Of a DNA stretch of 64,000 nt, positions 1 through 64,000 are shown piece after piece. Numbering within the stretch: the first letter of the stretch is position 1; each line of letters begins with the position of its first letter. This DNA comes from Dehalococcoidia bacterium. GTDB lineage: Bacteria; Chloroflexota; Dehalococcoidia; Plut-88900. The position numbers were made by a program, and so were the translations under genes. The DNA is taken from the NCBI GenBank assembly GCA_965197645.1, contig OZ240219.1, positions 736,001 through 800,000 on the forward strand. The letters run 5' to 3'. Below the pieces are notes generated by a model that worked only from the letters and a program-made list of their open reading frames with translations, did not search any database and was not told the origin of the DNA.

Positions 1-52
1 AGTCGAGCACCTTGATTCCGGTCATCGGGCCCTTTACACCGTTGGAGTTCAC
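1..52 (-). CDS. N-terminus of a CaiB/BaiF family III CoA-transferase (runs off the window edge)
   Basis: GGAGGTG SD then GTG start gives MNSNGVKGPMTGIKVLD, matching the GPLxGIKVL start of CaiB proteins and the paralog at 53335-54531. Confidence 0.7.
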   Translation of the reverse strand, partial: MNSNGVKGPMTGIKVLD

Positions 53-190
53 TGCTCACCTCCCTGAACGTCCTTACAACTGAGTAGTGTATAAACCGTA
101 GGACGGAAGGTCAAACTTTGGGTGGGAGACAAAAACCCATAGCACACTATCTCAAGTTGCACTACCATCGGGCCTCTAAAGCTCAAACCA

Positions 191-334
191 GAGGCTGTAT
201 CAGAACTACTGTTTTGAGGGAGTCCAGAGGGAACCTTCCCTCTGGCAGGGGGCCTGGGGGACGTTCCCCCAGCAATAACACCTTCCGAGGGTGGGCGGTT
301 GGGACCAAGGCATCCGCTTTTGTCAGACAGGCCC
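191..334. mobile_element. MITE-like repeat family B copy (~144 bp)
   Basis: Imperfect terminal inverted repeats (GAGGCTGTATCAGAA / rc GGGCCTGTCTGACAA) enclosing GGAGTCCAGAGGG..CCCTCTGGCAGGGGG..TGGGGGA core shared with other copies. Confidence 0.65.
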
Positions 335-443
335 ACCGGCGAGATGCCAGCGGAGCCGGTCTCCCCTACCCTTTCGGTGGAGTAGAATGAGCCTGCCGAT
401 CCGGCCGGCAGGCTTGCCAACGTCCCACAGGGACTGCCAGGGG

Positions 444-830
444 CTATCCCTTTAAGTAGGCCAGCTTCCGCCAGACCTTGCCGTCCCGGACGGTGTAGAT
501 GTCGGTGCCCCGCATCCTGCCGGGATTGCCCTCGGCGTCCTTCCACGTCATTACCCACCGGGTGACGCATCTATCGCCGGCGGCGAAAAGCTCCTCTTCG
601 TCGAAATACGAATCGAGGAACGCGGCGAAGAGGCCGTCCCAGGCCTCCCTGACCTCGGCTTGCCCCTCGAACCGGGCGCCATCGGGTGCGCCGACCCCCT
701 CGAACACGCAGTCGTCGCTCATCAGAGCCATGATGCCGTCGACGTCCCGATTGTTGAACGCCTCGCCGAAGCGATTGATAACGTCGATGGTCGCCTGGGT
801 CTCGGTGTCTTGTGCCAGTGCCTGCTGCAT
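444..830 (-). CDS. SnoaL-like / NTF2-fold protein
   Basis: 128 aa; FGEAFNNRD...DDCVF...GQAEVR and C-terminal DIYTVRDGKV typical of the family. Confidence 0.85.
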   Translation of the reverse strand: MQQALAQDTETQATIDVINRFGEAFNNRDVDGIMALMSDDCVFEGVGAPDGARFEGQAEVREAWDGLFAAFLDSYFDEEELFAAGDRCVTRWVMTWKDAEGNPGRMRGTDIYTVRDGKVWRKLAYLKG

Positions 831-879
831 GTTAGTTCCCCTTCCTATCTTGCTGCCGTGCCGTTCTCTTCGCGGTCTA

Positions 880-1782
880 CTATTTCAGGACGTAGCTCTC
901 GCCGTCATTCCTAGTCTCCACCTTACCCTCTCGCTCCAACTTTACCAGGTGTACCTTGACCTGACCCCGGGCCGAATCGAGCAGGTCCTTGTTTAACTCG
1001 GGATAGATCGCCTTGACCATCCCCTCGATGTCGTCAACACCGTCCGATAGAAGAGCGATGACCTGCTTCTCTCGCTCCATCCGGTGATCGATCAGCTCCT
1101 TGATCTTGCGCTGGGGTTCTTTCACCGGCTGGCCGTGACCCGGGTACAAAGCGCTGATCTCCAGCCCCTGCAGCTTCCTGAGGGAGTCCATGTACCTGGC
1201 CATGTCACCCCGGTCCGGGCTGACGGCAGTGGTGCCCGTGCCGAGGATGTGGTCGCCGGTGAAGAGCGCCCTATCGTCCCGTTTCAACACGCAGGTGTGG
1301 CCGTGGGTGTGCCCCGGGGTATGGATAAGCTCCAGCTCGGTGCTGCCCACCCTTACCACCTCGCCTCCCTTGAAGGTCTCGTCTACTCTCGTGTCTTCGA
1401 ACTCTTCGTTGGCCACGTCCGCGTCATCCGCATGAATCAGAATCTTCGCCCCGGTGACCTTCTTGAACCTCTCGGCTCCGCCCAGGTGGTCGACGTGGGG
1501 GTGGGTGAGGATAATGTGGCTGATGCTGGGGCTTCCGATACTTTTCAGGTAGTCCAGCCGCTGGTCCACGGCATCATCGGCGTTGTAGCCGGTGTCGATG
1601 AAAACGCCTTCGCCATCCATCACAAGGTAGACGTTGGGCGGAAACGCCCGCACGAAGAACTCGCCTGTCATCGGCACGTGCAACGAGTGTATGCCGGGCG
1701 TCAGCTCCATGGGAGCTCTCCTTTCGAGGGCCGAAACGAAGGGCTGAGAATTCATGTTAATTGGAGCATCGGTGAGTGTCAA
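880..1782 (-). CDS. Metallo-beta-lactamase-fold hydrolase (LACTB2-like) with C-terminal winged helix
   Basis: THPHVDH, TPGHT, FTGDH and PGHG motifs; true start may be downstream (1756 or 1710). Confidence 0.88.
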   Translation of the reverse strand: MTLTDAPINMNSQPFVSALERRAPMELTPGIHSLHVPMTGEFFVRAFPPNVYLVMDGEGVFIDTGYNADDAVDQRLDYLKSIGSPSISHIILTHPHVDHLGGAERFKKVTGAKILIHADDADVANEEFEDTRVDETFKGGEVVRVGSTELELIHTPGHTHGHTCVLKRDDRALFTGDHILGTGTTAVSPDRGDMARYMDSLRKLQGLEISALYPGHGQPVKEPQRKIKELIDHRMEREKQVIALLSDGVDDIEGMVKAIYPELNKDLLDSARGQVKVHLVKLEREGKVETRNDGESYVLK

Positions 1783-1895
1783 TCGGGATTACACGTTGTG
1801 CCAGATGGAAAACTAGCATGGCAACGGGAAGGCCCGGAGTAGGCTATCCTCGGGGGCAAAAATACGATGGACTGGCAACAAGGCTGATCTCGTTC

Positions 1896-2176
1896 AGAAA
1901 GATGGGGATACGTCTCTTCGTAATTCCTCCCCGTTCTCCCAAGCTTAACGGCCATGTGGAAAGGGCCCTGCGCACCCACACGGAGGAGTTCTATGAGGTC
2001 TACGACGGCGACCTGGATATGGGCCCTCTCAACCAGGCCCTTCGGAACTGGGAGGAGGTCTACAATACCGTACGCCCTCACCAGTCCCTCGGCTACCTCA
2101 CTCCCCTTCAGTTCCTACATCATCAATACAAGTCAAACAAAGGCCTCATGTGTCACTGATCTACCGAACGAGTACA
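1896..2176 (+). pseudogene. IS481-family transposase C-terminal remnant with right end
   Basis: PPRSPKLNGHVER...YNTVRPHQSLGYLTP integrase-core C-terminus; ends in TGTCACTGATCTACCGAACGAGTACA; N-terminal part absent. Confidence 0.8.
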
Positions 2177-2181
2177 TTTCC

Positions 2182-2210
2182 TTGACGCCCCATCGCCCGC
2201 TCTGTATGAT
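2182..2210 (+). promoter_or_regulatory. sigma70-type promoter of tatA
   Basis: TTGACG-17 bp-TATGAT. Confidence 0.65.
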
Positions 2211-2250
2211 GCAAACGTAGCAGAGACGCCCCGGGCGTGGAGGTAAGAAG

Positions 2251-2493
2251 ATGCCCTTCGGCATTGGCCCTCTTGAACTGATAATCGTACTGGTGATCAT
2301 AATCATCATCTTTGGCGTCGGTCGGCTTCCGGAGATAGGCGGCGCGCTGGGTAAGGGCATTCGAGAGTTCAAGAAGTCCAGCTCCGACATTCGAGACGCG
2401 GCCAAGGACATCGAAAAGGACGTGACAGAGCCCATCCGCACCGCCTCCAAGCCCGACAGCAGACCGAAGTCCAGACCCCGCATTCCCGAATAA
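2251..2493 (+). CDS. tatA: Twin-arginine translocase subunit TatA
   Basis: GIGPLEL, TM helix, [22 protein letters not shown] amphipathic helix. Confidence 0.95.
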
Positions 2494-2521
2494 CAGCCCC
2501 TCAAGCTTCTGTTACAGCACA

Positions 2522-2553
2522 GGGCGGGACAGCGTAACGCTATCCCGCCTCTT
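2522..2553 (+). terminator. Hairpin after tatA, probable terminator
   Basis: GGGCGGGACAGCG-TAA-CGCTATCCCGCCT stem followed by CTT. Confidence 0.45.
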
Positions 2554-2675
2554 CGCGGCAAGCGGAGTTGGAACGCACCGGGTGTGGCAACCACCGGGGA
2601 CGGTGTCCGCTTCAGGACATGACCCCGATGGGTCTTTCTCAACTCACACTCTGCCCATTGGAAGAGTTCGCTAAC

Positions 2676-2975
2676 GGCCTCTGCCATAACCCCAGATCGA
2701 GGGAATCCAGGAGGTTCTTGCCGTGGCAGGGCGTTGAAGAACCCTGTCGACCAGATCCCTCAGGACGAACTCCCCTCGCTCGCTACGACCACGACTGTTG
2801 GACTGGGCACGTACCTTTGTCATTGCGATCCGAGGCGAGGGGCAGGCTCTCAGACTCCCGGCAAAGGACCTTCACCCCCTCTCTCTTCTCTCATCTTATA
2901 GGTGCGGGGCCTCGCAGAGGGTTTGGGGGATGTGCCTCCGAAACACCAAAACGTCTCAGGGTGGGAGGGAGGGAG
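2676..2975. repeat. Degenerate mosaic of repeat families A and B
   Basis: Decayed GAGGGAATCCAGGAGG, CCCCTCGCTCGCTACGAC, GTCATTGCGA and TGGGGGATGTGCCTCC...CAGGGTGGGAGGGA pieces. Confidence 0.55.
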
Positions 2976-3007
2976 AAACTATCCCGGGGGGGGTGATTAG
3001 TGAGGAC

Positions 3008-3210
3008 AAAAGGAAAGCCCCGAAGTCTTTTGGTCTAAGACCAACCCGATGGACTAAGTCGGGAACTTCGGGGCCCGGTGCCTGTTGGGCTTCCGTATAC
3101 GGAACCCAAGGCATAGTCGTTTGCTAAATCCTTAGGTGCCGGCTACGTTACAAGCACCTCACTAGTCCGTTTATCATCTGTTTCCAATAGATCACCTCCT
3201 TTCTTAGTGT
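3008..3210 (-). ncRNA. Candidate structured small RNA / small-peptide transcript
   Basis: Own promoter, perfect SD, 14-codon ORF, long hairpin 3079-3113, and a three-way junction closed by GCCCCGAAGT/ACTTCGGGGC followed by a U-rich tail. Confidence 0.55.
3143..3187 (-). CDS. Putative 14-aa peptide METDDKRTSEVLVT
   Basis: AGAAAGGAGGTGATC (full complement of the 16S 3' end) with AGGAGG 7 nt before a TTG start; TAG stop. Confidence 0.45.
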   Translation of the reverse strand: METDDKRTSEVLVT

Positions 3211-3216
3211 ACCCAG

Positions 3217-3246
3217 AGATTACTACACAATTGAGCATGATGACAA
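3217..3246 (-). promoter_or_regulatory. Putative promoter of the small transcript
   Basis: TTGTCA-18 bp-TAATCT on the minus strand. Confidence 0.5.
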
Positions 3247-3257
3247 GTACCACCTCG

Positions 3258-3426
3258 GTGGTTGCGAGCAGGGAGAGTTAGTCCAGGGGGTGGAAAGAAG
3301 CGAAGCAATCTGGGGTGGAGGGGTAGATGTCCCTGTCGGGAAGGAGGCCAGACCTTAATAGATTGCCACGCCCCGACTTTGTCGGGGCTCGCAATGACGA
3401 GGGGGTGTCGTTGCGAGCGAGGCAAT
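3258..3426. repeat. Repeat family A palindromic doublet plus truncated half, abutting the GIY-YIG stop codon
   Basis: GTTGCGAGC..GCGAAGCAATC, ~50 bp spacer, GATTGCCACGCCCCGACTTTGTCGGGGCTCGCAATGAC (3361-3398), then GTCGTTGCGAGCGAGGCAATC. Confidence 0.9.
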
Positions 3427-3738
3427 CTAGTCCGCGGATGAATCCTGACCCAGCAGGTCAACGCTCATATCTCGCCAAGTTGGGTTCATGCCGTTTATCA
3501 AAGCCACTTTCTTTCGTCGTGGACCTGCCTTCAACAGCTTCTCACGAGAAATCGCAGCTTCGGCTGTTTCAGCCATTTCGTAATACACGAGGTGGTTCAC
3601 GTTGTACTTCGACGTAAAGCCAGGCGAAAGCTTTTCTCTGTGTTCGTAAACACGCCGGGGCAGGTTGTTGGTCACACCGGTGTAGAGAACAGTGTGCCTG
3701 GGGTTGGTCATGATGTAAACGTAGAAAGCTCTGTCCAA
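3427..3738 (-). CDS. Small stand-alone GIY-YIG nuclease
   Basis: FYVYIM...LYTGVTNNL.RRVYEH...GFTSKYNV..LVYYE...AISREKLLK...NPTWRD; 103 aa. Confidence 0.92.
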   Translation of the reverse strand: MDRAFYVYIMTNPRHTVLYTGVTNNLPRRVYEHREKLSPGFTSKYNVNHLVYYEMAETAEAAISREKLLKAGPRRKKVALINGMNPTWRDMSVDLLGQDSSAD

Positions 3739-3754
3739 GGTAATCCTCTTGAAA

Positions 3755-4100
3755 CGAGGTTACGGACTCAGCCTAACCGTTGCCGTCGTTGCGAGCGTGG
3801 GGGGGAAGTCCTGAGGGAAGTGGCAGGGAGCGAAGCATTCTGGGGTGGAGGGGTATATGTCCCTGTCGGGAAAGAGGCCAGACCTTAGTAGATTGCCACG
3901 CCCCGACTTCATCGGGGCTCGCAATGACGAGGCTACGGACTCAGCCTAACTGTTGCCGTGGTTGCGAGCAGGGGGAGTTGGTCCTGGGGATGGCCGGGAG
4001 CGAAGCAATCTGGGGTGGAGGGGTATATGTCCCTGTCGGGAAAGAGGCCAGACCTTAATAGATTGCCACGCCCCGACTTTGTCGGGGCTCGCAATGACGA
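3755..4100. repeat. Two tandem ~170-bp family A doublets upstream of the GIY-YIG gene
   Basis: Near-identical units; conserved arm at 3891-3928 and 4061-4098. Confidence 0.92.
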
Positions 4101-4145
4101 GGGCTGGGGGCCCGGTGTTCGAATGGGCCGGTTTGACAGGCAGCC

Positions 4146-5168
4146 CTAAAAGGCCAGGAGGCGGCGGGGGTTCTCGACGGTCATCTGATGTATGGCATCC
4201 TCGCTCACACCGGACTTTAGCAGCGCCGGGATGATCTCCTCGAAGAGCCGGCAGATGTTACGGCTCTGATACCTCGATGGGTCCTGCTCGGTGCTCGGAG
4301 GCCGCATTTCGTAAAGCACTATGTCGTGGGAGAGCACCATCTGGGAAGCATATCCCATGGCGACGAGGGCAGTTATTGTCCCCAGTCTCGCCGAGTCGCC
4401 CAGCTGTCCCAGGGAGTAGGCGAACATGTCAATCCCCACGTTGGCGCCCCGGTCCATGATCTGGGCCAGATGCCTGATGTTGGAGGTGCCGTCGGCGTGG
4501 CCGATGATGCACCTCGAAGGGTCCGCCCCCTCGTCCAGCAGCACGTCCAGCTGGCGCATCCCGATGTTACAGATAGCCCAATCGTAGCTATCGGTGTGGG
4601 TGGTGATGGTGACGCCCAGCTTCCTCTGCACCCGTGCAGCGGCCCTGAACCCCTTTTCCTCCACCTTGGTGGGGCCAAGAGCGTAGGGGACCAGCTCGTC
4701 GCCCCAGGAGGGTGTCGGCCCGGCTATCACCAGCTGGGGGCCGGTGGCCAGCTTGATGATGCCACACTTTGAACCGGTGCCCAAGGCGCCCTCGGTAATC
4801 TCCGTGGCGAAGAACTCCTCGACGGCGTCCAGGGGCCTGGCATGCCAGTAGTAGGGTATGCCCATGCTCTCGGTGTAGAAGCCGGTGGAGGAGACGATGT
4901 GGACCCCGCTGCGCCGGGATGCCTCGGTCAGGAGCCCCATGTAGCGGCCGCAGTCGGAAGTGGTGACGTCGACCAGGCAGGTGAGACCGTGTGCCTCTCT
5001 GGCGCCAGCCAACTCCTTCACCAGCTTTGCCAGCAGATCATCCTCGTCGTAGCTACCCTGGATATCGACCTCGGCGCCCTGCCAGTTGAAGAAAAGGTGC
5101 TCATGGGGCAGAACTACGCCCAACTCGCCGGGGGAGATGTCTCCCAGCACCGTCCTCACTATGGACAT
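4146..5168 (-). CDS. Phosphotriesterase-like amidohydrolase
   Basis: VRTVLGDI, HEH, GIIKLA, TTHT, IGHAD and LSHD metal-site motifs. Confidence 0.9.
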   Translation of the reverse strand: MSIVRTVLGDISPGELGVVLPHEHLFFNWQGAEVDIQGSYDEDDLLAKLVKELAGAREAHGLTCLVDVTTSDCGRYMGLLTEASRRSGVHIVSSTGFYTESMGIPYYWHARPLDAVEEFFATEITEGALGTGSKCGIIKLATGPQLVIAGPTPSWGDELVPYALGPTKVEEKGFRAAARVQRKLGVTITTHTDSYDWAICNIGMRQLDVLLDEGADPSRCIIGHADGTSNIRHLAQIMDRGANVGIDMFAYSLGQLGDSARLGTITALVAMGYASQMVLSHDIVLYEMRPPSTEQDPSRYQSRNICRLFEEIIPALLKSGVSEDAIHQMTVENPRRLLAF

Positions 5169-5183
5169 TTAGTGCCCGCTCCT

Positions 5184-5942
5184 CTACCGGAAGTCTTCGG
5201 CCGAGTCCTGGGGCTCCCAGCCCAACACCTGCTTCGGGTGTTCCAGGTCCCGATAGCCCCACTTGTTCTTGGAGGTGGCGAAGAAGATGTCGTACATCAG
5301 GTCTTCAGACGCATCGATGCACTTGTGAAGAATAGTGGCGACGTCCCTGTGGCTCAAGTGGGTGGCGTAGTCGTGAATATCCTTCGGCCGGTCCTCCTGG
5401 TGCACCATGCCGATGCGCACCGATAGGATGGAGATGTCATAGGCATCGGAGTAGTGACGAGCGAGGGCTTCACCGAATACCTTGGCGGCCCCATATATGG
5501 TCTGGGGCCGAAACTGGCCCTCTGTGATCATGGGCCAGCTTTCGGGGACATCTTCGTAGCGACCCTCCGCTATGGCCTTGTACGGCTCCACCTTGAGGGG
5601 GAATCCCCTGATGGTCATGCCACTGCTGGCGTATACCACCCTCTTGACCCCGGCCAGCCGCGACGCCTCGTACACGTTGTACGTGCCGATGATGCTGGCG
5701 TTGAGATTTCCCTCGAAGGGGTCATCCTCCTCAACCCATGCCGCCAGGTGGACCACGGTATCTATACCCTCGAAGGCCGGCTTGATCGCCTCCAGGTCGG
5801 CGATGTCGGCCTGGAGGCACTTGACCCCCTCGACCGGGCGCCGGTTCAGGGCGCTGAGCTCGTAGCCTCCGGCCTCCTCCAGATGGCGTCGTAGGACGCC
5901 GCCGATGAGCCCGCTCATGCCCGTTATCAAGACCTTTTTCAT
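5184..5942 (-). CDS. NAD-dependent epimerase/dehydratase (uronate dehydrogenase-like)
   Basis: TGMSGLIG Rossmann motif, VVHLAA, YASS, YGAAK. Confidence 0.9.
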   Translation of the reverse strand: MKKVLITGMSGLIGGVLRRHLEEAGGYELSALNRRPVEGVKCLQADIADLEAIKPAFEGIDTVVHLAAWVEEDDPFEGNLNASIIGTYNVYEASRLAGVKRVVYASSGMTIRGFPLKVEPYKAIAEGRYEDVPESWPMITEGQFRPQTIYGAAKVFGEALARHYSDAYDISILSVRIGMVHQEDRPKDIHDYATHLSHRDVATILHKCIDASEDLMYDIFFATSKNKWGYRDLEHPKQVLGWEPQDSAEDFR

Positions 5943-5948
5943 AGCCCT

Positions 5949-6455
5949 TTATCCTGTTCTGGCCTGGCGGGGTTCCAGCCGGCCGGTCTCTATTCGGTAC
6001 TGCAGGTGCTCCATGACGTCTGCGGGTGGGGCGAGGCCGTTGGCCGTGCTCAGGATGCACTGGTAGATGAGTACGCCGTCCTTGTTCATGAGGAAGACCG
6101 CCGGTTCGTTGAACTCTCCCTCGGTGCTCCACATGCACCCGAAGCTCCGAGCTACGGCGCCGTCGTGGTCTATGAGGACCGGGAAGGTCAGCCCCAGCCG
6201 GTCTCGCATGCGGCGGAGCCCTTCCGGGTCGTCGACGCTGATGGTGGCCCACTCCACGCCCATCTCCTGGAACTTGGGGTACCACTCCTGCGCCACGCGC
6301 AGGTACTTATTGCAGCCGTCTCACCAGGAGCCTCGGCGAAAGACCAGGACCATCGGCGCCTTGCCCAGACGGTCGTAGAGATTGAACTCCTGCCCGTCGA
6401 CGTCCTCAAGGGTGAAGTCGGGGACTTTTGTTTCCATATCGATAAGCGTAGTCAT
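5949..6455 (-). CDS. Selenocysteine-containing peroxiredoxin-like (AhpC/TSA, redoxin) protein, 168 aa
   Basis: AGGAGG SD, ATG 6455; PDFTLEDVDG...MVLVFRRGSW-TGA(6321-6323)-DGC continues in frame into the thioredoxin-fold C-terminal half; hairpin after UGA. Confidence 0.88.
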
Positions 6456-6468
6456 CGGGTAGACCTCC

Positions 6469-7461
6469 TTAGCTTGCTACCGCCACCATGGCGCCGACGG
6501 CCAGAGTGGCCAAGTCTGCCTGGCCCTCTTCCCAGGTCTCGCCGCGATCGGAGCTGACGAATATGCGGCCGGCATCGGTGCCGGCATAAACCCGGTCCGA
6601 GTCGCAGGGGTCCCAGGTGTAGGCGATAACCATATCGTCATCGGATCCCAGGTCTAGTCTCCGCCAATCATCGCCGGAACTGGTCGATATGTATGCCTGA
6701 GCGCCCTGGCGACCGGCGTTGTTCGATACGGCCGTCAGCACCCGGGTGTGGTCGTCGGGGGCGCAGACCACGGGGACGGTATAGGTGCGCTCCAGGCCGG
6801 TGATCAGATGGTTCCAGCTGTCGCCGCCGTCGCCGCTGCGATAGGGGCCAGCCGCGGTGGCGGCGTAGACCGTGCCGGCATCGGTGTCGCTGATGTGAAG
6901 GGAGTGTATGTCGGGGTCGGTGCCGTGGAGCTGCTGCCAGGTCAGGCCGCCGTCCTTGGATCGGACCATGCCGCCGACCTCGATGCCGGTGAAGATCTGG
7001 TCCGGGTCGTGAGGAGAGAGCTTTATCTCCCGGACGTGGGACAGCCGCTCGCCGTGGAAACCCCAACCCGTCGACTCGGGGACCTCCTGGTAGCTGCTGA
7101 TCTCCTCCCAGCTATCCCCACCGTCGGCGGAGCGGAACAGGGCCGCCGGTTCGCTGCCGGCGTAGACCAGGTCCGGGTTGCCGGGGTGGACGGCGACGCT
7201 GTGGGCGTAAGCCGTGGGGTAGCCGTCGAGGCGGCGCCAGGCGGCACCACCGTCGTCGGTGCGCCACACTCCCGATTCGTAGGCCGCCAGGTAGGCCCGC
7301 TCCGGCGAGCTCTGGGAGTGGGCGAAGCGGGCCGCTGCATGGTCCAGGGTCATCACGCTCCGCTTCGTCCAAGCGCCGTTGCCGTCGGACGAAACCAGGG
7401 TGCCTATTCCGTCGTGCATGCCCACGTATAACTTGGTACGGGTCCCGTTGCCAGTAGCCAT
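6469..7461 (-). CDS. BNR/Asp-box repeat beta-propeller protein
   Basis: Multiple SxDGGxxW repeats; start placed at MATGNG after a GGAG SD. Confidence 0.85.
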   Translation of the reverse strand: MATGNGTRTKLYVGMHDGIGTLVSSDGNGAWTKRSVMTLDHAAARFAHSQSSPERAYLAAYESGVWRTDDGGAAWRRLDGYPTAYAHSVAVHPGNPDLVYAGSEPAALFRSADGGDSWEEISSYQEVPESTGWGFHGERLSHVREIKLSPHDPDQIFTGIEVGGMVRSKDGGLTWQQLHGTDPDIHSLHISDTDAGTVYAATAAGPYRSGDGGDSWNHLITGLERTYTVPVVCAPDDHTRVLTAVSNNAGRQGAQAYISTSSGDDWRRLDLGSDDDMVIAYTWDPCDSDRVYAGTDAGRIFVSSDRGETWEEGQADLATLAVGAMVAVAS

Positions 7462-7591
7462 TCGTTCTCCCCTTCCAGCCGCCGTGCTTCCGTCTGAAGT
7501 GGGTGCCATGTCCCATCGGTATTGGATGGCATGTATTGTAGCGTGAATCCCCGACGATTTCACGCCGCATGCTGATATACTCTGGCCTCCA

Positions 7592-8476
7592 ATGAAGATT
7601 CACCTCGTAGACGGGACCTACGAGCTGTTCCGGTCCTACTTCGCTCTCCCTTCGATTAGCGCGCCCGATGGCCGGGAGGTGGGAGCGGTGCGGGGGCTGA
7701 TACAGACTCTGCTCCTTCTGCTCAGGTCCGAAGGAGTGACCCACGTAGGCTGCGCCTTCGACCACGTGGTCCGGTCTTTCCGAAACGATCTGTTCGACGG
7801 CTACAAGACCGGAGATGGGGTGGCCGAAGAGCTTTTGAGCCAGTTCGGTCTGGCGGAGCGGGCAGTCTCCGCTCTGGGCATCGTCGTGTGGCCCATGGTG
7901 GAGTTCGAGGCCGACGACGCCATCGCTACCGCCGCTTCCCGCTGGTGGCAAGCCGAGGGGGTGGAACAGGTGGTCATCTGCTCTCCGGACAAAGACCTGA
8001 TGCAGATGGCGCGGGGCCAAAGGATCGTCAGCCTGGACCGGCGCAAAGAGTTGGTCACCGATGAGGCCGGGGTCGTGGAGAAGTTCGGAGTGAGGCCTGG
8101 GTCCATACCCGACTACCTGGCCCTGGTGGGCGATGCAGCCGACGGCATCCCAGGCATTCCCAGGTGGGGCGCCAAGTCCACTGCCCTCGTCCTGGGACGG
8201 TATGAGCACATCGAGCTTATACCCGACGATCCCTCGGACTGGGAGGTCTCGCCCAGGGGCGCCGCGGCGATGGCCTCTAACCTTTCGGAGCGGCGGAACG
8301 ATGCCCTGCTATACAAGCAGCTGGCGACCCTCAGGTTGGATGTGCCGCTGCCCGAGGATCTGGCGGACCTGGAGTGGGGTGGGGTGAAGAGGAAAGAGTA
8401 CGAGTCGTTGTGCCAGGAGCTGGGCTTGGGCAGGCTGGCGACCCTGCCCCACAGGTGGGAGGGAGAAGAAGGCTAG
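7592..8476 (+). CDS. Stand-alone 5'-3' exonuclease / flap endonuclease
   Basis: LVDGT, FRNDLFDGYK, EADDAIAT, DKDL, LVGDAADGIPGI.RWGAK. Confidence 0.92.
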   Translation: MKIHLVDGTYELFRSYFALPSISAPDGREVGAVRGLIQTLLLLLRSEGVTHVGCAFDHVVRSFRNDLFDGYKTGDGVAEELLSQFGLAERAVSALGIVVWPMVEFEADDAIATAASRWWQAEGVEQVVICSPDKDLMQMARGQRIVSLDRRKELVTDEAGVVEKFGVRPGSIPDYLALVGDAADGIPGIPRWGAKSTALVLGRYEHIELIPDDPSDWEVSPRGAAAMASNLSERRNDALLYKQLATLRLDVPLPEDLADLEWGGVKRKEYESLCQELGLGRLATLPHRWEGEEG

Positions 8477-8835
8477 GCGGTGGCGAGCATCTCCTTGAGA
8501 AGCTCCCGGTGGCAGCGGGCGTCCGGCTTGGACAGGTCCTCGTGGCAGATCAGGGTTACCGTGCCGTGCTCCGCCTCGAGCCTCTTGACCTCATCGAACA
8601 GGCCCAGCTCTGAATCTCGCTCCCTGATCGACTGCTCGTAGCGGGCGGAGAACTCGGGCCAGTCCACATGCCCATCTCGCAGTTCGCCCAGCAGCTCCTT
8701 GGAAGGGGCCAGCTCCTTGACCCAACCGTCGATGCGGTCCTTCTTCACGCCCCGGGGCCAGTAGCGCATTACCAGCAGCCGGTAGCCGTCCCCAGGCTCG
8801 ATGGGATCGTAGTAGATGCTCTTCGTTCCTATCAT
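8473..8835 (-). CDS. DUF488/YeaO family protein
   Basis: DGYRLLVMRYWPRGVKK...LAPSKEL...CHRELL. Confidence 0.88.
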   Translation of the reverse strand: MIGTKSIYYDPIEPGDGYRLLVMRYWPRGVKKDRIDGWVKELAPSKELLGELRDGHVDWPEFSARYEQSIRERDSELGLFDEVKRLEAEHGTVTLICHEDLSKPDARCHRELLKEMLATA

Positions 8836-8891
8836 TGGGTCCCCTTCGGCAAGCGAGTTACCGGGCGCCATGCTATTCAGGTCTGGAATTC

Positions 8892-8920
8892 TTGACACTA
8901 ATACACCGCAAGTGTACACT
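8892..8920 (+). promoter_or_regulatory. sigma70 promoter of the MaoC/SDR operon
   Basis: TTGACA-17 bp-TACACT. Confidence 0.7.
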
Positions 8921-9034
8921 TTGCGACGGTTTGCAGGCCCAGTGGCGGGGTCACAACATCAGTCGTAAATCCAGTCCCGTCGGCCTGCTGCGTCCTCTGT
9001 AATCAGTGGGCTATCCGGTTCGAGGGGAAAGAGA

Positions 9035-9487
9035 ATGGCTGAAAACGAATCCCTTATCACCGATGAAATGAGAGGTCTGGTGGGTGAGGAGTCCGAGCCC
9101 GTCACCTACGACATCGAAGCGGGCCTCATCAGACAATTTGCTCAGGCCATCGGCGACGATAATCCCCTGTGGCAGGATGAACCCGATGCGCGGGATACCC
9201 GGTGGGCCGGCATCACCGCTCCCCCCACATTTCTCAGGACCTGCGAGCCGAACCCCAACCGCGACGTCAGTATCCCCGTAAGCAGGGGCCTGGACGCCGG
9301 CAGCGAGTGGGAGTACTTCCTGCCGGTCCGTCCCGGAGATCGGATAACCGTGACCCGCAGAGTGACCGATTTCACCCAGAAAGAGGGGCGCTTGGGCCAG
9401 ATGCTCCTTTCTACTGCAGAGGTACGGTACGTCAACCAGTTCGGGAAGCTGGTAGCGACCCAGACAGAGAGAGGAATCTCTTACTAA
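9035..9487 (+). CDS. MaoC-like hotdog dehydratase accessory subunit (HadA/HadC-like)
   Basis: IRQFAQAIGDDNPL..APPTF..EYFLPVRPGD. Confidence 0.88.
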   Translation: MAENESLITDEMRGLVGEESEPVTYDIEAGLIRQFAQAIGDDNPLWQDEPDARDTRWAGITAPPTFLRTCEPNPNRDVSIPVSRGLDAGSEWEYFLPVRPGDRITVTRRVTDFTQKEGRLGQMLLSTAEVRYVNQFGKLVATQTERGISY

Positions 9488-9520
9488 TACCCCGCCCCAG
9501 TGCTAGAGGAGGTTGCTTGG

Positions 9521-9976
9521 ATGGCCGATGACTCCATTTACGAAGAACTTAAGAAGAAGGTTGGGATCGAATCGGACCCTGTGGTGTACACGGTGGAGAA
9601 GGGACACATCAGGCGGTTCGCCGAGGCCATAGGTGACGACAACCCCCTGTTCACCGACGAGTCCGAGGCCCGCCAGAACCAGTACGGAGGCATCATCGCC
9701 ATGCCCACCTTCACCCGGGCCTTCGCATCCCGGGAAGACGACGAAGGCGTGACCCGGGAGGATACCGACGTTAAGGTGCTGGATGCCGGCAGCGAGTGGG
9801 AGTACTTCCACCCGATCAGGGTTGGCGATACCATCTCCGTAACCACCAAGGTGGCCGAGACCTATCAGAAAGAGGGCCGGCTGGGCACGATGACCTTTGA
9901 CGTGCGGGAGACCACCTACAAGAACCAGTTCGGCCAGGTGGTGATAACGCGCCGGGATACCGGCATTACCTATTAG
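9521..9976 (+). CDS. MaoC-like hotdog dehydratase accessory subunit (paralog)
   Basis: IRRFAEAIGDDNPL..AMPTF..EYFHPIRVGD. Confidence 0.88.
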   Translation: MADDSIYEELKKKVGIESDPVVYTVEKGHIRRFAEAIGDDNPLFTDESEARQNQYGGIIAMPTFTRAFASREDDEGVTREDTDVKVLDAGSEWEYFHPIRVGDTISVTTKVAETYQKEGRLGTMTFDVRETTYKNQFGQVVITRRDTGITY

Positions 9977-10042
9977 CCAGATCAGCGGCATTACTAGAGC
10001 CAGGACAAAGCAAAGTTTGGAGATAGACTCCAGGAGGCAAGT

Positions 10043-10471
10043 ATGAGCCAGGTATATTTCGAGGACGTCACCGAGGGGATGGACATCCCTACTTTGACCA
10101 AGAACCCCACCACTCGACAGCTGGTCAAGTACGCCGGGGCATCCGGTGACTTCTACGAGATCCACTACGACAAGGACTACGCTCTAGGTAACGAGCTCCC
10201 AGGCCCCATCATCCATGGCGCCCTGAAGAACGCGTGGCTGGGCCAGGCCGTCACCGACTGGATCGGTAGCGAAGGCCTTCTCAAGAAGCTCAGCTGCCAG
10301 TACCGGGGCATGGATGTGCCCGGCGTGGAGTGCAACGTCAAGGGCAAGGTGGTCAAGAAGTACACCGAGGACGGCCAGAACCTCGTCGACTGCGAGATTT
10401 GGCTGGAGAACAACGAAGGTAAGGCCACTACCCCCGGAAGAGCCACCGCGGCTCTGCCCTCCAGGGGCTAG
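10043..10471 (+). CDS. MaoC family dehydratase catalytic subunit (HadB-like)
   Basis: Hydratase motif YAGASGDFYEIHYD...IIHG. Confidence 0.9.
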   Translation: MSQVYFEDVTEGMDIPTLTKNPTTRQLVKYAGASGDFYEIHYDKDYALGNELPGPIIHGALKNAWLGQAVTDWIGSEGLLKKLSCQYRGMDVPGVECNVKGKVVKKYTEDGQNLVDCEIWLENNEGKATTPGRATAALPSRG

Positions 10472-10562
10472 TACGGCCTCTACGGGTGCTCTGAGCACGA
10501 AAGCGCTCGCGGCACGTTGATTTTATAGACTGATCAGTTTGGAAGAGAAAGGGGTAGGAGAT

Positions 10563-11483
10563 ATGGCCGATCTTTTGGAAGGAAAGGCGGCGGTGGTTAC
10601 CGGTGGAGGCCGAGGTATAGGCCGGGGCATCGCCAAGGCGCTGTCTGCCCATGGGGCCAGCGTCGTAGTCTGTGACCTGGGAGGCGCCACCGATGGCTCC
10701 GGCAGCTCCCACGGGCCCGCCGACGATGTAGTCGCGGAGATCAAGGCCTCCGGCGGCAACGCTATCGCCAACTACGAATCGGTTGCCACCATGGCGGGCG
10801 GCGAGAACATCATCCAGTCATGCGTCGACGAATTCGGCAAGATAGACATCCTGGTCTGCGTGGCGGGAATCCTCCGGGACCGGATGGTCTTCAACATGAC
10901 GGAAGAAGAGTGGGACGATGTCATAGCGGTGCACCTGAAGGGTACCTTCAGCTGTACCAAGTACGCCTCCATCCTTATGCGCCAGCAGCGAGGCGGCAGG
11001 ATCATAGGCTTCTCGTCCGAGTCCGCGCTGGGGACCTCCGGCCAGTTCAACTACGGCGCCGCCAAGAGCGGTATCGCCGGTTTCATGAAGGTGGTGGGCC
11101 GGGACCTGGGCAAGTACGGCGTGACGGCTAACGCCATCCTTCCAAGGGCGGCTACCCGGATGACCGAGACAGACGAGGTCCGCAAGGCCCGGGAGATCCG
11201 TATCGCTCGAGGCCTCCCCGAGGGCAACGGCGACGAGGGACCCCAGGACCCGGAGGACGTGGCACCCTTCGTCACCTATCTGTGCAGCGATAGAGCAGCC
11301 AAGGTCAACGGTCAGACCTTCATGGTTTATGGCAACAACATAAGCCTGATCTCCCAGCCAAGGGTGACCCATTCGATTACCAGGGATGGCATGTGGTCCG
11401 TGGATGAGTTGGTCGAGATGGCGCCCAAGAGCTTCGGCAAGGGCGTGGTCAACAAGTTCCCGCCCCAAGCCCCCAAGTCCTGA
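10563..11483 (+). CDS. Short-chain dehydrogenase/reductase
   Basis: TGGGRGIG, AGILRD, NYGAAK. Confidence 0.92.
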   Translation: MADLLEGKAAVVTGGGRGIGRGIAKALSAHGASVVVCDLGGATDGSGSSHGPADDVVAEIKASGGNAIANYESVATMAGGENIIQSCVDEFGKIDILVCVAGILRDRMVFNMTEEEWDDVIAVHLKGTFSCTKYASILMRQQRGGRIIGFSSESALGTSGQFNYGAAKSGIAGFMKVVGRDLGKYGVTANAILPRAATRMTETDEVRKAREIRIARGLPEGNGDEGPQDPEDVAPFVTYLCSDRAAKVNGQTFMVYGNNISLISQPRVTHSITRDGMWSVDELVEMAPKSFGKGVVNKFPPQAPKS

Positions 11484-11541
11484 TATGGGGCGATTCAACA
11501 AGTAGATTTCTAAACCTAGGAAAATTCGGGAGGAAACAGGA

Positions 11542-12468
11542 ATGGCCAACAGACTTACGGACAGGGTAGCCGTTGTGACCGGCGCAGGACGGGGTATCGG
11601 CCGGGGCATTGCGCTCCTTCTGGCGGATGAGGGGGCCAAATTGGTGGTGAACGACCTTGGCGGCGAGGTCGACGGCTCGGGCGCTTCCCAGTCGCCGGCG
11701 GATGACGTGGTGGCGGAGATCAAAGCCAAGGGCGGCGACGCGGTCGCCAACTACGAGTCGGTCTCCAGCATGGAGGGCGGCGAAAAGATCATCCAGACCG
11801 CCGTCGATAATTTCGGCAGAATAGACATCCTGGTCTGTGTGGCGGGTATCCTCCGCGACCGGATGGTCTTCAACATGACCGAGGAGGAGTGGGATGACGT
11901 TATAGCGGTGCACCTCAAGGGCACCTTCACCTGCGTCAAGTACGCCTCCATCCTCATGCGCCAGCAGCGCAGCGGCAGGATAGTCTGCTTCTCGTCCACC
12001 TCCGGGCTTTGGGGCGCCTCCGGCCAGGCCAACTACGGAGCGGCCAAGGATGGGATCGCCGGTGGCGTTCGATGCGCCGCCCAAGACCTGGGCAAGTACG
12101 GCGTTACGGTCAACGGCATATCGCCGGGCGCAGCTACCCGCATGACCGAGACCGACGAAGTGCGACAGGCCAGGGAGATCCGCAAGCAGCGGGGCCTGGC
12201 AGACGAAGAGTTCGAGGGCGGACCTCAGCCTCCCGAGGCCGTTGCACCGACGGTGGTCTACCTCTGCACCGACGAGGCATCCAACTTCAACGGAGAGATC
12301 CTCCACGTGCACGGGGGATTCGTCGGCCTGATGGGCAACCCTGAAGAGACGAAGACCCTGAAGAAGCTGGAAGGACGCTGGACGGTAGACGAGATATCAG
12401 CGGCGTTCCCCGAGTCCATCGGCATGGACCTGGTGAACCCTGCGCCGGCCCAGGCTCCTCCGCAGTAG
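11542..12468 (+). CDS. Short-chain dehydrogenase/reductase (tandem paralog)
   Basis: TGAGRGIG, AGILRD, NYGAAK; long identical stretches with the upstream SDR. Confidence 0.92.
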   Translation: MANRLTDRVAVVTGAGRGIGRGIALLLADEGAKLVVNDLGGEVDGSGASQSPADDVVAEIKAKGGDAVANYESVSSMEGGEKIIQTAVDNFGRIDILVCVAGILRDRMVFNMTEEEWDDVIAVHLKGTFTCVKYASILMRQQRSGRIVCFSSTSGLWGASGQANYGAAKDGIAGGVRCAAQDLGKYGVTVNGISPGAATRMTETDEVRQAREIRKQRGLADEEFEGGPQPPEAVAPTVVYLCTDEASNFNGEILHVHGGFVGLMGNPEETKTLKKLEGRWTVDEISAAFPESIGMDLVNPAPAQAPPQ

Positions 12469-12492
12469 AGCCTTACAAAGAGGGTAATGAAA

Positions 12493-12524
12493 GAGGGCTT
12501 CTCGATAAATCGAGAAGCCCTCTT
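12493..12524 (+). terminator. Intrinsic terminator after the SDR pair
   Basis: AGAGGGCTTCTCGAT-AA-ATCGAGAAGCCCTCT perfect stem. Confidence 0.7.
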
Positions 12525-12589
12525 GATTTGTGGGCCTGACGTGACCCTTTACATTACTGAATAATCCGGATTCCCCGCCCCAGGTTGAT

Positions 12590-12910
12590 TTACCCACCAC
12601 CCGCCCTGGTACGTATTGTTTTTGGAGGCACATCCCCCACGCCCCCTGCCAGAGGCAGGGCGAGGCCCTGCACCCTTAACATGAGAGAAGATAGGGCAAC
12701 ATCTGAATCCGTGGTGTCGTCATTGCGAGACCCGACGAAGTCGGGGCGTGGCAATCTAACTGGGTATGGCCGTTGACCCCGGTAGAGTCGTATCCTCCTA
12801 CCCGCCCTCTAGGTGTTTCTTCCCACCCGCCCGCCCTGGGACGTTTTGTTGGGGATTGGGGGGCACATCCCCCACGCCCCCTGCCAGAGGGAAGCCCTCT
12901 GGACTCCTGG
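12590..12910. repeat. Mosaic cluster: family B, family A arm (12719-12756), family B
   Basis: Two CCCGCCCTGG..GCACATCCCCCACGCCCCCTGCCAGAGG copies around GTCATTGCGAGACCCGACGAAGTCGGGGCGTGGCAATC. Confidence 0.85.
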
Positions 12911-12950
12911 GATTGCATCCGTAGGCTCTACGCCACGAAGGGCTGGACGG

Positions 12951-13496
12951 TCAGGTTGCGTTGCTGAGGGCCGGGTTACGGTTGGCCAGCCACTGGTCTT
13001 TGGAGATGGCCATCTTAACGAAGGACTGACCGTCTCTCCTCACCCTGTCACACTCCACGAAACCGCACTTCTCAAAGCTGCGCTGGGCCCTCTTGTTCCA
13101 GTCCAGGGTATGGAGATAGACCGTTTTCATCTTCTCCCGGTTGAAGAGGTGCTCCAACAGGGCAAGCACGGCGTCGGCGCCGTAGCCCTTGTCCCAGTAG
13201 CCCTTGTCGCCGATCATGATCCCCATCTCGGTCTGCGCTTTGAGCTTGTCCATGTCGTAGTACATGCAGTTGCCGATATGCTTCCCGGACAGGTCGTCCA
13301 CGGCAAATTTACAGCGCCGGGGCATGGGGAACTGCAGCTCCTCGGCGTAGAACTCCTTGTAGTCCTCGAAACGGGTCTTCAGGGGTAAGGCCGCGTCCAG
13401 CTTGGCCAGCTCCTCGTCCCTGCGCCACGCGTAGTCGCGGGCGGCGTCTTCGAGGCGCTTGTCCCTGAGAATCACCTTGTTACCGCGCAGGAACAT
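12951..13496 (-). CDS. GNAT acetyltransferase (RimJ/RimL type)
   Basis: GIMIGDKGYWDKGYG...NKRAQRSFEKCGF. Confidence 0.9.
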   Translation of the reverse strand: MFLRGNKVILRDKRLEDAARDYAWRRDEELAKLDAALPLKTRFEDYKEFYAEELQFPMPRRCKFAVDDLSGKHIGNCMYYDMDKLKAQTEMGIMIGDKGYWDKGYGADAVLALLEHLFNREKMKTVYLHTLDWNKRAQRSFEKCGFVECDRVRRDGQSFVKMAISKDQWLANRNPALSNAT

Positions 13497-13932
13497 CCAA
13501 CTCCTCGGCGCCTCTGCTGTTGAGGGTTGCCAGGGCCTGTTTGGCTATCTCCACCTCGTTCTTGTAGGTCAAAGCCCCTTCGACTTGCTCAGCGTCGAAC
13601 CAGCGCACGACGTCGAACTCCGGATCGTGGTCGTCTATGGACCCGCCGATAGGCTGCATCAAGTAAAAGTGCACCGTCTTGTGGTTCCTGACCCCCGAGG
13701 CGTAGAACCAGTACTGGATGCTCCCCAGATGCTCCTCGATGGCCACCTTCAACCCGGTCTCTTCGGTTACCTCCCGGATGGCCGTTTGCTCGTGGGACTC
13801 ACCCGGGTCCGGGGTGCCCTTGGGAAGACGCCAGCTCTCCGGTTGGATGCGGCCGCACAGGGCTATCTCGATTCTATCGTGCTCTTTTCGGTATACGATG
13901 CCACCGGCTGAAACCGGGTATTCCGTTCTCAT
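13480..13932 (-). CDS. NUDIX hydrolase
   Basis: Nudix box GTPDPGESHEQTAIREVTEETG. Confidence 0.93.
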   Translation of the reverse strand: MRTEYPVSAGGIVYRKEHDRIEIALCGRIQPESWRLPKGTPDPGESHEQTAIREVTEETGLKVAIEEHLGSIQYWFYASGVRNHKTVHFYLMQPIGGSIDDHDPEFDVVRWFDAEQVEGALTYKNEVEIAKQALATLNSRGAEELDVPAR

Positions 13933-14089
13933 ATGATGCGGCCTCGTCCAGGTGAGACGCCACCAATTTTAGAAACGCCGAAATTGCGGGTCAAGTGCAA
14001 ATCCCACCTAAAGCGGTGCATCCGCTACGGTTTCCTGCGGATTTGCTTCCACTCAAGCTAGCAGTATATACGATGGAGGCCGGAGCCCC

Positions 14090-15400
14090 CTACGAACCTT
14101 CCGCACTGGCCACGGCTACCTCCCGGCAGAAGAGGTGGGGCGTGCGAAAGGAGCCTCCCCTCCATTCGGGCTCGATGCCTATGGCCTCCAGGTTGCCGAG
14201 TACGCTGTAGACGTTGCCCGAGAGCATGATGTTCTTGACCCGGCCCGCTATCCTACCGTTTTCGATCTTGTAACCCAGCAGGACGTTGCCGCTGAAATCG
14301 CCGGCGAGGACGTTGGTCTGGCCGGCGCCCAGCAGCGATTCCACTATCAGGCCTTCCTTTATGTCCGAGACCATATCATCGTAGGAGGTGTCGCCCTCCT
14401 GGATGAAGAGGACGCTGGTGGAGGGTCCAGGCAGGGAACCCGCGCCCCTGGAGGCGCTTCCCGTGGTTTCGGCATTCATCTGGGCGGCGGTCTTCAGGTC
14501 GTAGAGGAAACTCCTGGCCACGCCGTTCTCGACGAGGGGGATGCGGCGGGTGGGGAGACCCTCGTCGTCCCATGGCCGGCTGCCGGGCCGGTAGACAGCC
14601 GTACCGTCGTCGTAGAGGCTGAAGCGCCGGTCGCATATCTCTTCGCCCAGCCGCTCGATGAGCGGGGAAGCCCCCTGTACGACCGTGCGGCCGTTGAAGG
14701 CCACCAGGAGGGGGTGCAACAGTACCCCGGCGACCGCTGCAGGGGTGAAGATTACCGGCAGGTCGCCCGTGGGCGCCTCCACGATCTCCTCGGCCTGGTC
14801 CAGCTGCGTGTTCACCTTCTCTACCAGCCTGTGCCAGTTGGACAGGGGTTGAGACGAGCTTTCGCCGTCGCCGACGAAGAGCATATCGGTGCCCCGCACC
14901 CTGGTGCCACCAATCCCCAGGCTGAACACGCTTTTCTTGTAGGAGACGTCGGTCCCTTTCGAGTTGAGCAGCCTGACGGAAACAACGGTCCGGCTGACCC
15001 CAGCGTCGCACTGCACCTCCGAGGAGTGGGCCATCACACCATCGACCATGTGCTGGCCCAGCTCCACCATCTGTTCCACGGTGGTCTCCTCTACGGCCGG
15101 GTCGTAGATGGCCACTTCCGGATAACGGTTGGCGGATGGGAGATCGAAGGTGGCATCGGCGCCAAAGGGCGCCACGTCTACGGCGTTCTGCACCAACCCT
15201 TCAACATCGCCGATCCGGTTGGTGGCCGAGAAGCCGACCTTTCCGTCCTTGATGATCCGGAGGCCCACCCCGTGGGACTCCTTGGTCTGGAGGCTCTTGA
15301 GCCGGTTGGACTCGAAGGATACCGGCGTCGTGCGGCTGGTTACGGCAAAGACCTCCGCCGTCTCCGCCTGCTTACTGGCCACCTCTAGAATACGCTCCAC
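14090..15400 (-). CDS. pmbA: TldE/PmbA family protein
   Basis: Paired with tldD; DDEGLP, GDFS motifs; no HExxxH. Confidence 0.88.
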   Translation of the reverse strand: MERILEVASKQAETAEVFAVTSRTTPVSFESNRLKSLQTKESHGVGLRIIKDGKVGFSATNRIGDVEGLVQNAVDVAPFGADATFDLPSANRYPEVAIYDPAVEETTVEQMVELGQHMVDGVMAHSSEVQCDAGVSRTVVSVRLLNSKGTDVSYKKSVFSLGIGGTRVRGTDMLFVGDGESSSQPLSNWHRLVEKVNTQLDQAEEIVEAPTGDLPVIFTPAAVAGVLLHPLLVAFNGRTVVQGASPLIERLGEEICDRRFSLYDDGTAVYRPGSRPWDDEGLPTRRIPLVENGVARSFLYDLKTAAQMNAETTGSASRGAGSLPGPSTSVLFIQEGDTSYDDMVSDIKEGLIVESLLGAGQTNVLAGDFSGNVLLGYKIENGRIAGRVKNIMLSGNVYSVLGNLEAIGIEPEWRGGSFRTPHLFCREVAVASAEGS

Positions 15401-16759
15401 TTAAGCGCCTCCTACCAGGCACTTGGAGATCCTGATGTGGGGGCTGCCATTGGATACCGGCAGGGGCGATTGTCCACCCTTGCCGCAACCGCCCCCCTGG
15501 TTCATGTCCAGGTCATCACCGACAGCGTCCAGGTTCTGGAGGGTTTCGAATACGTTGCCCGAAAGGGTTACGGGCCGGAGCAGCTCGGCCACTTTGCCAT
15601 CGCGGATCATGTAGGCCTCTCTGGCGGAGAAGGTGAACATCTCCATGCTGGTCATGCCGCCGTACCAGTTGCAGGCGTACACCCCTTCTTTGATATCCGA
15701 AATCATCTCGTCGAAGGTGGTGGATCCGGGCTCGATGAAGGTGTTGGTCATGCGCACGATGGGTTCGAACCGGAAGTCTATGGCCCGGGCGTTGCCCGTG
15801 GTCGGCTCGCCCATCTTGGCCGCGGTCTCCCGGGAGTGGAGGCGCCCGACAAGCTCCCCCTCTCTGATCAGGTCGGACCTGGTTGCGGGAACGCCCTCGT
15901 CGTCGTACTTGTAGCTGCCTCTCAGGCCGGCCACGGCCGCCTCATCTACTATGTTTAGGTGCTTGCCGCCGAACTTGCGGCCCAGGAGCATAACCTCCTT
16001 GAGCTGGTCATTTTCATATACGTGGTCCGACTCGGAGAGGTGACCGAAGGCCTCGTGGACGAAGACGCCGGCCAGTATCGGGTCCAGGACGACGGTGTAG
16101 TCGCCGCCTTTGACCTTGGGTGCGGAGAGCAGGTCCACCGCCTTCTGAGCGACATCCTTGGCCTCCTCGTGCAGGTCCTCGACGAGGCCGAAGTCACCGT
16201 TGCTGCCGAGGCTCACACCCGCCTGCTGGACCTCGGGGCCATCCTTGGCCGTAGCCGAGAGGCGCAGGGTCACGTCGATCCTCTCCTGCTGGATATGACT
16301 GCCTTCCGAGTTGGCGAAGGTCACCTTCTTCCGGCTATTGCCGTAACCGATGTTGGTGGTCTGTATCCCCTCGACGCTCCACATGATCTCGTTGTACTGG
16401 TCCAGCAGCTCTTTCTTGTCGGCCAGGGAGAGGGCCGAAGGGTCTTTCACAACATTCGGCTCGACCTCGTCCACTACCGGCTCCAGGGAGACGAAGGAGC
16501 TGGTCTCGTTGCCCACCAGACGCGCTTGCTGCACCGCGGTCCGGACCCTGTCTTTGAGGTCTTCGATATCATTGAAGCTGACGAAACCCCAACCGCCGTT
16601 GACCAGCGCCCTCACGTTGCCCCCCAGGCTGGTGGTAGAGCCGATATCCTCCAGCTCCCGACCTCGGTACATGATACGGGTGCCCTCGGACTCCTCGATC
16701 CGTATTTCGACGTACTCGGCACCGTGGTCCTTCAGGGCTTCGGTGATAACGTCGCGCAT
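15401..16759 (-). CDS. tldD: TldD metalloprotease
   Basis: HEAFGH, YDDEG, RMTNT, GCGK motifs; start MRDVITE after GGAG. Confidence 0.92.
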   Translation of the reverse strand: MRDVITEALKDHGAEYVEIRIEESEGTRIMYRGRELEDIGSTTSLGGNVRALVNGGWGFVSFNDIEDLKDRVRTAVQQARLVGNETSSFVSLEPVVDEVEPNVVKDPSALSLADKKELLDQYNEIMWSVEGIQTTNIGYGNSRKKVTFANSEGSHIQQERIDVTLRLSATAKDGPEVQQAGVSLGSNGDFGLVEDLHEEAKDVAQKAVDLLSAPKVKGGDYTVVLDPILAGVFVHEAFGHLSESDHVYENDQLKEVMLLGRKFGGKHLNIVDEAAVAGLRGSYKYDDEGVPATRSDLIREGELVGRLHSRETAAKMGEPTTGNARAIDFRFEPIVRMTNTFIEPGSTTFDEMISDIKEGVYACNWYGGMTSMEMFTFSAREAYMIRDGKVAELLRPVTLSGNVFETLQNLDAVGDDLDMNQGGGCGKGGQSPLPVSNGSPHIRISKCLVGGA

Positions 16760-16867
16760 GAGTGCTCCTGTAGAGATGACGGGTGTGATGTGGGAAGGCG
16801 TAGTATAGCAGATTGTGGAGACGCTTCGATTGACCCTGAGGAGGGCCTGGGTGTATAAGGCGGCTTG

Positions 16868-18136
16868 ATGCAAGGGGAGAGGGACCTGGACTCGGAGAGA
16901 ATACCGCGCTACGCCTGGGTGGTGTTGGGCTTCTTCACCCTCAACTACACCCTGGTGCTCATCCCGCTTCTCACCCTCGGTCTCCTGCTGCCTGACATAG
17001 CTGACGAGTTCTCGCTGTCGCCGTCCCAGCAGGGGTGGCTGGCCTCGTCGGTGCTGTTTGCCAACCTGATCTTCGAGGTGCCGATCAACTGGCTGACGTC
17101 CCGGTACCCGGTATGGCGGGTGTCCAGCGTCTGCTTTGTAGCGGCTAGCCTGTTCCTGCTCCTGCACGGCTGGTCGGCCACCTTCGCAGTACTGATAATC
17201 GCCCGGGTGGGTCTTGGCATGTGGCTGCTGTCCACGGAAGCGCCCCGGACGCTGGTGATTCTCCAGTGGATGCCAAGGCGGTACATAGGCGCAGCCAACG
17301 GAGTGACGTTCAGCGCCCTCGAGGCGATGCTCGGTGTCGGCTGGGTCGTAATCCCGTTCATTCTGGGTTGGCTGGACAGTTGGAGGGACACCCTCTACCT
17401 GTGGGCTGGTGTGTGCCTTTTTGCCAACGTCCTCTGGGTAGTACTGGGTCGGGACCGGATCACGTCCGAGTACAGCAGGAGAATAGGCTCGCAGGCGGAG
17501 ACGCCCCTGAGCAGCCTGTTCAAATACAAAGAGCCCTGGATACTGGGCATCGGGGTAGTAGGGTCCGTGGCCGGCAGATCGTCCTTTGGGACCTTCTGGC
17601 CCACCTTTACGCAGGACTACTATGGTACGTCGTTGACCATGGCCGGTCTGGTGGTGGGAGTAGTCGCCTTTGCCGGCGCTCCGGCAATGCTGGGCACGAG
17701 CATCATACCTTACTTCACCCGGCGCGCTCCGTTGGTGTTGACGGCGTGCGGGGTTATTTTATCCGGCTCCTTCATCGGGACTCTGTTCACGGATTCGATG
17801 CCCCTGCTGTTTCTATCCGGCATTGGTGTTGGAGTGGGCTTTGCCTTCTTGCCGGTGGTGATGACCCGCCTGTATGAGCAGCCGGGGATCAAACCGCGAG
17901 AGGTCGCGGTGGTTGCCGCCCTGATCTTTACGATGCTGTGGGGAGGATCGGCCATAGGCCCGCTCGTGGTCGGGTTGATCCAGGAAGCGACGGACAATTT
18001 GAGACTGGCCCTAGTGATCACCTCTCTAGCCCCGCTGGCCCTCAGCGGCGCGGGCCTGGCCATTTCAGGACGGCGAGACGGCGCGGTCGAGATGGACCCG
18101 GAGCCGTCACCGACTACTGGCACCCGTTCGAAGTAA
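16868..18136 (+). CDS. MFS transporter
   Basis: About 12 hydrophobic helices arranged 6+6. Confidence 0.85.
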   Translation: MQGERDLDSERIPRYAWVVLGFFTLNYTLVLIPLLTLGLLLPDIADEFSLSPSQQGWLASSVLFANLIFEVPINWLTSRYPVWRVSSVCFVAASLFLLLHGWSATFAVLIIARVGLGMWLLSTEAPRTLVILQWMPRRYIGAANGVTFSALEAMLGVGWVVIPFILGWLDSWRDTLYLWAGVCLFANVLWVVLGRDRITSEYSRRIGSQAETPLSSLFKYKEPWILGIGVVGSVAGRSSFGTFWPTFTQDYYGTSLTMAGLVVGVVAFAGAPAMLGTSIIPYFTRRAPLVLTACGVILSGSFIGTLFTDSMPLLFLSGIGVGVGFAFLPVVMTRLYEQPGIKPREVAVVAALIFTMLWGGSAIGPLVVGLIQEATDNLRLALVITSLAPLALSGAGLAISGRRDGAVEMDPEPSPTTGTRSK

Positions 18137-18252
18137 CCAGGCATCCGTGACATCGAGAATCTAGCCGTTCTGCGAAAGCCACAACCGGCGTCTTGTGAGG
18201 TTGGGACCCGTTTGTCGGGAGGTGGGCCGGATGCTAGAATCGGAGTACGCCC

Positions 18253-19011
18253 ATGGCCACCACCCGCAGTAAACCCACCAGAAAATCGATGGCCGGTAAG
18301 AGGCCAAAGAAGGGGCACCTGCCCATCGATGAGATCGTACGCAGACTCGACCCGCTGTACGGCCCGGCGGAGGCGCCCCGCCCCTACGATCCCATCTCCG
18401 AGCTGATCTTCACCGTCCTTTCGCAGCACACCTCGGACGTCAACTCCTACCGGGCCAACGAGACCATGCGGGAGCGGTTCCCGACCTGGGAAGCTCTCAT
18501 GGAGGCCGATATCGACGAGGTGGCCGATGCTATACAGATAGGCGGCCTGGCCAAGGTGAAAGCCCCTCGCATCCAGGCCATCCTGAGGGCGATACTGGAG
18601 CGCAACGAGGGCTCGTGGGACCTCTCCTTCCTGTCCGAGATGCCCCTGGCCGAGGCAAAGGAGTGGCTGCTGGAGCTGCCCGGAGTCGGTCCGAAGACGG
18701 CCGGGTGCGTGCTGCTGTTCTCCCTCGGCCGACCCGCCATGATAGTTGACACCCACGTCTACCGCGTGTCGCAACGGCTGGGTCTCATCGGTCCCAAGGT
18801 CAACGCCGACGAGGCCCACGATCTGCTTGAGGAGATGACCCTCGACGATGATATGCTGGCTGCCCACGTCTACATCATCACCCACGGTCGACAGGTCTGC
18901 AAAGCCCAGAACCCGCTGTGCCGGGAGTGCACCCTGGAGGACGGCTGTCCCTCGAGCACCCTGAAGAGCAAGAAGAAACGGCCTAAGAAAGCCAAGAGCT
19001 CGGCGAAGTAA
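18253..19011 (+). CDS. nth: Endonuclease III family HhH-GPD DNA glycosylase
   Basis: LPGVGPKTA HhH, VDTHVYR, C-x6-C-x2-C-x5-C Fe-S motif. Confidence 0.88.
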   Translation: MATTRSKPTRKSMAGKRPKKGHLPIDEIVRRLDPLYGPAEAPRPYDPISELIFTVLSQHTSDVNSYRANETMRERFPTWEALMEADIDEVADAIQIGGLAKVKAPRIQAILRAILERNEGSWDLSFLSEMPLAEAKEWLLELPGVGPKTAGCVLLFSLGRPAMIVDTHVYRVSQRLGLIGPKVNADEAHDLLEEMTLDDDMLAAHVYIITHGRQVCKAQNPLCRECTLEDGCPSSTLKSKKKRPKKAKSSAK

Positions 19012-19017
19012 GGAAAT

Positions 19018-19140
19018 GAGCCTGTCTCAGAACCCTCCTTTGAGGGAGTCCAGAGGGAAACTTCCCTTTGGCAGAGGGCCTGGGGGATGTTCCCCAGCTA
19101 CAAAACCTTCCGGGGGAAGGGCGTATTTGTCTACGTGCCC
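19018..19140. repeat. Repeat family B copy
   Basis: GAGCCTGTCTCAGAAC end plus GGGAGTCCAGAGGG..TGGCAGAGGGCCTGGGGGATGTTCCCCAGC core. Confidence 0.75.
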
Positions 19141-19192
19141 ACCTACCTACTATACTTTACCTTTCACGAAATGGAGACTTTGAGATAAAGAG

Positions 19193-20224
19193 ATGAAAGT
19201 AGGGATACTGAACGTAACCGGGTACGCTGGCGCGGAGCTGGCGAGGGTGCTGCACAACCACCGGGAGGTGGAGCTGACCTCGGTCACCGGGCGGAGCGCC
19301 CAGGGACAGGGGCTGGGGGAGGTGTTTCCCCACCTGGCAGACATCGACCTGACCATCGAAGCGGAGCTGGGCGGCATCGACTTTGTCTTCTCCGCCCTGC
19401 CCCACAAGTCCAGCGCCGAGAGGGTAGCCCCCCTGGTGGGGCCCGACGTCCGAGTCGTGGACATCAGCGCCGACTTCCGGCTGAACAGCCCCCAGGTATA
19501 CGAGGAGTGGTACGAAGTGCCCCACCCCGCTCCCCAACTCCTGGAAGAGTCGGTATACGGGCTCACCGAGCTTTACCGGCCCCAGGTGGAGTCGGCTCGG
19601 GTCGTGGCCAACCCCGGCTGCTATCCCACCTCGGCCATACTGGGACTGGCGCCGTTGGTGAAGGAGCAGCTGATCGGCCCCGATATCATCGTGGACAGCA
19701 AGTCCGGCATTTCGGGAGCGGGTCGAGGCTTCAGCCTCAAGACCCACTTCTCCGAAGTGAACGAGAACACCATGGCCTACGGGCTCAGCGGACACCGGCA
19801 CCTGCCGGAGATCGTGCAGGAGCTGGAGCTGTTGGACTCATCGCGGAAACCCAGGGTTACCTTTCTGCCCCACCTGGTGCCCATGACCCGGGGCATACTG
19901 AGCTCATGCTACGCCACCTTGGCGGACTCCAAGATATCGGTAGACGAGAAGGGACAGCAGGAGCTAACGGACCTGTACAGGGAGTTCTATAGAGACGATC
20001 CTTTCGTGAAGGTGGTGGAGTCGCCGCCTCAGACCAAGCAGACCTGGGGCAACAACGACTGTCTGATCCATCCCACCATCGATCTCAGAACGGGCCGAGC
20101 CGTGGTCATAAGCTGCCTGGACAACCTGGTGAAGGGGGCGGCGGGTCAGGCGGTGCAGAACATGAACGTGATGCTGGGCTATCCTGAAACGACGGGTCTG
20201 GAGTCGATAGCCCTCTACCCTTGA
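19193..20224 (+). CDS. argC: N-acetyl-gamma-glutamyl-phosphate reductase
   Basis: TGYAG, ANPGCYPT, SGISGAG, DNLVKGAAGQAVQNMN. Confidence 0.97.
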   Translation: MKVGILNVTGYAGAELARVLHNHREVELTSVTGRSAQGQGLGEVFPHLADIDLTIEAELGGIDFVFSALPHKSSAERVAPLVGPDVRVVDISADFRLNSPQVYEEWYEVPHPAPQLLEESVYGLTELYRPQVESARVVANPGCYPTSAILGLAPLVKEQLIGPDIIVDSKSGISGAGRGFSLKTHFSEVNENTMAYGLSGHRHLPEIVQELELLDSSRKPRVTFLPHLVPMTRGILSSCYATLADSKISVDEKGQQELTDLYREFYRDDPFVKVVESPPQTKQTWGNNDCLIHPTIDLRTGRAVVISCLDNLVKGAAGQAVQNMNVMLGYPETTGLESIALYP

Positions 20225-20307
20225 TCTGTCCTCCGATAGCGTTGCGCGTAGGTTGAGCCCTTCTTATACTGTGTCGGGTTTATATCTCACTGGCAGGGTA
20301 TGGGCGC

Positions 20308-20383
20308 GTCCCCATCGTCTAGAGGCCTAGGACACCACCCTTTCAAGGTGGCGACACGGGTTCGAATCCCGTTGGGGATACCA
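20308..20383 (+). tRNA. tRNA-Glu (TTC)
   Basis: Cloverleaf GTCCCCA/TGGGGAT, anticodon arm CCACC-CTTTCAA-GGTGG, GGTTCGAATCC, encoded CCA. Confidence 0.97.
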
Positions 20384-20580
20384 CCCTTTGAAAGTAGCAA
20401 CACAGGATTTTGACTCCGCCGCGAACATCAAAGCCCCATTTCGCTGACTAGCTTGGCCGACGCTTAGATTGACGGCTGCTTAGGGCGAGAGTTCATCCTG
20501 AATGCCGGCGCTCGTGGCTACCTGAACATCGGGCCCGTTCTTACCTTCTGAGGAAAGGGGCCCGAAGAGTTTCACGTATT

Positions 20581-21591
20581 TTACGCTCGCAGGGGAACGC
20601 TGACCTGATGCAGATGCTGGAGGATCTCCCTGTAGGACTGAAGTACCGTGGTCTCATGGTAGGAGAGACCATTCGCCTGGCAAAAAGCCTTGACAGTTTT
20701 CTGCGCTTCTCTCAGGTTGTTTCTGGGCATCTTCGGGAACAGATGGTGCTCAATCTGGTAATTGAGACCGCCGTACCAGAAGTCAGTAAAATGATTCGGC
20801 TTCACGTTTCGGGAAGTAAGGACCTGCCTCTGAAGGAAATCAAGCTGACTATCTTTCTCCACTGTAAGCATGCCCTTGTGGTTCGGGGCAAAAACCGGAC
20901 CAATGCAAAGACCAAATAGCATCTGATGGACCACGATGAATAGTGCTCCATGCCAGGCGCCCAAGAAATAGAACACTAGGGTTAAGTACGCTGCGAAATG
21001 GAAGGCCACCAGCAGCGGTTCGGCTACAGGATATTTAACTTTCGTCCGAAGCAGATACTGGATCCCACCAAGCCGCAGTCCGAACCCTTCGAGACTGAGC
21101 ATTAGAATAAAGAGGTAGGACTGGTATTTTACGATTAGTCTATATAACCCCATTTTTCTAACGGCCTGCTCACTGGTGAAAGCCAAGATGGGGAAATCAG
21201 CGTCAGGGTCCAAGTCTACGTTATTGGGGTAAGCGTGATGCCGATTGTGCTTGTTGACCCACCAACTCCGGTCCACGCCCAGAAGGAGGGAGACAATGAG
21301 GCCAACGACCTCGTTCTTCCGACTTGAATGGAAGATCTGCAGGTGGCCGGCGTCGTGGCCAATGAAGGAAAGCTGGGCAAAAACGAAGGCCAAAAAAGCA
21401 GCGTTTAGGAGTTGTAACCAGAGGCCGTCTGCTACTATCAGGAAAGCGATACTAAGTGTCAGCAGGCTCAGAGTAAGAATGATCTTTGGAGCGTAGTAAC
21501 CTAGCTGCCGCTCCATCAACCCTTGCTGATAGATTACCTTCTTTATTTCGGCGTAGCTATTCGACTGCAAGTTCAGTGGACTGACTCTCAT
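20581..21591 (-). CDS. Membrane fatty-acid (acyl-CoA) desaturase
   Basis: His boxes HDAGH, HNRHH, QIEHHLFP; lower GC than flanks. Confidence 0.93.
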   Translation of the reverse strand: MRVSPLNLQSNSYAEIKKVIYQQGLMERQLGYYAPKIILTLSLLTLSIAFLIVADGLWLQLLNAAFLAFVFAQLSFIGHDAGHLQIFHSSRKNEVVGLIVSLLLGVDRSWWVNKHNRHHAYPNNVDLDPDADFPILAFTSEQAVRKMGLYRLIVKYQSYLFILMLSLEGFGLRLGGIQYLLRTKVKYPVAEPLLVAFHFAAYLTLVFYFLGAWHGALFIVVHQMLFGLCIGPVFAPNHKGMLTVEKDSQLDFLQRQVLTSRNVKPNHFTDFWYGGLNYQIEHHLFPKMPRNNLREAQKTVKAFCQANGLSYHETTVLQSYREILQHLHQVSVPLRA

Positions 21592-21936
21592 GAACCGGAC
21601 TGTAGCATGCCATCCAAACCGTCCTGTCCGACTATTCTCACTTTATTCTTTGTAAATTACAAGCGGATCGTGGGTTCGATTCACCGTTGAACTGGACATA
21701 TGATGATCGTCATCAGGGACCAGATGGATTTCAGAAGCAAGACGGCCCCACTCGACCTAGAGGACAGCCGGTAACACCAAGTGTACATTCTTGGCATCAA
21801 TGAGGCAAGGTGATAATAGGATAGCGAGATTCGAAAATATAGCCGTTAGTAGCACCAAAGCCTCCTGTAGGTTAAAGAGCTCACAGTTATTAAAGACTAA
21901 TGGGGCGGAAAGAGCGAAAACAGGCTCGCTGAAGGC

Positions 21937-23121
21937 CTAGCCGGTCCTCGGGGTAGCTTCTCGCTGGAGCTGGGGTATCACCCGTTCGGCAAACAGCTCC
22001 AAGCCTCGATAGACCGAAGAGAAGGGGATGAATCCCGGGTTGGGCCAGAGGGTCACGTGCTGGCAGTTGAGCTCGGACCGCAGCTTGTCTATCTTCTCGG
22101 CCACGTAGTCCGGCGAACCTATCAAAGTGACCTCCTTTTCCTGAAGGAAGTCGAACCAGTCTTTGTTCATGTCATCGTCGGTCAGCTCTTCGTCGGCGGC
22201 GATGCATCCCTTCCGAGCCCAGTTATCGTTGATGCCGGCGTTGATGTTGAAAAAGGCGTTGACGCCGGGGCGAGCCTCAGCTTCGGCCTGCTCCTGGGTC
22301 TCGGCCATGTGAAAGGTTCTCATTACGTTGAGGGTCAGGCCGTCGGCCGTCCGTCCCATGGGGACGGCCTTACCAGACACCCTGGATGCCGTGTCCCGGT
22401 AGGCGGTCCAAGCCTCCCGCAGCCCTGCGAAGGTCCGACCCACAACGGTCGTCGATATCCCCTGCTCGGCGGCAAAGACGTAGGACCTGGTGGAGTCCGC
22501 CGCCTGGTAGATGGGTGGATGCGGTTTCTGGTAGGGCTTCGGCATGACGCCCAGGGCTATGAGCTCGCCATCGGGCCCGTAGTGGGTGGAGTCACCGACG
22601 TATATCCTCGGATCGTCCTCCTTCCAGCCGGGCACAGGCAGCTTGTAGAACTCTCCATCGTAGGAGAGGGCATCCTCGGTCCACGCCCTTCGTATGATGT
22701 CCAGGGACTCCTTGAACAGGGCGTAGTTTCGCTCCTGGTTCCTCCGATCGGCGTTGACGTTGAACTGGATGCTGGTGCTGCTGTTGGTGCCCCGGGCGAT
22801 CCCCACGTCGAGGCGACCTCTGGTGATCTGGTCGAGCATCGCCAGGTCCTCGGCCAAGCGGATGGGGTGCCAGTCGGGCAGAATGCAGGCCGTCTGTCCC
22901 ACGCGCAAGTTCTCCGTGTACGTGGCCAGATGGGTACCGATGAGAACGGGGTTGGGGGCGGCCACGGGATAGCCGCTGTACCAGAAATGGTGCTCGCCGA
23001 GCCAGATGGTGGTGAAATCGGTCTCGTCGTAGAGCTTGGCGGTCTGACGCCACTCGTCCATCATCACGTCGACGGGGTACGGTTCAAGCTCGTGGTAGTA
23101 GACATTGCTATCGAAACGCAT
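21937..23121 (-). CDS. Luciferase-like (LLM) flavin-dependent monooxygenase
   Basis: IWLGEHHF, HPIRLAEDLAMLD.ITRGRL, PKPYQKPHPP, LELFAERVIP. Confidence 0.93.
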   Translation of the reverse strand: MRFDSNVYYHELEPYPVDVMMDEWRQTAKLYDETDFTTIWLGEHHFWYSGYPVAAPNPVLIGTHLATYTENLRVGQTACILPDWHPIRLAEDLAMLDQITRGRLDVGIARGTNSSTSIQFNVNADRRNQERNYALFKESLDIIRRAWTEDALSYDGEFYKLPVPGWKEDDPRIYVGDSTHYGPDGELIALGVMPKPYQKPHPPIYQAADSTRSYVFAAEQGISTTVVGRTFAGLREAWTAYRDTASRVSGKAVPMGRTADGLTLNVMRTFHMAETQEQAEAEARPGVNAFFNINAGINDNWARKGCIAADEELTDDDMNKDWFDFLQEKEVTLIGSPDYVAEKIDKLRSELNCQHVTLWPNPGFIPFSSVYRGLELFAERVIPQLQREATPRTG

Positions 23122-23327
23122 TGCACCCTCCAGACTTACGCCCGCCGGTTTCCGACGGCGGCAACTAGTTTATAGCGTGGGTCTGCAGATGTAAAATTTC
23201 CGGGCCTGAACTTACCTCAAGCAGGCCCCCTGATAGAGGAGGCCCGGGGGGATGGTCGCGGAGGGGGTATCAAAGCAGACCCCGATCCCTGGGATGTGAT
23301 AAGCTCCACCTGCGCCACAGCCCAGTC

Positions 23328-24725
23328 ATGAAGGAGGCAGCCGTGGACCTGGTCATCAAGAATGGCACCGTCATCACATCGGGAAGCCGGTTTGTTGGAG
23401 ACGTGGGTATACGGGACGGTAAGGTAGCCCAGCTCGGCGGCGAGATTACTGCAGGCAGAGAGATCGATGCCTCGGGCAAGCTGGTCATTCCCGGAGGCAT
23501 CGATATACACGTACACTTAGAGCGGGCCGAGATGCTCACCGGGGAGGGCGAGCCGAGGATGGTTGACGACGTCTATACAGGGACCGTCGGCGCAGCGGTC
23601 GGGGGCGTGACCACCGTCGGCAACATGATCCACCCTGAGCCCGGCGAGCGGCTCACCCCCTTCCAGCTGTTGGAGCGGGCCGAGCCCGATGCCCTGGCCA
23701 ACAGCGTAATAGACTTCACCCAGCATCCGGTCATCACCTATCCCTCTGCCGAGGTCATCGAGCAGATACCGGACCTGGTTGGCGCCGGCTACTCGTCCCT
23801 CAAGATCTTCACCGATCTGGGGTTTCAAAAGAACGTGGCCGAGTTCGCACGGGTGCTGGAGACGGCCGGGCGGAGCGGGGTCCTGCCCATGATCCACTGC
23901 GAGGACTGGGCCATAGATACCTACCTGGAGAATCGTCTCAACGCCCAGGGCAAGTCCGACGTCACCTACTACTCGGCGAGCAGGCCCGGCTACGCCGAGG
24001 CCACGGCTACGGTCAGGGCCATGGCCGCCAGCCGCGCCGCCGGCAATCCGATGTACGTGGTACACCTCTCCTCGGCCGCTGCGCTGGAGGAGACCCGTCG
24101 GGCACGCATTAGCGGTCAACCCGTCTACGTCGAGACCCGGCCCATCTACCTCTACTACACCAGCGCCGTACACGAGGAGTCCGACGGCGCCAAGTACACC
24201 GGCTGGCCCCCGTTGCGAGAGGACGCCGACGTCGACGCCCTGTGGGAGGGGCTGAACCTCAGCGACATTCACACCTTCGCCAGCGACCATGCTCCCTGGA
24301 CCCTGGACCAGAAGCTGGACGCCGACCTGAAGCTCGGTACATTCCGACCGGGCATGGCCAACCTGGAAACCCTCATGCCTATGCTCTACTCCGAAGGGGT
24401 GCGCAAAGGCCGGATCTCCATGAACCGGTTCGTCGAGCTGACGTCAACCAACCCCGCCAAGCTCTTCGGGATGTACCCGCAGAAGGGCACCATTGCCATC
24501 GGCTCCGACGCCGACATCCTGGTATGGGACCCGGACCTGAAACGCACCATCCGAGGCGAGGAGATGACCTCCAACGCCGGCTACGACATATACGAGGGCT
24601 GGGAAGTCCTGGGATGGCCGGTGTACACCGTCTCGCGGGGAGATGTGATAGTGGAGAAGGGCGAGATTACCGGGGCCCGGGGCCGAGGCAAGCGGGTGCA
24701 CACCACGGGCCATCAGCCCCTATAG
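23328..24725 (+). CDS. Dihydropyrimidinase/hydantoinase-like cyclic amidohydrolase
   Basis: PGGIDIHVH, SLKIF, IHCE, VVHLS, SDHAP, NPAKLFGMYPQKG. Confidence 0.9.
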   Translation: MKEAAVDLVIKNGTVITSGSRFVGDVGIRDGKVAQLGGEITAGREIDASGKLVIPGGIDIHVHLERAEMLTGEGEPRMVDDVYTGTVGAAVGGVTTVGNMIHPEPGERLTPFQLLERAEPDALANSVIDFTQHPVITYPSAEVIEQIPDLVGAGYSSLKIFTDLGFQKNVAEFARVLETAGRSGVLPMIHCEDWAIDTYLENRLNAQGKSDVTYYSASRPGYAEATATVRAMAASRAAGNPMYVVHLSSAAALEETRRARISGQPVYVETRPIYLYYTSAVHEESDGAKYTGWPPLREDADVDALWEGLNLSDIHTFASDHAPWTLDQKLDADLKLGTFRPGMANLETLMPMLYSEGVRKGRISMNRFVELTSTNPAKLFGMYPQKGTIAIGSDADILVWDPDLKRTIRGEEMTSNAGYDIYEGWEVLGWPVYTVSRGDVIVEKGEITGARGRGKRVHTTGHQPL

Positions 24726-24799
24726 CAGCGTCGCTATCGAGCGGAGGCCTGACCCCCGGATAAGGGGGTTGCTCATCCTCAAGCCTACCTCTCCTCAGT

Positions 24800-25065
24800 C
24801 GCGGCGACGGCAACAGTTAAACTGAGTCCGTACCCCCGTCATTGCGAGCCTCGGCCAAGCCGGGGCGTGGCAATCCAGCCACGTCTAGTCGGTGCCCGCC
24901 AGAGGCGTGTACCCCCACCACCCCAGATTGTTTCGCTCCCTTGCACTCCCCTCAGAACCAACTCCCCTCGCTCGCAACGACGGCAACAGTTAGACCGAGT
25001 CCGTACCCCCCGTCATTGCGAGTCCCGACAACGTCGGGGCGTGGCAATCTAATTGCTTCGCTCCC
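24800..25065. repeat. Family A tandem cluster (reverse orientation)
   Basis: Arms at 24838-24875 and 25012-25049 with intervening GATTGTTTCGC..GCTCGCAACGAC partner arm. Confidence 0.88.
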
Positions 25066-25083
25066 GCCTGCTCCACACTGCAT

Positions 25084-25256
25084 GGGTCTGCCTCAGAACC
25101 TGGCGTCGAGGGAGTCCAGAGGGTTTCTTTCCCTTGATGGCAAATCGAGATTCGGTTGTGCAACCAGCGTCGAAGGTTGGAGTCAGCCTTTCCTACTGCG
25201 GGGGCTTGGGGGGACGTTCCCCCAACCCCAAAATCGTTTCAGGGTGGGTGGGATGG
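25084..25256. repeat. Family B copy with internal insertion
   Basis: GGGTCTGCCTCAGAAC end, GGGAGTCCAGAGGG, TGGGGGGACGTTCCCCCA..CAGGGTGGGTGGGA. Confidence 0.7.
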
Positions 25257-25284
25257 TAGAACCACCTAGGGCGGGACGACCTAG

Positions 25285-27531
25285 CTAAGCCTCTCCGTTC
25301 TTGGCCTTCAACGCCTCCACCACCGCGCCCGGGTTCATGGGCAGCCGCCTCATCCTGACACCGACGGCGTCGTAGATAGCGTTGGCCAGAGCGGCCAGGG
25401 GTGGGGCGATGTTGGCCTCGCCGGCGCCGCGCACTCCGAAGGGATGGCCGGGGTTGGGCACCTCCACTATCACCGACTCGATCATCGGCAGGTCCACGAT
25501 GGTGGGCATCCGATAGTCCAACAGGCTGGAGTTGAGAAGCTGTCCGTCCTTGCCCATGAAATACTCTTCGTTCAACGCCCAACCCACGCCTTGGGCTGCT
25601 CCCCCCTGTATCTGCCCCTCTACGTAGTCGGGGTGTATCGCCTTTCCTACGTCCTGGAAGGCCGTGTACCGGAGTATATCGACCTTGCCCGTTTCATCGT
25701 CCACCTCAACGTCGACGATGTTGGCGGCATAGGAGGGGCCCACGCCCATGGGCAGGACGGTGGCGCTGCCCACTACGGGCCCGCCGGTCCCGGCCAGCAT
25801 ACCCGCCATCTCCTTGAAGCCCAGTTTCAGCTCGGGGTCTGACCGGTGCCGGAGAGCGCCGTCAACGTACTCCACCTGGTCCTCCTCGACCTCCCAGATC
25901 CTGGCTGTCCGCTGGATCAGCTGCTTCCTGATGTCCATGCCGGCATCGTGGGCTGCGAAGCCCGTCTTGAAGGCCACGCTGCTCCCGCCTGTAGGGGAGG
26001 TGTAGCCGACGGTATCGGTATCGGCCACCTGGGGAATGACGTCCTCGACGGGAATCCCCAAGACCTCGGCCAGCTGCTGGGCCACGGCGGCCCTGCTGCC
26101 CCCGATATCCGGCGAGCCCTCGATGAGGCTGACTTTGCCATCGGACAGGACGCTGACCACCGCGGCGGCCGGGCCCGTATTGTTGCGGCAGAAGCCCATC
26201 GAAAGCCCCCGCCCTCGGTTCTTCCCCTCCAGAGGCGCCTCGAAGTGAGGGTGACCCTTCATCGCCTCCATCACTTCCTTGGCGCCGATCCGCTTGTTCT
26301 TGGCGCCATCCGCCCGACGAGACCCCTCCTCGGCTACGTTGGCCAGCCGAAAGTCTATCGGGTCCATCTTCAGCTCTTCGGCGATCTCGTCCATCAGCGC
26401 TTCAATGGCGAAGGTGACGTTGGGGGCGCCCGGGGCCCTGTAGGCGGAGGTCTTGGGCTTGTTGTCCACCACGTCGTAGCCCTCCACCTGCAGATTATCA
26501 ACATAGTAGGGAGCGAAGATGGCTGCCGTGGCGGCGGCGACGGGCGCGCCGGGATAGGCGCCCGCTTCGAAATAGAAGGATGCGTGAGCGGCGGTGATTT
26601 TGCCTTCCTTAGTGACCCCTATCTTGGCCCTGGTGTAGCTTCCGCAGGTGGGCCCTGTGGACTCCAGCACCTCGGCCCTGGTCATGGTCATGTGGACCGG
26701 CTTGCCGCTCTTTTTCGATAGTGCGGCGGCCAACGGCTCCAGGTATGCGCCCAGCTTGCCGCCGAACCCGCCGCCGATCTCCATAGGCACCACCTTCACC
26801 TGGGAGGGCGGAATCCCCAGTATCTCCGCCGTCTGGTCCCGGATGGTGAAGTGCCCCTGGCTGCTGCACCAGACCGTCAACCGGCCGTCGGGCGCCCAGG
26901 ACGCGGTAGCATTCTGAGGCTCGATGTAGCCCTGGTGCACCGTTTTCGTCCTGTACTCCCGCTCGAGTACCAGGTCAGCCTCGGCGAACCCCTTTTCCAG
27001 GTCGCCGAACTGGTGCTGTTGATGGCTGGCAACGTTGAGCGACTCTGACCCGTTCTCCGACGGAGACCAGTGTTCGTGCAGCACCGGCGCATCCGGCTTC
27101 ATCGCATCTTCCACGTCGAAGACCGGCGGCAGCACCTCGTACTCTACGTCGATGAGGGAAAGGGCCTCTTCGGCATCGTGAGTACTGGTTGCGGCCACCG
27201 CGGCCACCGGGTGGCCAGTGTAAAGCACCTTGTCCCGGGCCAGCATGTTCTCGACGATCACCTGCAGGACCATGACCTCACGCCCGATGGGTTCACCCTG
27301 GGCCAGATCGTTGCCTGTGACCACGGCGCGAACCTGCGGATGTGCCTCGGCCTTGCTGGTATCGATGGACTTCACCCTGGCGTGGGCGTGGGGGCTTCTC
27401 AGCACCTTGCCGTGGAGCATACCCGGAAGCTGGATGTCAGCCCCGTAGCGAGCTGCACCCGTTACCTTCTCCACCCCATCGTGCCTCACCGGTCGCGTCC
27501 CGATAACCTTGTATTCCGATGTAGTAGTCAC
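25285..27531 (-). CDS. Xanthine dehydrogenase family molybdopterin-binding large subunit
   Basis: KVTGAARY, GGGFGGK, AYRAPG, EGQIQGG, RGAGE motifs; 748 aa. Confidence 0.94.
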   Translation of the reverse strand: MTTTSEYKVIGTRPVRHDGVEKVTGAARYGADIQLPGMLHGKVLRSPHAHARVKSIDTSKAEAHPQVRAVVTGNDLAQGEPIGREVMVLQVIVENMLARDKVLYTGHPVAAVAATSTHDAEEALSLIDVEYEVLPPVFDVEDAMKPDAPVLHEHWSPSENGSESLNVASHQQHQFGDLEKGFAEADLVLEREYRTKTVHQGYIEPQNATASWAPDGRLTVWCSSQGHFTIRDQTAEILGIPPSQVKVVPMEIGGGFGGKLGAYLEPLAAALSKKSGKPVHMTMTRAEVLESTGPTCGSYTRAKIGVTKEGKITAAHASFYFEAGAYPGAPVAAATAAIFAPYYVDNLQVEGYDVVDNKPKTSAYRAPGAPNVTFAIEALMDEIAEELKMDPIDFRLANVAEEGSRRADGAKNKRIGAKEVMEAMKGHPHFEAPLEGKNRGRGLSMGFCRNNTGPAAAVVSVLSDGKVSLIEGSPDIGGSRAAVAQQLAEVLGIPVEDVIPQVADTDTVGYTSPTGGSSVAFKTGFAAHDAGMDIRKQLIQRTARIWEVEEDQVEYVDGALRHRSDPELKLGFKEMAGMLAGTGGPVVGSATVLPMGVGPSYAANIVDVEVDDETGKVDILRYTAFQDVGKAIHPDYVEGQIQGGAAQGVGWALNEEYFMGKDGQLLNSSLLDYRMPTIVDLPMIESVIVEVPNPGHPFGVRGAGEANIAPPLAALANAIYDAVGVRMRRLPMNPGAVVEALKAKNGEA

Positions 27532-27688
27532 TGTCGTAAGTCCTTCCCGTCTAATAGCTGTGGTGGGGGACCCTGCCTAGGCTGATATCTTAACACGATC
27601 TGCCCTCATGTTCCCTATTCCCTCGGGTAAGACGGTATACTTACGGGGCCTGGCCACAGCTACCCCAGGGAGACGAAGATGGTAGGGG

Positions 27689-28909
27689 ATGAGCATACAG
27701 TCTAAGGTTGTAGTTGGTCTGCTGGTCATCACCTGCCTGCTGCTGATCGCCTGTGGAGAAAACCCCGATCCCACTCCCACCACGCCCACTCAAACGGTAT
27801 CTCTAGCCCCTGGCCTCCGGCCCCGCGACGAGTGGACCGTCGATAGCCCGGCCACCCTGGCGGAGATCGAGGCGGAGCTGCAGCGGTTCCGGGGCCATAC
27901 CCTGACCTTCGTATCCTGGGGCGGCCCTTACCAGGTCGCTCAGCGCCGGGCCTACCTCGAACCCTTCGAGGAGAGGTTCGGCATAGAGATCATCGAGGAC
28001 CAACCTCCTTCCTGGATCGAGTTGCAGTTCATGCTAGAGCTGGAAGACGTCACCTGGCACGTCCTCGATTTTCCCCAAACGGAGGTGCTCCAACTGGGCG
28101 CCGACGGCATTTTAGAGGAGCTGGATTTCAGCATCATCGATAACCGCCAGTTCGTCGATTCGGCAAAATCGGCCTGGGGGGCCGGGGGAGGCATCACCTG
28201 GTCCACCGTGCTGGCCTACAACACCGACGTCTATCCGGGAGGGCTTCCCGACATGTCCGCCTACTTCGATCCGGTCGGTTACCCCGGCTCACGGGCCTGG
28301 ATCGACGGTGCAGGGCCCCAGGAGCTGTTTGCCCTGATAGGCGATAACCCCGGCCTGCTGGACACCCCGGAGGGCCGGGAGAGCCTGTCCAGCCTCTCGG
28401 AAGAGCAACTGGACCACGCCTACCGGCTCATGGACTCCCACCGGAGCCAGATCGAGACCTACTGGTCGGGCGGCGTCGACTGCCGCTTCCTCGTCGGCAC
28501 TGCAGAGATCGATATCTCCACCTGTTGGAATGGCCGGGTCTACGACGTCCAGCAGATAGGCGCTCCCATAGGCATTTGCTGGCACTGCGGGCACCTAGTG
28601 CAGACCGAAACCTGGGTCATCCCCAAGGGTGTCAGCGAAGATCCGGACAAGTTCTACCTGGCACAGCTCTTCATGGCCTGGGCCTCCTTCCCCGAGAGGA
28701 ACGTCGAGCTGACCCGGTACATCAGCTACGGCCCTGTCAACCAGGCCTCGATCCCCCTGCTGAACGACGAGTCCTTCGATCACGTTCGCGACCACCTGCC
28801 CACCTCCCCCACCAACCTCCAGTACGCCATCTTCCTAGACGAGCAGTGGGCCAGCGAGACGGCCATCTCCAGGGCTCAGCGATACCTGGAGTGGCAACAG
28901 AGCTTTTGA
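27689..28909 (+). CDS. Lipoprotein solute-binding protein (PotD/PotF-like)
   Basis: Lipobox LLIAC, SWGGPYQ.AQ, LAYNTD, WNGR, YGPVN. Confidence 0.85.
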   Translation: MSIQSKVVVGLLVITCLLLIACGENPDPTPTTPTQTVSLAPGLRPRDEWTVDSPATLAEIEAELQRFRGHTLTFVSWGGPYQVAQRRAYLEPFEERFGIEIIEDQPPSWIELQFMLELEDVTWHVLDFPQTEVLQLGADGILEELDFSIIDNRQFVDSAKSAWGAGGGITWSTVLAYNTDVYPGGLPDMSAYFDPVGYPGSRAWIDGAGPQELFALIGDNPGLLDTPEGRESLSSLSEEQLDHAYRLMDSHRSQIETYWSGGVDCRFLVGTAEIDISTCWNGRVYDVQQIGAPIGICWHCGHLVQTETWVIPKGVSEDPDKFYLAQLFMAWASFPERNVELTRYISYGPVNQASIPLLNDESFDHVRDHLPTSPTNLQYAIFLDEQWASETAISRAQRYLEWQQSF

Positions 28910-29092
28910 GTTTCCGCGGGAGATGTGAGGGAGCCTTCGCACTTAAACCCCACGTTTCCTCAAGGTATGAGGGCCGCTCATCAAGGCAGAGGGGGAAGGG
29001 AGCCTCGATTGCGATCCGGGTTGGGTGGGAGGGAAAACGATCTTGGAAGAAAGCCTGAGCTTCTTGAAAGGTGGCTCTACGCGCATTCGCTG

Positions 29093-29405
29093 GATTGCCA
29101 CGCCCCGCCTTTGTCGGGGCTCGCAATGACATAGGTATGGATTCAATCTAACCCTGGGCGTCGTTGCGAGCGAGGGGAGTTAGTCCTAGGGGTTGAAGGG
29201 AGCGAAGCAATCTGGGGAGGAGGGGCATACGTCTCCGGTGGGCAATGACCAAACCTGGGTAGATTGCCACACCCCGACCTTGTCGGGGCTCGCAATGACG
29301 GAGGGGGCGTATCCGGGGAGTCCGGAGGGCATCCCTCTGGCAGGGGGTGTGGGGGATGTGCTCCCAATCTACAGAATAATCGTACCAGGGCGGGTGGGAG
29401 GGAAA
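29093..29405. repeat. Mosaic cluster: family A arms (29093-29130, 29262-29299) plus family B core
   Basis: Direct sequence match to other copies. Confidence 0.88.
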
Positions 29406-29527
29406 AGCAACGCGGTGTGGGCTGGCACGTGAAGAGGATTCCTCGACGGACTGGGAATGACCTGACCAGGGAACACCCTATAGCTCTCGCAAAGAGTGAA
29501 AGCCGCTGTGCACACCCGAGTTTGTTC

Positions 29528-30565
29528 CTACGGCTTTACGGCCGTCACCAGCGAGAATATCCCGGGCAAAGGTATCTGCTTGGGAGAGATGAAGCCGGCC
29601 TCCGTGAGGGTCTCCGCCATTTCGTCGCCGGACTGCGATTCACCTTCCCCGCCGTACATCACTGCGCCCATGAGGCTGCTCAGCGCCGGGCAAGCGGTCG
29701 TTTCGGTGTAAGGGCCCATGATCATGTCGTCCTGGATCATGATCAAACCCCCGGATGCCATGCTCTCATAGGACTTCCTGCACACAAGCCGGCATACCTC
29801 CAGAGACTCCAGTAGTAGTACTCCCGAGATCAACACTACATCGTACCCCGTGCCGAAGGCATCAGTAAGGAAGTTCCCTGCCAGTGTTGAGATTCGCTGG
29901 GACAACCCCTGGGCTTCTACCAGAGACTGGGCAATGGGCAGGGCCTTTTCCTGATCGAAGACTACCCCCTCCAGCTCAGGGTACTTTTGGCAAAAGGCGA
30001 TGGTGTAGACGCCGGACCCGCCGGCCACGTCCAGAAGTTTCCTCTTACCCGTCAGGTCGGTGCTCTGCAGGAGCTGGTCCTGCTGCCCGGATGCGCCCCA
30101 CTGATGCATGGCCATCATGTAGTGGCGCCAGTAGGCCGATTCCTCCTCTTCAGAGTTGAACTCCGGCTCGTGGGCGATGGGCGTTCCCGTGCGCACGCCG
30201 GAATCAAGCTGGTCCCAGAGGGCCCACTGCCCCGTCCAGTAGGTAAACAGATCGCCATAGTACTTGGGTTTCCCTTTTACCAGGTAAGTACCGCTCTCTT
30301 CGCTGTTCCGGTACTCGTCGCCCGCCTTTTCCAACAGACCTATGGCCACACAGGCATTGAGCAACAGCTCCGTGTATCGATGGTGCGATCCAACCAGGTC
30401 CGCCACCCTCGCCGAGGTCAACTGTTCCCCATACAACTTGGTAAACAGCTCCAGCCTGATGGCGGCCTGCGCCGTGCCGATGGCCCACATCGCCCGAGAC
30501 AGCTGGGATACCAGGGGCGGTTCGGCCTTGTTGGCTATCTTGGAAAAGACTTCCCCTATGTTCAT
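29528..30565 (-). CDS. SAM-dependent O-methyltransferase with N-terminal dimerisation domain
   Basis: LLDVAGGSG SAM motif, AGNFL, N-terminal AAIRLELFTKL helix region. Confidence 0.9.
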   Translation of the reverse strand: MNIGEVFSKIANKAEPPLVSQLSRAMWAIGTAQAAIRLELFTKLYGEQLTSARVADLVGSHHRYTELLLNACVAIGLLEKAGDEYRNSEESGTYLVKGKPKYYGDLFTYWTGQWALWDQLDSGVRTGTPIAHEPEFNSEEEESAYWRHYMMAMHQWGASGQQDQLLQSTDLTGKRKLLDVAGGSGVYTIAFCQKYPELEGVVFDQEKALPIAQSLVEAQGLSQRISTLAGNFLTDAFGTGYDVVLISGVLLLESLEVCRLVCRKSYESMASGGLIMIQDDMIMGPYTETTACPALSSLMGAVMYGGEGESQSGDEMAETLTEAGFISPKQIPLPGIFSLVTAVKP

Positions 30566-30809
30566 GGGTCTCCTCAAACGGGCTTGTCTCTCGTTTTGGA
30601 AAATAGAGGCTCTACGGTGACTATCTTACCCTACCGGCGATGAAAACGTCCCTGGGTCCGCATGAGGGCACTATCGCCCCGGCAGTTTCAATGCCTCTCC
30701 TCATCCGCGATGGTCAAGGTGGTAAAATCCTCGCCGGGACAGCTTCTCTCCGGCGGCCCGGAGGCTGGATTCCGAGACGTGCCCACAGGGGACTTGACGC
30801 GGTGAAAAC

Positions 30810-32066
30810 GTGACCGGCATCAACATATCGAACTCTCAAGCAAGGCGCATAGCCGTCTTCAAGCAGCGCCTCACCGGCCCTCGGCCACCGTCCACCGCCG
30901 ACGCCATCGTGGACCTGATTCGAGACCTGGGTTGCGTTCAGATCGACCCTATTCGCGCCGTCGAGCGGACCCAGCACCTGGTCCTATGGAGCCGGTTGAG
31001 CGGCTACGATCCTTCGCAACTGGACGTAGCTCTTTGGGAGGAGCGGCGCCTGTTCGAGTACTGGGCCCACGCCGCGTCCATAGTCCTCACGGAAAATTAC
31101 CAGATACACAGGTCCCAGATGGAGGCTAACCGCGTCAGCGACCGTGCATGGGAAAAAGAGAACCGGAACTGGATGGAGGGTCAGGAGGAGCTCCGTGAGC
31201 GGGTAATCGAATCTCTGAGAGAGAGTCCGCCGCTGTCGGCAGCCCAGCTCAGCACGCCCGATTCGACGAAGCGCCGCAGCGAGCCGGGTGGCTGGAGCAT
31301 GGGTTCCGACGTCAGCCGGTTGCTGTCTACTCTCTGGACCCGGGGCGAGCTGATGATCGCAGGGCGCAACAATCAGACTCGCCTGTGGACGCTGCCGGAC
31401 CGGTGGCTGCCCGATTGGGTCCCGGATGGCGACCTATCGGAGCGGGAAGTGGCCCGTCGTGCGGTGCAGATATCGCTGAAGGCGCTGGGCGTCGGAACAC
31501 CGGTACACATACGAAACCACTTCGTCCGCGCCCACTACCCGGGCCTCAACGAGGTGCTGGCCGAGCTGGTGAGCGAAGGCCAGGTGAGACCAGTGACTGT
31601 AGAGGATGACGATGGCACCTGGTCGGGCGACTGGTTCATTCACGCTGACGACGTCCCGCTGCTGGAACGGCTGGGCGAGGAGTGGGAACCAAGGACCACT
31701 CTGCTATCGCCCTTCGACAACCTGGTATGCGACCGCTCCCGGACGCTGGCCATGTGGGACTTCGATTTCACCATCGAGATATACCTTCCCAAATCGCAGC
31801 GCCGGTACGGATACTACGTGATGCCCATTCTTCACGGAGACCGGCTGGTCGGACGGATCGATCCCAAGATGGACCGGTCGACGGGCACGCTCATCGTCAA
31901 TGCCGTCTACGCAGAGCCCAGCACCCGAGAAGACGTCGGGATAGCCGAGGGCACGGCCCGCTCAATCGAAGACTTGGGGAGGTTCCTGGGCGCCCGTCGC
32001 GTGAAGTACGGGCGGCGTAAGCCTCCAGGGTGGCGTCCGTACCTGCGCACGGGAAAGCTCCCTTGA
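30810..32066 (+). CDS. YcaQ/AlkZ-like interstrand crosslink repair DNA glycosylase
   Basis: QID motif, LFEYWAHAAS, LLSPFDNL, RRYGYYVMPIL. Confidence 0.9.
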   Translation: MTGINISNSQARRIAVFKQRLTGPRPPSTADAIVDLIRDLGCVQIDPIRAVERTQHLVLWSRLSGYDPSQLDVALWEERRLFEYWAHAASIVLTENYQIHRSQMEANRVSDRAWEKENRNWMEGQEELRERVIESLRESPPLSAAQLSTPDSTKRRSEPGGWSMGSDVSRLLSTLWTRGELMIAGRNNQTRLWTLPDRWLPDWVPDGDLSEREVARRAVQISLKALGVGTPVHIRNHFVRAHYPGLNEVLAELVSEGQVRPVTVEDDDGTWSGDWFIHADDVPLLERLGEEWEPRTTLLSPFDNLVCDRSRTLAMWDFDFTIEIYLPKSQRRYGYYVMPILHGDRLVGRIDPKMDRSTGTLIVNAVYAEPSTREDVGIAEGTARSIEDLGRFLGARRVKYGRRKPPGWRPYLRTGKLP

Positions 32067-32083
32067 ATGAAAGCCTGGGCTGA

Positions 32084-32481
32084 GATTGCCACGCCCCGAC
32101 TTTGTCGGGTCTCGTAATGACGAGGTGGTCGTTGCGAGCGAGGGGAGAGTTAGCCCTGGGGGGTGGAAGAGGGCGAAGCAATCTGGGTCGGAGGGGTATA
32201 TGCCCCTGCCAGTCAACAGCCAGGCCTGGCTAGATTGCCACGCCCCGACTTCGTCGGGTCTCGCAATGACGAGGTGGTCGTTGCGAGCAACGGGGGAGGT
32301 CGTCTTGAGGGAGTCGAAGGGAGCGAAGCAATCTGGGCCGGGGGGGTATATGCCCCTGCCAGTCAACAGCCAGACCTGACTAGATTGCCACGCCCCGACT
32401 TCGTCGGGTCTCGCAATGACGAGGTGGTCGTTGCGAGCGATGGGAGAGTTAGCCCTGGGGGTGGAAGAGGGCGAAGCAATG
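32084..32481. repeat. Three tandem ~150-bp family A units
   Basis: Arms at 32084-32121, 32233-32270 and 32383-32420, each followed by GTCGTTGCGAGC..GCGAAGCAAT. Confidence 0.92.
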
Positions 32482-32514
32482 TGGGCCGGAGGAAGGGAAG
32501 GCACGCCTCATTTT

Positions 32515-34152
32515 TCAGACGGGCGACAGTCCCGTTTCGGAGATCTCCAGCACGTCGCCTTTGAAGTGATCGATGAACCAGCGGTCGTGGGAGGCGGCTA
32601 TCACCGGGCCGGGCCACTCAGCAACCGTAGCTTCGAACGCTTCGAGGACATCCAGGCTCAGGTAGTTGGTAGGCTCGTCCAGGATCAGCAGGTTGGGCTC
32701 CGAGGCGATGAGGCGAGCGATCTCCACCTTTCTCAGCTGACCAACGCTCAGCTGGCGCAGGGTCTTGCCGATGTCGTCTTCCCGGAACAGGCCGTATCGC
32801 AGCAGGTCAAAAGTGAAGTCCCCCTGGTATCCCACCAGGCCTTCCCGGTACGCTTCCAGCACGGTACGTCCAAGGTCGTCGAACAGGGACTCCTGGGGCA
32901 GGTATCCCGCCCGCGCTCTCGGTGCGAAGGCGATCTCTCCCTCGTCCGGCGCTTCGTCGCCGGCCAGGATGCGCAGCAGGGTGGTCTTACCGGACCCGTT
33001 GGGGCCGACTATCGCGACCCTGGAATCGCGATTCAATGTGAGGTCCAGGTCGTTCAAGATACAATTAGAGCCGTACCGCTTGGTCACCCCGGTAGCCTTG
33101 GCGACGATGGCAGACCGGATGGATAGCGGCGTCAGCCCGGCCGTAACTTTCAAAGGCCGGGGCGGCTTGGGTACCGGGTCCTGCATGATTCGCTTGAGGC
33201 GCTCCTCGGCGGCGCGCACGCCTCGGGACACGCTCTCCTGCGCCCGCTCCGCCTTGTAGTTGGGGATGTACTTGTCCCGATCCCTGGGCGTGCGGGTGGC
33301 CCGGACGGCACGACCGCCCGTCTTGACGGTCCTCCTCAGAGCGCTGATCTCCTCCTGTTGCTGCTCGTAATCGGCTTCCCATTTCTTTCTACGGGCGTCC
33401 TTGGCCGACCGGTAGGCATCGTAGTTGCCGGGGTATCTCTCGATCTCGTGGCTATGCTCGTCGATTTCGTAGATCTGGGTTGCCAGGCTGTTCAAGAACC
33501 GCCGGTCGTGGGATGCCGCTAGGATCGACTTTCCGAACTGGCGCAGATAGGTTTCGAGCCACTCGAGGCCGCTCCGGTCGAGGTGATTAGTCGGTTCGTC
33601 CAGCAGGAGCAGGTCGGGGTCGGTCAGCAGGAGCATGGCGAGGTTAACCCGCGCCCGCTCTCCCCCCGACAGGCTGTGCACGCTCCTCGTCCGCTCGATA
33701 TGGGCGATGCCCAGACCTTCGAGCACGATCTCTATCCTGTGATCGAGCTCGTATCCTCCCCGCTCCTGGAACACGGTGGAGATTTCTCCGTACTCTTCCA
33801 GCAGGCGCGCAAGCTCTTCGCCGGCAGCATCCGACATCGCATTCTCGATGCTTCGCATGCGCTGGCCCATCTGCTGGAGATCTCCGACCGACGCTTGAAG
33901 CAGCTCATCGATGGTCCTGCCTTGGAAATCGGGAATCGTTTGGGGAAGGTAGGCGACCATCGCCGAAGTTGGGAGGGTCACCCGCCCCGAGTCCTGCGGC
34001 TCCCGACCGGCCAGGATCTTCAGGAGCGTTGTCTTCCCGACGCCGTTGGCCCCGACGAGTCCCGCCTTCTCTCCAGGGCCCAGGGAGAACGAGACCTTTT
34101 GAAGGACCGTGGTTGGGCCGTACGATTTGGATAGATTGTTGACCGTTAGCAA
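32515..34152 (-). CDS. ABC-F family ATPase (possible ribosome protection protein)
   Basis: Two NBDs (GANGVGKT, LSGGE, LDEPTNHLD; GPNGSGKT, LSVGQ, LDEPTN), long linker, no TM segments. Confidence 0.92.
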   Translation of the reverse strand: MLTVNNLSKSYGPTTVLQKVSFSLGPGEKAGLVGANGVGKTTLLKILAGREPQDSGRVTLPTSAMVAYLPQTIPDFQGRTIDELLQASVGDLQQMGQRMRSIENAMSDAAGEELARLLEEYGEISTVFQERGGYELDHRIEIVLEGLGIAHIERTRSVHSLSGGERARVNLAMLLLTDPDLLLLDEPTNHLDRSGLEWLETYLRQFGKSILAASHDRRFLNSLATQIYEIDEHSHEIERYPGNYDAYRSAKDARRKKWEADYEQQQEEISALRRTVKTGGRAVRATRTPRDRDKYIPNYKAERAQESVSRGVRAAEERLKRIMQDPVPKPPRPLKVTAGLTPLSIRSAIVAKATGVTKRYGSNCILNDLDLTLNRDSRVAIVGPNGSGKTTLLRILAGDEAPDEGEIAFAPRARAGYLPQESLFDDLGRTVLEAYREGLVGYQGDFTFDLLRYGLFREDDIGKTLRQLSVGQLRKVEIARLIASEPNLLILDEPTNYLSLDVLEAFEATVAEWPGPVIAASHDRWFIDHFKGDVLEISETGLSPV

Positions 34153-34346
34153 AGTGATAGCCTCGTTCCAGCTGGAGACGCGCAGAGAGCGATAGTGGGG
34201 CTACTTGGTACAGTCGGAGACCGGTCGGTGCAGCGATGGTGAAGGGCCGGAGCTGCGACGTCGGCTATAACGAATCCGTGGAAGATTCGTCTGGGCGGGA
34301 CGTGGCCGCGGCGATCACGTCCCGGGTCCGCTCAGCCGCTATGTGT

Positions 34347-34361
34347 CTAGCGAGGTCTCAT
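34347..34361 (-). promoter_or_regulatory. Putative leader ORF MRPR in the ABC-F 5' UTR
   Basis: ATG AGA CCT CGC TAG downstream of an extended -10 TGCTATAAT (hexamer 34389-34394), followed by several hairpins. Confidence 0.45.
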
Positions 34362-34429
34362 CACTCCACCCTGTGAGGGTGGAGCTTGATTATAGCACGG
34401 GGGGGGGGGTGACATTGCGTTGAGGGGGG
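34353..34429 (-). repeat. Promoter-hairpin module, copy 1
   Basis: Aligns with 35366-35444. Confidence 0.75.
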
Positions 34430-34566
34430 CAGATGAGAGGTCGTTGTAGCCTTGCCCATAGCTACAAGCCGGGCAATCGTGTCTCTCTGGGGATTTCTGG
34501 CATTCCGGCGCAGTCACTGGCTAAACACGTCGGTGGGCAAAATGGTGGTCATCCCCGCATTGTCCG

Positions 34567-35112
34567 TTACCGACAGGCGTCGGGTTCGCGGTCATGTTCT
34601 CCCCCGGCAGCTAACTGTGGTGGGTAGTATTCCATTATCCGGGCTATCTCATCAATGACTTCGCTCAGCGTAGGGAACTGGAAGCGTTCCAGTTTCTCGT
34701 AGCCGATTTGTTCTCCCGTCTGTGGGTTGAAGACCCTGTGGTGATAATCTTGATCACGCTCATGGACATTATGATATCGCAGTACTGGAGTTTCGAGCTG
34801 TCCATGCCTCCGAGGAATCCACGCGACGTATCGGTATCTTACCCCGCGAACTTTGCGCCTGCCGGCAACGGTTTGGGCCTCAAGTGTCTTCTCGACTTCT
34901 AAAACGACGTTCTGCTGGCAGAACACCCGTCCTGTCAGGACGATGAGGTCGGGATGACTCTCTTCATACCTGAGAGTATGAGGCTTGCTTGAGTTTATGA
35001 ACTCATGGGCGTCGAGGCGCTTTTCGTGGATGAGCTTATAGTTTTCCCAGTTGTTCCATTGGTGCGGGTCTGGTTTCTCAAGTATTCCAGCACGTGATAG
35101 TCGGACATCCAC
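34567..35112 (-). CDS. TumE/DUF6516-like putative toxin
   Basis: YRY...VLRYHNVH...YHHR...PTLSEVIDEI pattern; overlaps the upstream small gene; start uncertain. Confidence 0.6.
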   Translation of the reverse strand: MDVRLSRAGILEKPDPHQWNNWENYKLIHEKRLDAHEFINSSKPHTLRYEESHPDLIVLTGRVFCQQNVVLEVEKTLEAQTVAGRRKVRGVRYRYVAWIPRRHGQLETPVLRYHNVHERDQDYHHRVFNPQTGEQIGYEKLERFQFPTLSEVIDEIARIMEYYPPQLAAGGEHDREPDACR

Positions 35113-35264
35113 CTAAGCTTCTCCGCGGTCTCCCGCTCAGTGCCATGTGACAGGGCTTTCGCCATATCACGGGAGTGCATTTCATAGCGATTCTCGTATT
35201 TGGAGATGCGATCCTCCAGTATCTCGCTCATCTTCTCGTCCATGGTAAGAAAGGGGATCTCCAT
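34995..35264 (-). CDS. TumA-like putative antitoxin
   Basis: Strong SD AGGAGGAGG; RISKYENRYEMHS...W pattern; 89 aa. Confidence 0.55.
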   Translation of the reverse strand: MEIPFLTMDEKMSEILEDRISKYENRYEMHSRDMAKALSHGTERETAEKLRWMSDYHVLEYLRNQTRTNGTTGKTISSSTKSASTPMSS

Positions 35265-35365
35265 GTTCCTCCTCCTTTGCTACTGTGCAGATAATAACTC
35301 TACGGCTACACAGCGAGTGGAGTTGGGTGTTCCCGTCGCTCTCTAGTAGGACCGACTCTGGTGTC

Positions 35366-35444
35366 AGGTCTCATCATTCCACCCGTGGAGGGTGGACCGC
35401 AAGTATAGCATGGGGGGGAGTGGGCTGATATTGCGTTGGGGGGG
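35366..35444 (-). repeat. Promoter-hairpin module, copy 2
   Basis: Aligns with 34353-34429; TGCTATACT extended -10. Confidence 0.75.
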
Positions 35445-35507
35445 ATGGGTGGGCGTTCCAGTATCGGATTGTGATATGTGGAGCGGTCTGCCGGGATTAA
35501 CCGTAGC

Positions 35508-36101
35508 CTATCTTGAGGAATCCTCTGATGATTCCCACGGCTCAACTCCCGAATTGTTGAACCCCTGGAAGAAGGATACTCTCTTGCCTCTAACCATACC
35601 CTCGGCAGAACGCCAGTCTACGTCGATGTCGGGAGATTGCCCATCTCCCCATGACGTATTCGTATTCGCACCTGAAATGCGGTCTCTCCAGTTGTTAGCG
35701 CTGTGACAGAAGCCTACTTTTCCCGACCACCTGCCGAGTTCAGCATAGGACCACTTTTCTCCATCATAGAGAAATCCCAGAACGCTGGTGTCGTACCCTC
35801 TGGGATTTTGGACACGCCGTGGTGTATCGGGAATCAAAAGAACTTCTTGAGGAGTGCCGTGGATCGCATCCTCATATTTCACAAGCTCGGGGAAACGAGG
35901 AACGGCATCCCACTTCAGGCCTCCCTTGCATTCAACGTACACGGTAGTGTCGCCTCTGAGAACGAAGTCCGGCCGCCATCCGCCAAGCGGATGCTTCGCC
36001 TGTTCCCATCTCCAGCCATATCTATTGAACAAAGCTGCACAGGTAGCTTCATGAAACGTGTCGAATTCATTGTTTTGGAACCGTATCTTTTCCGTGTTCA
36101 T
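35508..36101 (-). CDS. PD-(D/E)xK nuclease-like protein
   Basis: EATCAALF..GWRWE..WRPDF..YVECKG motif; lower GC. Confidence 0.7.
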   Translation of the reverse strand: MNTEKIRFQNNEFDTFHEATCAALFNRYGWRWEQAKHPLGGWRPDFVLRGDTTVYVECKGGLKWDAVPRFPELVKYEDAIHGTPQEVLLIPDTPRRVQNPRGYDTSVLGFLYDGEKWSYAELGRWSGKVGFCHSANNWRDRISGANTNTSWGDGQSPDIDVDWRSAEGMVRGKRVSFFQGFNNSGVEPWESSEDSSR

Positions 36102-36198
36102 GCTACTCTCCCTCTATACTTTGGCGAGGCTTAACCTCTTGCTGACGCCGACCACGTTCTGGTCTCCTTGCTGCTTAACCGAGTCGGTGGGTGGAATG

Positions 36199-36285
36199 TG
36201 GTGCCGAAGCCCGGACTCGAACCGGGACAGGGTTTCCCCCAACGGTTTTTGAGACCGTCGCGTCTGCCAATTCCGCCACTTCGGC
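36199..36285 (-). tRNA. tRNA-Leu (CAA)
   Basis: GCCGAAG/CTTCGGC acceptor, ACGGT-CTCAAAA-ACCGT, long variable arm, CCA. Confidence 0.96.
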
Positions 36286-36370
36286 CTATAAAAGGCTGCT
36301 GAAATACCCCCCGGCAAAGGGGCTTTGCCCCTCTGCACACCCCGTACTTCATCAACCCCTTAAAATGAAA

Positions 36371-36446
<76 letters not shown>

Positions 36447-36503
36447 AACCGGTTGCATTCCTAGTTTAGCCCGTCGAGGCGTCGGTTCTCAACCCCCACT
36501 AAA

Positions 36504-36646
36504 GAGTGTGTCTCAAAGAGCCGGGCCTCTTTGTCCCGCCCACCCGCCCTGGAACGGTTTTGTAAATGGGGGCACATCCCCCAGGCCCCCTGCCAGAGGG
36601 AAGTATCCCTCTGGACTCCCTGAAATCAGGGTTCTGAGACAATCTC
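36504..36646. mobile_element. MITE-like family B copy (~143 bp)
   Basis: TIRs GAGTGTGTCTCAAA / rc GAGATTGTCTCAGAA around the family B core. Confidence 0.7.
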
Positions 36647-36736
36647 TATACCGCCTTCCATCGTGTTATACTAGGCGCCGACTAGTGAAACGAGTCTATC
36701 CATAGCGAAACACCTGGCACTGTTTCAGACAACCCC

Positions 36737-37756
36737 ATGGCCCAAGTCCTCTACGTAACGTCCACCGAATCCCGCACCGGTAAGACCGCTTTGGCCGCAT
36801 CGCTGGTCGCCGGCTGGCAGGAAGCAGGCCGCAAGGTCGAGTACCTGCGACTGGCCCGGGGCTCCTCGTCGGGTGACGAAGAGTTCCTGTTCGCCCGGCA
36901 GGCCCTCGGCCTAGGAGGCGAGCCGGACCAGCCATCGATCATATCGGTGGGCTCCAGCTCAGCCGAGGCCGCTCTGGAGCAGCTGAGCCCGAGGGTGGAG
37001 CAGGCCGCCGCGGACGCCGACATTGTGGTCATAGAGAGCCCGGAGGCCTTTGCCAATATCTCTCCGGCCATCGTCGAGGCCCTCCAGGCGAAGGTCGCTC
37101 TGGTGATCCGCTATGTTCGAGGGATGGAGACCGACCAGGTTCTCACCGCAGCCCAGCCCTACGGCGACTCCCTAGCCGGAGTGGTACTAAACGCCGTGCC
37201 CAAGCTCGGCTGGCGCATCGCCACAACCGAGTTCTCGCCGGCACTGACCGAGGCCGGTGTGACGGTGTTGGGGATGGTGCCCGAGAGCCGGGTCTCGCTG
37301 GGCATAACCGTCGATTCCCTGGTGGAACGGCTGGGCGCCCAGTACGCCTTCGAAGGGGAGAACGGCAGCTCCCTGGTGGAGAACTTCCTCATCGGGGCCA
37401 ACGTGCTGGACGCCGCGGGCTATCCCGCCGGGCCTCTATACTTCGGGAGGATGGAGCAGAAGGCCGTCATCGCCAAGGGCGATAGACCCGATTTCCACTG
37501 GGCGGCCATGGACGCCGACACGCTGTGCGTGATCCTCACCGGCAACCACCAACCGATCCCCTACGTGCTGGAAAAGGCCAAGGAGACGAAGGTCCCCCTG
37601 GCCGTGGTGGAAAAGGACACCCTGGACACCATGGCCGAGGTTGAGCAGATCCTGGCCGAGGCCCGGTTGGACGCGCCCGTCAAGCTGGAGAGACTCAGGG
37701 ACCTCTTCGTCGGCAACGTGGACCTGGACGCTATCAACTCCGCCCTGGGTATCTAG
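36737..37756 (+). CDS. Phosphotransacetylase N-terminal-like (BioD-like AAA + DRTGG) protein
   Basis: STESRTGKT P-loop; KAVIAKGDRPD..CVILTG DRTGG domain. Confidence 0.85.
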   Translation: MAQVLYVTSTESRTGKTALAASLVAGWQEAGRKVEYLRLARGSSSGDEEFLFARQALGLGGEPDQPSIISVGSSSAEAALEQLSPRVEQAAADADIVVIESPEAFANISPAIVEALQAKVALVIRYVRGMETDQVLTAAQPYGDSLAGVVLNAVPKLGWRIATTEFSPALTEAGVTVLGMVPESRVSLGITVDSLVERLGAQYAFEGENGSSLVENFLIGANVLDAAGYPAGPLYFGRMEQKAVIAKGDRPDFHWAAMDADTLCVILTGNHQPIPYVLEKAKETKVPLAVVEKDTLDTMAEVEQILAEARLDAPVKLERLRDLFVGNVDLDAINSALGI

Positions 37757-37852
37757 CCCGTTCGTCGTTCCCATTATTGTTCCCCACAGGCCCTTTTGAT
37801 ATAATTCGCGCCTGTTCGCTGCGCGGGCAAATCCACACAGGGGGGCGGGTGA

Positions 37853-38209
37853 TTGAATGTCCTAGGCACTCACATTCTGCTGGATCTCAAAGACTGCGAT
37901 AGAGAAATCCTAGACGACCAACCCCTCGTCAAGGAAGCCCTCGTATCCACTGCCAACGAAGCCGGAGCAAAGACACTGGGCGAGTCCTTCCACAAGCTTC
38001 ACCCCCGGAGCGTCACCGGCGTCCCTCCCATCTCCGAGTCTCACCTCTCCGTCCACACAGCCGCCGTAGACGTCTTCACCCGTAGCAAGTCCATCGATGC
38101 CGACCGCGTCGTCGACCACCTCGTAGCGAGGTTCAAGTCCAGGAATCCCGCCGTCACCAAGCTGGACAGGGGGGTGCTTGCCCCTAACAAAGTCGAAGCA
38201 GCCGACTAG
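37853..38209 (+). CDS. speD: S-adenosylmethionine decarboxylase proenzyme, degenerate (possibly inactive)
   Basis: GTHILLDL, SESHLSVHT present, but WPExGY is missing and FTC reads FTR; upstream of speE. Confidence 0.75.
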   Translation: MNVLGTHILLDLKDCDREILDDQPLVKEALVSTANEAGAKTLGESFHKLHPRSVTGVPPISESHLSVHTAAVDVFTRSKSIDADRVVDHLVARFKSRNPAVTKLDRGVLAPNKVEAAD

Positions 38210-38224
38210 GCGCCGGTCGAACAG

Positions 38225-39139
38225 ATGGAGAGGGAAAGCAACACCTGGTTCCGCGAGGCCCTCTCCGAAAACGTCTACCAGGAATGCCTGCTCCTCGATA
38301 CCGTCCACTCCGTCCAAAGCCCGTACCAGTGGATCCAGGTCCTGGACACGTCCCCCTACGGTCGGATGCTGGTCCTCGACGGCAAGACCCAGTCCGCGGA
38401 ATCCGACGAGTTCATCTACCACGAAGCCCTGGTCCATCCTGCACTGATCGCGCACCCCAACCCCCAGCGGGTGTTCATCGCCGGCGGCGGGGAAGGGGCC
38501 ACGCTGCGTGAAGTGCTGGCCCACAACACGGTTACCCAAGCCGTTATGGTCGATATCGACGAGCAGGTGATCGAGGTTTCCCGGAAGTATCTCCCCGGCT
38601 GGCACCGTGGTGCCTTCGACGATCCGCGCGCCGAGATCCGTTACGAGGACGCCCGAAAGCCCCTGCTGGAATCAACGGAGCAGTACGACGTCATCCTCAT
38701 AGACCTATCGGACCCCGTGGAAGGGAACCCCTCGGCCCCCCTCTTCACCAGGGAGTTCTACGAAATGGCGTTGGAGCGGCTGACCTCCACAGGCATGATC
38801 AGCCTCCAGGCCGAGTCTACCGAACACATGATGAACGAGGCTTACACCGGCATCTGTAACACGGTAAAGGCCGTCTTCCCCACGGTGTTCCCCTACACCA
38901 TAGGCGTCCCCTCCTTCGGGGTAGAGTGGGGATTTGTCATGGCCGCCAAGTCGCATGAGGTAGTTCTTCCCTCCGCCGAAGAGGTGGACAAGGCGATAGT
39001 GGCCAGGGTCACCTCCAAGCTGCGGGCTTACGACGGCGAGTCCCACATGCGCATGTTCTCGCTGCCGCTCCAGCTCAGGGACGCCCTCGCCGCCGAGACC
39101 AAGGTCATCACCGAGAGCGATCCCCTGGTGGTGGCCTGA
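38225..39139 (+). CDS. speE: Polyamine aminopropyltransferase (spermidine synthase)
   Basis: LVLDGKTQ..DEFIYHEALVH, GGGEGATLREV, DLSDP. Confidence 0.95.
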   Translation: MERESNTWFREALSENVYQECLLLDTVHSVQSPYQWIQVLDTSPYGRMLVLDGKTQSAESDEFIYHEALVHPALIAHPNPQRVFIAGGGEGATLREVLAHNTVTQAVMVDIDEQVIEVSRKYLPGWHRGAFDDPRAEIRYEDARKPLLESTEQYDVILIDLSDPVEGNPSAPLFTREFYEMALERLTSTGMISLQAESTEHMMNEAYTGICNTVKAVFPTVFPYTIGVPSFGVEWGFVMAAKSHEVVLPSAEEVDKAIVARVTSKLRAYDGESHMRMFSLPLQLRDALAAETKVITESDPLVVA

Positions 39140-39184
39140 GACGGGCTACATGCCCATCCCACCCGGGTTAGTTTGCCCTCCATC

Positions 39185-39355
39185 CCACCCCAGATTGCTT
39201 CGCTCCCTTCCATTCCACTCAGGACTCTCCCTCGCTCGCAACGACGGCAACAGCAACACTGAGCCCTTACCCTCGTCATTGCGAGCCTCGACAAGGTCGG
39301 GGCGTGGCAATCCAACCAGGTCTGACCGTTGCCCCGGCAAAAGCATATGCCCCAC
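39185..39355. repeat. Family A unit (reverse orientation)
   Basis: GATTGCTTCGC..GCTCGCAACGAC and arm 39275-39312. Confidence 0.85.
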
Positions 39356-39460
39356 GCATCCCGGATTGCACCCGCGGACTGCCGGCAAAACGGTTTCGCC
39401 TGGAACCACCCCCTGATTGCGCGCCTCAGAGGAGCGTGTCGTTGATATAATCGGTTGGCA

Positions 39461-41650
39461 ATGTCCGATCTGTTGGAAGGTCTCAATCCCGCTCAGCGCC
39501 AGGCCGTCGAGGCGGTCGAGGGCCCGCTGCTGATCCTGGCGGGCCCGGGCAGCGGCAAGACCCGGGTCATCACCCACCGGATAGCCTACCTGATCAGGGT
39601 CCACGGCGTATCTCCCCATCGAATCATGGCCGTCACCTTCACCAACAAGGCGGCCCGGGAGATGAAAGAGCGGCTGTACCAGCTTATCGGAAAGACGGTA
39701 GACAACGTCACGATGGGCACCTTCCACGCCATCTGCGCCCGCATCCTTCGCGTCGACGGAGAGGCCGTGGGCCTGAACAAGAACCTCGTGATTTTCGATG
39801 ACAACGATCAGATATCGATGATCAAGCGGGCGATGCAGGAGCTGGGTGTCGACCCGAAGAACTTCTCGCCTCGAAACGTCCTTTCGGCCATATCGGCGGC
39901 CAAGAGCCAGCTCATCAGCGTCGAGCACCATGGGCTCCACACCGAGACCTACTTCGATGAGGTGGTACACCGGATATACGAGCGCTACCAGGGGATGCTG
40001 TACGGCAGCAACGCCGTCGACTTCGACGACCTGCTGCTCAGGACGGTGCTGATGTTGCAGAACAACCCCTCGGTGCTGGAGAAGTACGCCTCTCGATACG
40101 TCCACGTCCTCATAGACGAGTTCCAGGACACCAACATGGTCCAGTACGCCCTGGCCAAGCTGCTGGCGAGCCAGTACCGGAACATCTGCGTTGTGGGGGA
40201 CCCGGACCAGTCGATCTACTCGTGGCGCTATGCCGACATCCGGAACATCCTCAACTTCGAAAAGGACTACCCGAACGCCAAGACGGTCTTCCTGGAACAG
40301 AACTATCGCTCGACGCAGAACATCCTGGAGGGCGCCCATAGCGTTATCTCCGCCAACGTGCAGCGCAAGGAAAAGAGCCTGTGGACGGAAAACGAGACGG
40401 GGCCCCAGATTGCTATGGCTGAAGCCTACACTGAGCGCGAGGAGGGCCAGCTGGTGGCCCGCGAGGTCGAGCGGCTGATCGCTGAGAAAGAGCACCGGCT
40501 GGCCGATTTCGCAGTGATGTATCGCACCAACGCCCAATCCCGGGTTGTGGAGGAGACCTTTCTCAGGTACGACATTCCCTACCGGCTGGTGGGAGGCACC
40601 CGCTTCTACGAGCGTCGAGAGGTCAAGGACATCATCGCCTACCTTCGCCTGGTGTTTAACCCGTTGGACGATATAAGCTTGCTGCGGGTGATCAACGTGC
40701 CCAACCGGGGTATCGGGCAGCGCACCACCGACGAGCTGACCCGCTGGTCCCGGGAGCTGGGCGTTCCCCACTATACGGCCCTTCAGATGATGGCCGATGA
40801 TGAGAAGCCACCCATCCCACACTCCTTCAACTCCCGGACCGTCAAAGTTCTGACCGTTTTTCTCACCGTGCTCAACGATCTCCTGGACCGTACAGGGGAG
40901 CTGGACGTGGTCAAGCTGATCGACGCCATCGCCGACCGGACCGGCTACCGAGACTCCCTGATGAACAGCGACGATAGGGGCGAGGAGCGGTGGGAGAACA
41001 TTCTCGAGCTCCGGGGCGTCGCCGGAGAGTATCGACACATGCCGTACGAGGACGGGCTGGCGAGCCTGCTGGAGGGTGTGGCGCTGGTCGCCGACGTCGA
41101 CGACCTGGACCAGACCATCGATTCGGTGACGCTGATAACCCTGCACCAGGCCAAGGGGCTGGAGTTTCCCGTGGTGTTCATCGTGGGGATGGAGGAGGGC
41201 ATCCTGCCCCACATAAGGTCCTTCGACGATCCGGGCCAGATGGAAGAGGAGCGCCGCCTGTGCTACGTGGGCATGACGAGGGCCAGGCAGCGGCTCTACC
41301 TGATGCGGGCCTTCCGCCGCACCCTCATGGGCGCCAGCACCGTCAACCCGGCCTCCCGGTTCCTGGAGGTGATTCCCGAGCACCTGGTCACCACGATTTC
41401 ACGCCTGTCCCAGGGCATCGAGTCGCCCCAGTCCGACCAGTGGTGGCCCTCTCAACAGGAGGCCGCTGCCCCCGAAGTGGACCTGAAGGCCGGCGACAAG
41501 GTCCACCATGATGTCTTCGGGGACGGCGTTGTCGTGTCTTGCAAAAGCTCTGACGGTGATCACGAGGTCACCGTGGCCTTCAAGGGCAGCGTCGGGATCA
41601 AGAAGCTGCTCCTCAGCTACGCCCCCCTGGAAAAGGTCTCTTCGTCCTAG
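39461..41650 (+). CDS. pcrA: UvrD/PcrA superfamily 1 helicase
   Basis: AGPGSGKT, DEFQD, VGDPDQSIY, QNYRS, HQAKGLEF, EERRLCYVGMTRA, C-terminal Tudor-like domain. Confidence 0.96.
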   Translation: MSDLLEGLNPAQRQAVEAVEGPLLILAGPGSGKTRVITHRIAYLIRVHGVSPHRIMAVTFTNKAAREMKERLYQLIGKTVDNVTMGTFHAICARILRVDGEAVGLNKNLVIFDDNDQISMIKRAMQELGVDPKNFSPRNVLSAISAAKSQLISVEHHGLHTETYFDEVVHRIYERYQGMLYGSNAVDFDDLLLRTVLMLQNNPSVLEKYASRYVHVLIDEFQDTNMVQYALAKLLASQYRNICVVGDPDQSIYSWRYADIRNILNFEKDYPNAKTVFLEQNYRSTQNILEGAHSVISANVQRKEKSLWTENETGPQIAMAEAYTEREEGQLVAREVERLIAEKEHRLADFAVMYRTNAQSRVVEETFLRYDIPYRLVGGTRFYERREVKDIIAYLRLVFNPLDDISLLRVINVPNRGIGQRTTDELTRWSRELGVPHYTALQMMADDEKPPIPHSFNSRTVKVLTVFLTVLNDLLDRTGELDVVKLIDAIADRTGYRDSLMNSDDRGEERWENILELRGVAGEYRHMPYEDGLASLLEGVALVADVDDLDQTIDSVTLITLHQAKGLEFPVVFIVGMEEGILPHIRSFDDPGQMEEERRLCYVGMTRARQRLYLMRAFRRTLMGASTVNPASRFLEVIPEHLVTTISRLSQGIESPQSDQWWPSQQEAAAPEVDLKAGDKVHHDVFGDGVVVSCKSSDGDHEVTVAFKGSVGIKKLLLSYAPLEKVSSS

Positions 41651-41660
41651 CTTCTCCCTA

Positions 41661-41756
41661 GATTGCCACGCCCCGACTTTGTCGGGGCTCGCAATGACGA
41701 GGGCACGGGGCGGTGGGGGTTGGTCTTGAGGGAGGTCGAAGGGAGCGAAGCAATCC
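41661..41756. repeat. Family A arm plus partial partner arm
   Basis: Exact GATTGCCACGCCCCGACTTTGTCGGGGCTCGCAATGAC followed by GGGAGCGAAGCAATC. Confidence 0.88.
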
Positions 41757-41798
41757 GGGGTGGGTGTTGAAGCGAGGAACCGGAATAGCAAGGACTGG

Positions 41799-42074
41799 CT
41801 AAGGTTCTGAGATGAAGCCTTTTCTGCTCAGAAGCTTTATGTAGGCATTGCGATCCAACGTGCACTTGATAGCCTCTCGCAACTGATCAGTGCTTAGGTG
41901 CATCTGTTGCCTGATACTGTGGTGCATCGGCAGATCGCCGGCTTTGTTAGAGCGGCGGGTTCGTACGACAGTCTTACCCCCGACCGTCAGCCACGCTAGC
42001 CGGTCTCCACTATTTCTTGTTTGGAACCCAAACTTGTTGATGAGTTGATCAAACTCGCGAGCCTTTAGTGGCAT
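41799..42074 (-). CDS. HicA-like small basic protein
   Basis: 91 aa; helix-KFGF-three strands-helix (SIRQQMHLS) pattern; overlaps upstream gene. Confidence 0.6.
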   Translation of the reverse strand: MPLKAREFDQLINKFGFQTRNSGDRLAWLTVGGKTVVRTRRSNKAGDLPMHHSIRQQMHLSTDQLREAIKCTLDRNAYIKLLSRKGFISEP

Positions 42075-42529
42075 GGGGCTTCAAGAAGATTTTCAGAGAG
42101 TTCAGTCCAAACCTCTGCTAAATCCGGTCCGAGGTTGCCCTGTTCCTTGGCGAGAGTGAAGTAGAGTTCCACGATAGTCGCTTGCAAGTCCGCAAGGGCT
42201 TCTGCAAAGTTCTTACCGAATCCAAACTCGTTTATTGCTGGGGATTCAAGGATGCATTGACCATCTTCTACCGTGCGCGTTACATCAATCGGCTTTCTTA
42301 CGCGCAGGCGTCCGTCCCCCAGAGTACCCAGGCTGAACCGCTCAGGGAAAACTGCGGAACGCGGTTTGAAAGTTCCAGAGTGCTCCTCCGGCAACCGCAA
42401 AGTATCTGGTGCGACGATTGAACGATCTTCAAGCTTGATAAACTCCGGAGTGTTAGCCTCGGGACTATAGTCTTCTGCTTCTGGGTGTTCAGGCTGCTCA
42501 AACTCTTTTATGGTTACTGAAGAGACCAT
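42065..42529 (-). CDS. HicB-like protein
   Basis: C-terminal ILESPAINEFGFGKNFAEALADLQATIVELY resembles the HicB partial RNase H fold. Confidence 0.6.
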   Translation of the reverse strand: MVSSVTIKEFEQPEHPEAEDYSPEANTPEFIKLEDRSIVAPDTLRLPEEHSGTFKPRSAVFPERFSLGTLGDGRLRVRKPIDVTRTVEDGQCILESPAINEFGFGKNFAEALADLQATIVELYFTLAKEQGNLGPDLAEVWTELSENLLEAPCH

Positions 42530-42531
42530 CG

Positions 42532-42948
42532 TTAGCTCCTCTTAACAGCATTCATAGATGTTGCGCCCAAGAACATTGAGTTTGCCCAAATTTGAAACTC
42601 ATACCTGCCAGGTTCAGGTATCGGGAGCGGTGGAAACGGTATGTATAGATCCTGCGAAGAGAGGCGGTTCTCTATCGTCAAGTCGCTTTCAGCACCAGCG
42701 AGTATCTCATCAGTACCAGTTCGAACGTATCGGACATCAAATTGATAGTACCCCTCTGCATCCGCTATTTTGAAGTAAAGGCAGATAGGGCGTTCTGTTG
42801 GGAATTCCCCAACATTCACACGGTCAAAGATGCCAATGAGATTCTTCTTGCCTGTTGTTGGGTCTGCGACTGCGACGTCGCATAGCAATGCGGCAACTAA
42901 GAGAGGAGCCACCTCGCTACGGGGCTGCTGTTCCGTTGGCTGGTCCAT
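42532..42948 (-). CDS. Conserved hypothetical beta-sandwich protein (DUF6941-like)
   Basis: LLCDVA..D..TGKKNLIGIFDRV...FP...PGRYEFQIW pattern. Confidence 0.65.
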   Translation of the reverse strand: MDQPTEQQPRSEVAPLLVAALLCDVAVADPTTGKKNLIGIFDRVNVGEFPTERPICLYFKIADAEGYYQFDVRYVRTGTDEILAGAESDLTIENRLSSQDLYIPFPPLPIPEPGRYEFQIWANSMFLGATSMNAVKRS

Positions 42949-43084
42949 GCAACCCACTCCTATTTTAGCGCGCTGTGTTTCATGTTAACAACTGGATCCG
43001 TTCTGTCAACCCCGATTGGGGGGGGCTACGCTGTCCGCTGGGGTGTGTCCATTCAGCTGGGGGTGCAGAGTTGCCGGATGCAAC

Positions 43085-43158
43085 ATACGCCCCTCCGGGG
43101 TCAACGGCCAGACCTAGCTGGATTGCTACGCCCCGACAGGGTCGAGGATCGCAATGAC
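43085..43158. repeat. Degenerate family A arm with spacer
   Basis: GATTGCTACGCCCCGACAGGGTCGAGGATCGCAATGAC at 43121-43158. Confidence 0.75.
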
Positions 43159-43179
43159 GGAAGGTGGGGCAGGCTAGGC

Positions 43180-43635
43180 CTAGTTGGGGACGGGCGCCGT
43201 CGACTTGACGGTGTCTCCCACCGATATGCCGCCCCCTTCGAGCACCTTGGTCAGCATGCCTCGCCGGCCCTCGAGCTGCTCCCTGAGGCCGGGCCTGATG
43301 GCGTCCATCCGCTCGCAGGGGTCGCACGGCTCGGTGATCTCCAGCACGACGTCGGGACCGATGGCCACCCGGGTCCCCGAGGCGAGACCGTATATCGACA
43401 TGCCCTGGACCGTGATGTTCTCTCTCACCGTGCCCACGGGCAAGTCCAACTGGTCCAAAGTCTCCTTGTCCATCATCAAGACTTGCCGTCGGCCACGGTT
43501 GTGGCCCCGCTTTATGGCGTACCTGTCGCCGGAGACACCGAGGTCCTGGACCACCTCGGCGTTGGGGATCGGTTTCATCTCTCCGTAATGCTCTTCGCTG
43601 ACGTGAAGGGCTACTACTGTTCCCTGCTCAGACAT
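43180..43635 (-). CDS. MOSC domain protein
   Basis: GDRY, RQV, RENITVQG, PCDPC, GRRGM, GISVGD. Confidence 0.9.
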   Translation of the reverse strand: MSEQGTVVALHVSEEHYGEMKPIPNAEVVQDLGVSGDRYAIKRGHNRGRRQVLMMDKETLDQLDLPVGTVRENITVQGMSIYGLASGTRVAIGPDVVLEITEPCDPCERMDAIRPGLREQLEGRRGMLTKVLEGGGISVGDTVKSTAPVPN

Positions 43636-43780
43636 CTTCTTCCTGGTCCTTTCCAGCGCCGAACGCTTGAGGTCTCCGGGTAGTTTATCACAGCCCGGCT
43701 ACCAGACAGCTCGCTCGGTCTTCTATCTCGTCCCGGACCCGCCTCACCACCTAAGGCAGTGAAATCAGCCGGCGTCCTGA

Positions 43781-44509
43781 TCAAGTGGACGGCTCGTCCT
43801 GTCCTTCTTCTTCGGGACGAATGTAATCCCGGCCCCGGAGCCAGGCGTAGAGCAGCGACGCTATGACGGCCCCGATGATTGGCGCTGCCCAGTAGACCCA
43901 ATGGTCGGTCCACACGGAGCCCACCAGCGCTGGGCCGAAGGACCGGGCCGGGTTCATTGACGCCCCCGATATCCGTCCGGCGAAGACCGAGTCCAGGCCC
44001 ACCGTGCCCCCGATGGCCAGCGCCGCCATGGGCCCCACGGCCCGTACGTCGGTGGCCACCGCCATGATGACGAACATGAGAATGAAGGTGAGGACTATCT
44101 CCAGCCCGAAGGATTGGACTGTAGCGCCGGAAGGTAGGGTTGCTCCCATGTCCGCTACGTTGCCGAAGAGGGCTCGCAAGCTGAGGCTGGCGATGGATGC
44201 TCCTCCCAGCTGGGCGACCCAGTAGACGGGCAGATCCTTCCAGGGAAAATGGCGGGTCAGGCAGAACCCCAGGGTCACCGCCGGATTTATGTGCGCTCCG
44301 GAGATATGGCCCGTTGCGTACACCATCGCCGCTACGATCAACCCGAATGTGAGGCCGATGCCCACGTGGGTCACCTGGCCGCCGGAGAGATCGTCGATGA
44401 TGATGGCGCCGGTCCCCGCAAACACCAGGCTGAAGGTGCCGATGAACTCGGCGGCGGACCTTCTGACGACCGCGCCCTCCGGGGCATCGACTCTGGTTAA
44501 ACGGCGCAT
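43781..44509 (-). CDS. MIP family channel (aquaporin, NIP-like)
   Basis: HISGAHINPAVT and SMNPARSFGP motifs. Confidence 0.95.
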   Translation of the reverse strand: MRRLTRVDAPEGAVVRRSAAEFIGTFSLVFAGTGAIIIDDLSGGQVTHVGIGLTFGLIVAAMVYATGHISGAHINPAVTLGFCLTRHFPWKDLPVYWVAQLGGASIASLSLRALFGNVADMGATLPSGATVQSFGLEIVLTFILMFVIMAVATDVRAVGPMAALAIGGTVGLDSVFAGRISGASMNPARSFGPALVGSVWTDHWVYWAAPIIGAVIASLLYAWLRGRDYIRPEEEGQDEPST

Positions 44510-44533
44510 AGACCGATGGGGAGTGCCCTTCAG

Positions 44534-45526
44534 CTAGATCTGGTCAGCGGCAATGCTCAGAACGGCGCCGAGAATGCCGGTTATCGGAAACGTTAGTACC
44601 CAGGCTATAACTATGTGCCACGCCACTCCCCAGCGAACGGCCGACAGCCTTCGCGTGGCCCCAACCCCAAGGATAGCCGACGTTATCGAGTGGGTGGTGC
44701 TCAGCGGAAACCCCAGCCTGGAGGCGCTCTCTATCACTGATGCGGCTGTAGTTTCCGCCGCAAAGCCGTTAATAGTCTTGAGTTTGGATATCCGGCTGCC
44801 AACGGTCGTTATTACCCGTCTCCCACCCGCGGCCGTTCCCACCGCTATCATAACGCCCGAGATCACGATCACCCACAGGGGCACCTCGAACGTATCGATG
44901 CGTCCCCCGGCGAAGAGGGCCAGGGTGATTATACCCATCGTCTTCTGGGCATCGTTGGTGCCGTGGCTGAAGGACATGAACGCCGCCGAAACTATCTGCA
45001 ATCGACCAAAGATTCCGTCGACTGTTCTTGGCGTAGCGCCTTTGACCATCCACAGCAGGGCGGCCATCATCAGGTATCCGCCAAATATCCCGACGATGGG
45101 CGAGAACACCAGTCCGAGCACCACCTTGCGGATACCGCTTCCAACCAGTATATCGAAGCCGCCTATGCCCATCCCCGCCCCTATAATGCCGCCCACGAGA
45201 CTATGGCTGCCGCTTACAGGCAACCCCATCCTCGAGGCAAACAACACCCATATAGCCGCCGCGGCGGCCGCGGCCCCTACGGATTCAACGGTGATGACCT
45301 CAGGGTTCACCAAGCCCGTACCCACCGTCTTCGCAACGGCGGTGCCCGTCAGAGCCCCCACAAAGTTAAGAACTGCTGCCATCGCGATGGCAACAGTAGG
45401 GGTGAGCGCTCGGGTGGCGATAACGGTGGCGATGGCGTTGGCCGCATCGTTAAAGCCATTGAAGAAGTCGAAGGCCAGGGCGAGGGCAATTACCAGGATT
45501 ATCAGGCCCAGCGATGCCTCAGGCAT
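44534..45526 (-). CDS. PiT family inorganic phosphate transporter
   Basis: NGFNDAANAIAT and HGTNDAQKTMG signatures. Confidence 0.94.
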   Translation of the reverse strand: MPEASLGLIILVIALALAFDFFNGFNDAANAIATVIATRALTPTVAIAMAAVLNFVGALTGTAVAKTVGTGLVNPEVITVESVGAAAAAAAIWVLFASRMGLPVSGSHSLVGGIIGAGMGIGGFDILVGSGIRKVVLGLVFSPIVGIFGGYLMMAALLWMVKGATPRTVDGIFGRLQIVSAAFMSFSHGTNDAQKTMGIITLALFAGGRIDTFEVPLWVIVISGVMIAVGTAAGGRRVITTVGSRISKLKTINGFAAETTAASVIESASRLGFPLSTTHSITSAILGVGATRRLSAVRWGVAWHIVIAWVLTFPITGILGAVLSIAADQI

Positions 45527-46154
45527 ATTCCAAAACGATACCTTCGATCACAATAGCCGCTCCCTGGCAACTGTCGGCGGCCTCCTCCAGTTCGTGATAC
45601 ACCTCTCTCCACTTCATCATCTCACCGGTGGGACGGCTATCGTTGAACAGCTCCATAAGGCCTGCCCGCCCGACCCTATCGGCCTCCTCCTCCAGGGTAC
45701 TTACCTTTACGCACAGGTCGAGTATCTGTGCCTTTTTTCGCCGCATTTGAGATAAGCTGGCCACCGCTTTCTCCAACTCTACTCCTGCCCTGTACAGAAT
45801 CTCGGCCATCTCTTTGGCCTGCTCGGTAGGGCTTTCGACTTTGAACTCAAAAAGGTCCCGGGCCGCCTCTTCTATATGATCGACAACGTCGTCCATCTGC
45901 TCGGCCAGCTTGGCTATGTCACCCCGATCCAGGGGCGTTACGAAGGTCTTGTGCAAACGCTTCATGATGTCGTGGATGATCTCATCACCCTGGTGCTCCA
46001 GGTCGCTGATATTCTGAGCATGCCCTTCCAGAGAATCGTAGTCTTTCACCAACTCCGTAAGAGCGAAGGCTGTATTCTTTAGATTAGTGGCCTCGTTCTC
46101 CAGCAGCTCATAAAACTTCTTGTCGCCCCCGGGAACAAGCGGTAGTCTAGGCAT
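45519..46154 (-). CDS. DUF47 / PhoU-like phosphate transport accessory protein
   Basis: EHQGD..L.KTFVTPLDRGDI..DDVVD; adjacent to PiT. Confidence 0.92.
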   Translation of the reverse strand: MPRLPLVPGGDKKFYELLENEATNLKNTAFALTELVKDYDSLEGHAQNISDLEHQGDEIIHDIMKRLHKTFVTPLDRGDIAKLAEQMDDVVDHIEEAARDLFEFKVESPTEQAKEMAEILYRAGVELEKAVASLSQMRRKKAQILDLCVKVSTLEEEADRVGRAGLMELFNDSRPTGEMMKWREVYHELEEAADSCQGAAIVIEGIVLEYA

Positions 46155-46201
46155 GGGCCTCCCTCATCAGTCTTCGTATGGTCATGTTCTCCGGCGCCGA
46201 T

Positions 46202-46942
46202 TCAGCCCCGCTCCTCACCGGATGAATGGACCACCCTGACCCTGCGGCTGTAGTATTTCCACAGAAGATCGTCCAATCCCTCTCTGAGCAGGGACGCCTC
46301 ACTGCGGGAGAGATCATCGGCGAGCTCGGACAGCTGGTCCAGCTGTGTTTGAGCAAAGTAGCTGGTCTTGAGCGACATGCGGGTCTCTTTGGAGCGCTGC
46401 CACAGGTTGGTCCTGCCCCGCCCCATCTCCTTGGCGCGCAGCACCGCTCCCTGCGCCTTGCGAAGGAGATCCCTGTCATCGTGGGCCTGGGCGGGATAGG
46501 AGGCGACCCCACTGCTCAGGGAGACCGCTACCTGAAGCTCCTCGCCTCTGACGAGAAGGTCCAAGGGGTTATCATCGAAGGAGGCCCGGGCCTTTTCGGT
46601 AGCCAGCAGAGCGTCCTCGGGCTCCTTTTGGGGAAAGACCAGGAGAAAGGTGTCCCGACTGTAACGGGCGATAGCCTCGGCGCCGGTGCCGCTGGTGGTA
46701 AGGACGACGGATATACGGTTCAGCAGGGCGTCGCCGGCGGCCAGCCCGTAATCGGCGTCGAAGGACTCGAACAGGTCCACGTCCAGCAACGCCACCGAGA
46801 TCGCTCCTCCGCCCTCCTGCGCCGCTTTGACTTCGCTCTGCACGATGGAGTTGGCGGCTGCTCGGGTGTAGAGCCCAGTCAGCTCATCCCGCTCCAACTC
46901 CTCTACTACTATGGCGGATATCTTAGGCTCTTTTTCTATCAT
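46202..46942 (-). CDS. Degenerate GGDEF domain fused to a C-terminal ribbon-helix-helix
   Basis: DELTGLY, DVDLF, GDALL, A-site RYSRDTF, AKEMGR; tail KTSYFAQTQLDQLSELA..SEASLLREGLDDLL. Confidence 0.85.
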   Translation of the reverse strand: MIEKEPKISAIVVEELERDELTGLYTRAAANSIVQSEVKAAQEGGGAISVALLDVDLFESFDADYGLAAGDALLNRISVVLTTSGTGAEAIARYSRDTFLLVFPQKEPEDALLATEKARASFDDNPLDLLVRGEELQVAVSLSSGVASYPAQAHDDRDLLRKAQGAVLRAKEMGRGRTNLWQRSKETRMSLKTSYFAQTQLDQLSELADDLSRSEASLLREGLDDLLWKYYSRRVRVVHSSGEERG

Positions 46943-47125
46943 TACACAGATATAAATATGTGTACATACGTAAAGCTATATCCAGCATTGTGAATATTTT
47001 CATCTAGTCCCGTGCCCCTGTCAAGGGGTTTTGTGAGCAATTTCTCAAGGAGTTTATTGTTATCAGTGGAGATAAGGACACACCCGGCGGAATCTCTGGG
47101 CGAGCAAGAGGCTGGAGGATCAACG

Positions 47126-47158
47126 AAAAAGGGCGTCCCGGCTAGCCGGGACGCCCTC
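47126..47158 (-). terminator. Intrinsic terminator of the malic enzyme gene
   Basis: AGGGCGTCCCGGC-TA-GCCGGGACGCCCT followed by TTTT on the minus strand. Confidence 0.75.
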
Positions 47159-47203
47159 TGATAGTCTCTAAAGATCTGGGCACTATGGGTGAAGACCTGG
47201 GTA

Positions 47204-48358
47204 CTACGGGTTCTCCTCCTGCCAAGCCCTGCCAACCGCGTCGGCCACTGCCGGGACCACTTCCGTGTTCAGGGGGTAGGGGATTATGTTGTCGGCGGTG
47301 GGCTCGGGGATGACGTCGGCGATGGCCGTTGCCGCGGCTATCTTCATATTCTCGGTGACCATCGTGGCCCGAGCGTCGAGAGCGCCTCGAAAGATGCCGG
47401 GAAAGCCCAGGACGTTGTTTACCTGGTTGGGCAGGTCGCTACGACCGGTGCCGACGACCCGGGCCCCAGCCCGGAGGGCTTCATCGGGCATGATCTCAGG
47501 GTCGGGGTTGGCCATGGCCAGCACCACAGCGTCGCTTCTCATAGTGCGAACGTCGTCCTCGTTCAGCAGGCCCTTGACCGAGAGACCGATGAATACGTCG
47601 GCGCCCTTGATGGCATCGTGGACGCTGCCCTTGATCATCTCCCGGTTGGTGGTCTTGGCGATCTCCTGTTTGGCCTCGTTGAGGCCCTCCCGGCCTTCCC
47701 AGATGATCCCCTTGGTGTCGACGAGGATCATGTCGGTTACGCCGCTGCCTTGAAGTATCTTGGCGCAGGCGATACCGCTGGCGCCGGCGCCGCTGAACAC
47801 CACCTTGATGTCTTTGAAATCCTTGTCGACGACGCGCAGGGCGTTGGTCACCGCAGCCAGGGTGACAACCGCGGTGCCGTGCTGATCATCGTGGAACACC
47901 GGTATGCCGATGTCCATCAGCTGCTCTTCGATATAGAAGCACCTGGGCGCCGAGATGTCCTCCAGGTTTATGCCGCCGAAGGTGGGCACCAGGTTGCGGA
48001 CTATCATGATGATCTCGTCCGAGTCCTGGGTGGTTACGCAGATGGGCCAGGCATCGACACCGGCCAGCTCTCGGAACAGTATTGCTTTGCCCTCCATGAC
48101 CGGCATCGCCGCATCGCCGCCTATGTTGCCCAGGCCCAGCACCGCCGAACCATCGCTGACCACGGCGACCATGTTCCCCTTGTTGGTCATCTTGTAGGCG
48201 TTCTCCTTGTCCCGGGCTATCTCCAGGCTCGGCCCGGCCACCCCCGGCGAGTAGGCCAGCGAAAGGTCGAGCTGGGTCTCCAGCTTTATCTTGGATTTGA
48301 CGGCGACTTTGCCCCTGCTTTCCAGGTGCATGTCCACCGACATCTGTCCGTAGTCCAT
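47204..48358 (-). CDS. NAD(P)-dependent malic enzyme
   Basis: AYSPGVA, VLGLGNIG, PVMEGK, INLEDI, FHDDQHGT, GAGASG, NNVLGFPG. Confidence 0.96.
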   Translation of the reverse strand: MDYGQMSVDMHLESRGKVAVKSKIKLETQLDLSLAYSPGVAGPSLEIARDKENAYKMTNKGNMVAVVSDGSAVLGLGNIGGDAAMPVMEGKAILFRELAGVDAWPICVTTQDSDEIIMIVRNLVPTFGGINLEDISAPRCFYIEEQLMDIGIPVFHDDQHGTAVVTLAAVTNALRVVDKDFKDIKVVFSGAGASGIACAKILQGSGVTDMILVDTKGIIWEGREGLNEAKQEIAKTTNREMIKGSVHDAIKGADVFIGLSVKGLLNEDDVRTMRSDAVVLAMANPDPEIMPDEALRAGARVVGTGRSDLPNQVNNVLGFPGIFRGALDARATMVTENMKIAAATAIADVIPEPTADNIIPYPLNTEVVPAVADAVGRAWQEENP

Positions 48359-48439
48359 CTATGGCCTCCGCTATTCCGTCACTCTCGAGGGCCCTTTTCG
48401 GAAGGGCGATGAAGAATCTCTTTCTGTGAAGTCCAACTT

Positions 48440-48841
48440 CTATGCCACGGCCGCCGCGGCGGCTATTGCGGCTATGTCCTCGTCCTGCTGGGCTGATGCT
48501 CCGCTCACCCCCACTCCCCCGATCACCTCGTCTCCTCGAAGGACCGGCACGGCGCCCTGTCCCAGCACCAGGTGCCCGCCGTGCATGGCCACCAGCGACC
48601 GGAAAACCGGTATATCGGCCATGTCTGCCAGTTCCGAGGTGGGCACGCCGAAGTTGGCCGATGCGAATGCCTTGCCCCGGGCCACGTCCGAGGTATACCA
48701 GCCGACGCCGTCCATGCGAATGGCCGCCTTCAGATCGCCCCGAGAGTCCAATACAGAGATGCTTACCTCCACCCCCAGCCGCTCCGCTTCGGCCTTCCCA
48801 GCCTGGATCGCCTTTTCGGCTTCCGCTAGGGTCATCGACAT
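48440..48841 (-). CDS. GlcG/HbpS-like heme-binding protein
   Basis: VLDSRG..RMDG..ARGKA..GAVPV..IGGVGVSG..QDEDIA. Confidence 0.9.
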   Translation of the reverse strand: MSMTLAEAEKAIQAGKAEAERLGVEVSISVLDSRGDLKAAIRMDGVGWYTSDVARGKAFASANFGVPTSELADMADIPVFRSLVAMHGGHLVLGQGAVPVLRGDEVIGGVGVSGASAQQDEDIAAIAAAAAVA

Positions 48842-48977
48842 TATGAGCTCCTTCCCAGGACTGTCTCTCTCCTCCGATTTCCCGGCCAACCCGCCGATGC
48901 GAACTCGGTGCGCTCCCGTTGGCGGATGGCCGCAGATACTGTAGCCGACTTGAGGTGTCATGGCAAGGCTCGTTTTG

Positions 48978-49007
48978 TTGACATGCGCCTCGCACTATGA
49001 CTAAAAT
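48978..49007 (+). promoter_or_regulatory. sigma70 promoter of the rpsP operon
   Basis: TTGACA-18 bp-TAAAAT. Confidence 0.65.
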
Positions 49008-49074
49008 ACTTTACGATTTATCCCTGCCGACCCGGCAGGCTCAATCAAGGAGGGGCTGCCGCCCAGGCAGACAG

Positions 49075-49332
49075 ATGCTCAGGATAAGACTGCGTAGAAT
49101 AGGTGCCAAGAAGAAACCCCAGTACCGCGTGGTGGTTGCGGACAAGCGGTCCCCACGTGACGGGGCCTTCGTGGAGACCATAGGCCACTACAATCCGCTT
49201 CCGGATCCTCCTAACCTGGTAATCAACGAAGAGAAGGCTCTCAAATGGCTGCGGCAGGGCGCGCAGCCCAGTGATACCGCCGCAAAGCTACTGAACCGGT
49301 TGGGAATCTTAGAGAAGGTCAAGGAGCGGTGA
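49075..49332 (+). CDS. rpsP: 30S ribosomal protein S16
   Basis: [42 protein letters not shown]. Confidence 0.97.
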
Positions 49333-49556
49333 AGGAGCTCATCGAGTACATCGCCAAGTCCATAGCAGATGCGCCGGACGAGGTGAAGGTGACCGAGGTG
49401 GAGGAGGAGGACCGGATAGTCATCCGGCTGGAGGTCCACCCCGACGACAAGGGCAAGGTGATCGGGCGGCAGGGCCGGGTTGCTCAGGCCATGCGCACCC
49501 TCCTCAGGGTGGCCGCAGTCAAGCAGGGCGTAAGGGCAATCCTGGAGATAGTCTGA
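49329..49556 (+). CDS. khpA: KH domain RNA-binding protein
   Basis: [11 protein letters not shown] motif; rpsP-KH-rimM order. Confidence 0.93.
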
Positions 49557-49566
49557 AGCCCGCGAC

Positions 49567-50076
49567 TTGACCAAACATTCCCCTACTTCCGGCCCCATAG
49601 CCATCGCCAGGGTCCTCAAGCCCATAGGCCTCAGAGGACAGGTCCTGGTGGAACCCCTGACCGATTTCCCCGACCGTTTCTCGCCCGGCAAGGCGCTCCT
49701 GCTCGAAGGCGAGCCCCGCACGATCCAGAGCTCCAGCCGGCGAAAAGCTCGATGGGCTCTGAAGCTGGAGGGAATCGACTCTCGCACCGATGCCGAATCC
49801 CTTCGGGACATGGTGCTCCATATCGAAGAGTCCGACATCCATGACCTGGGTCCTCGCCAGTACTACCGTTTCCAACTGCTGGGACTCGAAGTGTATACTG
49901 TCGACGGGCAGCTTCTCGGAGAGATATCAGACGTGCTCGAGACAGGCAGCAACGACGTTTACGTGGTGGCCCGGTCCGAGGGCGAGCTTCTGATCCCTGC
50001 CACCTCGGACGTGGTCCGGGAGATCGACCTGGAGGGTGGCAGGCTGGTTGCGGACGTGCCCACCACGACAGGCTAA
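49567..50076 (+). CDS. rimM: Ribosome maturation factor RimM
   Basis: GLRGQV, YY.FQLLGLEV, ETGSNDVYVV, LLIP. Confidence 0.93.
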   Translation: MTKHSPTSGPIAIARVLKPIGLRGQVLVEPLTDFPDRFSPGKALLLEGEPRTIQSSSRRKARWALKLEGIDSRTDAESLRDMVLHIEESDIHDLGPRQYYRFQLLGLEVYTVDGQLLGEISDVLETGSNDVYVVARSEGELLIPATSDVVREIDLEGGRLVADVPTTTG

Positions 50077-50361
50077 TCTACCGCTGTCCGTCCTCCCGTA
50101 ATCCCCGGCAAGTTTGGCACAGCTTGAGCCTCGTCCGTGGGTGTGTCTCCGTGGGTGCTGCAATCGCCTTACCAATGTTTACCAAGACCGCTGTAGTCGA
50201 TATTAGGAACTAAGAGGTATAATTCGGTGTTCTCACCGAATTCTGCGTGACCTCCTCGACCCCGCCCTCACGCTCCGTATAGTCAGTAGTCACTACCTTC
50301 GTCTTGCACGCTGTTGCTATGGGAACGCAGCAGAGGGGATAAGCCGGATTTGGGCTACAGC

Positions 50362-51522
50362 ATGAGGAACATCATTCCAAAAGCCTGGATTGGCCGCACC
50401 CAAGGCCAACATGAGGGATCCAGCAAGGCAGTTCGGCTGGTGTTTGCATTGGCCGGTATAAGCCTCCTAGTCTTGACGGCTTGCCTAAGGGATACAGGAA
50501 TAAGAGACGTGGGCGTTACTGAAAATAGTTTCGTCATCGTCAGATCATTTGAGTACAGCACTTCCCCACATGATTACCGTGAGGAGAAGGAAGACTATTA
50601 TACGAGCGAGGACGGTGGACGTACGTGGATGTACAATGGGTCATACACGAGCCACGACGGTGGCTATACTTGGGGGTTCAGTGGGCCAGGTCGGGACTGG
50701 GAGCGGGATTTAATCCTGTGGGGTGACGACACAGCTCAGACCCCCCGCGGGGTATTCTACATCCACGAATCCGGCGTCTCCCTGGAGACTGCAAGCCATA
50801 CCAAGGTCGCCTACTCAACCGAGCACCTAAAGTTTCCAGGCAATGAGACCCAGCAACGGCTATCCACAAGACGTCTAGGCACAAGGGAGCTTGCTTCTGC
50901 ACCGCGAGGCATCTTATACGATGAAGACAGTGGGAATGTCATTGTGGCGCTGGGGATTCAAGGTGTCATAGTTGGATATTCTGATGGAAACTGGGAGAGG
51001 ATCGCCGTGGGCGCCTACAAGCCGACCGATTTCTCCTTCGGGGCCAAGCTTTCAACTGCCTTCGGCGAACCTGCATTTTGGCCAACTGCGGTCAGCATAT
51101 CTATCGCTTTGGTGGCCGCAGCTCTGATGTTTTCTCGAGACCATAGTTATGCAAGGTGGTTTCTCGTGTTTTTAGCGACAGCAGTTCCACTGGGGTTTTC
51201 TTTCATAGCCCTGCTCATTCTTTATGCAGACGGAGCCCCAGAGGATTTCACAGCCAGAGCCATTTTGGCCGCATCCATACCGGCTATACTAGCTGTGGTT
51301 ACTGGGCTAACAGTAGCCGCCTTTGTCCCCCCAATACCCAGACACGTTCCGCTGGCGCTTGGTGCGATACTACTCATGATCGGGTTGTTTGGGTTGGCCT
51401 TCTTAATTGACGCATCTTCGCTTTTCCTGCTGTGGACCGGCAAGTTGTACGCATCACTGCTGATGGTTGCGATAGCAGTGACATTAGGATGCTACCTTCG
51501 GAGCAAGTACACGGCAGACTAA
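50362..51522 (+). CDS. Hypothetical membrane protein (exported domain with Asp-box motifs, multi-TM C-terminus)
   Basis: Long ORF, lipobox-like VLTAC, SEDGGRTW/SHDGGYTW, about five C-terminal TM helices; lower GC; start uncertain. Confidence 0.7.
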   Translation: MRNIIPKAWIGRTQGQHEGSSKAVRLVFALAGISLLVLTACLRDTGIRDVGVTENSFVIVRSFEYSTSPHDYREEKEDYYTSEDGGRTWMYNGSYTSHDGGYTWGFSGPGRDWERDLILWGDDTAQTPRGVFYIHESGVSLETASHTKVAYSTEHLKFPGNETQQRLSTRRLGTRELASAPRGILYDEDSGNVIVALGIQGVIVGYSDGNWERIAVGAYKPTDFSFGAKLSTAFGEPAFWPTAVSISIALVAAALMFSRDHSYARWFLVFLATAVPLGFSFIALLILYADGAPEDFTARAILAASIPAILAVVTGLTVAAFVPPIPRHVPLALGAILLMIGLFGLAFLIDASSLFLLWTGKLYASLLMVAIAVTLGCYLRSKYTAD

Positions 51523-51665
51523 ACCCTAAGATCCCCTCGGTCGCCGACTTCTGGCCGGGATGCCGGTAACAAATGTATAATGGGGCCCCATACTCTTCCA
51601 TCATTCCGGAAGGAGTTGCGCGCCATTTCAGTGCACTCCAAACGCTTCCCCATCGCGAGGCGGCA

Positions 51666-52823
51666 ATGACATCTTCATTCACCAGTTCACTGTTCAGCGA
51701 GGCGGAGTACCGCCGTCGTCTTAGGGCCACCCAGACCGCGATCATCGAGCGGGGCGCTGATCTCGCCCTGGTCCACCAGCCGGAGCACCTCTACTATCTC
51801 ACCGGTTTTCCCGGCCCAGGCGCGGGCTACGGCTTCCACCAGGTCTGCATCGTCCCCGCCGAGGGCGACCCCGTCGTCGTTCTGCGAAAGATGGAGGAGC
51901 AGGCCTTCCTGGTCACGACTTGGGTGAAGGACTACTACGCTTACAACGACTACGAGGACCCGGTGGATACCATCAGGAAGGCGATGGAGGAGCACGGGTT
52001 CGCCGATAAGACGGCGGCGGTGGAGTACGACTCCTGGGCCCTGACCCATACCCGGCTCAACCGTATCAAGGAAGCCCTCCCTCGCCTCAAGCTCGTCGAT
52101 TTCTCACGGGTCCTATGGTACCTGCGCCAGGTCAAGTCCGATGAGGAGCTGGCCTACATCCAACGTGCGGCGGACATCGCCATCGTGACCATGAAGAAGG
52201 TGATCGACACCGTCGAGGAGGGACGGACGGAGCACGACATACAGATGATGGTGCGCCAGGTCTACCATGACGAGGGGGCCGACGGCCAGTCGGGCGGGAC
52301 CTTCAACTCCGGCAACAACATCCGCTTCGTCCACGCCTCGCCCACCAAGCGAGTCCTCGGAAAAGGCGACATCCTGAACACCGAGCTGACGCCCGTGGTG
52401 CAGAACTACCACGCCCGGTTCCAGCGCTCCACCGTCATCGGCGAGCCTACCGACGAGCAGATGCGTATCGCCCGGGTGGTGGAAGAGGCCCAGTCCGACG
52501 CCATCGCCCTCATGAGGCCAGGCGCCCTGGCCCGGGACGTCGATCATGCCGTTCGGTCGAAGATCGAGAGGGAGGGAGTGAAGGGCGAGTGGGAGAGCCC
52601 CTACTACAACATATCGGGGTACACGCTGGGGATCATCATGATGCCCTGGATATCCGATTTCAGCCGGGTGTTCCTGCCCACCTCGGACTGGGTGCTGCAG
52701 GAGGGCAACGTCTATCACCTCTACTGCTGGGCCCAGGGCATCGCCTTCAGCGAGACCGTCCACGTCACCGCCGACGGGCCGGAACTGATGACCAAGATGG
52801 AGCGCAAGCTCTACGTCAAGTGA
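51666..52823 (+). CDS. M24 / creatinase-like hydrolase (ectoine hydrolase-like)
   Basis: EYRRRL, LYYLTGF, RQVKSDEELAY, pita-bread C-terminal domain. Confidence 0.88.
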   Translation: MTSSFTSSLFSEAEYRRRLRATQTAIIERGADLALVHQPEHLYYLTGFPGPGAGYGFHQVCIVPAEGDPVVVLRKMEEQAFLVTTWVKDYYAYNDYEDPVDTIRKAMEEHGFADKTAAVEYDSWALTHTRLNRIKEALPRLKLVDFSRVLWYLRQVKSDEELAYIQRAADIAIVTMKKVIDTVEEGRTEHDIQMMVRQVYHDEGADGQSGGTFNSGNNIRFVHASPTKRVLGKGDILNTELTPVVQNYHARFQRSTVIGEPTDEQMRIARVVEEAQSDAIALMRPGALARDVDHAVRSKIEREGVKGEWESPYYNISGYTLGIIMMPWISDFSRVFLPTSDWVLQEGNVYHLYCWAQGIAFSETVHVTADGPELMTKMERKLYVK

Positions 52824-52844
52824 CCGGGGCCTCGCTGCCCGCTC

Positions 52845-53228
52845 CTACCCAGGCATGCCGGCAGTGACCGTGATCTCGACCAGCAGCTCCGGCGAGTTCA
52901 GCATCACCTCCACCGTCGTCCTTGCCGGCTTGTTGGTCGGGAAGTACTCCCCGTACATGTCGTTGTAGTCGGCCAGGTCCTCCCTCCTGGTGAGGTAGGA
53001 CGTCACCGTTAGCACGTTGTCCAGCGAAGTGCCCGCCGCCTCCAGGACCGTCTTGATCCTCTCGATGGTGTAGCGGGTCTGCTCTCTCACGTCCTTCCCC
53101 AGCTCTCCTGTAACCGGGTGCCGGCCCGTCTGCCCGGCTGCGAACACCAAGTCGCCGTACCTTGTCGCCGGCGACAGGTTCGGGTTCTGGGCCGCCAGAT
53201 CCACGTTTACTATCTCTTTCCTAGGCAT
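52845..53228 (-). CDS. RidA/YjgF family protein
   Basis: FAAGQ, AAGTSLDNV, PARTTV, LVEI. Confidence 0.92.
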   Translation of the reverse strand: MPRKEIVNVDLAAQNPNLSPATRYGDLVFAAGQTGRHPVTGELGKDVREQTRYTIERIKTVLEAAGTSLDNVLTVTSYLTRREDLADYNDMYGEYFPTNKPARTTVEVMLNSPELLVEITVTAGMPG

Positions 53229-53334
53229 TTCACGTCCTCCTCAAACGAGATTCCTTCTTTCACTCCGATATCCCCTGGGCGAAGGAGGACCTCCACTCCG
53301 AGACCGTCTTTCGGCTTGAGCTGTCGCAAGGCCG

Positions 53335-54531
53335 CTAAATCACTCCCTCGTCCCTCATCTCCACGATCTCTTTCCACGGGTGCCCGTACTCCAGCAACAC
53401 CTCTTCCGTATGTTGTCCCGGCTCCGGCGCCGGCCGGCGAGCCCGCACCTCGCTCTTGCTGAACCTCACCGGCATCTCTATCGTCTCATAGCTCCCCAAC
53501 ACCGGATGCTCCAGCGAAGCCAGATAGCCGTTGGCCCGCACCTGGGGGTCGTCAATCACCTCGGTCAGCTCCTGCACCGGGTCCCAGATGACCTCGTTTT
53601 CGTCCAGAATCCGCCCCCACTCGTCCCGGTCCTTCGTGGCGAATATTCCATCGAAAATCCCGATCAGCTCTTCGTTCCGAGCAGCCAGCCCTTCGAAGGT
53701 AGCCAGCTCCGGATCCCGGGCCAGGTCCAGTCGACCCAACGCCCGGCACAGCCTGGGCCAGTAGAGGGTGTGCTGGTTATCCATCATCAACCACTTGCCG
53801 TCCCCGGCCTGGTAATAGTTCCACATCGGATTGGGCGCTTGAGTCCTGATCGGCGCCCGGCTGGGGTTCCTTCGAGACACCAGCGATGCCTGAATGTCCG
53901 TTCCCAGCACCCACAACCCCGTGTTCAGCAGTGACCCCGATATCTCCTGCCCTTCGCCCGTTCTATCCCGTTCGTATAGGGCTGCCAGCACCCCCGATAC
54001 CATCGCCAGCGACGCCGTATGGTCCCCCATGCCGCCCCGCTGAATTACCGGAGGCTCTCCCGGGTCACCCATGAGGCCCATGATGCCGGACCGAGCCCAG
54101 TAGGCCACGTAGTCCAGCCCCAGCCGGTCCTTGTGCGGCCCCCTGTCACCATAGGCAGTAAAAGACATGTATATCAGCCGGGGGTTGCTCTTCGATAGGT
54201 CGTCGTATGCCAGCCTGTACCGCTCTCTTCGCTGGGGCACCAGATTTGTGATGAACACGTCGGATTTTTCGGCTATGTCCACCACCACCCGCCTGGCCTT
54301 CTCCCGGCCCAGGTCGAGAGTGATGCTTCTCTTGTTGCGGTTGTCCACTTCGAAGCTGTAGTTCTGGTCGAACCCCATCGACCCGTCGACGTATCCCCGC
54401 CACGGATCCCCCTGTGGTGGCTCGACCTTGATTACCTCGGCGCCCATGTCCCCCAGCAGGGCGCCGGTTGCCGGCGCTGCCAGCCAGTTAGCCACCTCCA
54501 GCACCTTTATCCCGTCCAGCGGCCCCTTCAT
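53335..54531 (-). CDS. CaiB/BaiF family III CoA-transferase
   Basis: GPLDGIKVLE, GAEVIKVEPP.GD, NRNKRSITLDL, PGQHTEEVL. Confidence 0.94.
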   Translation of the reverse strand: MKGPLDGIKVLEVANWLAAPATGALLGDMGAEVIKVEPPQGDPWRGYVDGSMGFDQNYSFEVDNRNKRSITLDLGREKARRVVVDIAEKSDVFITNLVPQRRERYRLAYDDLSKSNPRLIYMSFTAYGDRGPHKDRLGLDYVAYWARSGIMGLMGDPGEPPVIQRGGMGDHTASLAMVSGVLAALYERDRTGEGQEISGSLLNTGLWVLGTDIQASLVSRRNPSRAPIRTQAPNPMWNYYQAGDGKWLMMDNQHTLYWPRLCRALGRLDLARDPELATFEGLAARNEELIGIFDGIFATKDRDEWGRILDENEVIWDPVQELTEVIDDPQVRANGYLASLEHPVLGSYETIEMPVRFSKSEVRARRPAPEPGQHTEEVLLEYGHPWKEIVEMRDEGVI

Positions 54532-54658
54532 GCCTTGCCTCCTAGTAGTAGACGGCCCCAGTTTACACCTCCAATCCGCCTCTTCTGGCCGGGATGCCGG
54601 TGAAGAATGTATAATGGGAGTCCACACTCTTCCATCACTGCGGGTGGAGGTATCAGCC

Positions 54659-55417
54659 ATGTCAGGACATTCCAAATGGTCGACGATCAAGAGGCAAAAG
54701 GGCGCCAACGACGCCAAGCGAGGCCAGCTGTTTACCAAGCTGGGCCGCGAGATATCCGTTGCTGTCCGCCAGGGCGGCCCCGACCAGGACGCTAACTTCC
54801 GGCTTCGTCTCGCCGTCCAGAAGGCCCGGGACAACAACATGCCCCTGGACAACATCGAGCGGGCCATCAAGAAGGCCGCAGGTCAGAGCGGAAACGGCGA
54901 CCAGCTTCACGAGGCTACCTACGAGGGCTACGGGCCCGGCGGCGCCGCCCTCCTTCTCCAGGTGCTCACCGACAACCGCAACCGCGCTGTCGCTGAGATC
55001 CGCAGCACCCTGACCCGAAACGGCGGCAATCTGGGTGAGTCTGGGTCTGTTGCGTGGAACTTCGACTCTAAAGGGGTCATCGTCATCGAGACGGAGCCGG
55101 ACCTGGCGGAAGATGCGGCCATGGAGTCCATAGACGCCGGCGCCGACGATTTCAAGCTAGAAGACTCCATACTGGAGGTCTACACCACCCCCCAGGACCT
55201 GGAGCCGGTCCGTCGCGCCCTCGAGGACAAGGAGATCGCCATCCAGTCCGCCGAGATGGCCATGGTGCCCAAGAATGTCATCATGCTCAACCAGCAGGTG
55301 GCCTCTCAAACCCTACGGCTCCTCGACAAGCTGGAGGACCTGGACGATATCCAGAGGATATTCAGCAACGCCGACTTCCCTCCCGAAGTGCTGGAGGCCT
55401 ACCGCAAGGAGAGCTAG
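54659..55417 (+). CDS. yebC: YebC/PmpR family protein
   Basis: MSGHSKWSTIKRQKG, YEGYGPGG, TDNRNR. Confidence 0.96.
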   Translation: MSGHSKWSTIKRQKGANDAKRGQLFTKLGREISVAVRQGGPDQDANFRLRLAVQKARDNNMPLDNIERAIKKAAGQSGNGDQLHEATYEGYGPGGAALLLQVLTDNRNRAVAEIRSTLTRNGGNLGESGSVAWNFDSKGVIVIETEPDLAEDAAMESIDAGADDFKLEDSILEVYTTPQDLEPVRRALEDKEIAIQSAEMAMVPKNVIMLNQQVASQTLRLLDKLEDLDDIQRIFSNADFPPEVLEAYRKES

Positions 55418-55434
55418 CGCTCCGCCGCTGTAGT

Positions 55435-55944
55435 ATGAGGGTACTCGGAATCGACCCCGGCACCATCAACATGGGCTATGGAGTCATCGACCAGACTTCC
55501 GATAGGCCCTCCCTCGCTCAGTGCGGTGTCCTCAAGGCACCCTCCGGTATGGCCATAGAGGAGAGATTGCAGCAGCTCTACTCCGCACTGGTGGAGATAA
55601 TCGACGAGGTCCAGCCCGACCATGTGGCCATCGAGGAACCCTTTGTCAGCCGGAACGTCCGTTCTGCCATGATGATAGGTGAAGCGAAGGCCATCGCCAG
55701 TCTGGCCGCCACCGGACACAGCATCCCGGTGTCCCGTTACTCGCCCCGAAAGGTGAAGCAGGCGGTCTCCGGCTACGGCGGAGGCAGCAAGGAGCAGGTC
55801 CAGGAGATGGTCCGCCTGCAGCTGGGACTGGACGCTTCGCCCGAACCACTGGACGCCTCCGACGCCATAGCCGTGGCCCTGTGTCATCTCCACCAGCTAT
55901 CCTTGGGGCTTCTCCTGGCCGAATCCCAGGAGGGACGGCCTTGA
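55435..55944 (+). CDS. ruvC: Holliday junction resolvase RuvC
   Basis: LGIDPG, AIEE, KQAVSGYG..SKEQV, DASDAIAVA. Confidence 0.96.
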   Translation: MRVLGIDPGTINMGYGVIDQTSDRPSLAQCGVLKAPSGMAIEERLQQLYSALVEIIDEVQPDHVAIEEPFVSRNVRSAMMIGEAKAIASLAATGHSIPVSRYSPRKVKQAVSGYGGGSKEQVQEMVRLQLGLDASPEPLDASDAIAVALCHLHQLSLGLLLAESQEGRP

Positions 55945-56522
55945 TATCCAGCCTGCAGGGCGATCTGGAGGCCATCGGAGACAGGGAGGTGGTGGTCGAT
56001 ATCGGTCCCATGAGCCTGAGCGTGCAGGCGCCCACGTCGACCATCAGCATCCTGGGCAGCGTGGGAGAGCGGGTAAAGCTCCTCACCCACCTGTATCTCA
56101 AAGAGGACGTCCTGGCCCTCTACGGGTTCGCCACCAAGGACGAGCTGGAGCTCTTCGAGGCTGTCATAGGGGTGGGCGGGGTTGGGCCTCGTATGGCCCT
56201 TTCTCTCCTCTCGGCCATGTCCCCCGAGCGGCTGGCCGGCGCTATAACCTCCGGCGATATCCAGCAGCTGACCCAGGTCAGCGGGCTGGGCAAGAAGATT
56301 GCCGGCCGGCTGGTGCTGGAGCTGAAGGGAAAGCTGGAGAAAGAGTGGGGCGAGACCACGGCGCCCGCCGCGGAGGACCAGGAAGACGTGGTGGCCGCCT
56401 TAACGGCCTTGGGCTACGCTCCATCCGAGGCCCGGTCTGCCGTCGCCCAGATCCAGCTGGCCCCCGACACGGAGCTGGAGGAGCGGGTCCGCTTGGTCCT
56501 TCAGTCCCTCGGCGCCAGATAG
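55941..56522 (+). CDS. ruvA: Holliday junction DNA-binding protein RuvA
   Basis: TTG start after GGAGG; LYGF, GVGPRMAL, GLGKKIAGRLVLELK, ALTALGY. Confidence 0.95.
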   Translation: MISSLQGDLEAIGDREVVVDIGPMSLSVQAPTSTISILGSVGERVKLLTHLYLKEDVLALYGFATKDELELFEAVIGVGGVGPRMALSLLSAMSPERLAGAITSGDIQQLTQVSGLGKKIAGRLVLELKGKLEKEWGETTAPAAEDQEDVVAALTALGYAPSEARSAVAQIQLAPDTELEERVRLVLQSLGAR

Positions 56523-56566
56523 CACCACTCCTCATGGGAGACCTCAGATATCAAGGGAGGCCCGAT

Positions 56567-56854
56567 ATGCGCATAGAACCGTCCAGCCAGAGAAAGCTGC
56601 CCAGGCCTTTCCAGCTCCCCTGGGGCAAGGGGGTAGTTGCAGAGGAGGTCAGCGTGACCCGGCCACACTGGGAGCCAACCATCCAGCTCCTGGAGTACGA
56701 GGACGGCTCCCGAGCCCTGCGCTTCTGCTACTACCACGGGCCTCGCTTCGGACGCGGCCCGATGATCCTCGATGCCGAAGACATCGTCGAGATGAAAGTG
56801 GCCGCAGAGCAGGACGCCCCCAGGATCAGGGAGCTTCTTGAGGGGTTCGGTTAA
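56567..56854 (+). CDS. Conserved-looking hypothetical protein (95 aa)
   Basis: GGGAGG SD, host-like codon usage, fills the gap after ruvA. Confidence 0.7.
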   Translation: MRIEPSSQRKLPRPFQLPWGKGVVAEEVSVTRPHWEPTIQLLEYEDGSRALRFCYYHGPRFGRGPMILDAEDIVEMKVAAEQDAPRIRELLEGFG

Positions 56855-56920
56855 ATCCGTAGCCTACCAACTGTGATAGACTAGGCCGCTCCATTCATTC
56901 CCATCCGGGAGACGATAGAC

Positions 56921-57391
56921 ATGGCAATGCGCCGCCTCCAGACGACCCTCATCGTGCTTGGCTTCACTCTCCTACTAGCCCTCATCGGCTGCGGCGGGGC
57001 CTCGGAGTCCAGCGAGCTTAGCAGGAGCTCGGACTCCAACGAGCACAGCCTAGGCTCGGAGTCCAGCGAGCACGAGCAAGGCTCGGATTCCGGGGAAGAC
57101 GGTGAAGAATCCGGCACTCAGCTGGCCCTCGGCGATACCTTTGACCAGGTGCGAGCGGGAGCCCGGCTCGTCCTGTCGTATGACTCCACTGCCAACGCCT
57201 TCAAGGGCACGGTTGAGAACACCACGGAGGCCACACTGCGCCAGGTCAGGGTCGAAGTCCATCTTTCGAACGGAACCGAGTTGGGCCCGACAACTCCGGT
57301 CGACCTCGCTCCCGGTCAGATAGTGGAGATCACTCTCCCGGCGGGAAGCGAACCCTTCACCACGTGGAGCGCTCACCCGGAAGTCGGCTGA
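56921..57391 (+). CDS. Lipoprotein with Ser/Glu/His linker repeats and C-terminal beta-sandwich domain
   Basis: Lipobox LIGC; GTVENTT..VRVEVHLSNG..LAPGQ. Confidence 0.75.
   Translation: MAMRRLQTTLIVLGFTLLLALIGCGGASESSELSRSSDSNEHSLGSESSEHEQGSDSGEDGEESGTQLALGDTFDQVRAGARLVLSYDSTANAFKGTVENTTEATLRQVRVEVHLSNGTELGPTTPVDLAPGQIVEITLPAGSEPFTTWSAHPEVG
57001..57091 (+). repeat. 27-bp in-frame tandem repeat (about 3.3 units)
   Basis: CTCGGA(G/C)TCCA(G/A)CGAGC... recurs every 27 bp. Confidence 0.75.
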
Positions 57392-57640
57392 TTCCTAGAC
57401 CACCGGCACAACCTGGACACTACCGCTCGGCATAGGCACCGGGGTGCCGGACGCGATCAAAGCTACGAGCCCGGTCCGGAGGTGGCTGATGGAAAAGCGC
57501 TCCGGCATGGAGATTGCGGCCATCAACCCCCTTCTGTCCAGCCACGAAATGTGTTACAATATTTTTGTGAAAAGTTTTGAAACGGCATGACTAAACAGGT
57601 CGTTTCAACCGTGAGATGACCCTGGAGCTACGGCGCCTGA

Positions 57641-60181
<2,541 letters not shown>

Positions 60182-60188
60182 TCCCTCT

Positions 60189-60425
60189 CTACCTCGCCAG
60201 CAACGCCTCGATCCTCGCTTGGTTGAAGTCGGTTACCACGTACCCATCGATGTCCCATACCGGAGTGCGTATCCGTCCCGTCAGCTTTCTCAGGGCGTAC
60301 TTGGCCCGGTTGTCCTTGGACACGCTCACCTCTTCGTAGTCGATAGCTTTGTCCGCCAGGAACCTCCTGGCTGCACTACACACCTTTCAGGTACGAGTCG
60401 TGTAGACCTTGATGCGCTTCGGCAT
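60189..60425 (-). CDS. Selenocysteine-containing glutaredoxin-like protein, 78 aa
   Basis: ATG 60425 after GGAG/AGGA; MPKRIKVYTTRT-TGA(60387-60389)-KVC then glutaredoxin fold with RTPV cis-Pro; hairpin after UGA. Confidence 0.88.
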
Positions 60426-60439
60426 ATCATCCTCTCCTG

Positions 60440-61045
60440 TCACGAAGCCCGGTATATCCCTTCATTCCTTATGTACCGCTCCACGGCCTCAGGCACCAGG
60501 TACCTGATGGACAGTCCCTCGCGGACCCTGCGGCGTATGTCCGACGAACTGATATCCACCTGGATGTTCTCAATGGAGCACACCCGGTCCCTCAAACCAG
60601 GGACCGAATCATCTAGCGCCTGGGTTTCCAGTCTCGTGTAGCCCGGCCTTCTCATCGCGGCCAACCTGCACAGCTGCAGTATCCTATCCGGGCTCTTCCA
60701 CCTATCCAGCTCGGTCAGGGCGTCCAGCCCGATTATGAAGTAGAGCTCAACGCCGCTGCTGAGCCTGCTTGTCAACTCCTCCAGGGTATCGACGGTGTAC
60801 GTGGGGCCATCTCGCTCCAGCTCCAGGGTATCAATGCAAAAGAGAGGATCGCCTTCCAATGCTAGACGCAGCATCTTCAACCTGGTACAGGCTGGGGATA
60901 CATAGCTGGCTTCCTTGAACCGCGGGTTTCCCGCCGGCACGAACATTACCCGGTCCAGCGCCAGCTGCTCCGCCGCCTCCTCAGCGATAATCAGGTGACC
61001 GAGGTGAACAGGATCGAAGGTGCCGCCCAGGATTCCAACTTTCAT
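60440..61045 (-). CDS. nadD: Nicotinate-nucleotide adenylyltransferase
   Basis: GGTFDPVHLGH, TYTVDT, ISSSDIR. Confidence 0.97.
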   Translation of the reverse strand: MKVGILGGTFDPVHLGHLIIAEEAAEQLALDRVMFVPAGNPRFKEASYVSPACTRLKMLRLALEGDPLFCIDTLELERDGPTYTVDTLEELTSRLSSGVELYFIIGLDALTELDRWKSPDRILQLCRLAAMRRPGYTRLETQALDDSVPGLRDRVCSIENIQVDISSSDIRRRVREGLSIRYLVPEAVERYIRNEGIYRAS

Positions 61046-61046
61046 T

Positions 61047-62273
61047 TCAGTTCCATTCCAGCTCTTTGCCCCCGATGATAACCGTATCGCCCCCTTTTAC
61101 ACCCGCTTTTTCCAGGGCCTTCTGTACCCCGGCCCGTTCCATCAACGCCGCCACCTGCGCCCTGGCCTCCCAATCTTGCATGTTCGTACCCGATACCAAC
61201 CGCTCGATCTGCTCCGATCGCACTACGAAAGCGTCCCGGTTTCTCTCGACTACAAGTCCCGGGTCCCTCGGGTTCGGTTGATGAACGGTCTCTTCCGGTT
61301 GCTCAGATGTAACACATTCATCGGGAACCTCCTGGACGATAGTTATCACCTTGTCCAGCATCTCCGTAACGCCGATTCCCGTCTCTGCGGACACCTGGAC
61401 CACCGAATGTTTATCGTGGCACTCAAATCCGACAATCCCGTCGGTCAGGTCGGACTTGGTCAGGGATACTATCCGGCGCTTGGTGTCCAGGCCCCGGCCA
61501 TACTTCCTCAGGGCCTCGTCGATCAATTCGTAATCGTTCGCGGCGTCCTCTTGCGTCCCATCGAGGCACAGGAGCAGCGCCCTGGCCCGTTCAGCGTGCT
61601 TTAGGACCTTCAACTCTCCTCCGGCCCAGGTAGAAGGGATCTCCACGAATCCATACTGCTTCCAGTTGTACTCAACCGCCCCCACTATCGGGTCCACGGT
61701 TGTAACCGGATACTCGGCTACCTTGGCCCTAGCGTTTGATAGTCGATTCAACAGGGTCGATTTGCCGCTGTTGGGCAACCCAACAATGGCCACGTCGGAT
61801 ACAGACTTGTAGTCCAGAGTTACCGTTCTTCGGTCACCCTTCTCCCCAGCCTCAGCTATCCGAGGGGCCTGCATGGTCGCCGTGGCAAAGCTCTTGTTGC
61901 CACGGCCCCCGGCGCCCCCTCGAGCCACGATAACCCGCGATCCAGCCTCCACCAAGTCGATAACCCATGAAAGCCCCCTGGCTTTGATAACTGCAGACGT
62001 ACCCACGGGTACACGAACCTCCCGGTCAAGACCAACCCCACCCGACGAGTTCCTTCCTTCACCCGGAACACCATTCTCGGCGACAACCTCTCCCGCGGAG
62101 GATAGATGGCCCAGGCCATAGGCCCCATCCACGCTGATCAGGCAAACCGACCCGCCAGCCCCCCCTCTCCCTCCATCAGGTCCACCGAGCCGGACGTACT
62201 TTTCTCTGCGGAAACTTATAGAGCCCCCTCCACCATCTCCACCTCTCACTTGAATTGTTATTTCATCGATCAA
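61047..62273 (-). CDS. obgE: Obg family GTPase (divergent)
   Basis: Gly-rich Obg fold (GGDGG, FRREKY, GGPDGG), GLPNSGKS, C-terminal OCT domain. Confidence 0.9.
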   Translation of the reverse strand: MIDEITIQVRGGDGGGGSISFRREKYVRLGGPDGGRGGAGGSVCLISVDGAYGLGHLSSAGEVVAENGVPGEGRNSSGGVGLDREVRVPVGTSAVIKARGLSWVIDLVEAGSRVIVARGGAGGRGNKSFATATMQAPRIAEAGEKGDRRTVTLDYKSVSDVAIVGLPNSGKSTLLNRLSNARAKVAEYPVTTVDPIVGAVEYNWKQYGFVEIPSTWAGGELKVLKHAERARALLLCLDGTQEDAANDYELIDEALRKYGRGLDTKRRIVSLTKSDLTDGIVGFECHDKHSVVQVSAETGIGVTEMLDKVITIVQEVPDECVTSEQPEETVHQPNPRDPGLVVERNRDAFVVRSEQIERLVSGTNMQDWEARAQVAALMERAGVQKALEKAGVKGGDTVIIGGKELEWN

Positions 62274-62690
62274 TATTCTTCTCTAAGTTAAGAGTGAAGA
62301 TATAACAGTATTAATAGCCTGTCGTTTTATCTAGGTTAGCGCGACGTTTTGGGAGATCTAGGCTGGAAGTTCGTTTTGTGTGTCCCTGCTGTCGGCGTTG
62401 AGACTGAAATAAACCCTGTGCAACCACCGATGTTGGCATGGTTGACATGCTACTTCCGGTCCGGTTGACGGATACGTCGAATGGTATTGGCAACTAACTC
62501 TCTGTCTCCGCTCCACTAAGTGCAGTATACCGATAGTCGACTGGCGGTAATGAGGGTGTAACCATTCGATTTGGCTGTTTAACTGGCACCAACCTCATCA
62601 TAACCTGCAGTTGATTGCAAGTAAGCTGGAGAAATGGCAAACGGAAACGGGTTGAAGGTGAGAAGAACGGGGGGGGCGAGTCGAGGAAGG

Positions 62691-64000
62691 CTAGACGGCT
62701 TCCCGGATCAGTGATAGGACCCGCTTCAAGGTATCGTCCCGCGAGAGCTTGGCGCTGACCCTGCGGCAGGAGGCGGCCACAGACGTTGGCGTCCTGTGCC
62801 CCAACAAAGCTCCGATCCCCATGGCCGACATGCCTAGCTCCTCGTGCAGTAGGAAGATGGCGATGTCTCTGGCTGCCACCAGCTTCTTGTGCCGGCGCTT
62901 GCCGTATAGCTCGTCCGGGGAGAGATCGAAGTGGCGGGCAGCCATCTCTACGATCTCCTCTGCGGATACGTTTCTCTTCTCGATGTCGGTGGCGCCTTGC
63001 AACGCCTCGAAGGCCAGCTCCGCAGTGAAATCGGAGTCGCGGGCGGCGGCGTAGGTCACCACCCGGTGAAGGGCGCCCTCCAGCTGCCTGATGCTACCCC
63101 TAGCTCGGCGGGCGATGGCTTCTATGACCTCTTCGCTGAGCTGGAGCCCCATAGCCTCTGTTTTCGCCGTCAGCATCTCCACCCGGGCCTCCAGGTCCGG
63201 TGTTCGGATGTCTGCCAGCAGCCCGCCCTCGAACCTGGATACCAGCCTTTCGTGGACGGCGGGAATCCGACCCGGGTGACAATCGGCTGCCAGGACTATC
63301 TGCTTGTTGTAGTTGTGCAGGTGGTTGAAGGTGTGGTAGAACCCTTCCTGCGTCTGCTCCTTGGCGCTAATAAACTGAATGTCGTCCAGCAGGAGCACAT
63401 CCAGCTCTCGATACTTGGCTCGAAAGCCCTCGGTGCTTTTCGTTTTGATGCCGGCCACGAGGTCGTTGGTGAACTGCTCGGCACTGGCGTAAAGGACCCG
63501 CATATGGGGGTCGACGGCGTGGCCGATGGCGTGGAGCAAGTGGGTCTTGCCCAAGCCCACGGTTCCGTAGACGAACAATGGGTTGTAGGTCAGGCCGGGC
63601 GCGTCGGTCACCGATCTGGCGGCAGCATAGGCCATCTGATTGAACTCGTTGACGACAAAGCTTTCGAAGGTGTAGCGAGGGTTCAGCCCCCGGGATCGCG
63701 ACCCCCGGGGCGGTGGCGCAGAGACCTCGTCGTCCGCCGATGACGACTCTAGCGGTGTATGCTCCTGACGCAACAGGAACTCGACCGGGATAGGCCGCTT
63801 GAGTATACCTCGAAGGACATCCTCGACCCTGGGCTGCATCCTCTGGCGAAGCCACTCAACTCCAAAGGTGGTGGGCACCCCTACTATGAACTTGTCCTCC
63901 CGGCACTCCAGCCCGACCGTGTCCTTAAGGTATGTTTCGTAGTAAGGCCGCGTGACCTGCAGCTGGAGCTCCCCCAGAGCGGTGTCCCAGATTCTTGCGG
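62691..64000 (-). CDS. dnaA: Chromosomal replication initiator DnaA (start lies just beyond the window edge)
   Basis: Domain I WDTALGELQLQV, LNPRYTFESFV, YNPLFVYG.VGLGKTHLL, LLLDDIQF, SRFEGGL. Confidence 0.93.
   Translation of the reverse strand, partial: ARIWDTALGELQLQVTRPYYETYLKDTVGLECREDKFIVGVPTTFGVEWLRQRMQPRVEDVLRGILKRPIPVEFLLRQEHTPLESSSADDEVSAPPPRGSRSRGLNPRYTFESFVVNEFNQMAYAAARSVTDAPGLTYNPLFVYGTVGLGKTHLLHAIGHAVDPHMRVLYASAEQFTNDLVAGIKTKSTEGFRAKYRELDVLLLDDIQFISAKEQTQEGFYHTFNHLHNYNKQIVLAADCHPGRIPAVHERLVSRFEGGLLADIRTPDLEARVEMLTAKTEAMGLQLSEEVIEAIARRARGSIRQLEGALHRVVTYAAARDSDFTAELAFEALQGATDIEKRNVSAEEIVEMAARHFDLSPDELYGKRRHKKLVAARDIAIFLLHEELGMSAMGIGALLGHRTPTSVAASCRRVSAKLSRDDTLKRVLSLIREAV

Follow-up and report, generated by a model that had tools for sequence, protein, structure and literature searches.

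A Dehalococcoidia member of the Ms_IGR-5 small-RNA family carries a conserved mini-ORF whose 3′ half belongs to a covarying fold

Introduction

In classic dual-function small RNAs (sRNAs), the open reading frame (ORF) is separable from the base-pairing region, and the peptide has a conserved sequence of its own. The described system closest to the locus reported here is Ms_IGR-5, which Rfam files as an sRNA gene (RF02471, "Actinobacteria sRNA"). According to the accessible parts of the sources, the family was first found among the sRNAs of M. smegmatis (cited in PMC10454040 and in an NAD-capping preprint), a +1A start is given for IGR-5 of this species (bioRxiv 10.1101/2021.12.14.472595), and expression of homologues is recorded in M. 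smegmatis, S. lividans and S. avermitilis. In the portions available of two further papers, transcript-boundary mapping lists the S. avermitilis homologue as an sRNA transcription unit (PMC8780764), and ribosome-protected reads fall on the homologues in M. abscessus and M. smegmatis (PMC4974804). Searches for the alternative names of the mycobacterial homologues and for RF02471 returned mentions only in an S. lividans paper and the NAD-capping preprint, and the literature that we found gives no function for the family.

We analyzed a 64,000-nt stretch of a Dehalococcoidia genome (hereafter the window), in which a preceding interpretation of the letters alone (the sequence-only reading) had singled out a structured, stand-alone minus-strand RNA of ~200 nt with a perfect Shine-Dalgarno (SD) sequence and a 14-codon ORF. 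Here, we assign this RNA to Ms_IGR-5 and describe how its ORF is kept, how its fold covaries across phyla, and how the two may be related.

Results

The RNA is a full-length member of Ms_IGR-5

The RNA at 3009-3210 on the minus strand is a member of the Ms_IGR-5 small-RNA family. The Rfam covariance model matches it with 51.3 bits against a gathering cut-off of 45 (E = 1.5e-8 in a search over the 64-kb window), and the match spans model positions 1-184 of 184. This genome holds one copy. The sequence-only reading had taken the RNA for an unannotated one, had itself proposed an Rfam scan and had named a confident family match as the outcome that would remove the novelty; since the match lies above the gathering score, the novelty is gone.

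The conserved parts of the family are all recognizable. The 5′ box, ACACUAAGAAAGGAGGUGAUC, falls on model positions 1-20 with high posterior probability and comprises ACAC followed by a purine-rich extended SD that ends in GGAGGUG. The GGAC-NN-GUGAGGUG box is present as GGACUAGUGAGGUG at 3155-3168, and the long 3′ closing stem with its internal hairpin (model positions about 127-178) again aligns with high posterior probability. A further trait, an ORF of 12-15 codons between the SD and a stop three codons past GAGGUG, was found in this analysis and lies outside Rfam's own description of RF02471; the window carries it at 3143-3187. The actinobacterial host belongs to the family's name and is not a structural criterion; the host here is a member of the Chloroflexota, class Dehalococcoidia.

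Distribution is patchy and the neighborhood is not conserved

Within the family of the window's organism, Ms_IGR-5 occurs in 11 of 11 genomes, with one copy each at 50-63 bits. Among 150 other genomes sampled evenly from the same phylum, the Rfam model gave one weak match and our own model none. That single match (27.2 bits, below the cut-off) aligned at the SD and terminal stem only, without the GGAC..GUGAGGUG box, and was not counted as a member. Elsewhere, the RNA was present in 56 of the 101 sampled Methylomirabilota (55%) and in 44 of the 151 sampled Actinomycetota (29%), mycobacteria and streptomycetes included, and a scan of named genomes for the family gave at least 120 matches. Viral contigs yielded no match to the exact pattern of the window's SD plus GTGAGGTG, so that phage carriage is unsupported at that stringency. 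Such a patchy spread, confined to one family inside a whole phylum, marks the RNA as a possible example of a laterally transferred small-RNA gene.

The RNA is independent of its neighboring genes. Its neighbors change by genus, namely CoA-transferase III with BtpA or LRR, acetyl-CoA hydrolase/transferase with Meth_synt_2, and AHSA1 with SDR. Clustering of the ORFs flanking the loci from the pattern scan returned no conserved neighbor, only genus-level ones, in a data set made noisy by spurious high-GC ORFs. The statement that no long ORF follows the RNA is true of its immediate flank; further on, a co-oriented ORF of 184 aa (2133-2687, minus strand, no Pfam match) lies 320 nt downstream. The claim that the RNA is not the leader of a downstream gene has to rest on relatives instead, and these bear it out: at nine loci of one genus (g4), the RNA is flanked by a divergent gene upstream and a convergent one downstream.

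On the other side, a GIY-YIG ORF (3427-3738) is co-oriented with the RNA, which lies about 220 nt downstream of it. The sequence-only reading had suggested that the RNA might be a partner of this gene and the adjoining repeat, and had proposed a check for co-occurrence. No linkage was found: GIY-YIG matches lie at least 500 kb from the RNA in all four relatives checked, and no GIY-YIG gene stands beside the RNA at four loci examined. The repeat is dispersed, occurring 24 times in the window where 1.9 copies would be expected.

Candidate promoter, likely transcript ends and possible traces of expression

The outer signals of the transcription unit are as follows.

3241-3246, minus strand: −35-like hexamer TTGTCA, read directly
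3217-3222, minus strand: −10-like hexamer TAATCT, read directly, separated from the −35 by an 18-nt spacer
3009-3210, minus strand: small RNA (RF02471 match), with the A at 3210 as its likely first base
3004-3014, minus strand: pyrimidine/U-rich tail UCCUUUUGUCC (including TCCTTTT), read directly, 3′ of the closing stem and the likely transcript end

The two hexamers are present as the sequence-only reading had described them and would form a working promoter, with TAATCT ending 6 nt before the A of ACAC (3210). By eye, a TTG-type hexamer stands at the same distance from the RNA start in the upstream flanks of all 12 own-family copies, and relatives have TATAGT or TATATT where the window has TAATCT. 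A consensus scan of 2400-4200 did not call this promoter, its sole promoter-like site lying elsewhere (3710-3737, minus strand). The same scan called no terminator-like site in 2400-4200; this null is uninformative because its rule, which allows loops of 3-8 nt only, misfits a junction-type terminator. The U-rich tail, which is kept in the alignment of the own family, presumably terminates transcription.

Two RNA runs from two studies each contain one ~200-nt contig matching 3005-3187 with 12 differences and two gaps (about 93% identity, hence from a relative). These contigs give a weak hint that a discrete small transcript is expressed in a relative of this organism, as they are possibly DNA-derived and end at 3187, leaving the 23 nt up to the predicted 5′ end (3210) uncovered. 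We did not read 3187 as a transcript end, as assembly graphs break at boxes common to many relatives. The unique flanks of the RNA are uncovered in both runs, of which assembled contigs only were available; missing cover proves nothing. Word shares of 0.06 were seen in sequencing runs, from which we draw no habitat claim.

An extended Shine-Dalgarno precedes a conserved mini-ORF

The 5′ part of the RNA carries three elements.

3190-3204, minus strand: extended SD AGAAAGGAGGTGATC, complementary at 15 of 15 positions to the genome's own 16S 3′ end
3143-3187, minus strand: 14-codon mini-ORF from TTG (3185-3187) to TAG (3143-3145), encoding METDDKRTSEVLVT, read directly
3155-3162, minus strand: GUGAGGUG, a second SD-like box, located within the ORF with its end 9 nt upstream of the stop, and invariant in a 13-sequence alignment

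The 16S rRNA of this genome ends in ...GGATCACCTCCTTTCT, and the SD is therefore its complement over all 15 nt, which confirms the perfect 15-nt SD of the sequence-only reading against the organism's own 16S tail. Among the 14,727 GGAGG sites of the 3.21-Mb genome, no other is complementary to the 16S tail over so many bases, the antisense of the 16S gene aside; three 12-mers come next. The SD core is invariant in the 13-sequence alignment. In the ViennaRNA prediction for the full-length window transcript, the pyrimidine-rich 3′ tail takes up most of the SD, whose mean unpaired probability is 0.26. The SD may thus not be freely accessible, although this pairing may also be of the generic kind between a purine tract and a U-tract.

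The TTG-start ORF is conserved. It is kept in 12 of 12 own-family copies, in which both length changes are whole codons. Across 185 distinct copies drawn from four sets, the stop lies exactly three codons past the invariant GUGAGGUG (GAGGTG) in every one (TAG in 142, TAA in 26, TGA in 17). An in-frame ATG, GTG or TTG that is open to the GAGGTG anchor occurs in 175 of the 185, with CTG in nine more and none in one; by the same test, frame +1 offers a start in none of the 185 copies and frame +2 in 28. We also considered that the RNA might sense RF1, as 10 related own-family copies contain no TGA stop; with a genome background of 48% TAG, 19% TAA and 33% TGA (2,252 long frames), this means little, and the idea was dropped.

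The peptide itself is probably a by-product of the pairing boxes of the RNA. We read it so because there is no constraint on residues 2-4, the conserved residues fall on the GGAC and GAGGUG nucleotide boxes, GAG-GUG is never replaced by a synonymous codon in the 185 copies, and, in the group with a swapped pseudoknot (see below), residues R-T become V-I with the loop changed in step. Against this reading counts the Thr codon, for which ACA, ACT, ACG and ACC all occur, as would also be the pattern of a constrained peptide. ORF length ranges from 12 to 15 codons. As had been stated before, the peptide is unlike a type I toxin: METDDKRTSEVLVT, read directly, is charged and polar with no hydrophobic stretch, and so does not resemble the hydrophobic, membrane-active peptides of type I toxin-antitoxin systems. 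The peptide core was not found in the text supplements of two mycobacterial ribosome-profiling papers (PMC9094748 and PMC4633059), some files of which are possibly incomplete.

The 3′ half of the ORF pairs with the 3′ domain

The elements of the fold, from 5′ to 3′ along the RNA, are listed here.

3164-3168, minus strand: pseudoknot 5′ strand GGACU in the ORF, pairing with loop AGUCC (3051-3055) of hairpin 3045-3063
3150-3158, minus strand: long-range helix 5′ strand GGUGCUUGU, ORF codons 9-11, pairing with 3077-3085
3154-3159 and 3134-3139, minus strand: local stem AGGTGC/GCACCT, read directly; GCACCU is an anti-SD-like box just past the stop
3106-3136, minus strand: variable hairpin region, differing between copies in length and sequence
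3087-3107, minus strand: conserved hairpin GGGUUCCG-UAUA-CGGAAGCCC, with a UUCCG/CGGAA core invariant in the own family and one further locus
3077-3085, minus strand: long-range helix 3′ strand ACAGGCACC, just before the closing stem, partner of 3150-3158
3015-3076, minus strand: three-way junction, with a 12-bp closing stem (3065-3076 with 3015-3026) and hairpins Ha (3045-3063) and Hb (3032-3042)

A 226-nt stretch of the locus folds with z = −3.19, and none of 200 shuffles folds as well. In an alignment of 94 distinct sequences, 96.7% of cells are paired, compared to 76.9% in shuffles and 33-48% when the partners are slid, and both partners change in 33 of 42 pairs. For the nested helices, the alignment used had been fitted to a model that already included them, which favors those helices; relatedness among the sequences also makes the counts higher than the number of independent events. 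The structured, stand-alone RNA of about 200 nt in the sequence-only reading is borne out.

The pseudoknot covaries even though it is absent from the alignment model: 98.9% of its cells are paired in the 94 sequences, with the variants CGAC:GUCG, CGAU:GUCG and GGAU:AUCC, and divergent Methylomirabilota have GGUGA:UCACC in place of the entire pairing. The long-range helix has 98.1% of its cells paired, 5 of 9 pairs changing on both sides and a pair probability of 0.77 in the window transcript. Covariation thus supports that the 3′ half of the ORF pairs with the 3′ domain through both elements. The local stem spanning the stop, which had been noticed from the letters, is present as a minor conformer (pair probability about 0.23, less favorable by 2 kcal/mol than the long-range-helix fold), and the two helices compete for the same 5′ strand. 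Helix 1 of the Rfam consensus, which joins the 3′ half of the SD to the bases after GUGAGGUG (codons 10-11), includes two non-standard pairs in the window copy and shows no covariation across the 94 sequences (89.1% of cells paired vs 88.7% in shuffles); it and the better-supported long-range helix are mutually exclusive.

In the 3′ domain, all 12 pairs of the closing stem change on both sides (98.5% of cells paired in the 94 sequences), as do 5 of 5 in Ha (96.1% paired) and 4 of 4 in Hb (91.5%). The junction with two hairpins and a following U-rich stretch is present as the sequence-only reading had it, with a closing stem that we count as 12 bp instead of 10. The long hairpin that it had placed at 3079-3113 is also present, the conserved hairpin being located at 3087-3107; in the wider set, 87% of its cells are paired and many copies lack it.

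Discussion

Family membership, the single copy, independence from neighboring genes, the conservation of SD, start and stop, and the fold are observed; we infer a competition between translation and folding, and also that the function lies in it. Our preferred reading, to which we assign a probability of roughly 0.6, is that of a free-standing RNA that is translated and engages ribosomes, in which fold and translation are mutually exclusive and the peptide is largely a by-product. The RNA would be transcribed alone from its own promoter and would end at the three-way-junction stem and the U-rich tail. The 15-nt complement of the 16S tail at its 5′ end would recruit ribosomes to the 14-codon frame, which would be translated. 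The 3′ half of this frame would double as a structural strand, with GGACU in the pseudoknot and GGUGCUUGU paired with ACAGGCACC; a translating ribosome would therefore have to melt the fold, and the folded RNA would have to hinder the ribosome. A ribosome at the stop codon would have the invariant internal GAGGUG 9 nt upstream, at SD-like spacing. By engaging ribosomes in this way, the RNA could act as a translation-coupled switch or as a ribosome-occupancy device. The proposal of a dual-function or 30S-engaging RNA in the sequence-only reading comes close to this, given the conserved mini-ORF and the super-strong SD; what it loses is the status of an unknown RNA.

The same conservation could in principle mark a micropeptide gene, in which the RNA structure does no more than stabilize or tune the mRNA of a functional 14-residue peptide (consensus ...[R/W/G]-T-x-E-V-x-x-x). 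The ORF is kept in all sets, with its stop in 185 of 185 copies and a canonical start in 175; T-x-E-V recurs across phyla, the Thr codon varies in a wobble-like pattern (ACA/ACT/ACG/ACC), and the available part of PMC4974804 places ribosome-protected reads on homologues. We nevertheless consider this reading unlikely, as residues 2-4 are unconstrained and length drifts from 12 to 15 codons, the conserved residues sit on boxes with RNA partners (GGAC:GUCC and GGUGNNUGN:NCAGNCACC), GAG-GUG is without a synonymous variant in 185 copies, and the switch of the pseudoknot box to GGUGA turns R-T into V-I with a loop to match. About 140 nt of covarying, conserved 3′ structure would also be hard to explain for a 14-codon mRNA. 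Conversely, the RNA could be purely non-coding, a base-pairing regulator or a sponge that sequesters 30S through its anti-16S sequence, with an incidental, untranslated frame. A 16S complement of 15 nt, unique in the genome, goes far beyond the needs of initiation, Rfam files the family as an sRNA gene, and its first recovery in M. smegmatis was as an sRNA (according to the accessible parts of PMC10454040 and the NAD-capping preprint, which cite it). An incidental frame would hardly restrict the start to start codons and the stop to the three stop codons, remain always open while starts number 0 of 185 and 28 of 185 in frames +1 and +2, and take up indels as whole codons within the own family. 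The protected reads on homologues (PMC4974804, in part) also speak against it, though binding of 30S or 70S without elongation could give the same, and overall we regard an entirely non-coding RNA as quite improbable.

Two readings would tie the RNA to a neighbor. In the first, the RNA would be a cis-acting leader or attenuator, with terminator read-through into the co-oriented 184-aa ORF at 2133-2687 governed by translation of the mini-ORF. The layout is alike, from leader peptide through alternative helices (the long-range helix vs the local stem) to terminator, and the ORF does lie on the same strand 320 nt downstream. Synteny largely refutes this reading: the downstream gene is convergent at the nine g4 loci and differs in every genus examined, the 184-aa ORF has no Pfam match and is unlinked to the RNA in relatives, and the S. 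avermitilis homologue is listed as an sRNA transcription unit in the available part of PMC8780764. Attenuation thus seems very unlikely. A partnership with the adjacent GIY-YIG gene and repeats is suggested by orientation and a distance of about 220 nt in the window; with GIY-YIG matches at least 500 kb away in the four relatives checked, none beside the RNA at the four loci and a repeat that is dispersed, we give it practically no weight.

The window copy, as a non-actinobacterial member of a catalogued family, adds little to the catalogue. It is the family that matters, being widespread, always single-copy and without a function in the literature found. Selection across phyla keeps a near-complete 16S-tail complementarity, the start, a stop at a fixed distance from the internal SD-like box and a fold in which the frame serves as a strand, and these traits therefore suggest the ribosome as the direct partner of the RNA. 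A bolder extension of our preferred reading, speculative and rather doubtful as a whole, would make Ms_IGR-5 an ancient ribosome-sensing device in at least three or four phyla. Its super-SD would capture free 30S by way of almost all of the single-stranded 16S tail, the pseudoknotted fold would melt as the mini-ORF is translated, and the terminating ribosome would be re-held by GAGGUG 9 nt before the stop, such that the RNA cycles or parks ribosomes and signals unused translational capacity, in stationary phase for instance; lateral transfer from a Methylomirabilis-like donor would have brought it into the window's lineage. If this were true, the ribosome itself would be the ligand of a free-standing, riboswitch-like RNA, which would amount to a regulatory principle.

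Compared to Ms_IGR-5 as described (M. smegmatis IGR-5 = ncMSMEG15794c), the window RNA shares the ACAC start, the extended SD, the GGAC..GUGAGGUG box and the junction-type 3′ stem, the single copy per genome and the transcription unit of its own, and the mini-ORF design, which is present in 28 of the 29 copies that the Rfam model alone recovered. It departs from the family norm in an ORF of 14 codons instead of the usual 12 and in a real U-rich tail, and from the Rfam consensus structure in the long-range helix and pseudoknot, which are supported here and absent there. With dual-function bacterial sRNAs (a class reviewed in PMC12612679, in the part available), it has in common a translated small ORF and a conserved structured RNA in one short transcript. 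Unlike in these, the fold includes the ORF, and the peptide appears free to vary wherever the RNA is; the candidate seed loop AGUCC is engaged in the intramolecular pseudoknot. Leader-peptide attenuators and regulatory uORFs (such as the uORF sensor in the accessible part of PMC12121999) likewise have a short ORF, alternative downstream helices and a terminator-like stem. They differ in their defining feature, a conserved, co-oriented gene downstream that is regulated, where the Ms_IGR-5 loci have downstream families that vary between genera and are convergent at nine loci.

A member of the Ms_IGR-5 family outside Actinobacteria

A scan of the whole window with Rfam returned four matches at or above the gathering score, namely three tRNAs and RF02471 (Ms_IGR-5, "Actinobacteria sRNA"), the latter at 3009-3210 on the minus strand with 51.3 bits (cut-off 45) across model positions 1-184 of 184. 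The sequence-only reading, which had proposed a stand-alone RNA of ~200 nt at 3008-3246 (-), had named such a match as the outcome that would remove its novelty, and that novelty is gone. Score, both sequence boxes and the 3' stem agree with the family, and its actinobacterial label does not fit the host; the RNA adds a member from outside the actinobacteria to a known, functionally unexplained family. We found no functional study of Ms_IGR-5 in the openly searchable literature, where the 2013 first description is known via citing texts only. According to the accessible parts of the sources, homologues were validated by RNA-seq in S. lividans (PMC8079986) and form an sRNA transcription unit in S. 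avermitilis (PMC8780764), while IGR-5, the founding member, was detected in M. smegmatis transcriptomes (PMC10454040), carries a +1A, NAD-capped 5' end and was termed "validated but functionally uncharacterized" (bioRxiv 10.1101/2021.12.14.472595). In RNA libraries of two studies, two ~200-nt contigs of a relative cover 3005-3187, a DNA origin being possible in principle.

Features of the RNA locus, all on the minus strand (direct reading, except the last two, which belong to the proposed structure)
3241-3246: -35-like hexamer TTGTCA
3217-3222: -10-like hexamer TAATCT, 18-nt spacer from TTGTCA, 6 nt to the A of ACAC at 3210
3190-3204: extended Shine-Dalgarno (SD) AGAAAGGAGGTGATC
3143-3187: 14-codon mini-ORF, TTG start at 3185-3187, opening METDDKRTSEVLVT, TAG stop at 3143-3145
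3154-3159 with 3134-3139: local stem AGGTGC with GCACCT
3087-3107: conserved hairpin
3015-3076: three-way junction with 12-bp closing stem, then U-rich tail
3150-3158 (codons 9-11) with 3077-3085: long-range helix GGUGCUUGU with ACAGGCACC
3164-3168 with 3051-3055: pseudoknot GGACU with AGUCC, the latter in the loop of the first junction hairpin

The promoter-like hexamers, SD, TTG-TAG mini-ORF and AGGTGC/GCACCT stem described earlier are all present; so is the three-way junction, but with a closing stem of 12 bp rather than 10, and the long hairpin placed at 3079-3113 is a conserved hairpin with narrower bounds. A simple consensus scan called neither promoter nor terminator of the RNA. The fold of the region beats 200 of 200 shuffles (z = -3.19). 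At 50% G+C against 60.8% for the genome, the RNA (3009-3210) could reflect recent acquisition or RNA-level constraint.

Because the genome's own, single 16S gene ends in ...GGATCACCTCCTTTCT, the SD matches the rRNA tail as its exact complement over 15 nt, as had been read from the sequence. The 3.21-Mb genome has 14,727 GGAGG sites, and at no other of them, the 16S antisense aside, does the complementarity run as long; three 12-mers come next. In ViennaRNA predictions the SD pairs with the transcript's pyrimidine-rich 3' tail (3004-3014 with 3190-3204, -), leaving the SD a mean unpaired probability of 0.26. In many actinobacterial copies the 3' end is ..CUCCAU rather than a U-tract, and this sequence, read by eye, would also fit the SD core.

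Distribution and genomic neighbourhood

The RNA is single-copy in its genome, and each of the 11 other genomes of its taxonomic family (11/11) holds exactly one copy above the cut-off, while 29 other families of the class yielded none. In 150 further genomes sampled evenly from the phylum, the Rfam model gave one sub-threshold match, rejected on inspection since it lacks the central box, and a clade-built model gave none; within Chloroflexota the RNA thus seems restricted to a single taxonomic family. Named species genomes, scanned with a pattern, gave at least 120 stretches; almost all matches listed are Actinomycetota (among them Mycobacterium, Streptomyces, Micromonospora, Nocardia, Nocardioides and Cellulomonas), with one Ca. 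Methylomirabilis MAG. In an even sample of 151 genomes from the phylum of a Streptomyces genome, the Rfam model by itself matched 44 at E <= 0.001 (four of the 44 unpublished) and scored 20 above the cut-off. The Methylomirabilis copy reaches 67.7 bits and one in Ca. Polarisedimenticolia (unpublished genome) 51.6 bits. Of 101 genomes sampled from the Methylomirabilis phylum, 56 gave exactly one match each with the clade-built model, 21 at 119-163 bits and the remainder at 36-58 bits. Since Methylomirabilota, Polarisedimenticolia and the window's family carry copies, the actinobacterial restriction fails. In a tree on 196 aligned columns the window's clade joins the Methylomirabilis-like group (local support 0.86). 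Its mean identity is 65.5% with that group, 59.1% with actinobacterial copies and 57.6% with the second Methylomirabilota group; this hints at shared origin or lateral transfer, and is no more than a hint because the alignment model was built from those two groups and the sequences are short.

No neighbour is common to different genera among the loci examined. At nine loci of one genus of the family, the upstream gene (CoA-transferase III) is divergent and the downstream gene convergent (BtpA in one locus, LRR in another); elsewhere the RNA lies between an acetyl-CoA hydrolase/transferase gene upstream and a Meth_synt_2 gene downstream (locus L002), or beside an AHSA1-like gene and a short-chain dehydrogenase gene (L012). 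In the mycobacterial loci a class-IV-aminotransferase-like gene lies upstream, which fits MSMEG_5795, the ADC lyase gene reported, in the accessible part of the source, to adjoin IGR-5 (bioRxiv 10.1101/2021.12.14.472595). Because neighbours differ across genera and the downstream gene is convergent in the nine-locus genus, the RNA is no leader. The earlier argument to this effect, that no long ORF follows, holds for the immediate flank only, as the same strand carries a 184-aa ORF lacking a Pfam match (2133-2687, -) 320 nt downstream; this ORF shows no linkage to the RNA in relatives. Another ORF lacking a Pfam match, of 173 aa, lies at 49-570 (-).

The suggested partnership with the adjacent GIY-YIG/repeat locus falls away: in four relatives GIY-YIG matches lie at least 500 kb from the RNA, which rules out that gene, and the repeat is dispersed. 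With <=2 mismatches allowed, its core CGTCATTGCGAGC matches 24 times in the window, where 1.9 matches would be expected, often in inverted pairs, at 2818-2830, 3387-3418, 3784-4099 and 17 further sites. Metagenome contigs cover repeat-matching stretches at 2840-2878 and 3360-3402 to very high depth, which shows the repeat to be common to many genomes in those samples.

The mini-ORF is conserved as a frame

All 12 copies in the window's taxonomic family (12/12) keep the mini-ORF, with the pattern M[E/D/K]..DD[K/R]RT.EV..T-stop and two length differences, each of exactly one codon. It recurs in 31 of 31 Methylomirabilota copies examined, and 28 of 29 copies found with the Rfam model, a sample independent of our search pattern, carry a frame of 12-15 codons that opens 7-12 nt past GGAGG. 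We compared frames in 185 distinct copies (10 from the window's taxonomic family, 29 Rfam-model, 31 Methylomirabilota, 115 pattern), having dropped chance matches L085, L108 and L117, the flagged L034 and L096, a duplicate of L136. The stop lies exactly three codons past the invariant internal GAGGTG box in 185/185 (TAG 142, TAA 26, TGA 17, nothing else), and an in-frame ATG, GTG or TTG, open to that box, is present in 175, CTG in nine more and no start in one (L163); the same test gave 0/185 in frame +1 and 28/185 in frame +2. The CTG copies form an actinobacterial subgroup (L150, L152-L154, L157-L160, L162) with CTG 8-9 nt after GGAGG and a conserved frame. Judged by this codon conservation, which the sequence-only reading had proposed to check, the mini-ORF is selected as an ORF. 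Published expression fits it, as do ribosome-protected reads reported on Ms_IGR-5 homologues of M. abscessus and M. smegmatis (PMC4974804, accessible part); the searchable supplements of two mycobacterial ribosome-profiling papers (PMC9094748, PMC4633059) do not list it.

The peptide itself looks like a by-product on the pattern of substitutions. Residues 2-4 vary freely, the conserved residues coincide with two nucleotide boxes, GGAC and GUGAGGUG, each with an RNA pairing partner, and synonymous codons never replace GAG-GUG, although any of the four bases can stand third in the Thr codon.

The fold draws on the mini-ORF

A structure proposed from a 13-sequence alignment comprises the long-range helix, the conserved hairpin, the junction with two hairpins and the pseudoknot. 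In these sequences 96.8% of cells are paired, against 32-53% with partners slid, and 11 pairs show changes on both sides, against 2.6 in shuffles. Across 94 distinct sequences the values are 96.7%, 76.9% in shuffles and 33-48% slid, with both-side changes in 33 of 42 pairs, the compensatory changes for which homologues were to be checked; these counts favour the nested helices, which are part of the alignment model, itself a covariance model derived from the 13-sequence alignment, and the copies, being phylogenetically related, are not independent. The long-range helix alone is paired in 98.1% of cells, five of its nine pairs changing on both sides. The pseudoknot, absent from the alignment model, reaches 98.9% (variants CGAC:GUCG, CGAU:GUCG and GGAU:AUCC), and its wholesale swap in divergent Methylomirabilota, GGUGA in the ORF with UCACC in the loop, supports it more strongly than any other single observation.

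Two alternative pairings compete with the long-range helix. Helix 1 of the Rfam consensus (SD 3' half with codons 10-11) draws on bases that the long-range helix also needs and is 89.1% paired, against 88.7% in shuffles, with no covariation. The local AGGTGC/GCACCT stem, present in sequence, is predicted to be a minor fold of the window transcript (pair probability 0.23, 2 kcal/mol worse), against 0.77 for the long-range helix. In divergent Methylomirabilota (L180-L199) the last ORF codons contain CACCUCC, a literal anti-SD sequence, predicted to pair with the RNA's own SD in minimum-free-energy folds; in these copies the SD may alternate between self-sequestration and ribosome binding.

The ribosome as proposed partner

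A very long anti-16S sequence stands at the extreme 5' end of the RNA, selection keeps the frame open, with a start and with a stop whose distance from an internal SD-like box is fixed, and the 3' domain takes two of its strands from the second half of the mini-ORF. From this anti-16S sequence, selected frame and overlap of fold and translation we infer that the RNA's direct partner is the ribosome, in a translation-coupled switch or ribosome-occupancy device. Ribosome loading and translation would unfold the RNA, which in its folded state would hinder ribosomes; a terminating ribosome would have its anti-SD opposite GAGGUG, which lies 9 nt from the stop and 6 nt from the last sense codon, a spacing like that of an SD. 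Against the ribosome as partner we count the predicted pairing of the SD with the 3' tail, the kinship of the sequences and an RNA-library coverage of two contigs only. Setting aside that no known target or independently conserved peptide was found for it, the RNA would work somewhat like dual-function sRNAs; and, its lack of a regulated downstream gene apart, it would also work somewhat like leader-peptide attenuators.

Follow-up and report, generated by a model that had tools for sequence, protein, structure and literature searches.

The window, that is, the whole 64,000-nt stretch of DNA that was analysed, contains a short gene for a GIY-YIG nuclease that is placed between three inverted doublets of about 146 bp. 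The doublets consist of two types of repeat unit, L and S, of a dispersed repeat family that is denoted below by its palindrome as the ATTGC type. The relevant features of the window are the following:

3258-3310, + strand: L unit of doublet 1, which lies 3' of the gene; GTGGTTGCGAGC...G-rich interior...GCGAAGCAATC
3311-3360: tail-to-tail spacer of doublet 1, 50 nt
3361-3398, − strand: S unit of doublet 1, a 38-nt hairpin, GTCATTGCGAG-CCCCGAC-AAA-GTCGGGG-CGTGGCAATC as read on the − strand
3407-3427, + strand: minimal unit of 21 nt, with the head GTCGTTGCGAG and the tail GGCAATC, lacking the interior
3427-3738, − strand: ssn-type gene for a 103-aa single-domain GIY-YIG nuclease, TTG start, TAG stop
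3754-3787: linker ACGAGGTTACGGACTCAGCCTAACCGTTGCC (D12: 3754-3816 versus 3927-3989, 84%)
3788-3842, + strand: L unit whose tail is mutated to GCATTC; it lies 50 nt upstream of the start codon, with its head directed away from the gene
3891-3928, − strand: S unit of doublet 2
3958-4010, + strand: L unit of doublet 3
4061-4098, − strand: S unit of doublet 3
12719-12756, + strand: solo S unit
24838-25049, + strand: two directly oriented S units, separated by 136 nt
29093-29299: array S(−) 29 L(+) 49 S(−)
32084-32420: BIME-like array S(−) 6 L(+) 49 S(−) 6 L(+) 49 S(−)
39193-39312: head-to-head doublet L(−) 29 S(+)
41661-41698, − strand: solo S unit
43121-43158, − strand: solo S unit, diverged

The gene and its repeats

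The arrangement around the gene agrees with the original prediction, which had described one full doublet and a truncated half touching the stop codon (3258-3398 and 3407-3427, the latter 8 nt away from the S head and sharing 1 nt with the stop codon) as well as two tandem doublets on the 5' side (3788-3933 and 3958-4103, 170 bp apart). A detail to be added is the mutated tail of the L unit at 3788-3842, owing to which this unit is not matched by the unit regex. In gene-less array units, the linker ACGAGGTTACGGACTCAGCCTAACCGTTGCC comes after the S head, and at 3754-3787 the gene cassette replaces the S unit. A 6-bp direct repeat, ACGAGG, is found at 3399-3404 and 3754-3759, on either side of the cassette; its interpretation as a target duplication was set aside because a remnant of a second S-head/linker junction explains it equally well. 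The three doublets around the gene are 79-93% identical in pairwise comparisons, whereas a distant copy (32130-32275) shares 63% identity with the reference copy and the 85-nt spacer/S segments of distant copies reach 65-73%, so that the divergence described for distant copies is indeed found.

As single-stranded DNA, the S unit folds with −13 kcal/mol (z −4.26), and none of 200 shuffles was equally stable. The L unit at 3258-3310 taken alone folds no better than shuffles (z 0.19), and the fold of the minimal unit at 3407-3427 was likewise not significant. The S consensus is GTCATTGCGAG.CCCGACaAaGTCGGGGCGTGGCAATC, its hairpin frame is 5'-(C)GTC-ATT...AAT-C-3', and the apical stem shows paired changes between copies, e.g., CCCGAC/GTCGGG versus CTCGGC/GCCGGG.

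Altogether, the 3.2-Mb genome contains about 103 units at 57 loci, and the small GIY-YIG gene is present in a single copy. The pattern GTCRTTGCGAN{10,40}GCAATC has 79 exact matches in the genome and the reversed pattern has none, and this difference, together with the stability of the S fold beyond that of shuffles, shows that the repeats are not due to chance. The tail-to-tail spacers between L and S are 49-51 nt long at all junctions genome-wide, and the linkers of L/S doublets have fixed lengths of 29, 5-6 and 49-51 nt. These repeats are essentially confined to intergenic DNA: 67 of 105 units lie inside the 12% of the genome without ORFs of at least 100 aa, and most of the remaining ones are found in ORFs composed of the repeat itself or at about 150 nt or less from an ORF end. 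The solo S units of this genome exhibit no replichore orientation bias (12−/7+ and 5+/5−). A second repeat type, ATTCC, is represented in the same genome by about 23 orphan units without a cognate gene.

Relationship to the Ssn nucleases

The GIY-YIG domain (PF01541) spans residues 5-71 of the 103-aa protein (E 1.3e-14), which upholds the original assignment. Searches of Pfam and NCBIfam yielded nothing beyond this domain (NCBIfam had no match at all), and by these searches the protein is a catalytic domain alone, without an extra DNA-binding domain. The TTG start codon is preceded by AGAGGA. A YhbQ/UPF0213-like identity was considered and rejected, as a PDB sequence search gave weak matches only (SLX1, E 0.04; UPF0213 protein BH0048, E 0.41).

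Recently, the Ssn family was described, small GIY-YIG enzymes that have their own hairpin repeats (NTS/SRM) on their flanks (Chenal et al., 2025, Nat Commun, PMC11893778). According to this description, Ssn enzymes bind the hairpin solely as ssDNA and cut just upstream of it; binding of RNA was not observed, and neither dsDNA nor RNA supported activity (PMC11893778). The original prediction knew of no experimental demonstration for a GIY-YIG enzyme that cuts such repeats, a statement that is superseded by this report of homologues cutting ssDNA beside their flanking hairpins. In a BLASTP comparison the 103-aa protein is 49% identical to the SsnA orthologue of N. gonorrhoeae over 90 aa without gaps (E 6e-31), a comparison that refers to the gonococcal orthologue and not to the N. 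meningitidis 8013 protein itself. In tblastn against the N. gonorrhoeae chromosome record it reaches E 1e-20, better than the threshold for SsnA homology given in the publication (tblastn E < 1e-10; PMC11893778). The gonococcal orthologue is a 94-aa ORF amid 9 NTS copies in 3.3 kb, and its residues Y6, Y17 and E64, reported as the catalytic residues of Nm SsnA (PMC11893778), align to Y8, Y19 and E66 of the 103-aa protein. A homologue from Azospirillum lipoferum 4B, one of the 29 genomes behind the definition of the SRM pattern (PMC11893778), is 48% identical. The reference genomes of Kuenenia, Melioribacter and Dehalogenimonas are flagged as positive for cd10448 (PMC11893778, Supplementary Data 4), a domain named GIY-YIG_unchar_3 in CDD and described as the domain of Ssn nucleases (PMC11893778). 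Proteins from Kuenenia and Melioribacter MAGs are 59-65% identical to the 103-aa protein, while the flagged cd10448 genes of the reference genomes are possibly others.

The hairpins can be compared in the same way. Mutagenesis of the published hairpin identified the 3 nt upstream of the palindrome as critical for cleavage and the C after the palindrome as critical for binding (PMC11893778), and the GTC and C flanks of the S unit are these very bases. The published Nm cut site, as derived from the oligonucleotides and the text, is located 5 nt 5' of GTC (PMC11893778). Taken together, the similarities of protein and hairpin make it probable that the window gene encodes an Ssn-family enzyme, a putative site-specific ssDNA endonuclease that has kept its catalytic residues, and that the repeats are its cognate hairpins, a variant of NTS/SRM.

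The SRM search pattern overlaps with none of the 109 regex repeat matches in the genome, and its 32 matches there, compared to 46 in a Markov-1 simulated genome, indicate no enrichment. In the Dehalogenimonas, Kuenenia and Melioribacter genomes that are flagged as cd10448-positive in PMC11893778, enrichment of the SRM pattern is just 1.0-2.0-fold. The pattern defines the published search tool, not the enzyme family. The ATTGC motif is absent from 12 of the 14 supplementary files of PMC11893778, the other two (13 and 14) being lists of strains and plasmids. Literature searches for GIY-YIG together with REP, REPIN, MITE/inverted repeats, or YhbQ retrieved nothing relevant, those for SsnA/Ssn single-stranded nuclease and hairpin, from 2024-2025, retrieved Chenal et al. 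(2025) alone, and for the 9-mer CATTGCGAG the matches listed were of the primer type.

Gene and hairpin type across genomes

Of 113 homologue loci examined with a generalised unit finder, 100 have a unit no more than 250 bp away. The unit density was 4.94 per kb near the homologues versus 0.136 per kb further off, a 36-fold difference, and the predicted enrichment of repeats beside homologous genes was thus obtained. The prediction that the repeats co-vary with the nuclease phylogeny held as well: on the protein tree, the hairpin type required 8 changes, compared to 27.2 on average, and never fewer than 22, in 200 shuffles. At the cross-phylum loci, an ATTGC-type unit was present within 200 bp in 49 of 80 cases and an inverted pair on both sides in 27 of 80, both counts being lower bounds, and the ATTGC hairpin type occurs in at least 18 phyla. 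Gene and hairpin type therefore travel together over many phyla. As the ATTGC type escapes the SRM search in spite of this range and of copy numbers that reach about 260 per genome within a sample of the same class, the reach of Ssn/hairpin pairs has been underestimated.

In this same-class sample (300 genomes), the closest homologues (E < 1e-30) occur in 23 genomes, which have a median of 40 ATTGC units and of which 19 contain at least 10 ATTGC repeats; of the 34 genomes with homologues of E 1e-25 to 1e-20, only 3 do. The original prediction had named as counter-evidence that repeat-rich genomes commonly lack the gene, and this is partly the case: 21 of the 51 repeat-rich genomes had no gene match at E ≤ 1e-10, and of five such genomes that were re-checked, two were truly without any small GIY-YIG ORF. 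Within the same family, none of the 11 genomes contains ATTGC units, whereas 10 of the 11 contain ATTCC units, and the Ssn genes of these genomes have ATTCC flanks; four same-family genomes have 24-78 ATTCC units and no Ssn match. This distribution argues that the ATTGC system was horizontally acquired by the lineage studied here. The gene neighbourhood is non-syntenic in the 11 genomes, the sole match being an MBL-fold gene (880-1782, 68-74%), and a comparison of filled and empty sites is therefore not possible.

The ATTGC loci also cluster around the gene. Of those more than 1 kb away from the gene, 21 of 54 lie within ±200 kb of it, compared to 6.7 expected (P 8e-7). The same direction is seen in three other genomes, with 19 of 50 (G063, P 4e-6), 9 of 28 (G213, P 0.0055) and 5 of 15 loci (G167, P 0.03), while in a fourth (G027) the value of 2 of 10 is not significant. 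The orphan ATTCC loci, which serve as a control for regional repeat-proneness, lean the same way, though less strongly (4 of 17 within ±200 kb of the gene, 2.1 expected), and the difference between the two types is not significant (Fisher P 0.38). The concentration of loci around the gene is thus not clearly specific for ATTGC.

Possible propagation of the repeats and comparison with known systems

As GIY-YIG enzymes are DNA hydrolases that lack the ability to join strands, any spread of gene or repeats needs host repair. By homology with the Ssn enzymes, the S hairpin would be extruded in ssDNA, and the nuclease would bind one strand only and nick it 4-5 nt 5' of GTC. Recombinational repair of the nick from another copy could then place the cassette and the L-spacer-S doublets of about 146 bp beside resident units, and such copying would yield head-to-head junctions with linkers of 5-8 nt, BIME-like arrays and an excess of repeat loci around the gene. 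The anatomy of the locus suggests, tentatively and with somewhat less than an even chance, that nicking and recombinational repair enable the cassette and the doublets to duplicate themselves beside resident units. The locus would in that case be a horizontally acquired, hydrolytic-nuclease analogue of REP/RAYT. A more specific version, in which repair-mediated copying is cis-biased, inserts cassette and doublets at the position cut by the enzyme, 4-5 nt beyond a resident hairpin, and builds arrays and a repeat cloud that decays with distance, with ATTCC as an inherited orphan generation and ATTGC as a horizontal arrival with its gene, is possible but rather doubtful. From the original prediction, which placed a GIY-YIG enzyme in the RAYT position and proposed that it may cut and propagate the repeats, the pairing of the gene with its own palindromes in the absence of a HUH/Y1 match holds, while cutting is predicted by homology and propagation is the conjectural part.

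The junctions speak partly for copying at the cut site. Between the gene-bearing and the gene-less array junctions in the window, homology stops 4 nt outside the S head. In another genome (G261), which harbors three cassette copies that are 91-96% identical over 441-479 bp in different contexts, homology of copies A and B likewise ends 4 nt outside the S head, in one of three pairings; the other two pairings end within the 3' unit, and the left boundary of the cassette is about 50 nt upstream of the head of the 5' unit. Two further loci (L018 and L019) share a cassette of 473 bp with 99.2% identity in different contexts, which reaches 23 and 73 nt past the units and is bounded by 18-bp inverted repeats of its own. 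The boundaries in these two cases show that cassette ends are not always at the predicted cut site. A third pair (L010 and L015) is identical over all 6273 bases and uninformative on cassette ends.

Alternatively, the nuclease may have been domesticated as an ssDNA 'restriction' enzyme or recombination modulator that cuts incoming or exposed strands at hairpins, as proposed for Neisseria SsnA, and the repeats would be kept for tuning recombination, transformation or gene flow near particular genes and not be copied by the enzyme. Modulation of natural transformation by SsnA in Neisseria is the sole experimentally backed biological role reported for the family (PMC11893778), and the single-copy, intact gene with its catalytic residues as well as the intergenic position of the units would suit such a role. 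We nevertheless consider it rather unlikely, because the patchy distribution of the hairpin type, which is missing from the same-family genomes, its co-movement with the gene over phyla, the multi-copy cassettes in some genomes and the repeats without a gene in many genomes are more readily explained by a selfish element capable of transfer than by a conserved host function; both may hold together.

Unlikely, and slightly more so, is that the gene is a homing passenger that nicks the units as landing pads and is copied into them without multiplying them, the repeats being spread otherwise, by slippage, recombination or another transposase. The gene does stand in the place of an S unit in the window array; the interior of the 3' unit varies between the G261 cassettes, which places the right junction within or at the resident unit; repeats are abundant and persistent in gene-less genomes; and local duplication can produce tandem arrays with spacers as similar as those around the gene. 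However, a genome-wide profile search for Y1/HUH transposases (PF01797) had no match, the repeat type is bound to the protein clade, and the largest ATTGC populations accompany the closest homologues. It is highly improbable that the hairpins act at the RNA level or in regulation (as terminators, small RNAs or protein-binding sites) and are adjacent to an unrelated nuclease by coincidence: the S unit does form a stable stem-loop and is located between genes, but no T-run was found after its stem, Rfam searches with gathering and E ≤ 1 thresholds assigned no family to the repeats, the flanking arrangement recurs at most homologue loci with the local excess given above, and the published homologues are reported not to bind RNA (PMC11893778).

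Each hairpin type is a ready-made enzyme/site pair for ssDNA tools, and the presence of one repeat family with a gene and one without in the same genome is a natural contrast on the upkeep of repeats by an enzyme. The clustering of loci and the junctions by the predicted cut site provide concrete predictions for strain comparisons on repeat propagation by Ssn. If cis-biased copying were true, this would be the first REPIN-type system driven by a purely hydrolytic nuclease, and successive repeat generations would be visible within one genome.

The system has much in common with REP/BIME and REPIN elements and their RAYT enzymes, that is, a single-copy enzyme gene with inverted hairpin doublets on its flanks, further doublets dispersed in intergenic DNA, mosaic arrays whose linkers have fixed lengths, recognition of a hairpin in ssDNA (predicted here), a conserved 5' tag, and repeats able to outlive the gene. 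However, RAYT is a HUH Y1 tyrosine transposase, whereas the enzyme studied here is a hydrolytic GIY-YIG nuclease that forms no covalent intermediate and does not rejoin strands by itself, and the 5' tag is GTC(A/G)TTGCGAG instead of GTAG, the 5' tag of REPs. Filing the locus as REP/RAYT is ruled out, as the gene is a GIY-YIG gene and PF01797 is without a match genome-wide.

The 'peel and paste' elements of the IS200/IS605 family share the recognition of subterminal ssDNA hairpins and cutting a few nt away from them, both predicted here, and a gene between two hairpin ends. In those elements, TnpA cuts both ends on one and the same strand, whereas the units described here are inverted, with predicted cuts on opposite strands, and the enzyme belongs to another class.

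The GIY-YIG homing endonucleases (I-TevI, Seg proteins) share the catalytic domain and, possibly, the nature of a selfish gene that host repair could insert as a copy at a cleaved site. They contain a separate DNA-binding domain and cut dsDNA (PMC11893778), in contrast to the protein of the window, which is a catalytic domain alone and whose relatives, as published, cut ssDNA exclusively.

The closest match is the Ssn/NTS-SRM system, for which the analogy with REP/RAYT/BIME and insertion sequences was already made (PMC11893778). As far as the published description goes, both have a single-domain GIY-YIG enzyme of about 94-103 aa with the catalytic set Tyr, Tyr, Glu, inverted copies of a dispersed hairpin that flank the gene, a hairpin frame (C)GTC-ATT...AAT-C followed by YRG-like bases, and clustered copies that number hundreds in some genomes. 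They differ in the palindrome (ATTGC...GCAAT versus the published ATTCCCGCG...CGCGGGAAT), in the internal loop (GAG / CGNR) and variable apical stem of the hairpin described here, in the non-hairpin L unit that joins S in doublets with fixed linkers, and in the host, which is free-living and Chloroflexota-like here and a symbiont or pathogen in the published cases. The locus is therefore no new kind of system, since the pairing of gene and repeat was already described in 2025; what is new is an Ssn relative with a hairpin variant.

The Ssn-type gene and the adjoining repeats

At this locus a genuine and intact nuclease gene of the Ssn type lies inside arrays of cognate hairpin repeats, in a genome (G000) that consists of a single contig (C1) of 3.21 Mb with a G+C content of 60.8%; the window covers positions 736001-800000 of it. 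The repeats comprise short (S) units and longer (L) units with the same head and tail, which combine into L-spacer-S doublets.

Gene and adjoining repeats (window positions)
3258-3310, + strand: L unit on the 3' side of the gene, followed by a 50-nt spacer
3361-3398, - strand: S unit on the 3' side of the gene
3407-3427: minimal unit of 21 nt, 8 nt past the S unit, its last base overlapping the stop codon
3427-3738, - strand: ssn-type gene, an ORF of 103 aa with a TTG start and an AGAGGA ribosome site ahead
3788-3933 and 3958-4103: two tandem doublets on the 5' side of the gene, 170 bp apart

This layout bears out the original prediction; in the L unit closest to the start codon, the tail is mutated. 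The accompanying claim, that spacers are nearly identical locally and diverged at a distance, holds as well: the three local doublets are 79-93% identical, whereas the distant copy at 32130-32275 reaches 63%, and distant spacer/S segments reach 65-73%.

In Pfam, the 103-aa protein matches only the GIY-YIG catalytic domain (residues 5-71; PF01541, E 1.3e-14), and an NCBIfam search with it returned no match. The genome has one small GIY-YIG gene; the two other matches to PF01541 are in open frames of 633 aa and 211 aa. The Ssn family has been defined as CDD cd10448, and SsnA of N. meningitidis, with 94 aa, needs Y6, Y17, and E64 (Chenal et al., 2025; PMC11893778). In a N. gonorrhoeae chromosome record (filed in the plasmid collection), the window protein matched by tblastn (E 1e-20) an ORF of 94 aa in which Y6, Y17, and E64 are present, and which lies among nine copies of the published repeat NTS in 3.3 kb. 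The BLASTP alignment of the two is gapless, with 49% identity over 90 residues (E 6e-31), and Y8, Y19, and E66 of the window protein are aligned to the three residues required in SsnA. The window protein is also 48% identical to its homologue in Azospirillum lipoferum 4B, a strain among the 29 from which the published repeat pattern SRM was defined (PMC11893778). By the sequence criterion of that paper, the window protein is therefore an Ssn homologue.

As described there, SsnA binds the NTS hairpin CGTCATTCCCGCGMAVGCGGGAATCYRG as ssDNA only and on one strand only, cleaves a few nt upstream of the hairpin, and does not act on dsDNA or RNA; cleavage depends most on the 3 nt preceding the palindrome, and binding on the C following it (PMC11893778). 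From the reported oligos NTS75, NTS37, and NTS28 and the 20-nt product, we place the published cut 5 nt 5' of GTC. By analogy with these characterised homologues, the most likely action of the window enzyme is to bind the S hairpin as ssDNA and to nick 4-5 nt 5' of GTC.

The repeat family in the genome and its surroundings

The pattern GTC[AG]TTGCGA (at most one mismatch) ... GCAATC yielded 109 hits in the genome, namely 70 S units (38-39 nt, consensus GTCATTGCGAG.CCCGACaAaGTCGGGGCGTGGCAATC), 33 L units (48-60 nt, head and tail as in S, interior G-rich), and six others: the 21-nt minimal unit, one hybrid whose head is of the ATTCC type, and four matches that are uncertain or probably due to chance. 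The exact form GTCRTTGCGAN{10,40}GCAATC occurs 79 times, its reversed control not once. Under strict mosaic rules the units fall into 57 loci, with a lone L in one of them; head-to-head L/S spacing is 29 nt or 5-6 nt, and tail-to-tail S/L spacing is 49-51 nt. The flanks of 'solo' S units are conserved and are pieces of array linkers, so that the repeating entity is a composite doublet of about 146-170 bp. Folded as ssDNA, the S unit forms a strong hairpin of -13 kcal/mol (z -4.3; none of 200 shuffles was equally stable), the L unit alone folds no better than shuffles, and in the doublet heads pair with heads and tails with tails (z -2.2 and -3.2). Essentially, these ATTGC-type units occupy intergenic DNA: of 105 units, 67 fall within the 12% of the genome outside a greedy set of ORFs of at least 100 aa, and the remaining 38 are mostly in short array-made ORFs or no more than about 150 nt from an ORF end.

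Other elements adjoin the arrays. On the minus strand, 3009-3210 matches the actinobacterial sRNA Ms_IGR-5 (Rfam RF02471; 51.3 bits, gathering threshold 45); this stretch (query 2087-2315) is 71-78% conserved at non-syntenic places in 10 of 11 same-family genomes, and its 5' end resembles a strong Shine-Dalgarno sequence. A second dispersed, partly palindromic family, GAGTCCAGAGGG...CCCTCTGGCAGGGGG...GGGGGAYGT.CCCC, often adjoins S/L arrays (window 190-271, 2911-2935, 12613-12655, 12848-12890, 19016-19097, 25082-25224, 29332-29366, and 36557-36599); a very similar motif adjoins ATTGC units in locus L105, from class-sample genome G063. The ORF at 1776-2159 (+) is, by eye, presumably the C-terminal part of an integrase-type transposase. 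Within it, about 1900-2184 has copies at G000:C1:90209-90493 (97%) and 1385143-1385416 (92%), and in relatives at 83%, which suggests an IS fragment and local rearrangement beside the ssn locus. To the right of the array lies a 340-aa ORF (4146-5168, -); 4146-5186 has a 72%-identical paralogous stretch at G000:C1:78962-79993, which directly adjoins repeat units too, of the ATTCC type (78723-78899).

Association of gene and repeats across genomes

Among 80 loci in named genomes of many phyla that encode relatives (52-75% identity), 49 have an ATTGC-type unit within 200 bp (background 0.017 per 200 bp), and 27 have a unit upstream, in gene orientation, and an inverted one downstream; both counts are lower bounds owing to ORF-start errors. 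A generalised finder (GTCRTY-XY...Y'X'-AATC) was applied to 113 loci, including 29 class-sample and three named plasmid-collection records. It placed a unit within 250 bp in 100 of them (GC type 70, CT 24, CC 6) and none in 13, at 4.94 units per kb near the gene versus 0.136 elsewhere. The repeat enrichment near homologues that the original prediction proposed to look for is thus present. In a maximum-likelihood phylogeny of the 113 proteins, 8 changes of hairpin type are needed, versus a mean of 27.2 and a minimum of 22 in 200 label shuffles, a comparison that overstates independence because kin share labels. The GC type spans at least 18 phyla and the CT type at least 10, so the hairpin label follows the protein, not the host. 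On a Planktothrix agardhii plasmid (L083; NZ_LR882964.1, 17350-20628), the neighbours of an Ssn homologue (58.5% identity by tblastn) are an MmeI-type restriction-modification gene on one side and DISARM drmA on the other; a hairpin of a third type, GTCATTCTGAG...CGAAGAATC, flanks the homologue, and its head is also present in direct tandem copies.

Across 300 other genomes of the class (including G243, which is marked unpublished and is nowhere the sole basis of a claim), the ATTGC pattern occurs in 106, reaching 264 copies at most against 0-1 for the reversed control, and 95 have a homologue (E at most 1e-10).

Genomes of the class sample by ATTGC repeat number and gene
At least 10 repeats: gene found 35, gene not found 31
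Fewer than 10 repeats: gene found 60, gene not found 174

Covariation of repeat number with the nuclease, also proposed for checking, stood in part. The odds ratio is 3.3, uncorrected for relatedness, and the relation is graded by homologue closeness: with the best homologue at E<1e-30, 19 of 23 genomes have at least 10 repeats and one has none, versus 3 and 21 of 34 at E 1e-25 to 1e-20. Against the pairing, 21 of 51 genomes with at least 20 repeats have no gene match. When five gene-negative, repeat-rich genomes were re-checked with PF01541, three had a small GIY-YIG ORF; in the other two (98-99% complete), only a UvrC-sized match exceeded the family cut-off, and one of these had an extra sub-threshold match in a 162-aa frame.

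ATTGC units are absent from all 11 same-family genomes, 10 of which contain 11-78 units of another type, GTCATTCCGA...GGAATC (ATTCC). An Ssn homologue is present in seven of the 11 (best matches inspected 45-61% identical), and at the two loci inspected (L111, L112) it is flanked by ATTCC units in inverted arrangement; four same-family genomes have ATTCC units and no Ssn match. G000 itself has 23-24 ATTCC units, partly in inverted pairs about 150 bp apart (examples outside the window: C1 78723-78899, 187556-187731, 388599-388775, 695098-695275, 1413930-1414104, and 2857477-2857671), and no second small GIY-YIG gene cognate to them was found in it. The closest relatives of the window protein lie outside the family and are 75% (L001, a Dehalococcoidia MAG) and 69% (genome G261) identical. 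The simplest reading is that the ATTGC cassette was gained horizontally and then expanded, and that the ATTCC units are an older, now orphan population.

Possible spread of the repeats and relation to known systems

The original prediction was that a GIY-YIG nuclease in the RAYT position may cut and propagate the repeats. Cutting is supported through the characterised Ssn homologues (PMC11893778); propagation is plausible but unproven. A nick at the S hairpin would drive copying of the gene and doublets, which fits several features. A search of the genome for a Y1/HUH transposase found none, and ATTGC loci at distances over 1 kb from the gene cluster around it.

ATTGC loci near the gene in single-contig genomes (G167 and G213 are of one genus, and those sizes are rounded). 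For G000 'near' is ±200 kb; for the others, the same fraction, ±6.25% of genome length
G000: 21 of 54, expected 6.7, P 8e-7
G063: 19 of 50, expected 6.2, P 4e-6
G213: 9 of 28, expected 3.5, P 0.0055
G167: 5 of 15, expected 1.9, P 0.03
G027: 2 of 10, expected 1.2, P 0.36

Within ±50 kb, G000 has 9 of 54 loci (1.7 expected). In G000 the orphan ATTCC family leans the same way, though less strongly (4 of 17 loci, 2.1 expected), and is not significantly different from the ATTGC family (Fisher P 0.38); a regional effect on the clustering is therefore possible.

Cassette boundaries point both ways. A gene-less array reads GAC-GAGG-CTACGG... from the S head and the gene-bearing copy GAC-GAGG-GGGTGTCGTTGCGAGC..., so homology extends 4 nt beyond the S head and stops 1 nt from the cut position derived from PMC11893778. 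Comparing two of the three G261 cassette copies gives the same boundary, and head-to-head linkers of 5, 6, and 8 nt are what insertion at the predicted cut site would be expected to leave. In the other two G261 pairings, however, homology ends within the 3' unit, and the left boundary lies some 50 nt upstream of the head of the 5' unit. One Melioribacter MAG has a 473-bp cassette of unit, gene, and inverted unit in two different contexts (L018:2924-3396 and L019:2924-3396, 99.2% identical), which reaches 23 and 73 nt past the units and terminates in 18-bp inverted repeats of its own, CAATGCTGTCAGGTTAAG. These boundaries lie off the predicted cut site and count against a simple insertion rule. 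The gene neighbourhood has no synteny in relatives. The main rival of nick-driven copying is a domesticated role in ssDNA restriction, with which such copying is compatible.

In the small single-contig genomes G213 and G167, most units stand alone or in direct tandem, and blocks of units alternate in strand: those of G213 are minus up to about 573 kb and beyond 1.73 Mb, and plus in 32 of 34 cases between 576 kb and 1.15 Mb. This suggests a tie to replication or transcription direction; G000 has no such bias.

A system of this kind has already been published: a repeat of the degenerate SRM pattern lies near 71% of homologues, on both sides in 42%, and the Discussion likens NTS-ssnA-NTS to insertion sequences and REP/BIME/RAYT (PMC11893778). 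In its Supplementary Data 4, Kuenenia, Melioribacter, and Dehalogenimonas genomes show 1.0-2.0-fold SRM enrichment, although flagged cd10448-positive. The SRM pattern overlaps none of the 109 hits in our genome, where it matches 32 times versus 46 in a simulated genome. The window repeats share with Ssn/SRM repeats the frame (C)GTC-ATT...AAT-C followed by TAG/CAG/TGG, but differ in their ATTGC/GCAAT palindrome, internal loop, and variable apical stem. What is new here is an Ssn member whose hairpin variant escapes the published search.
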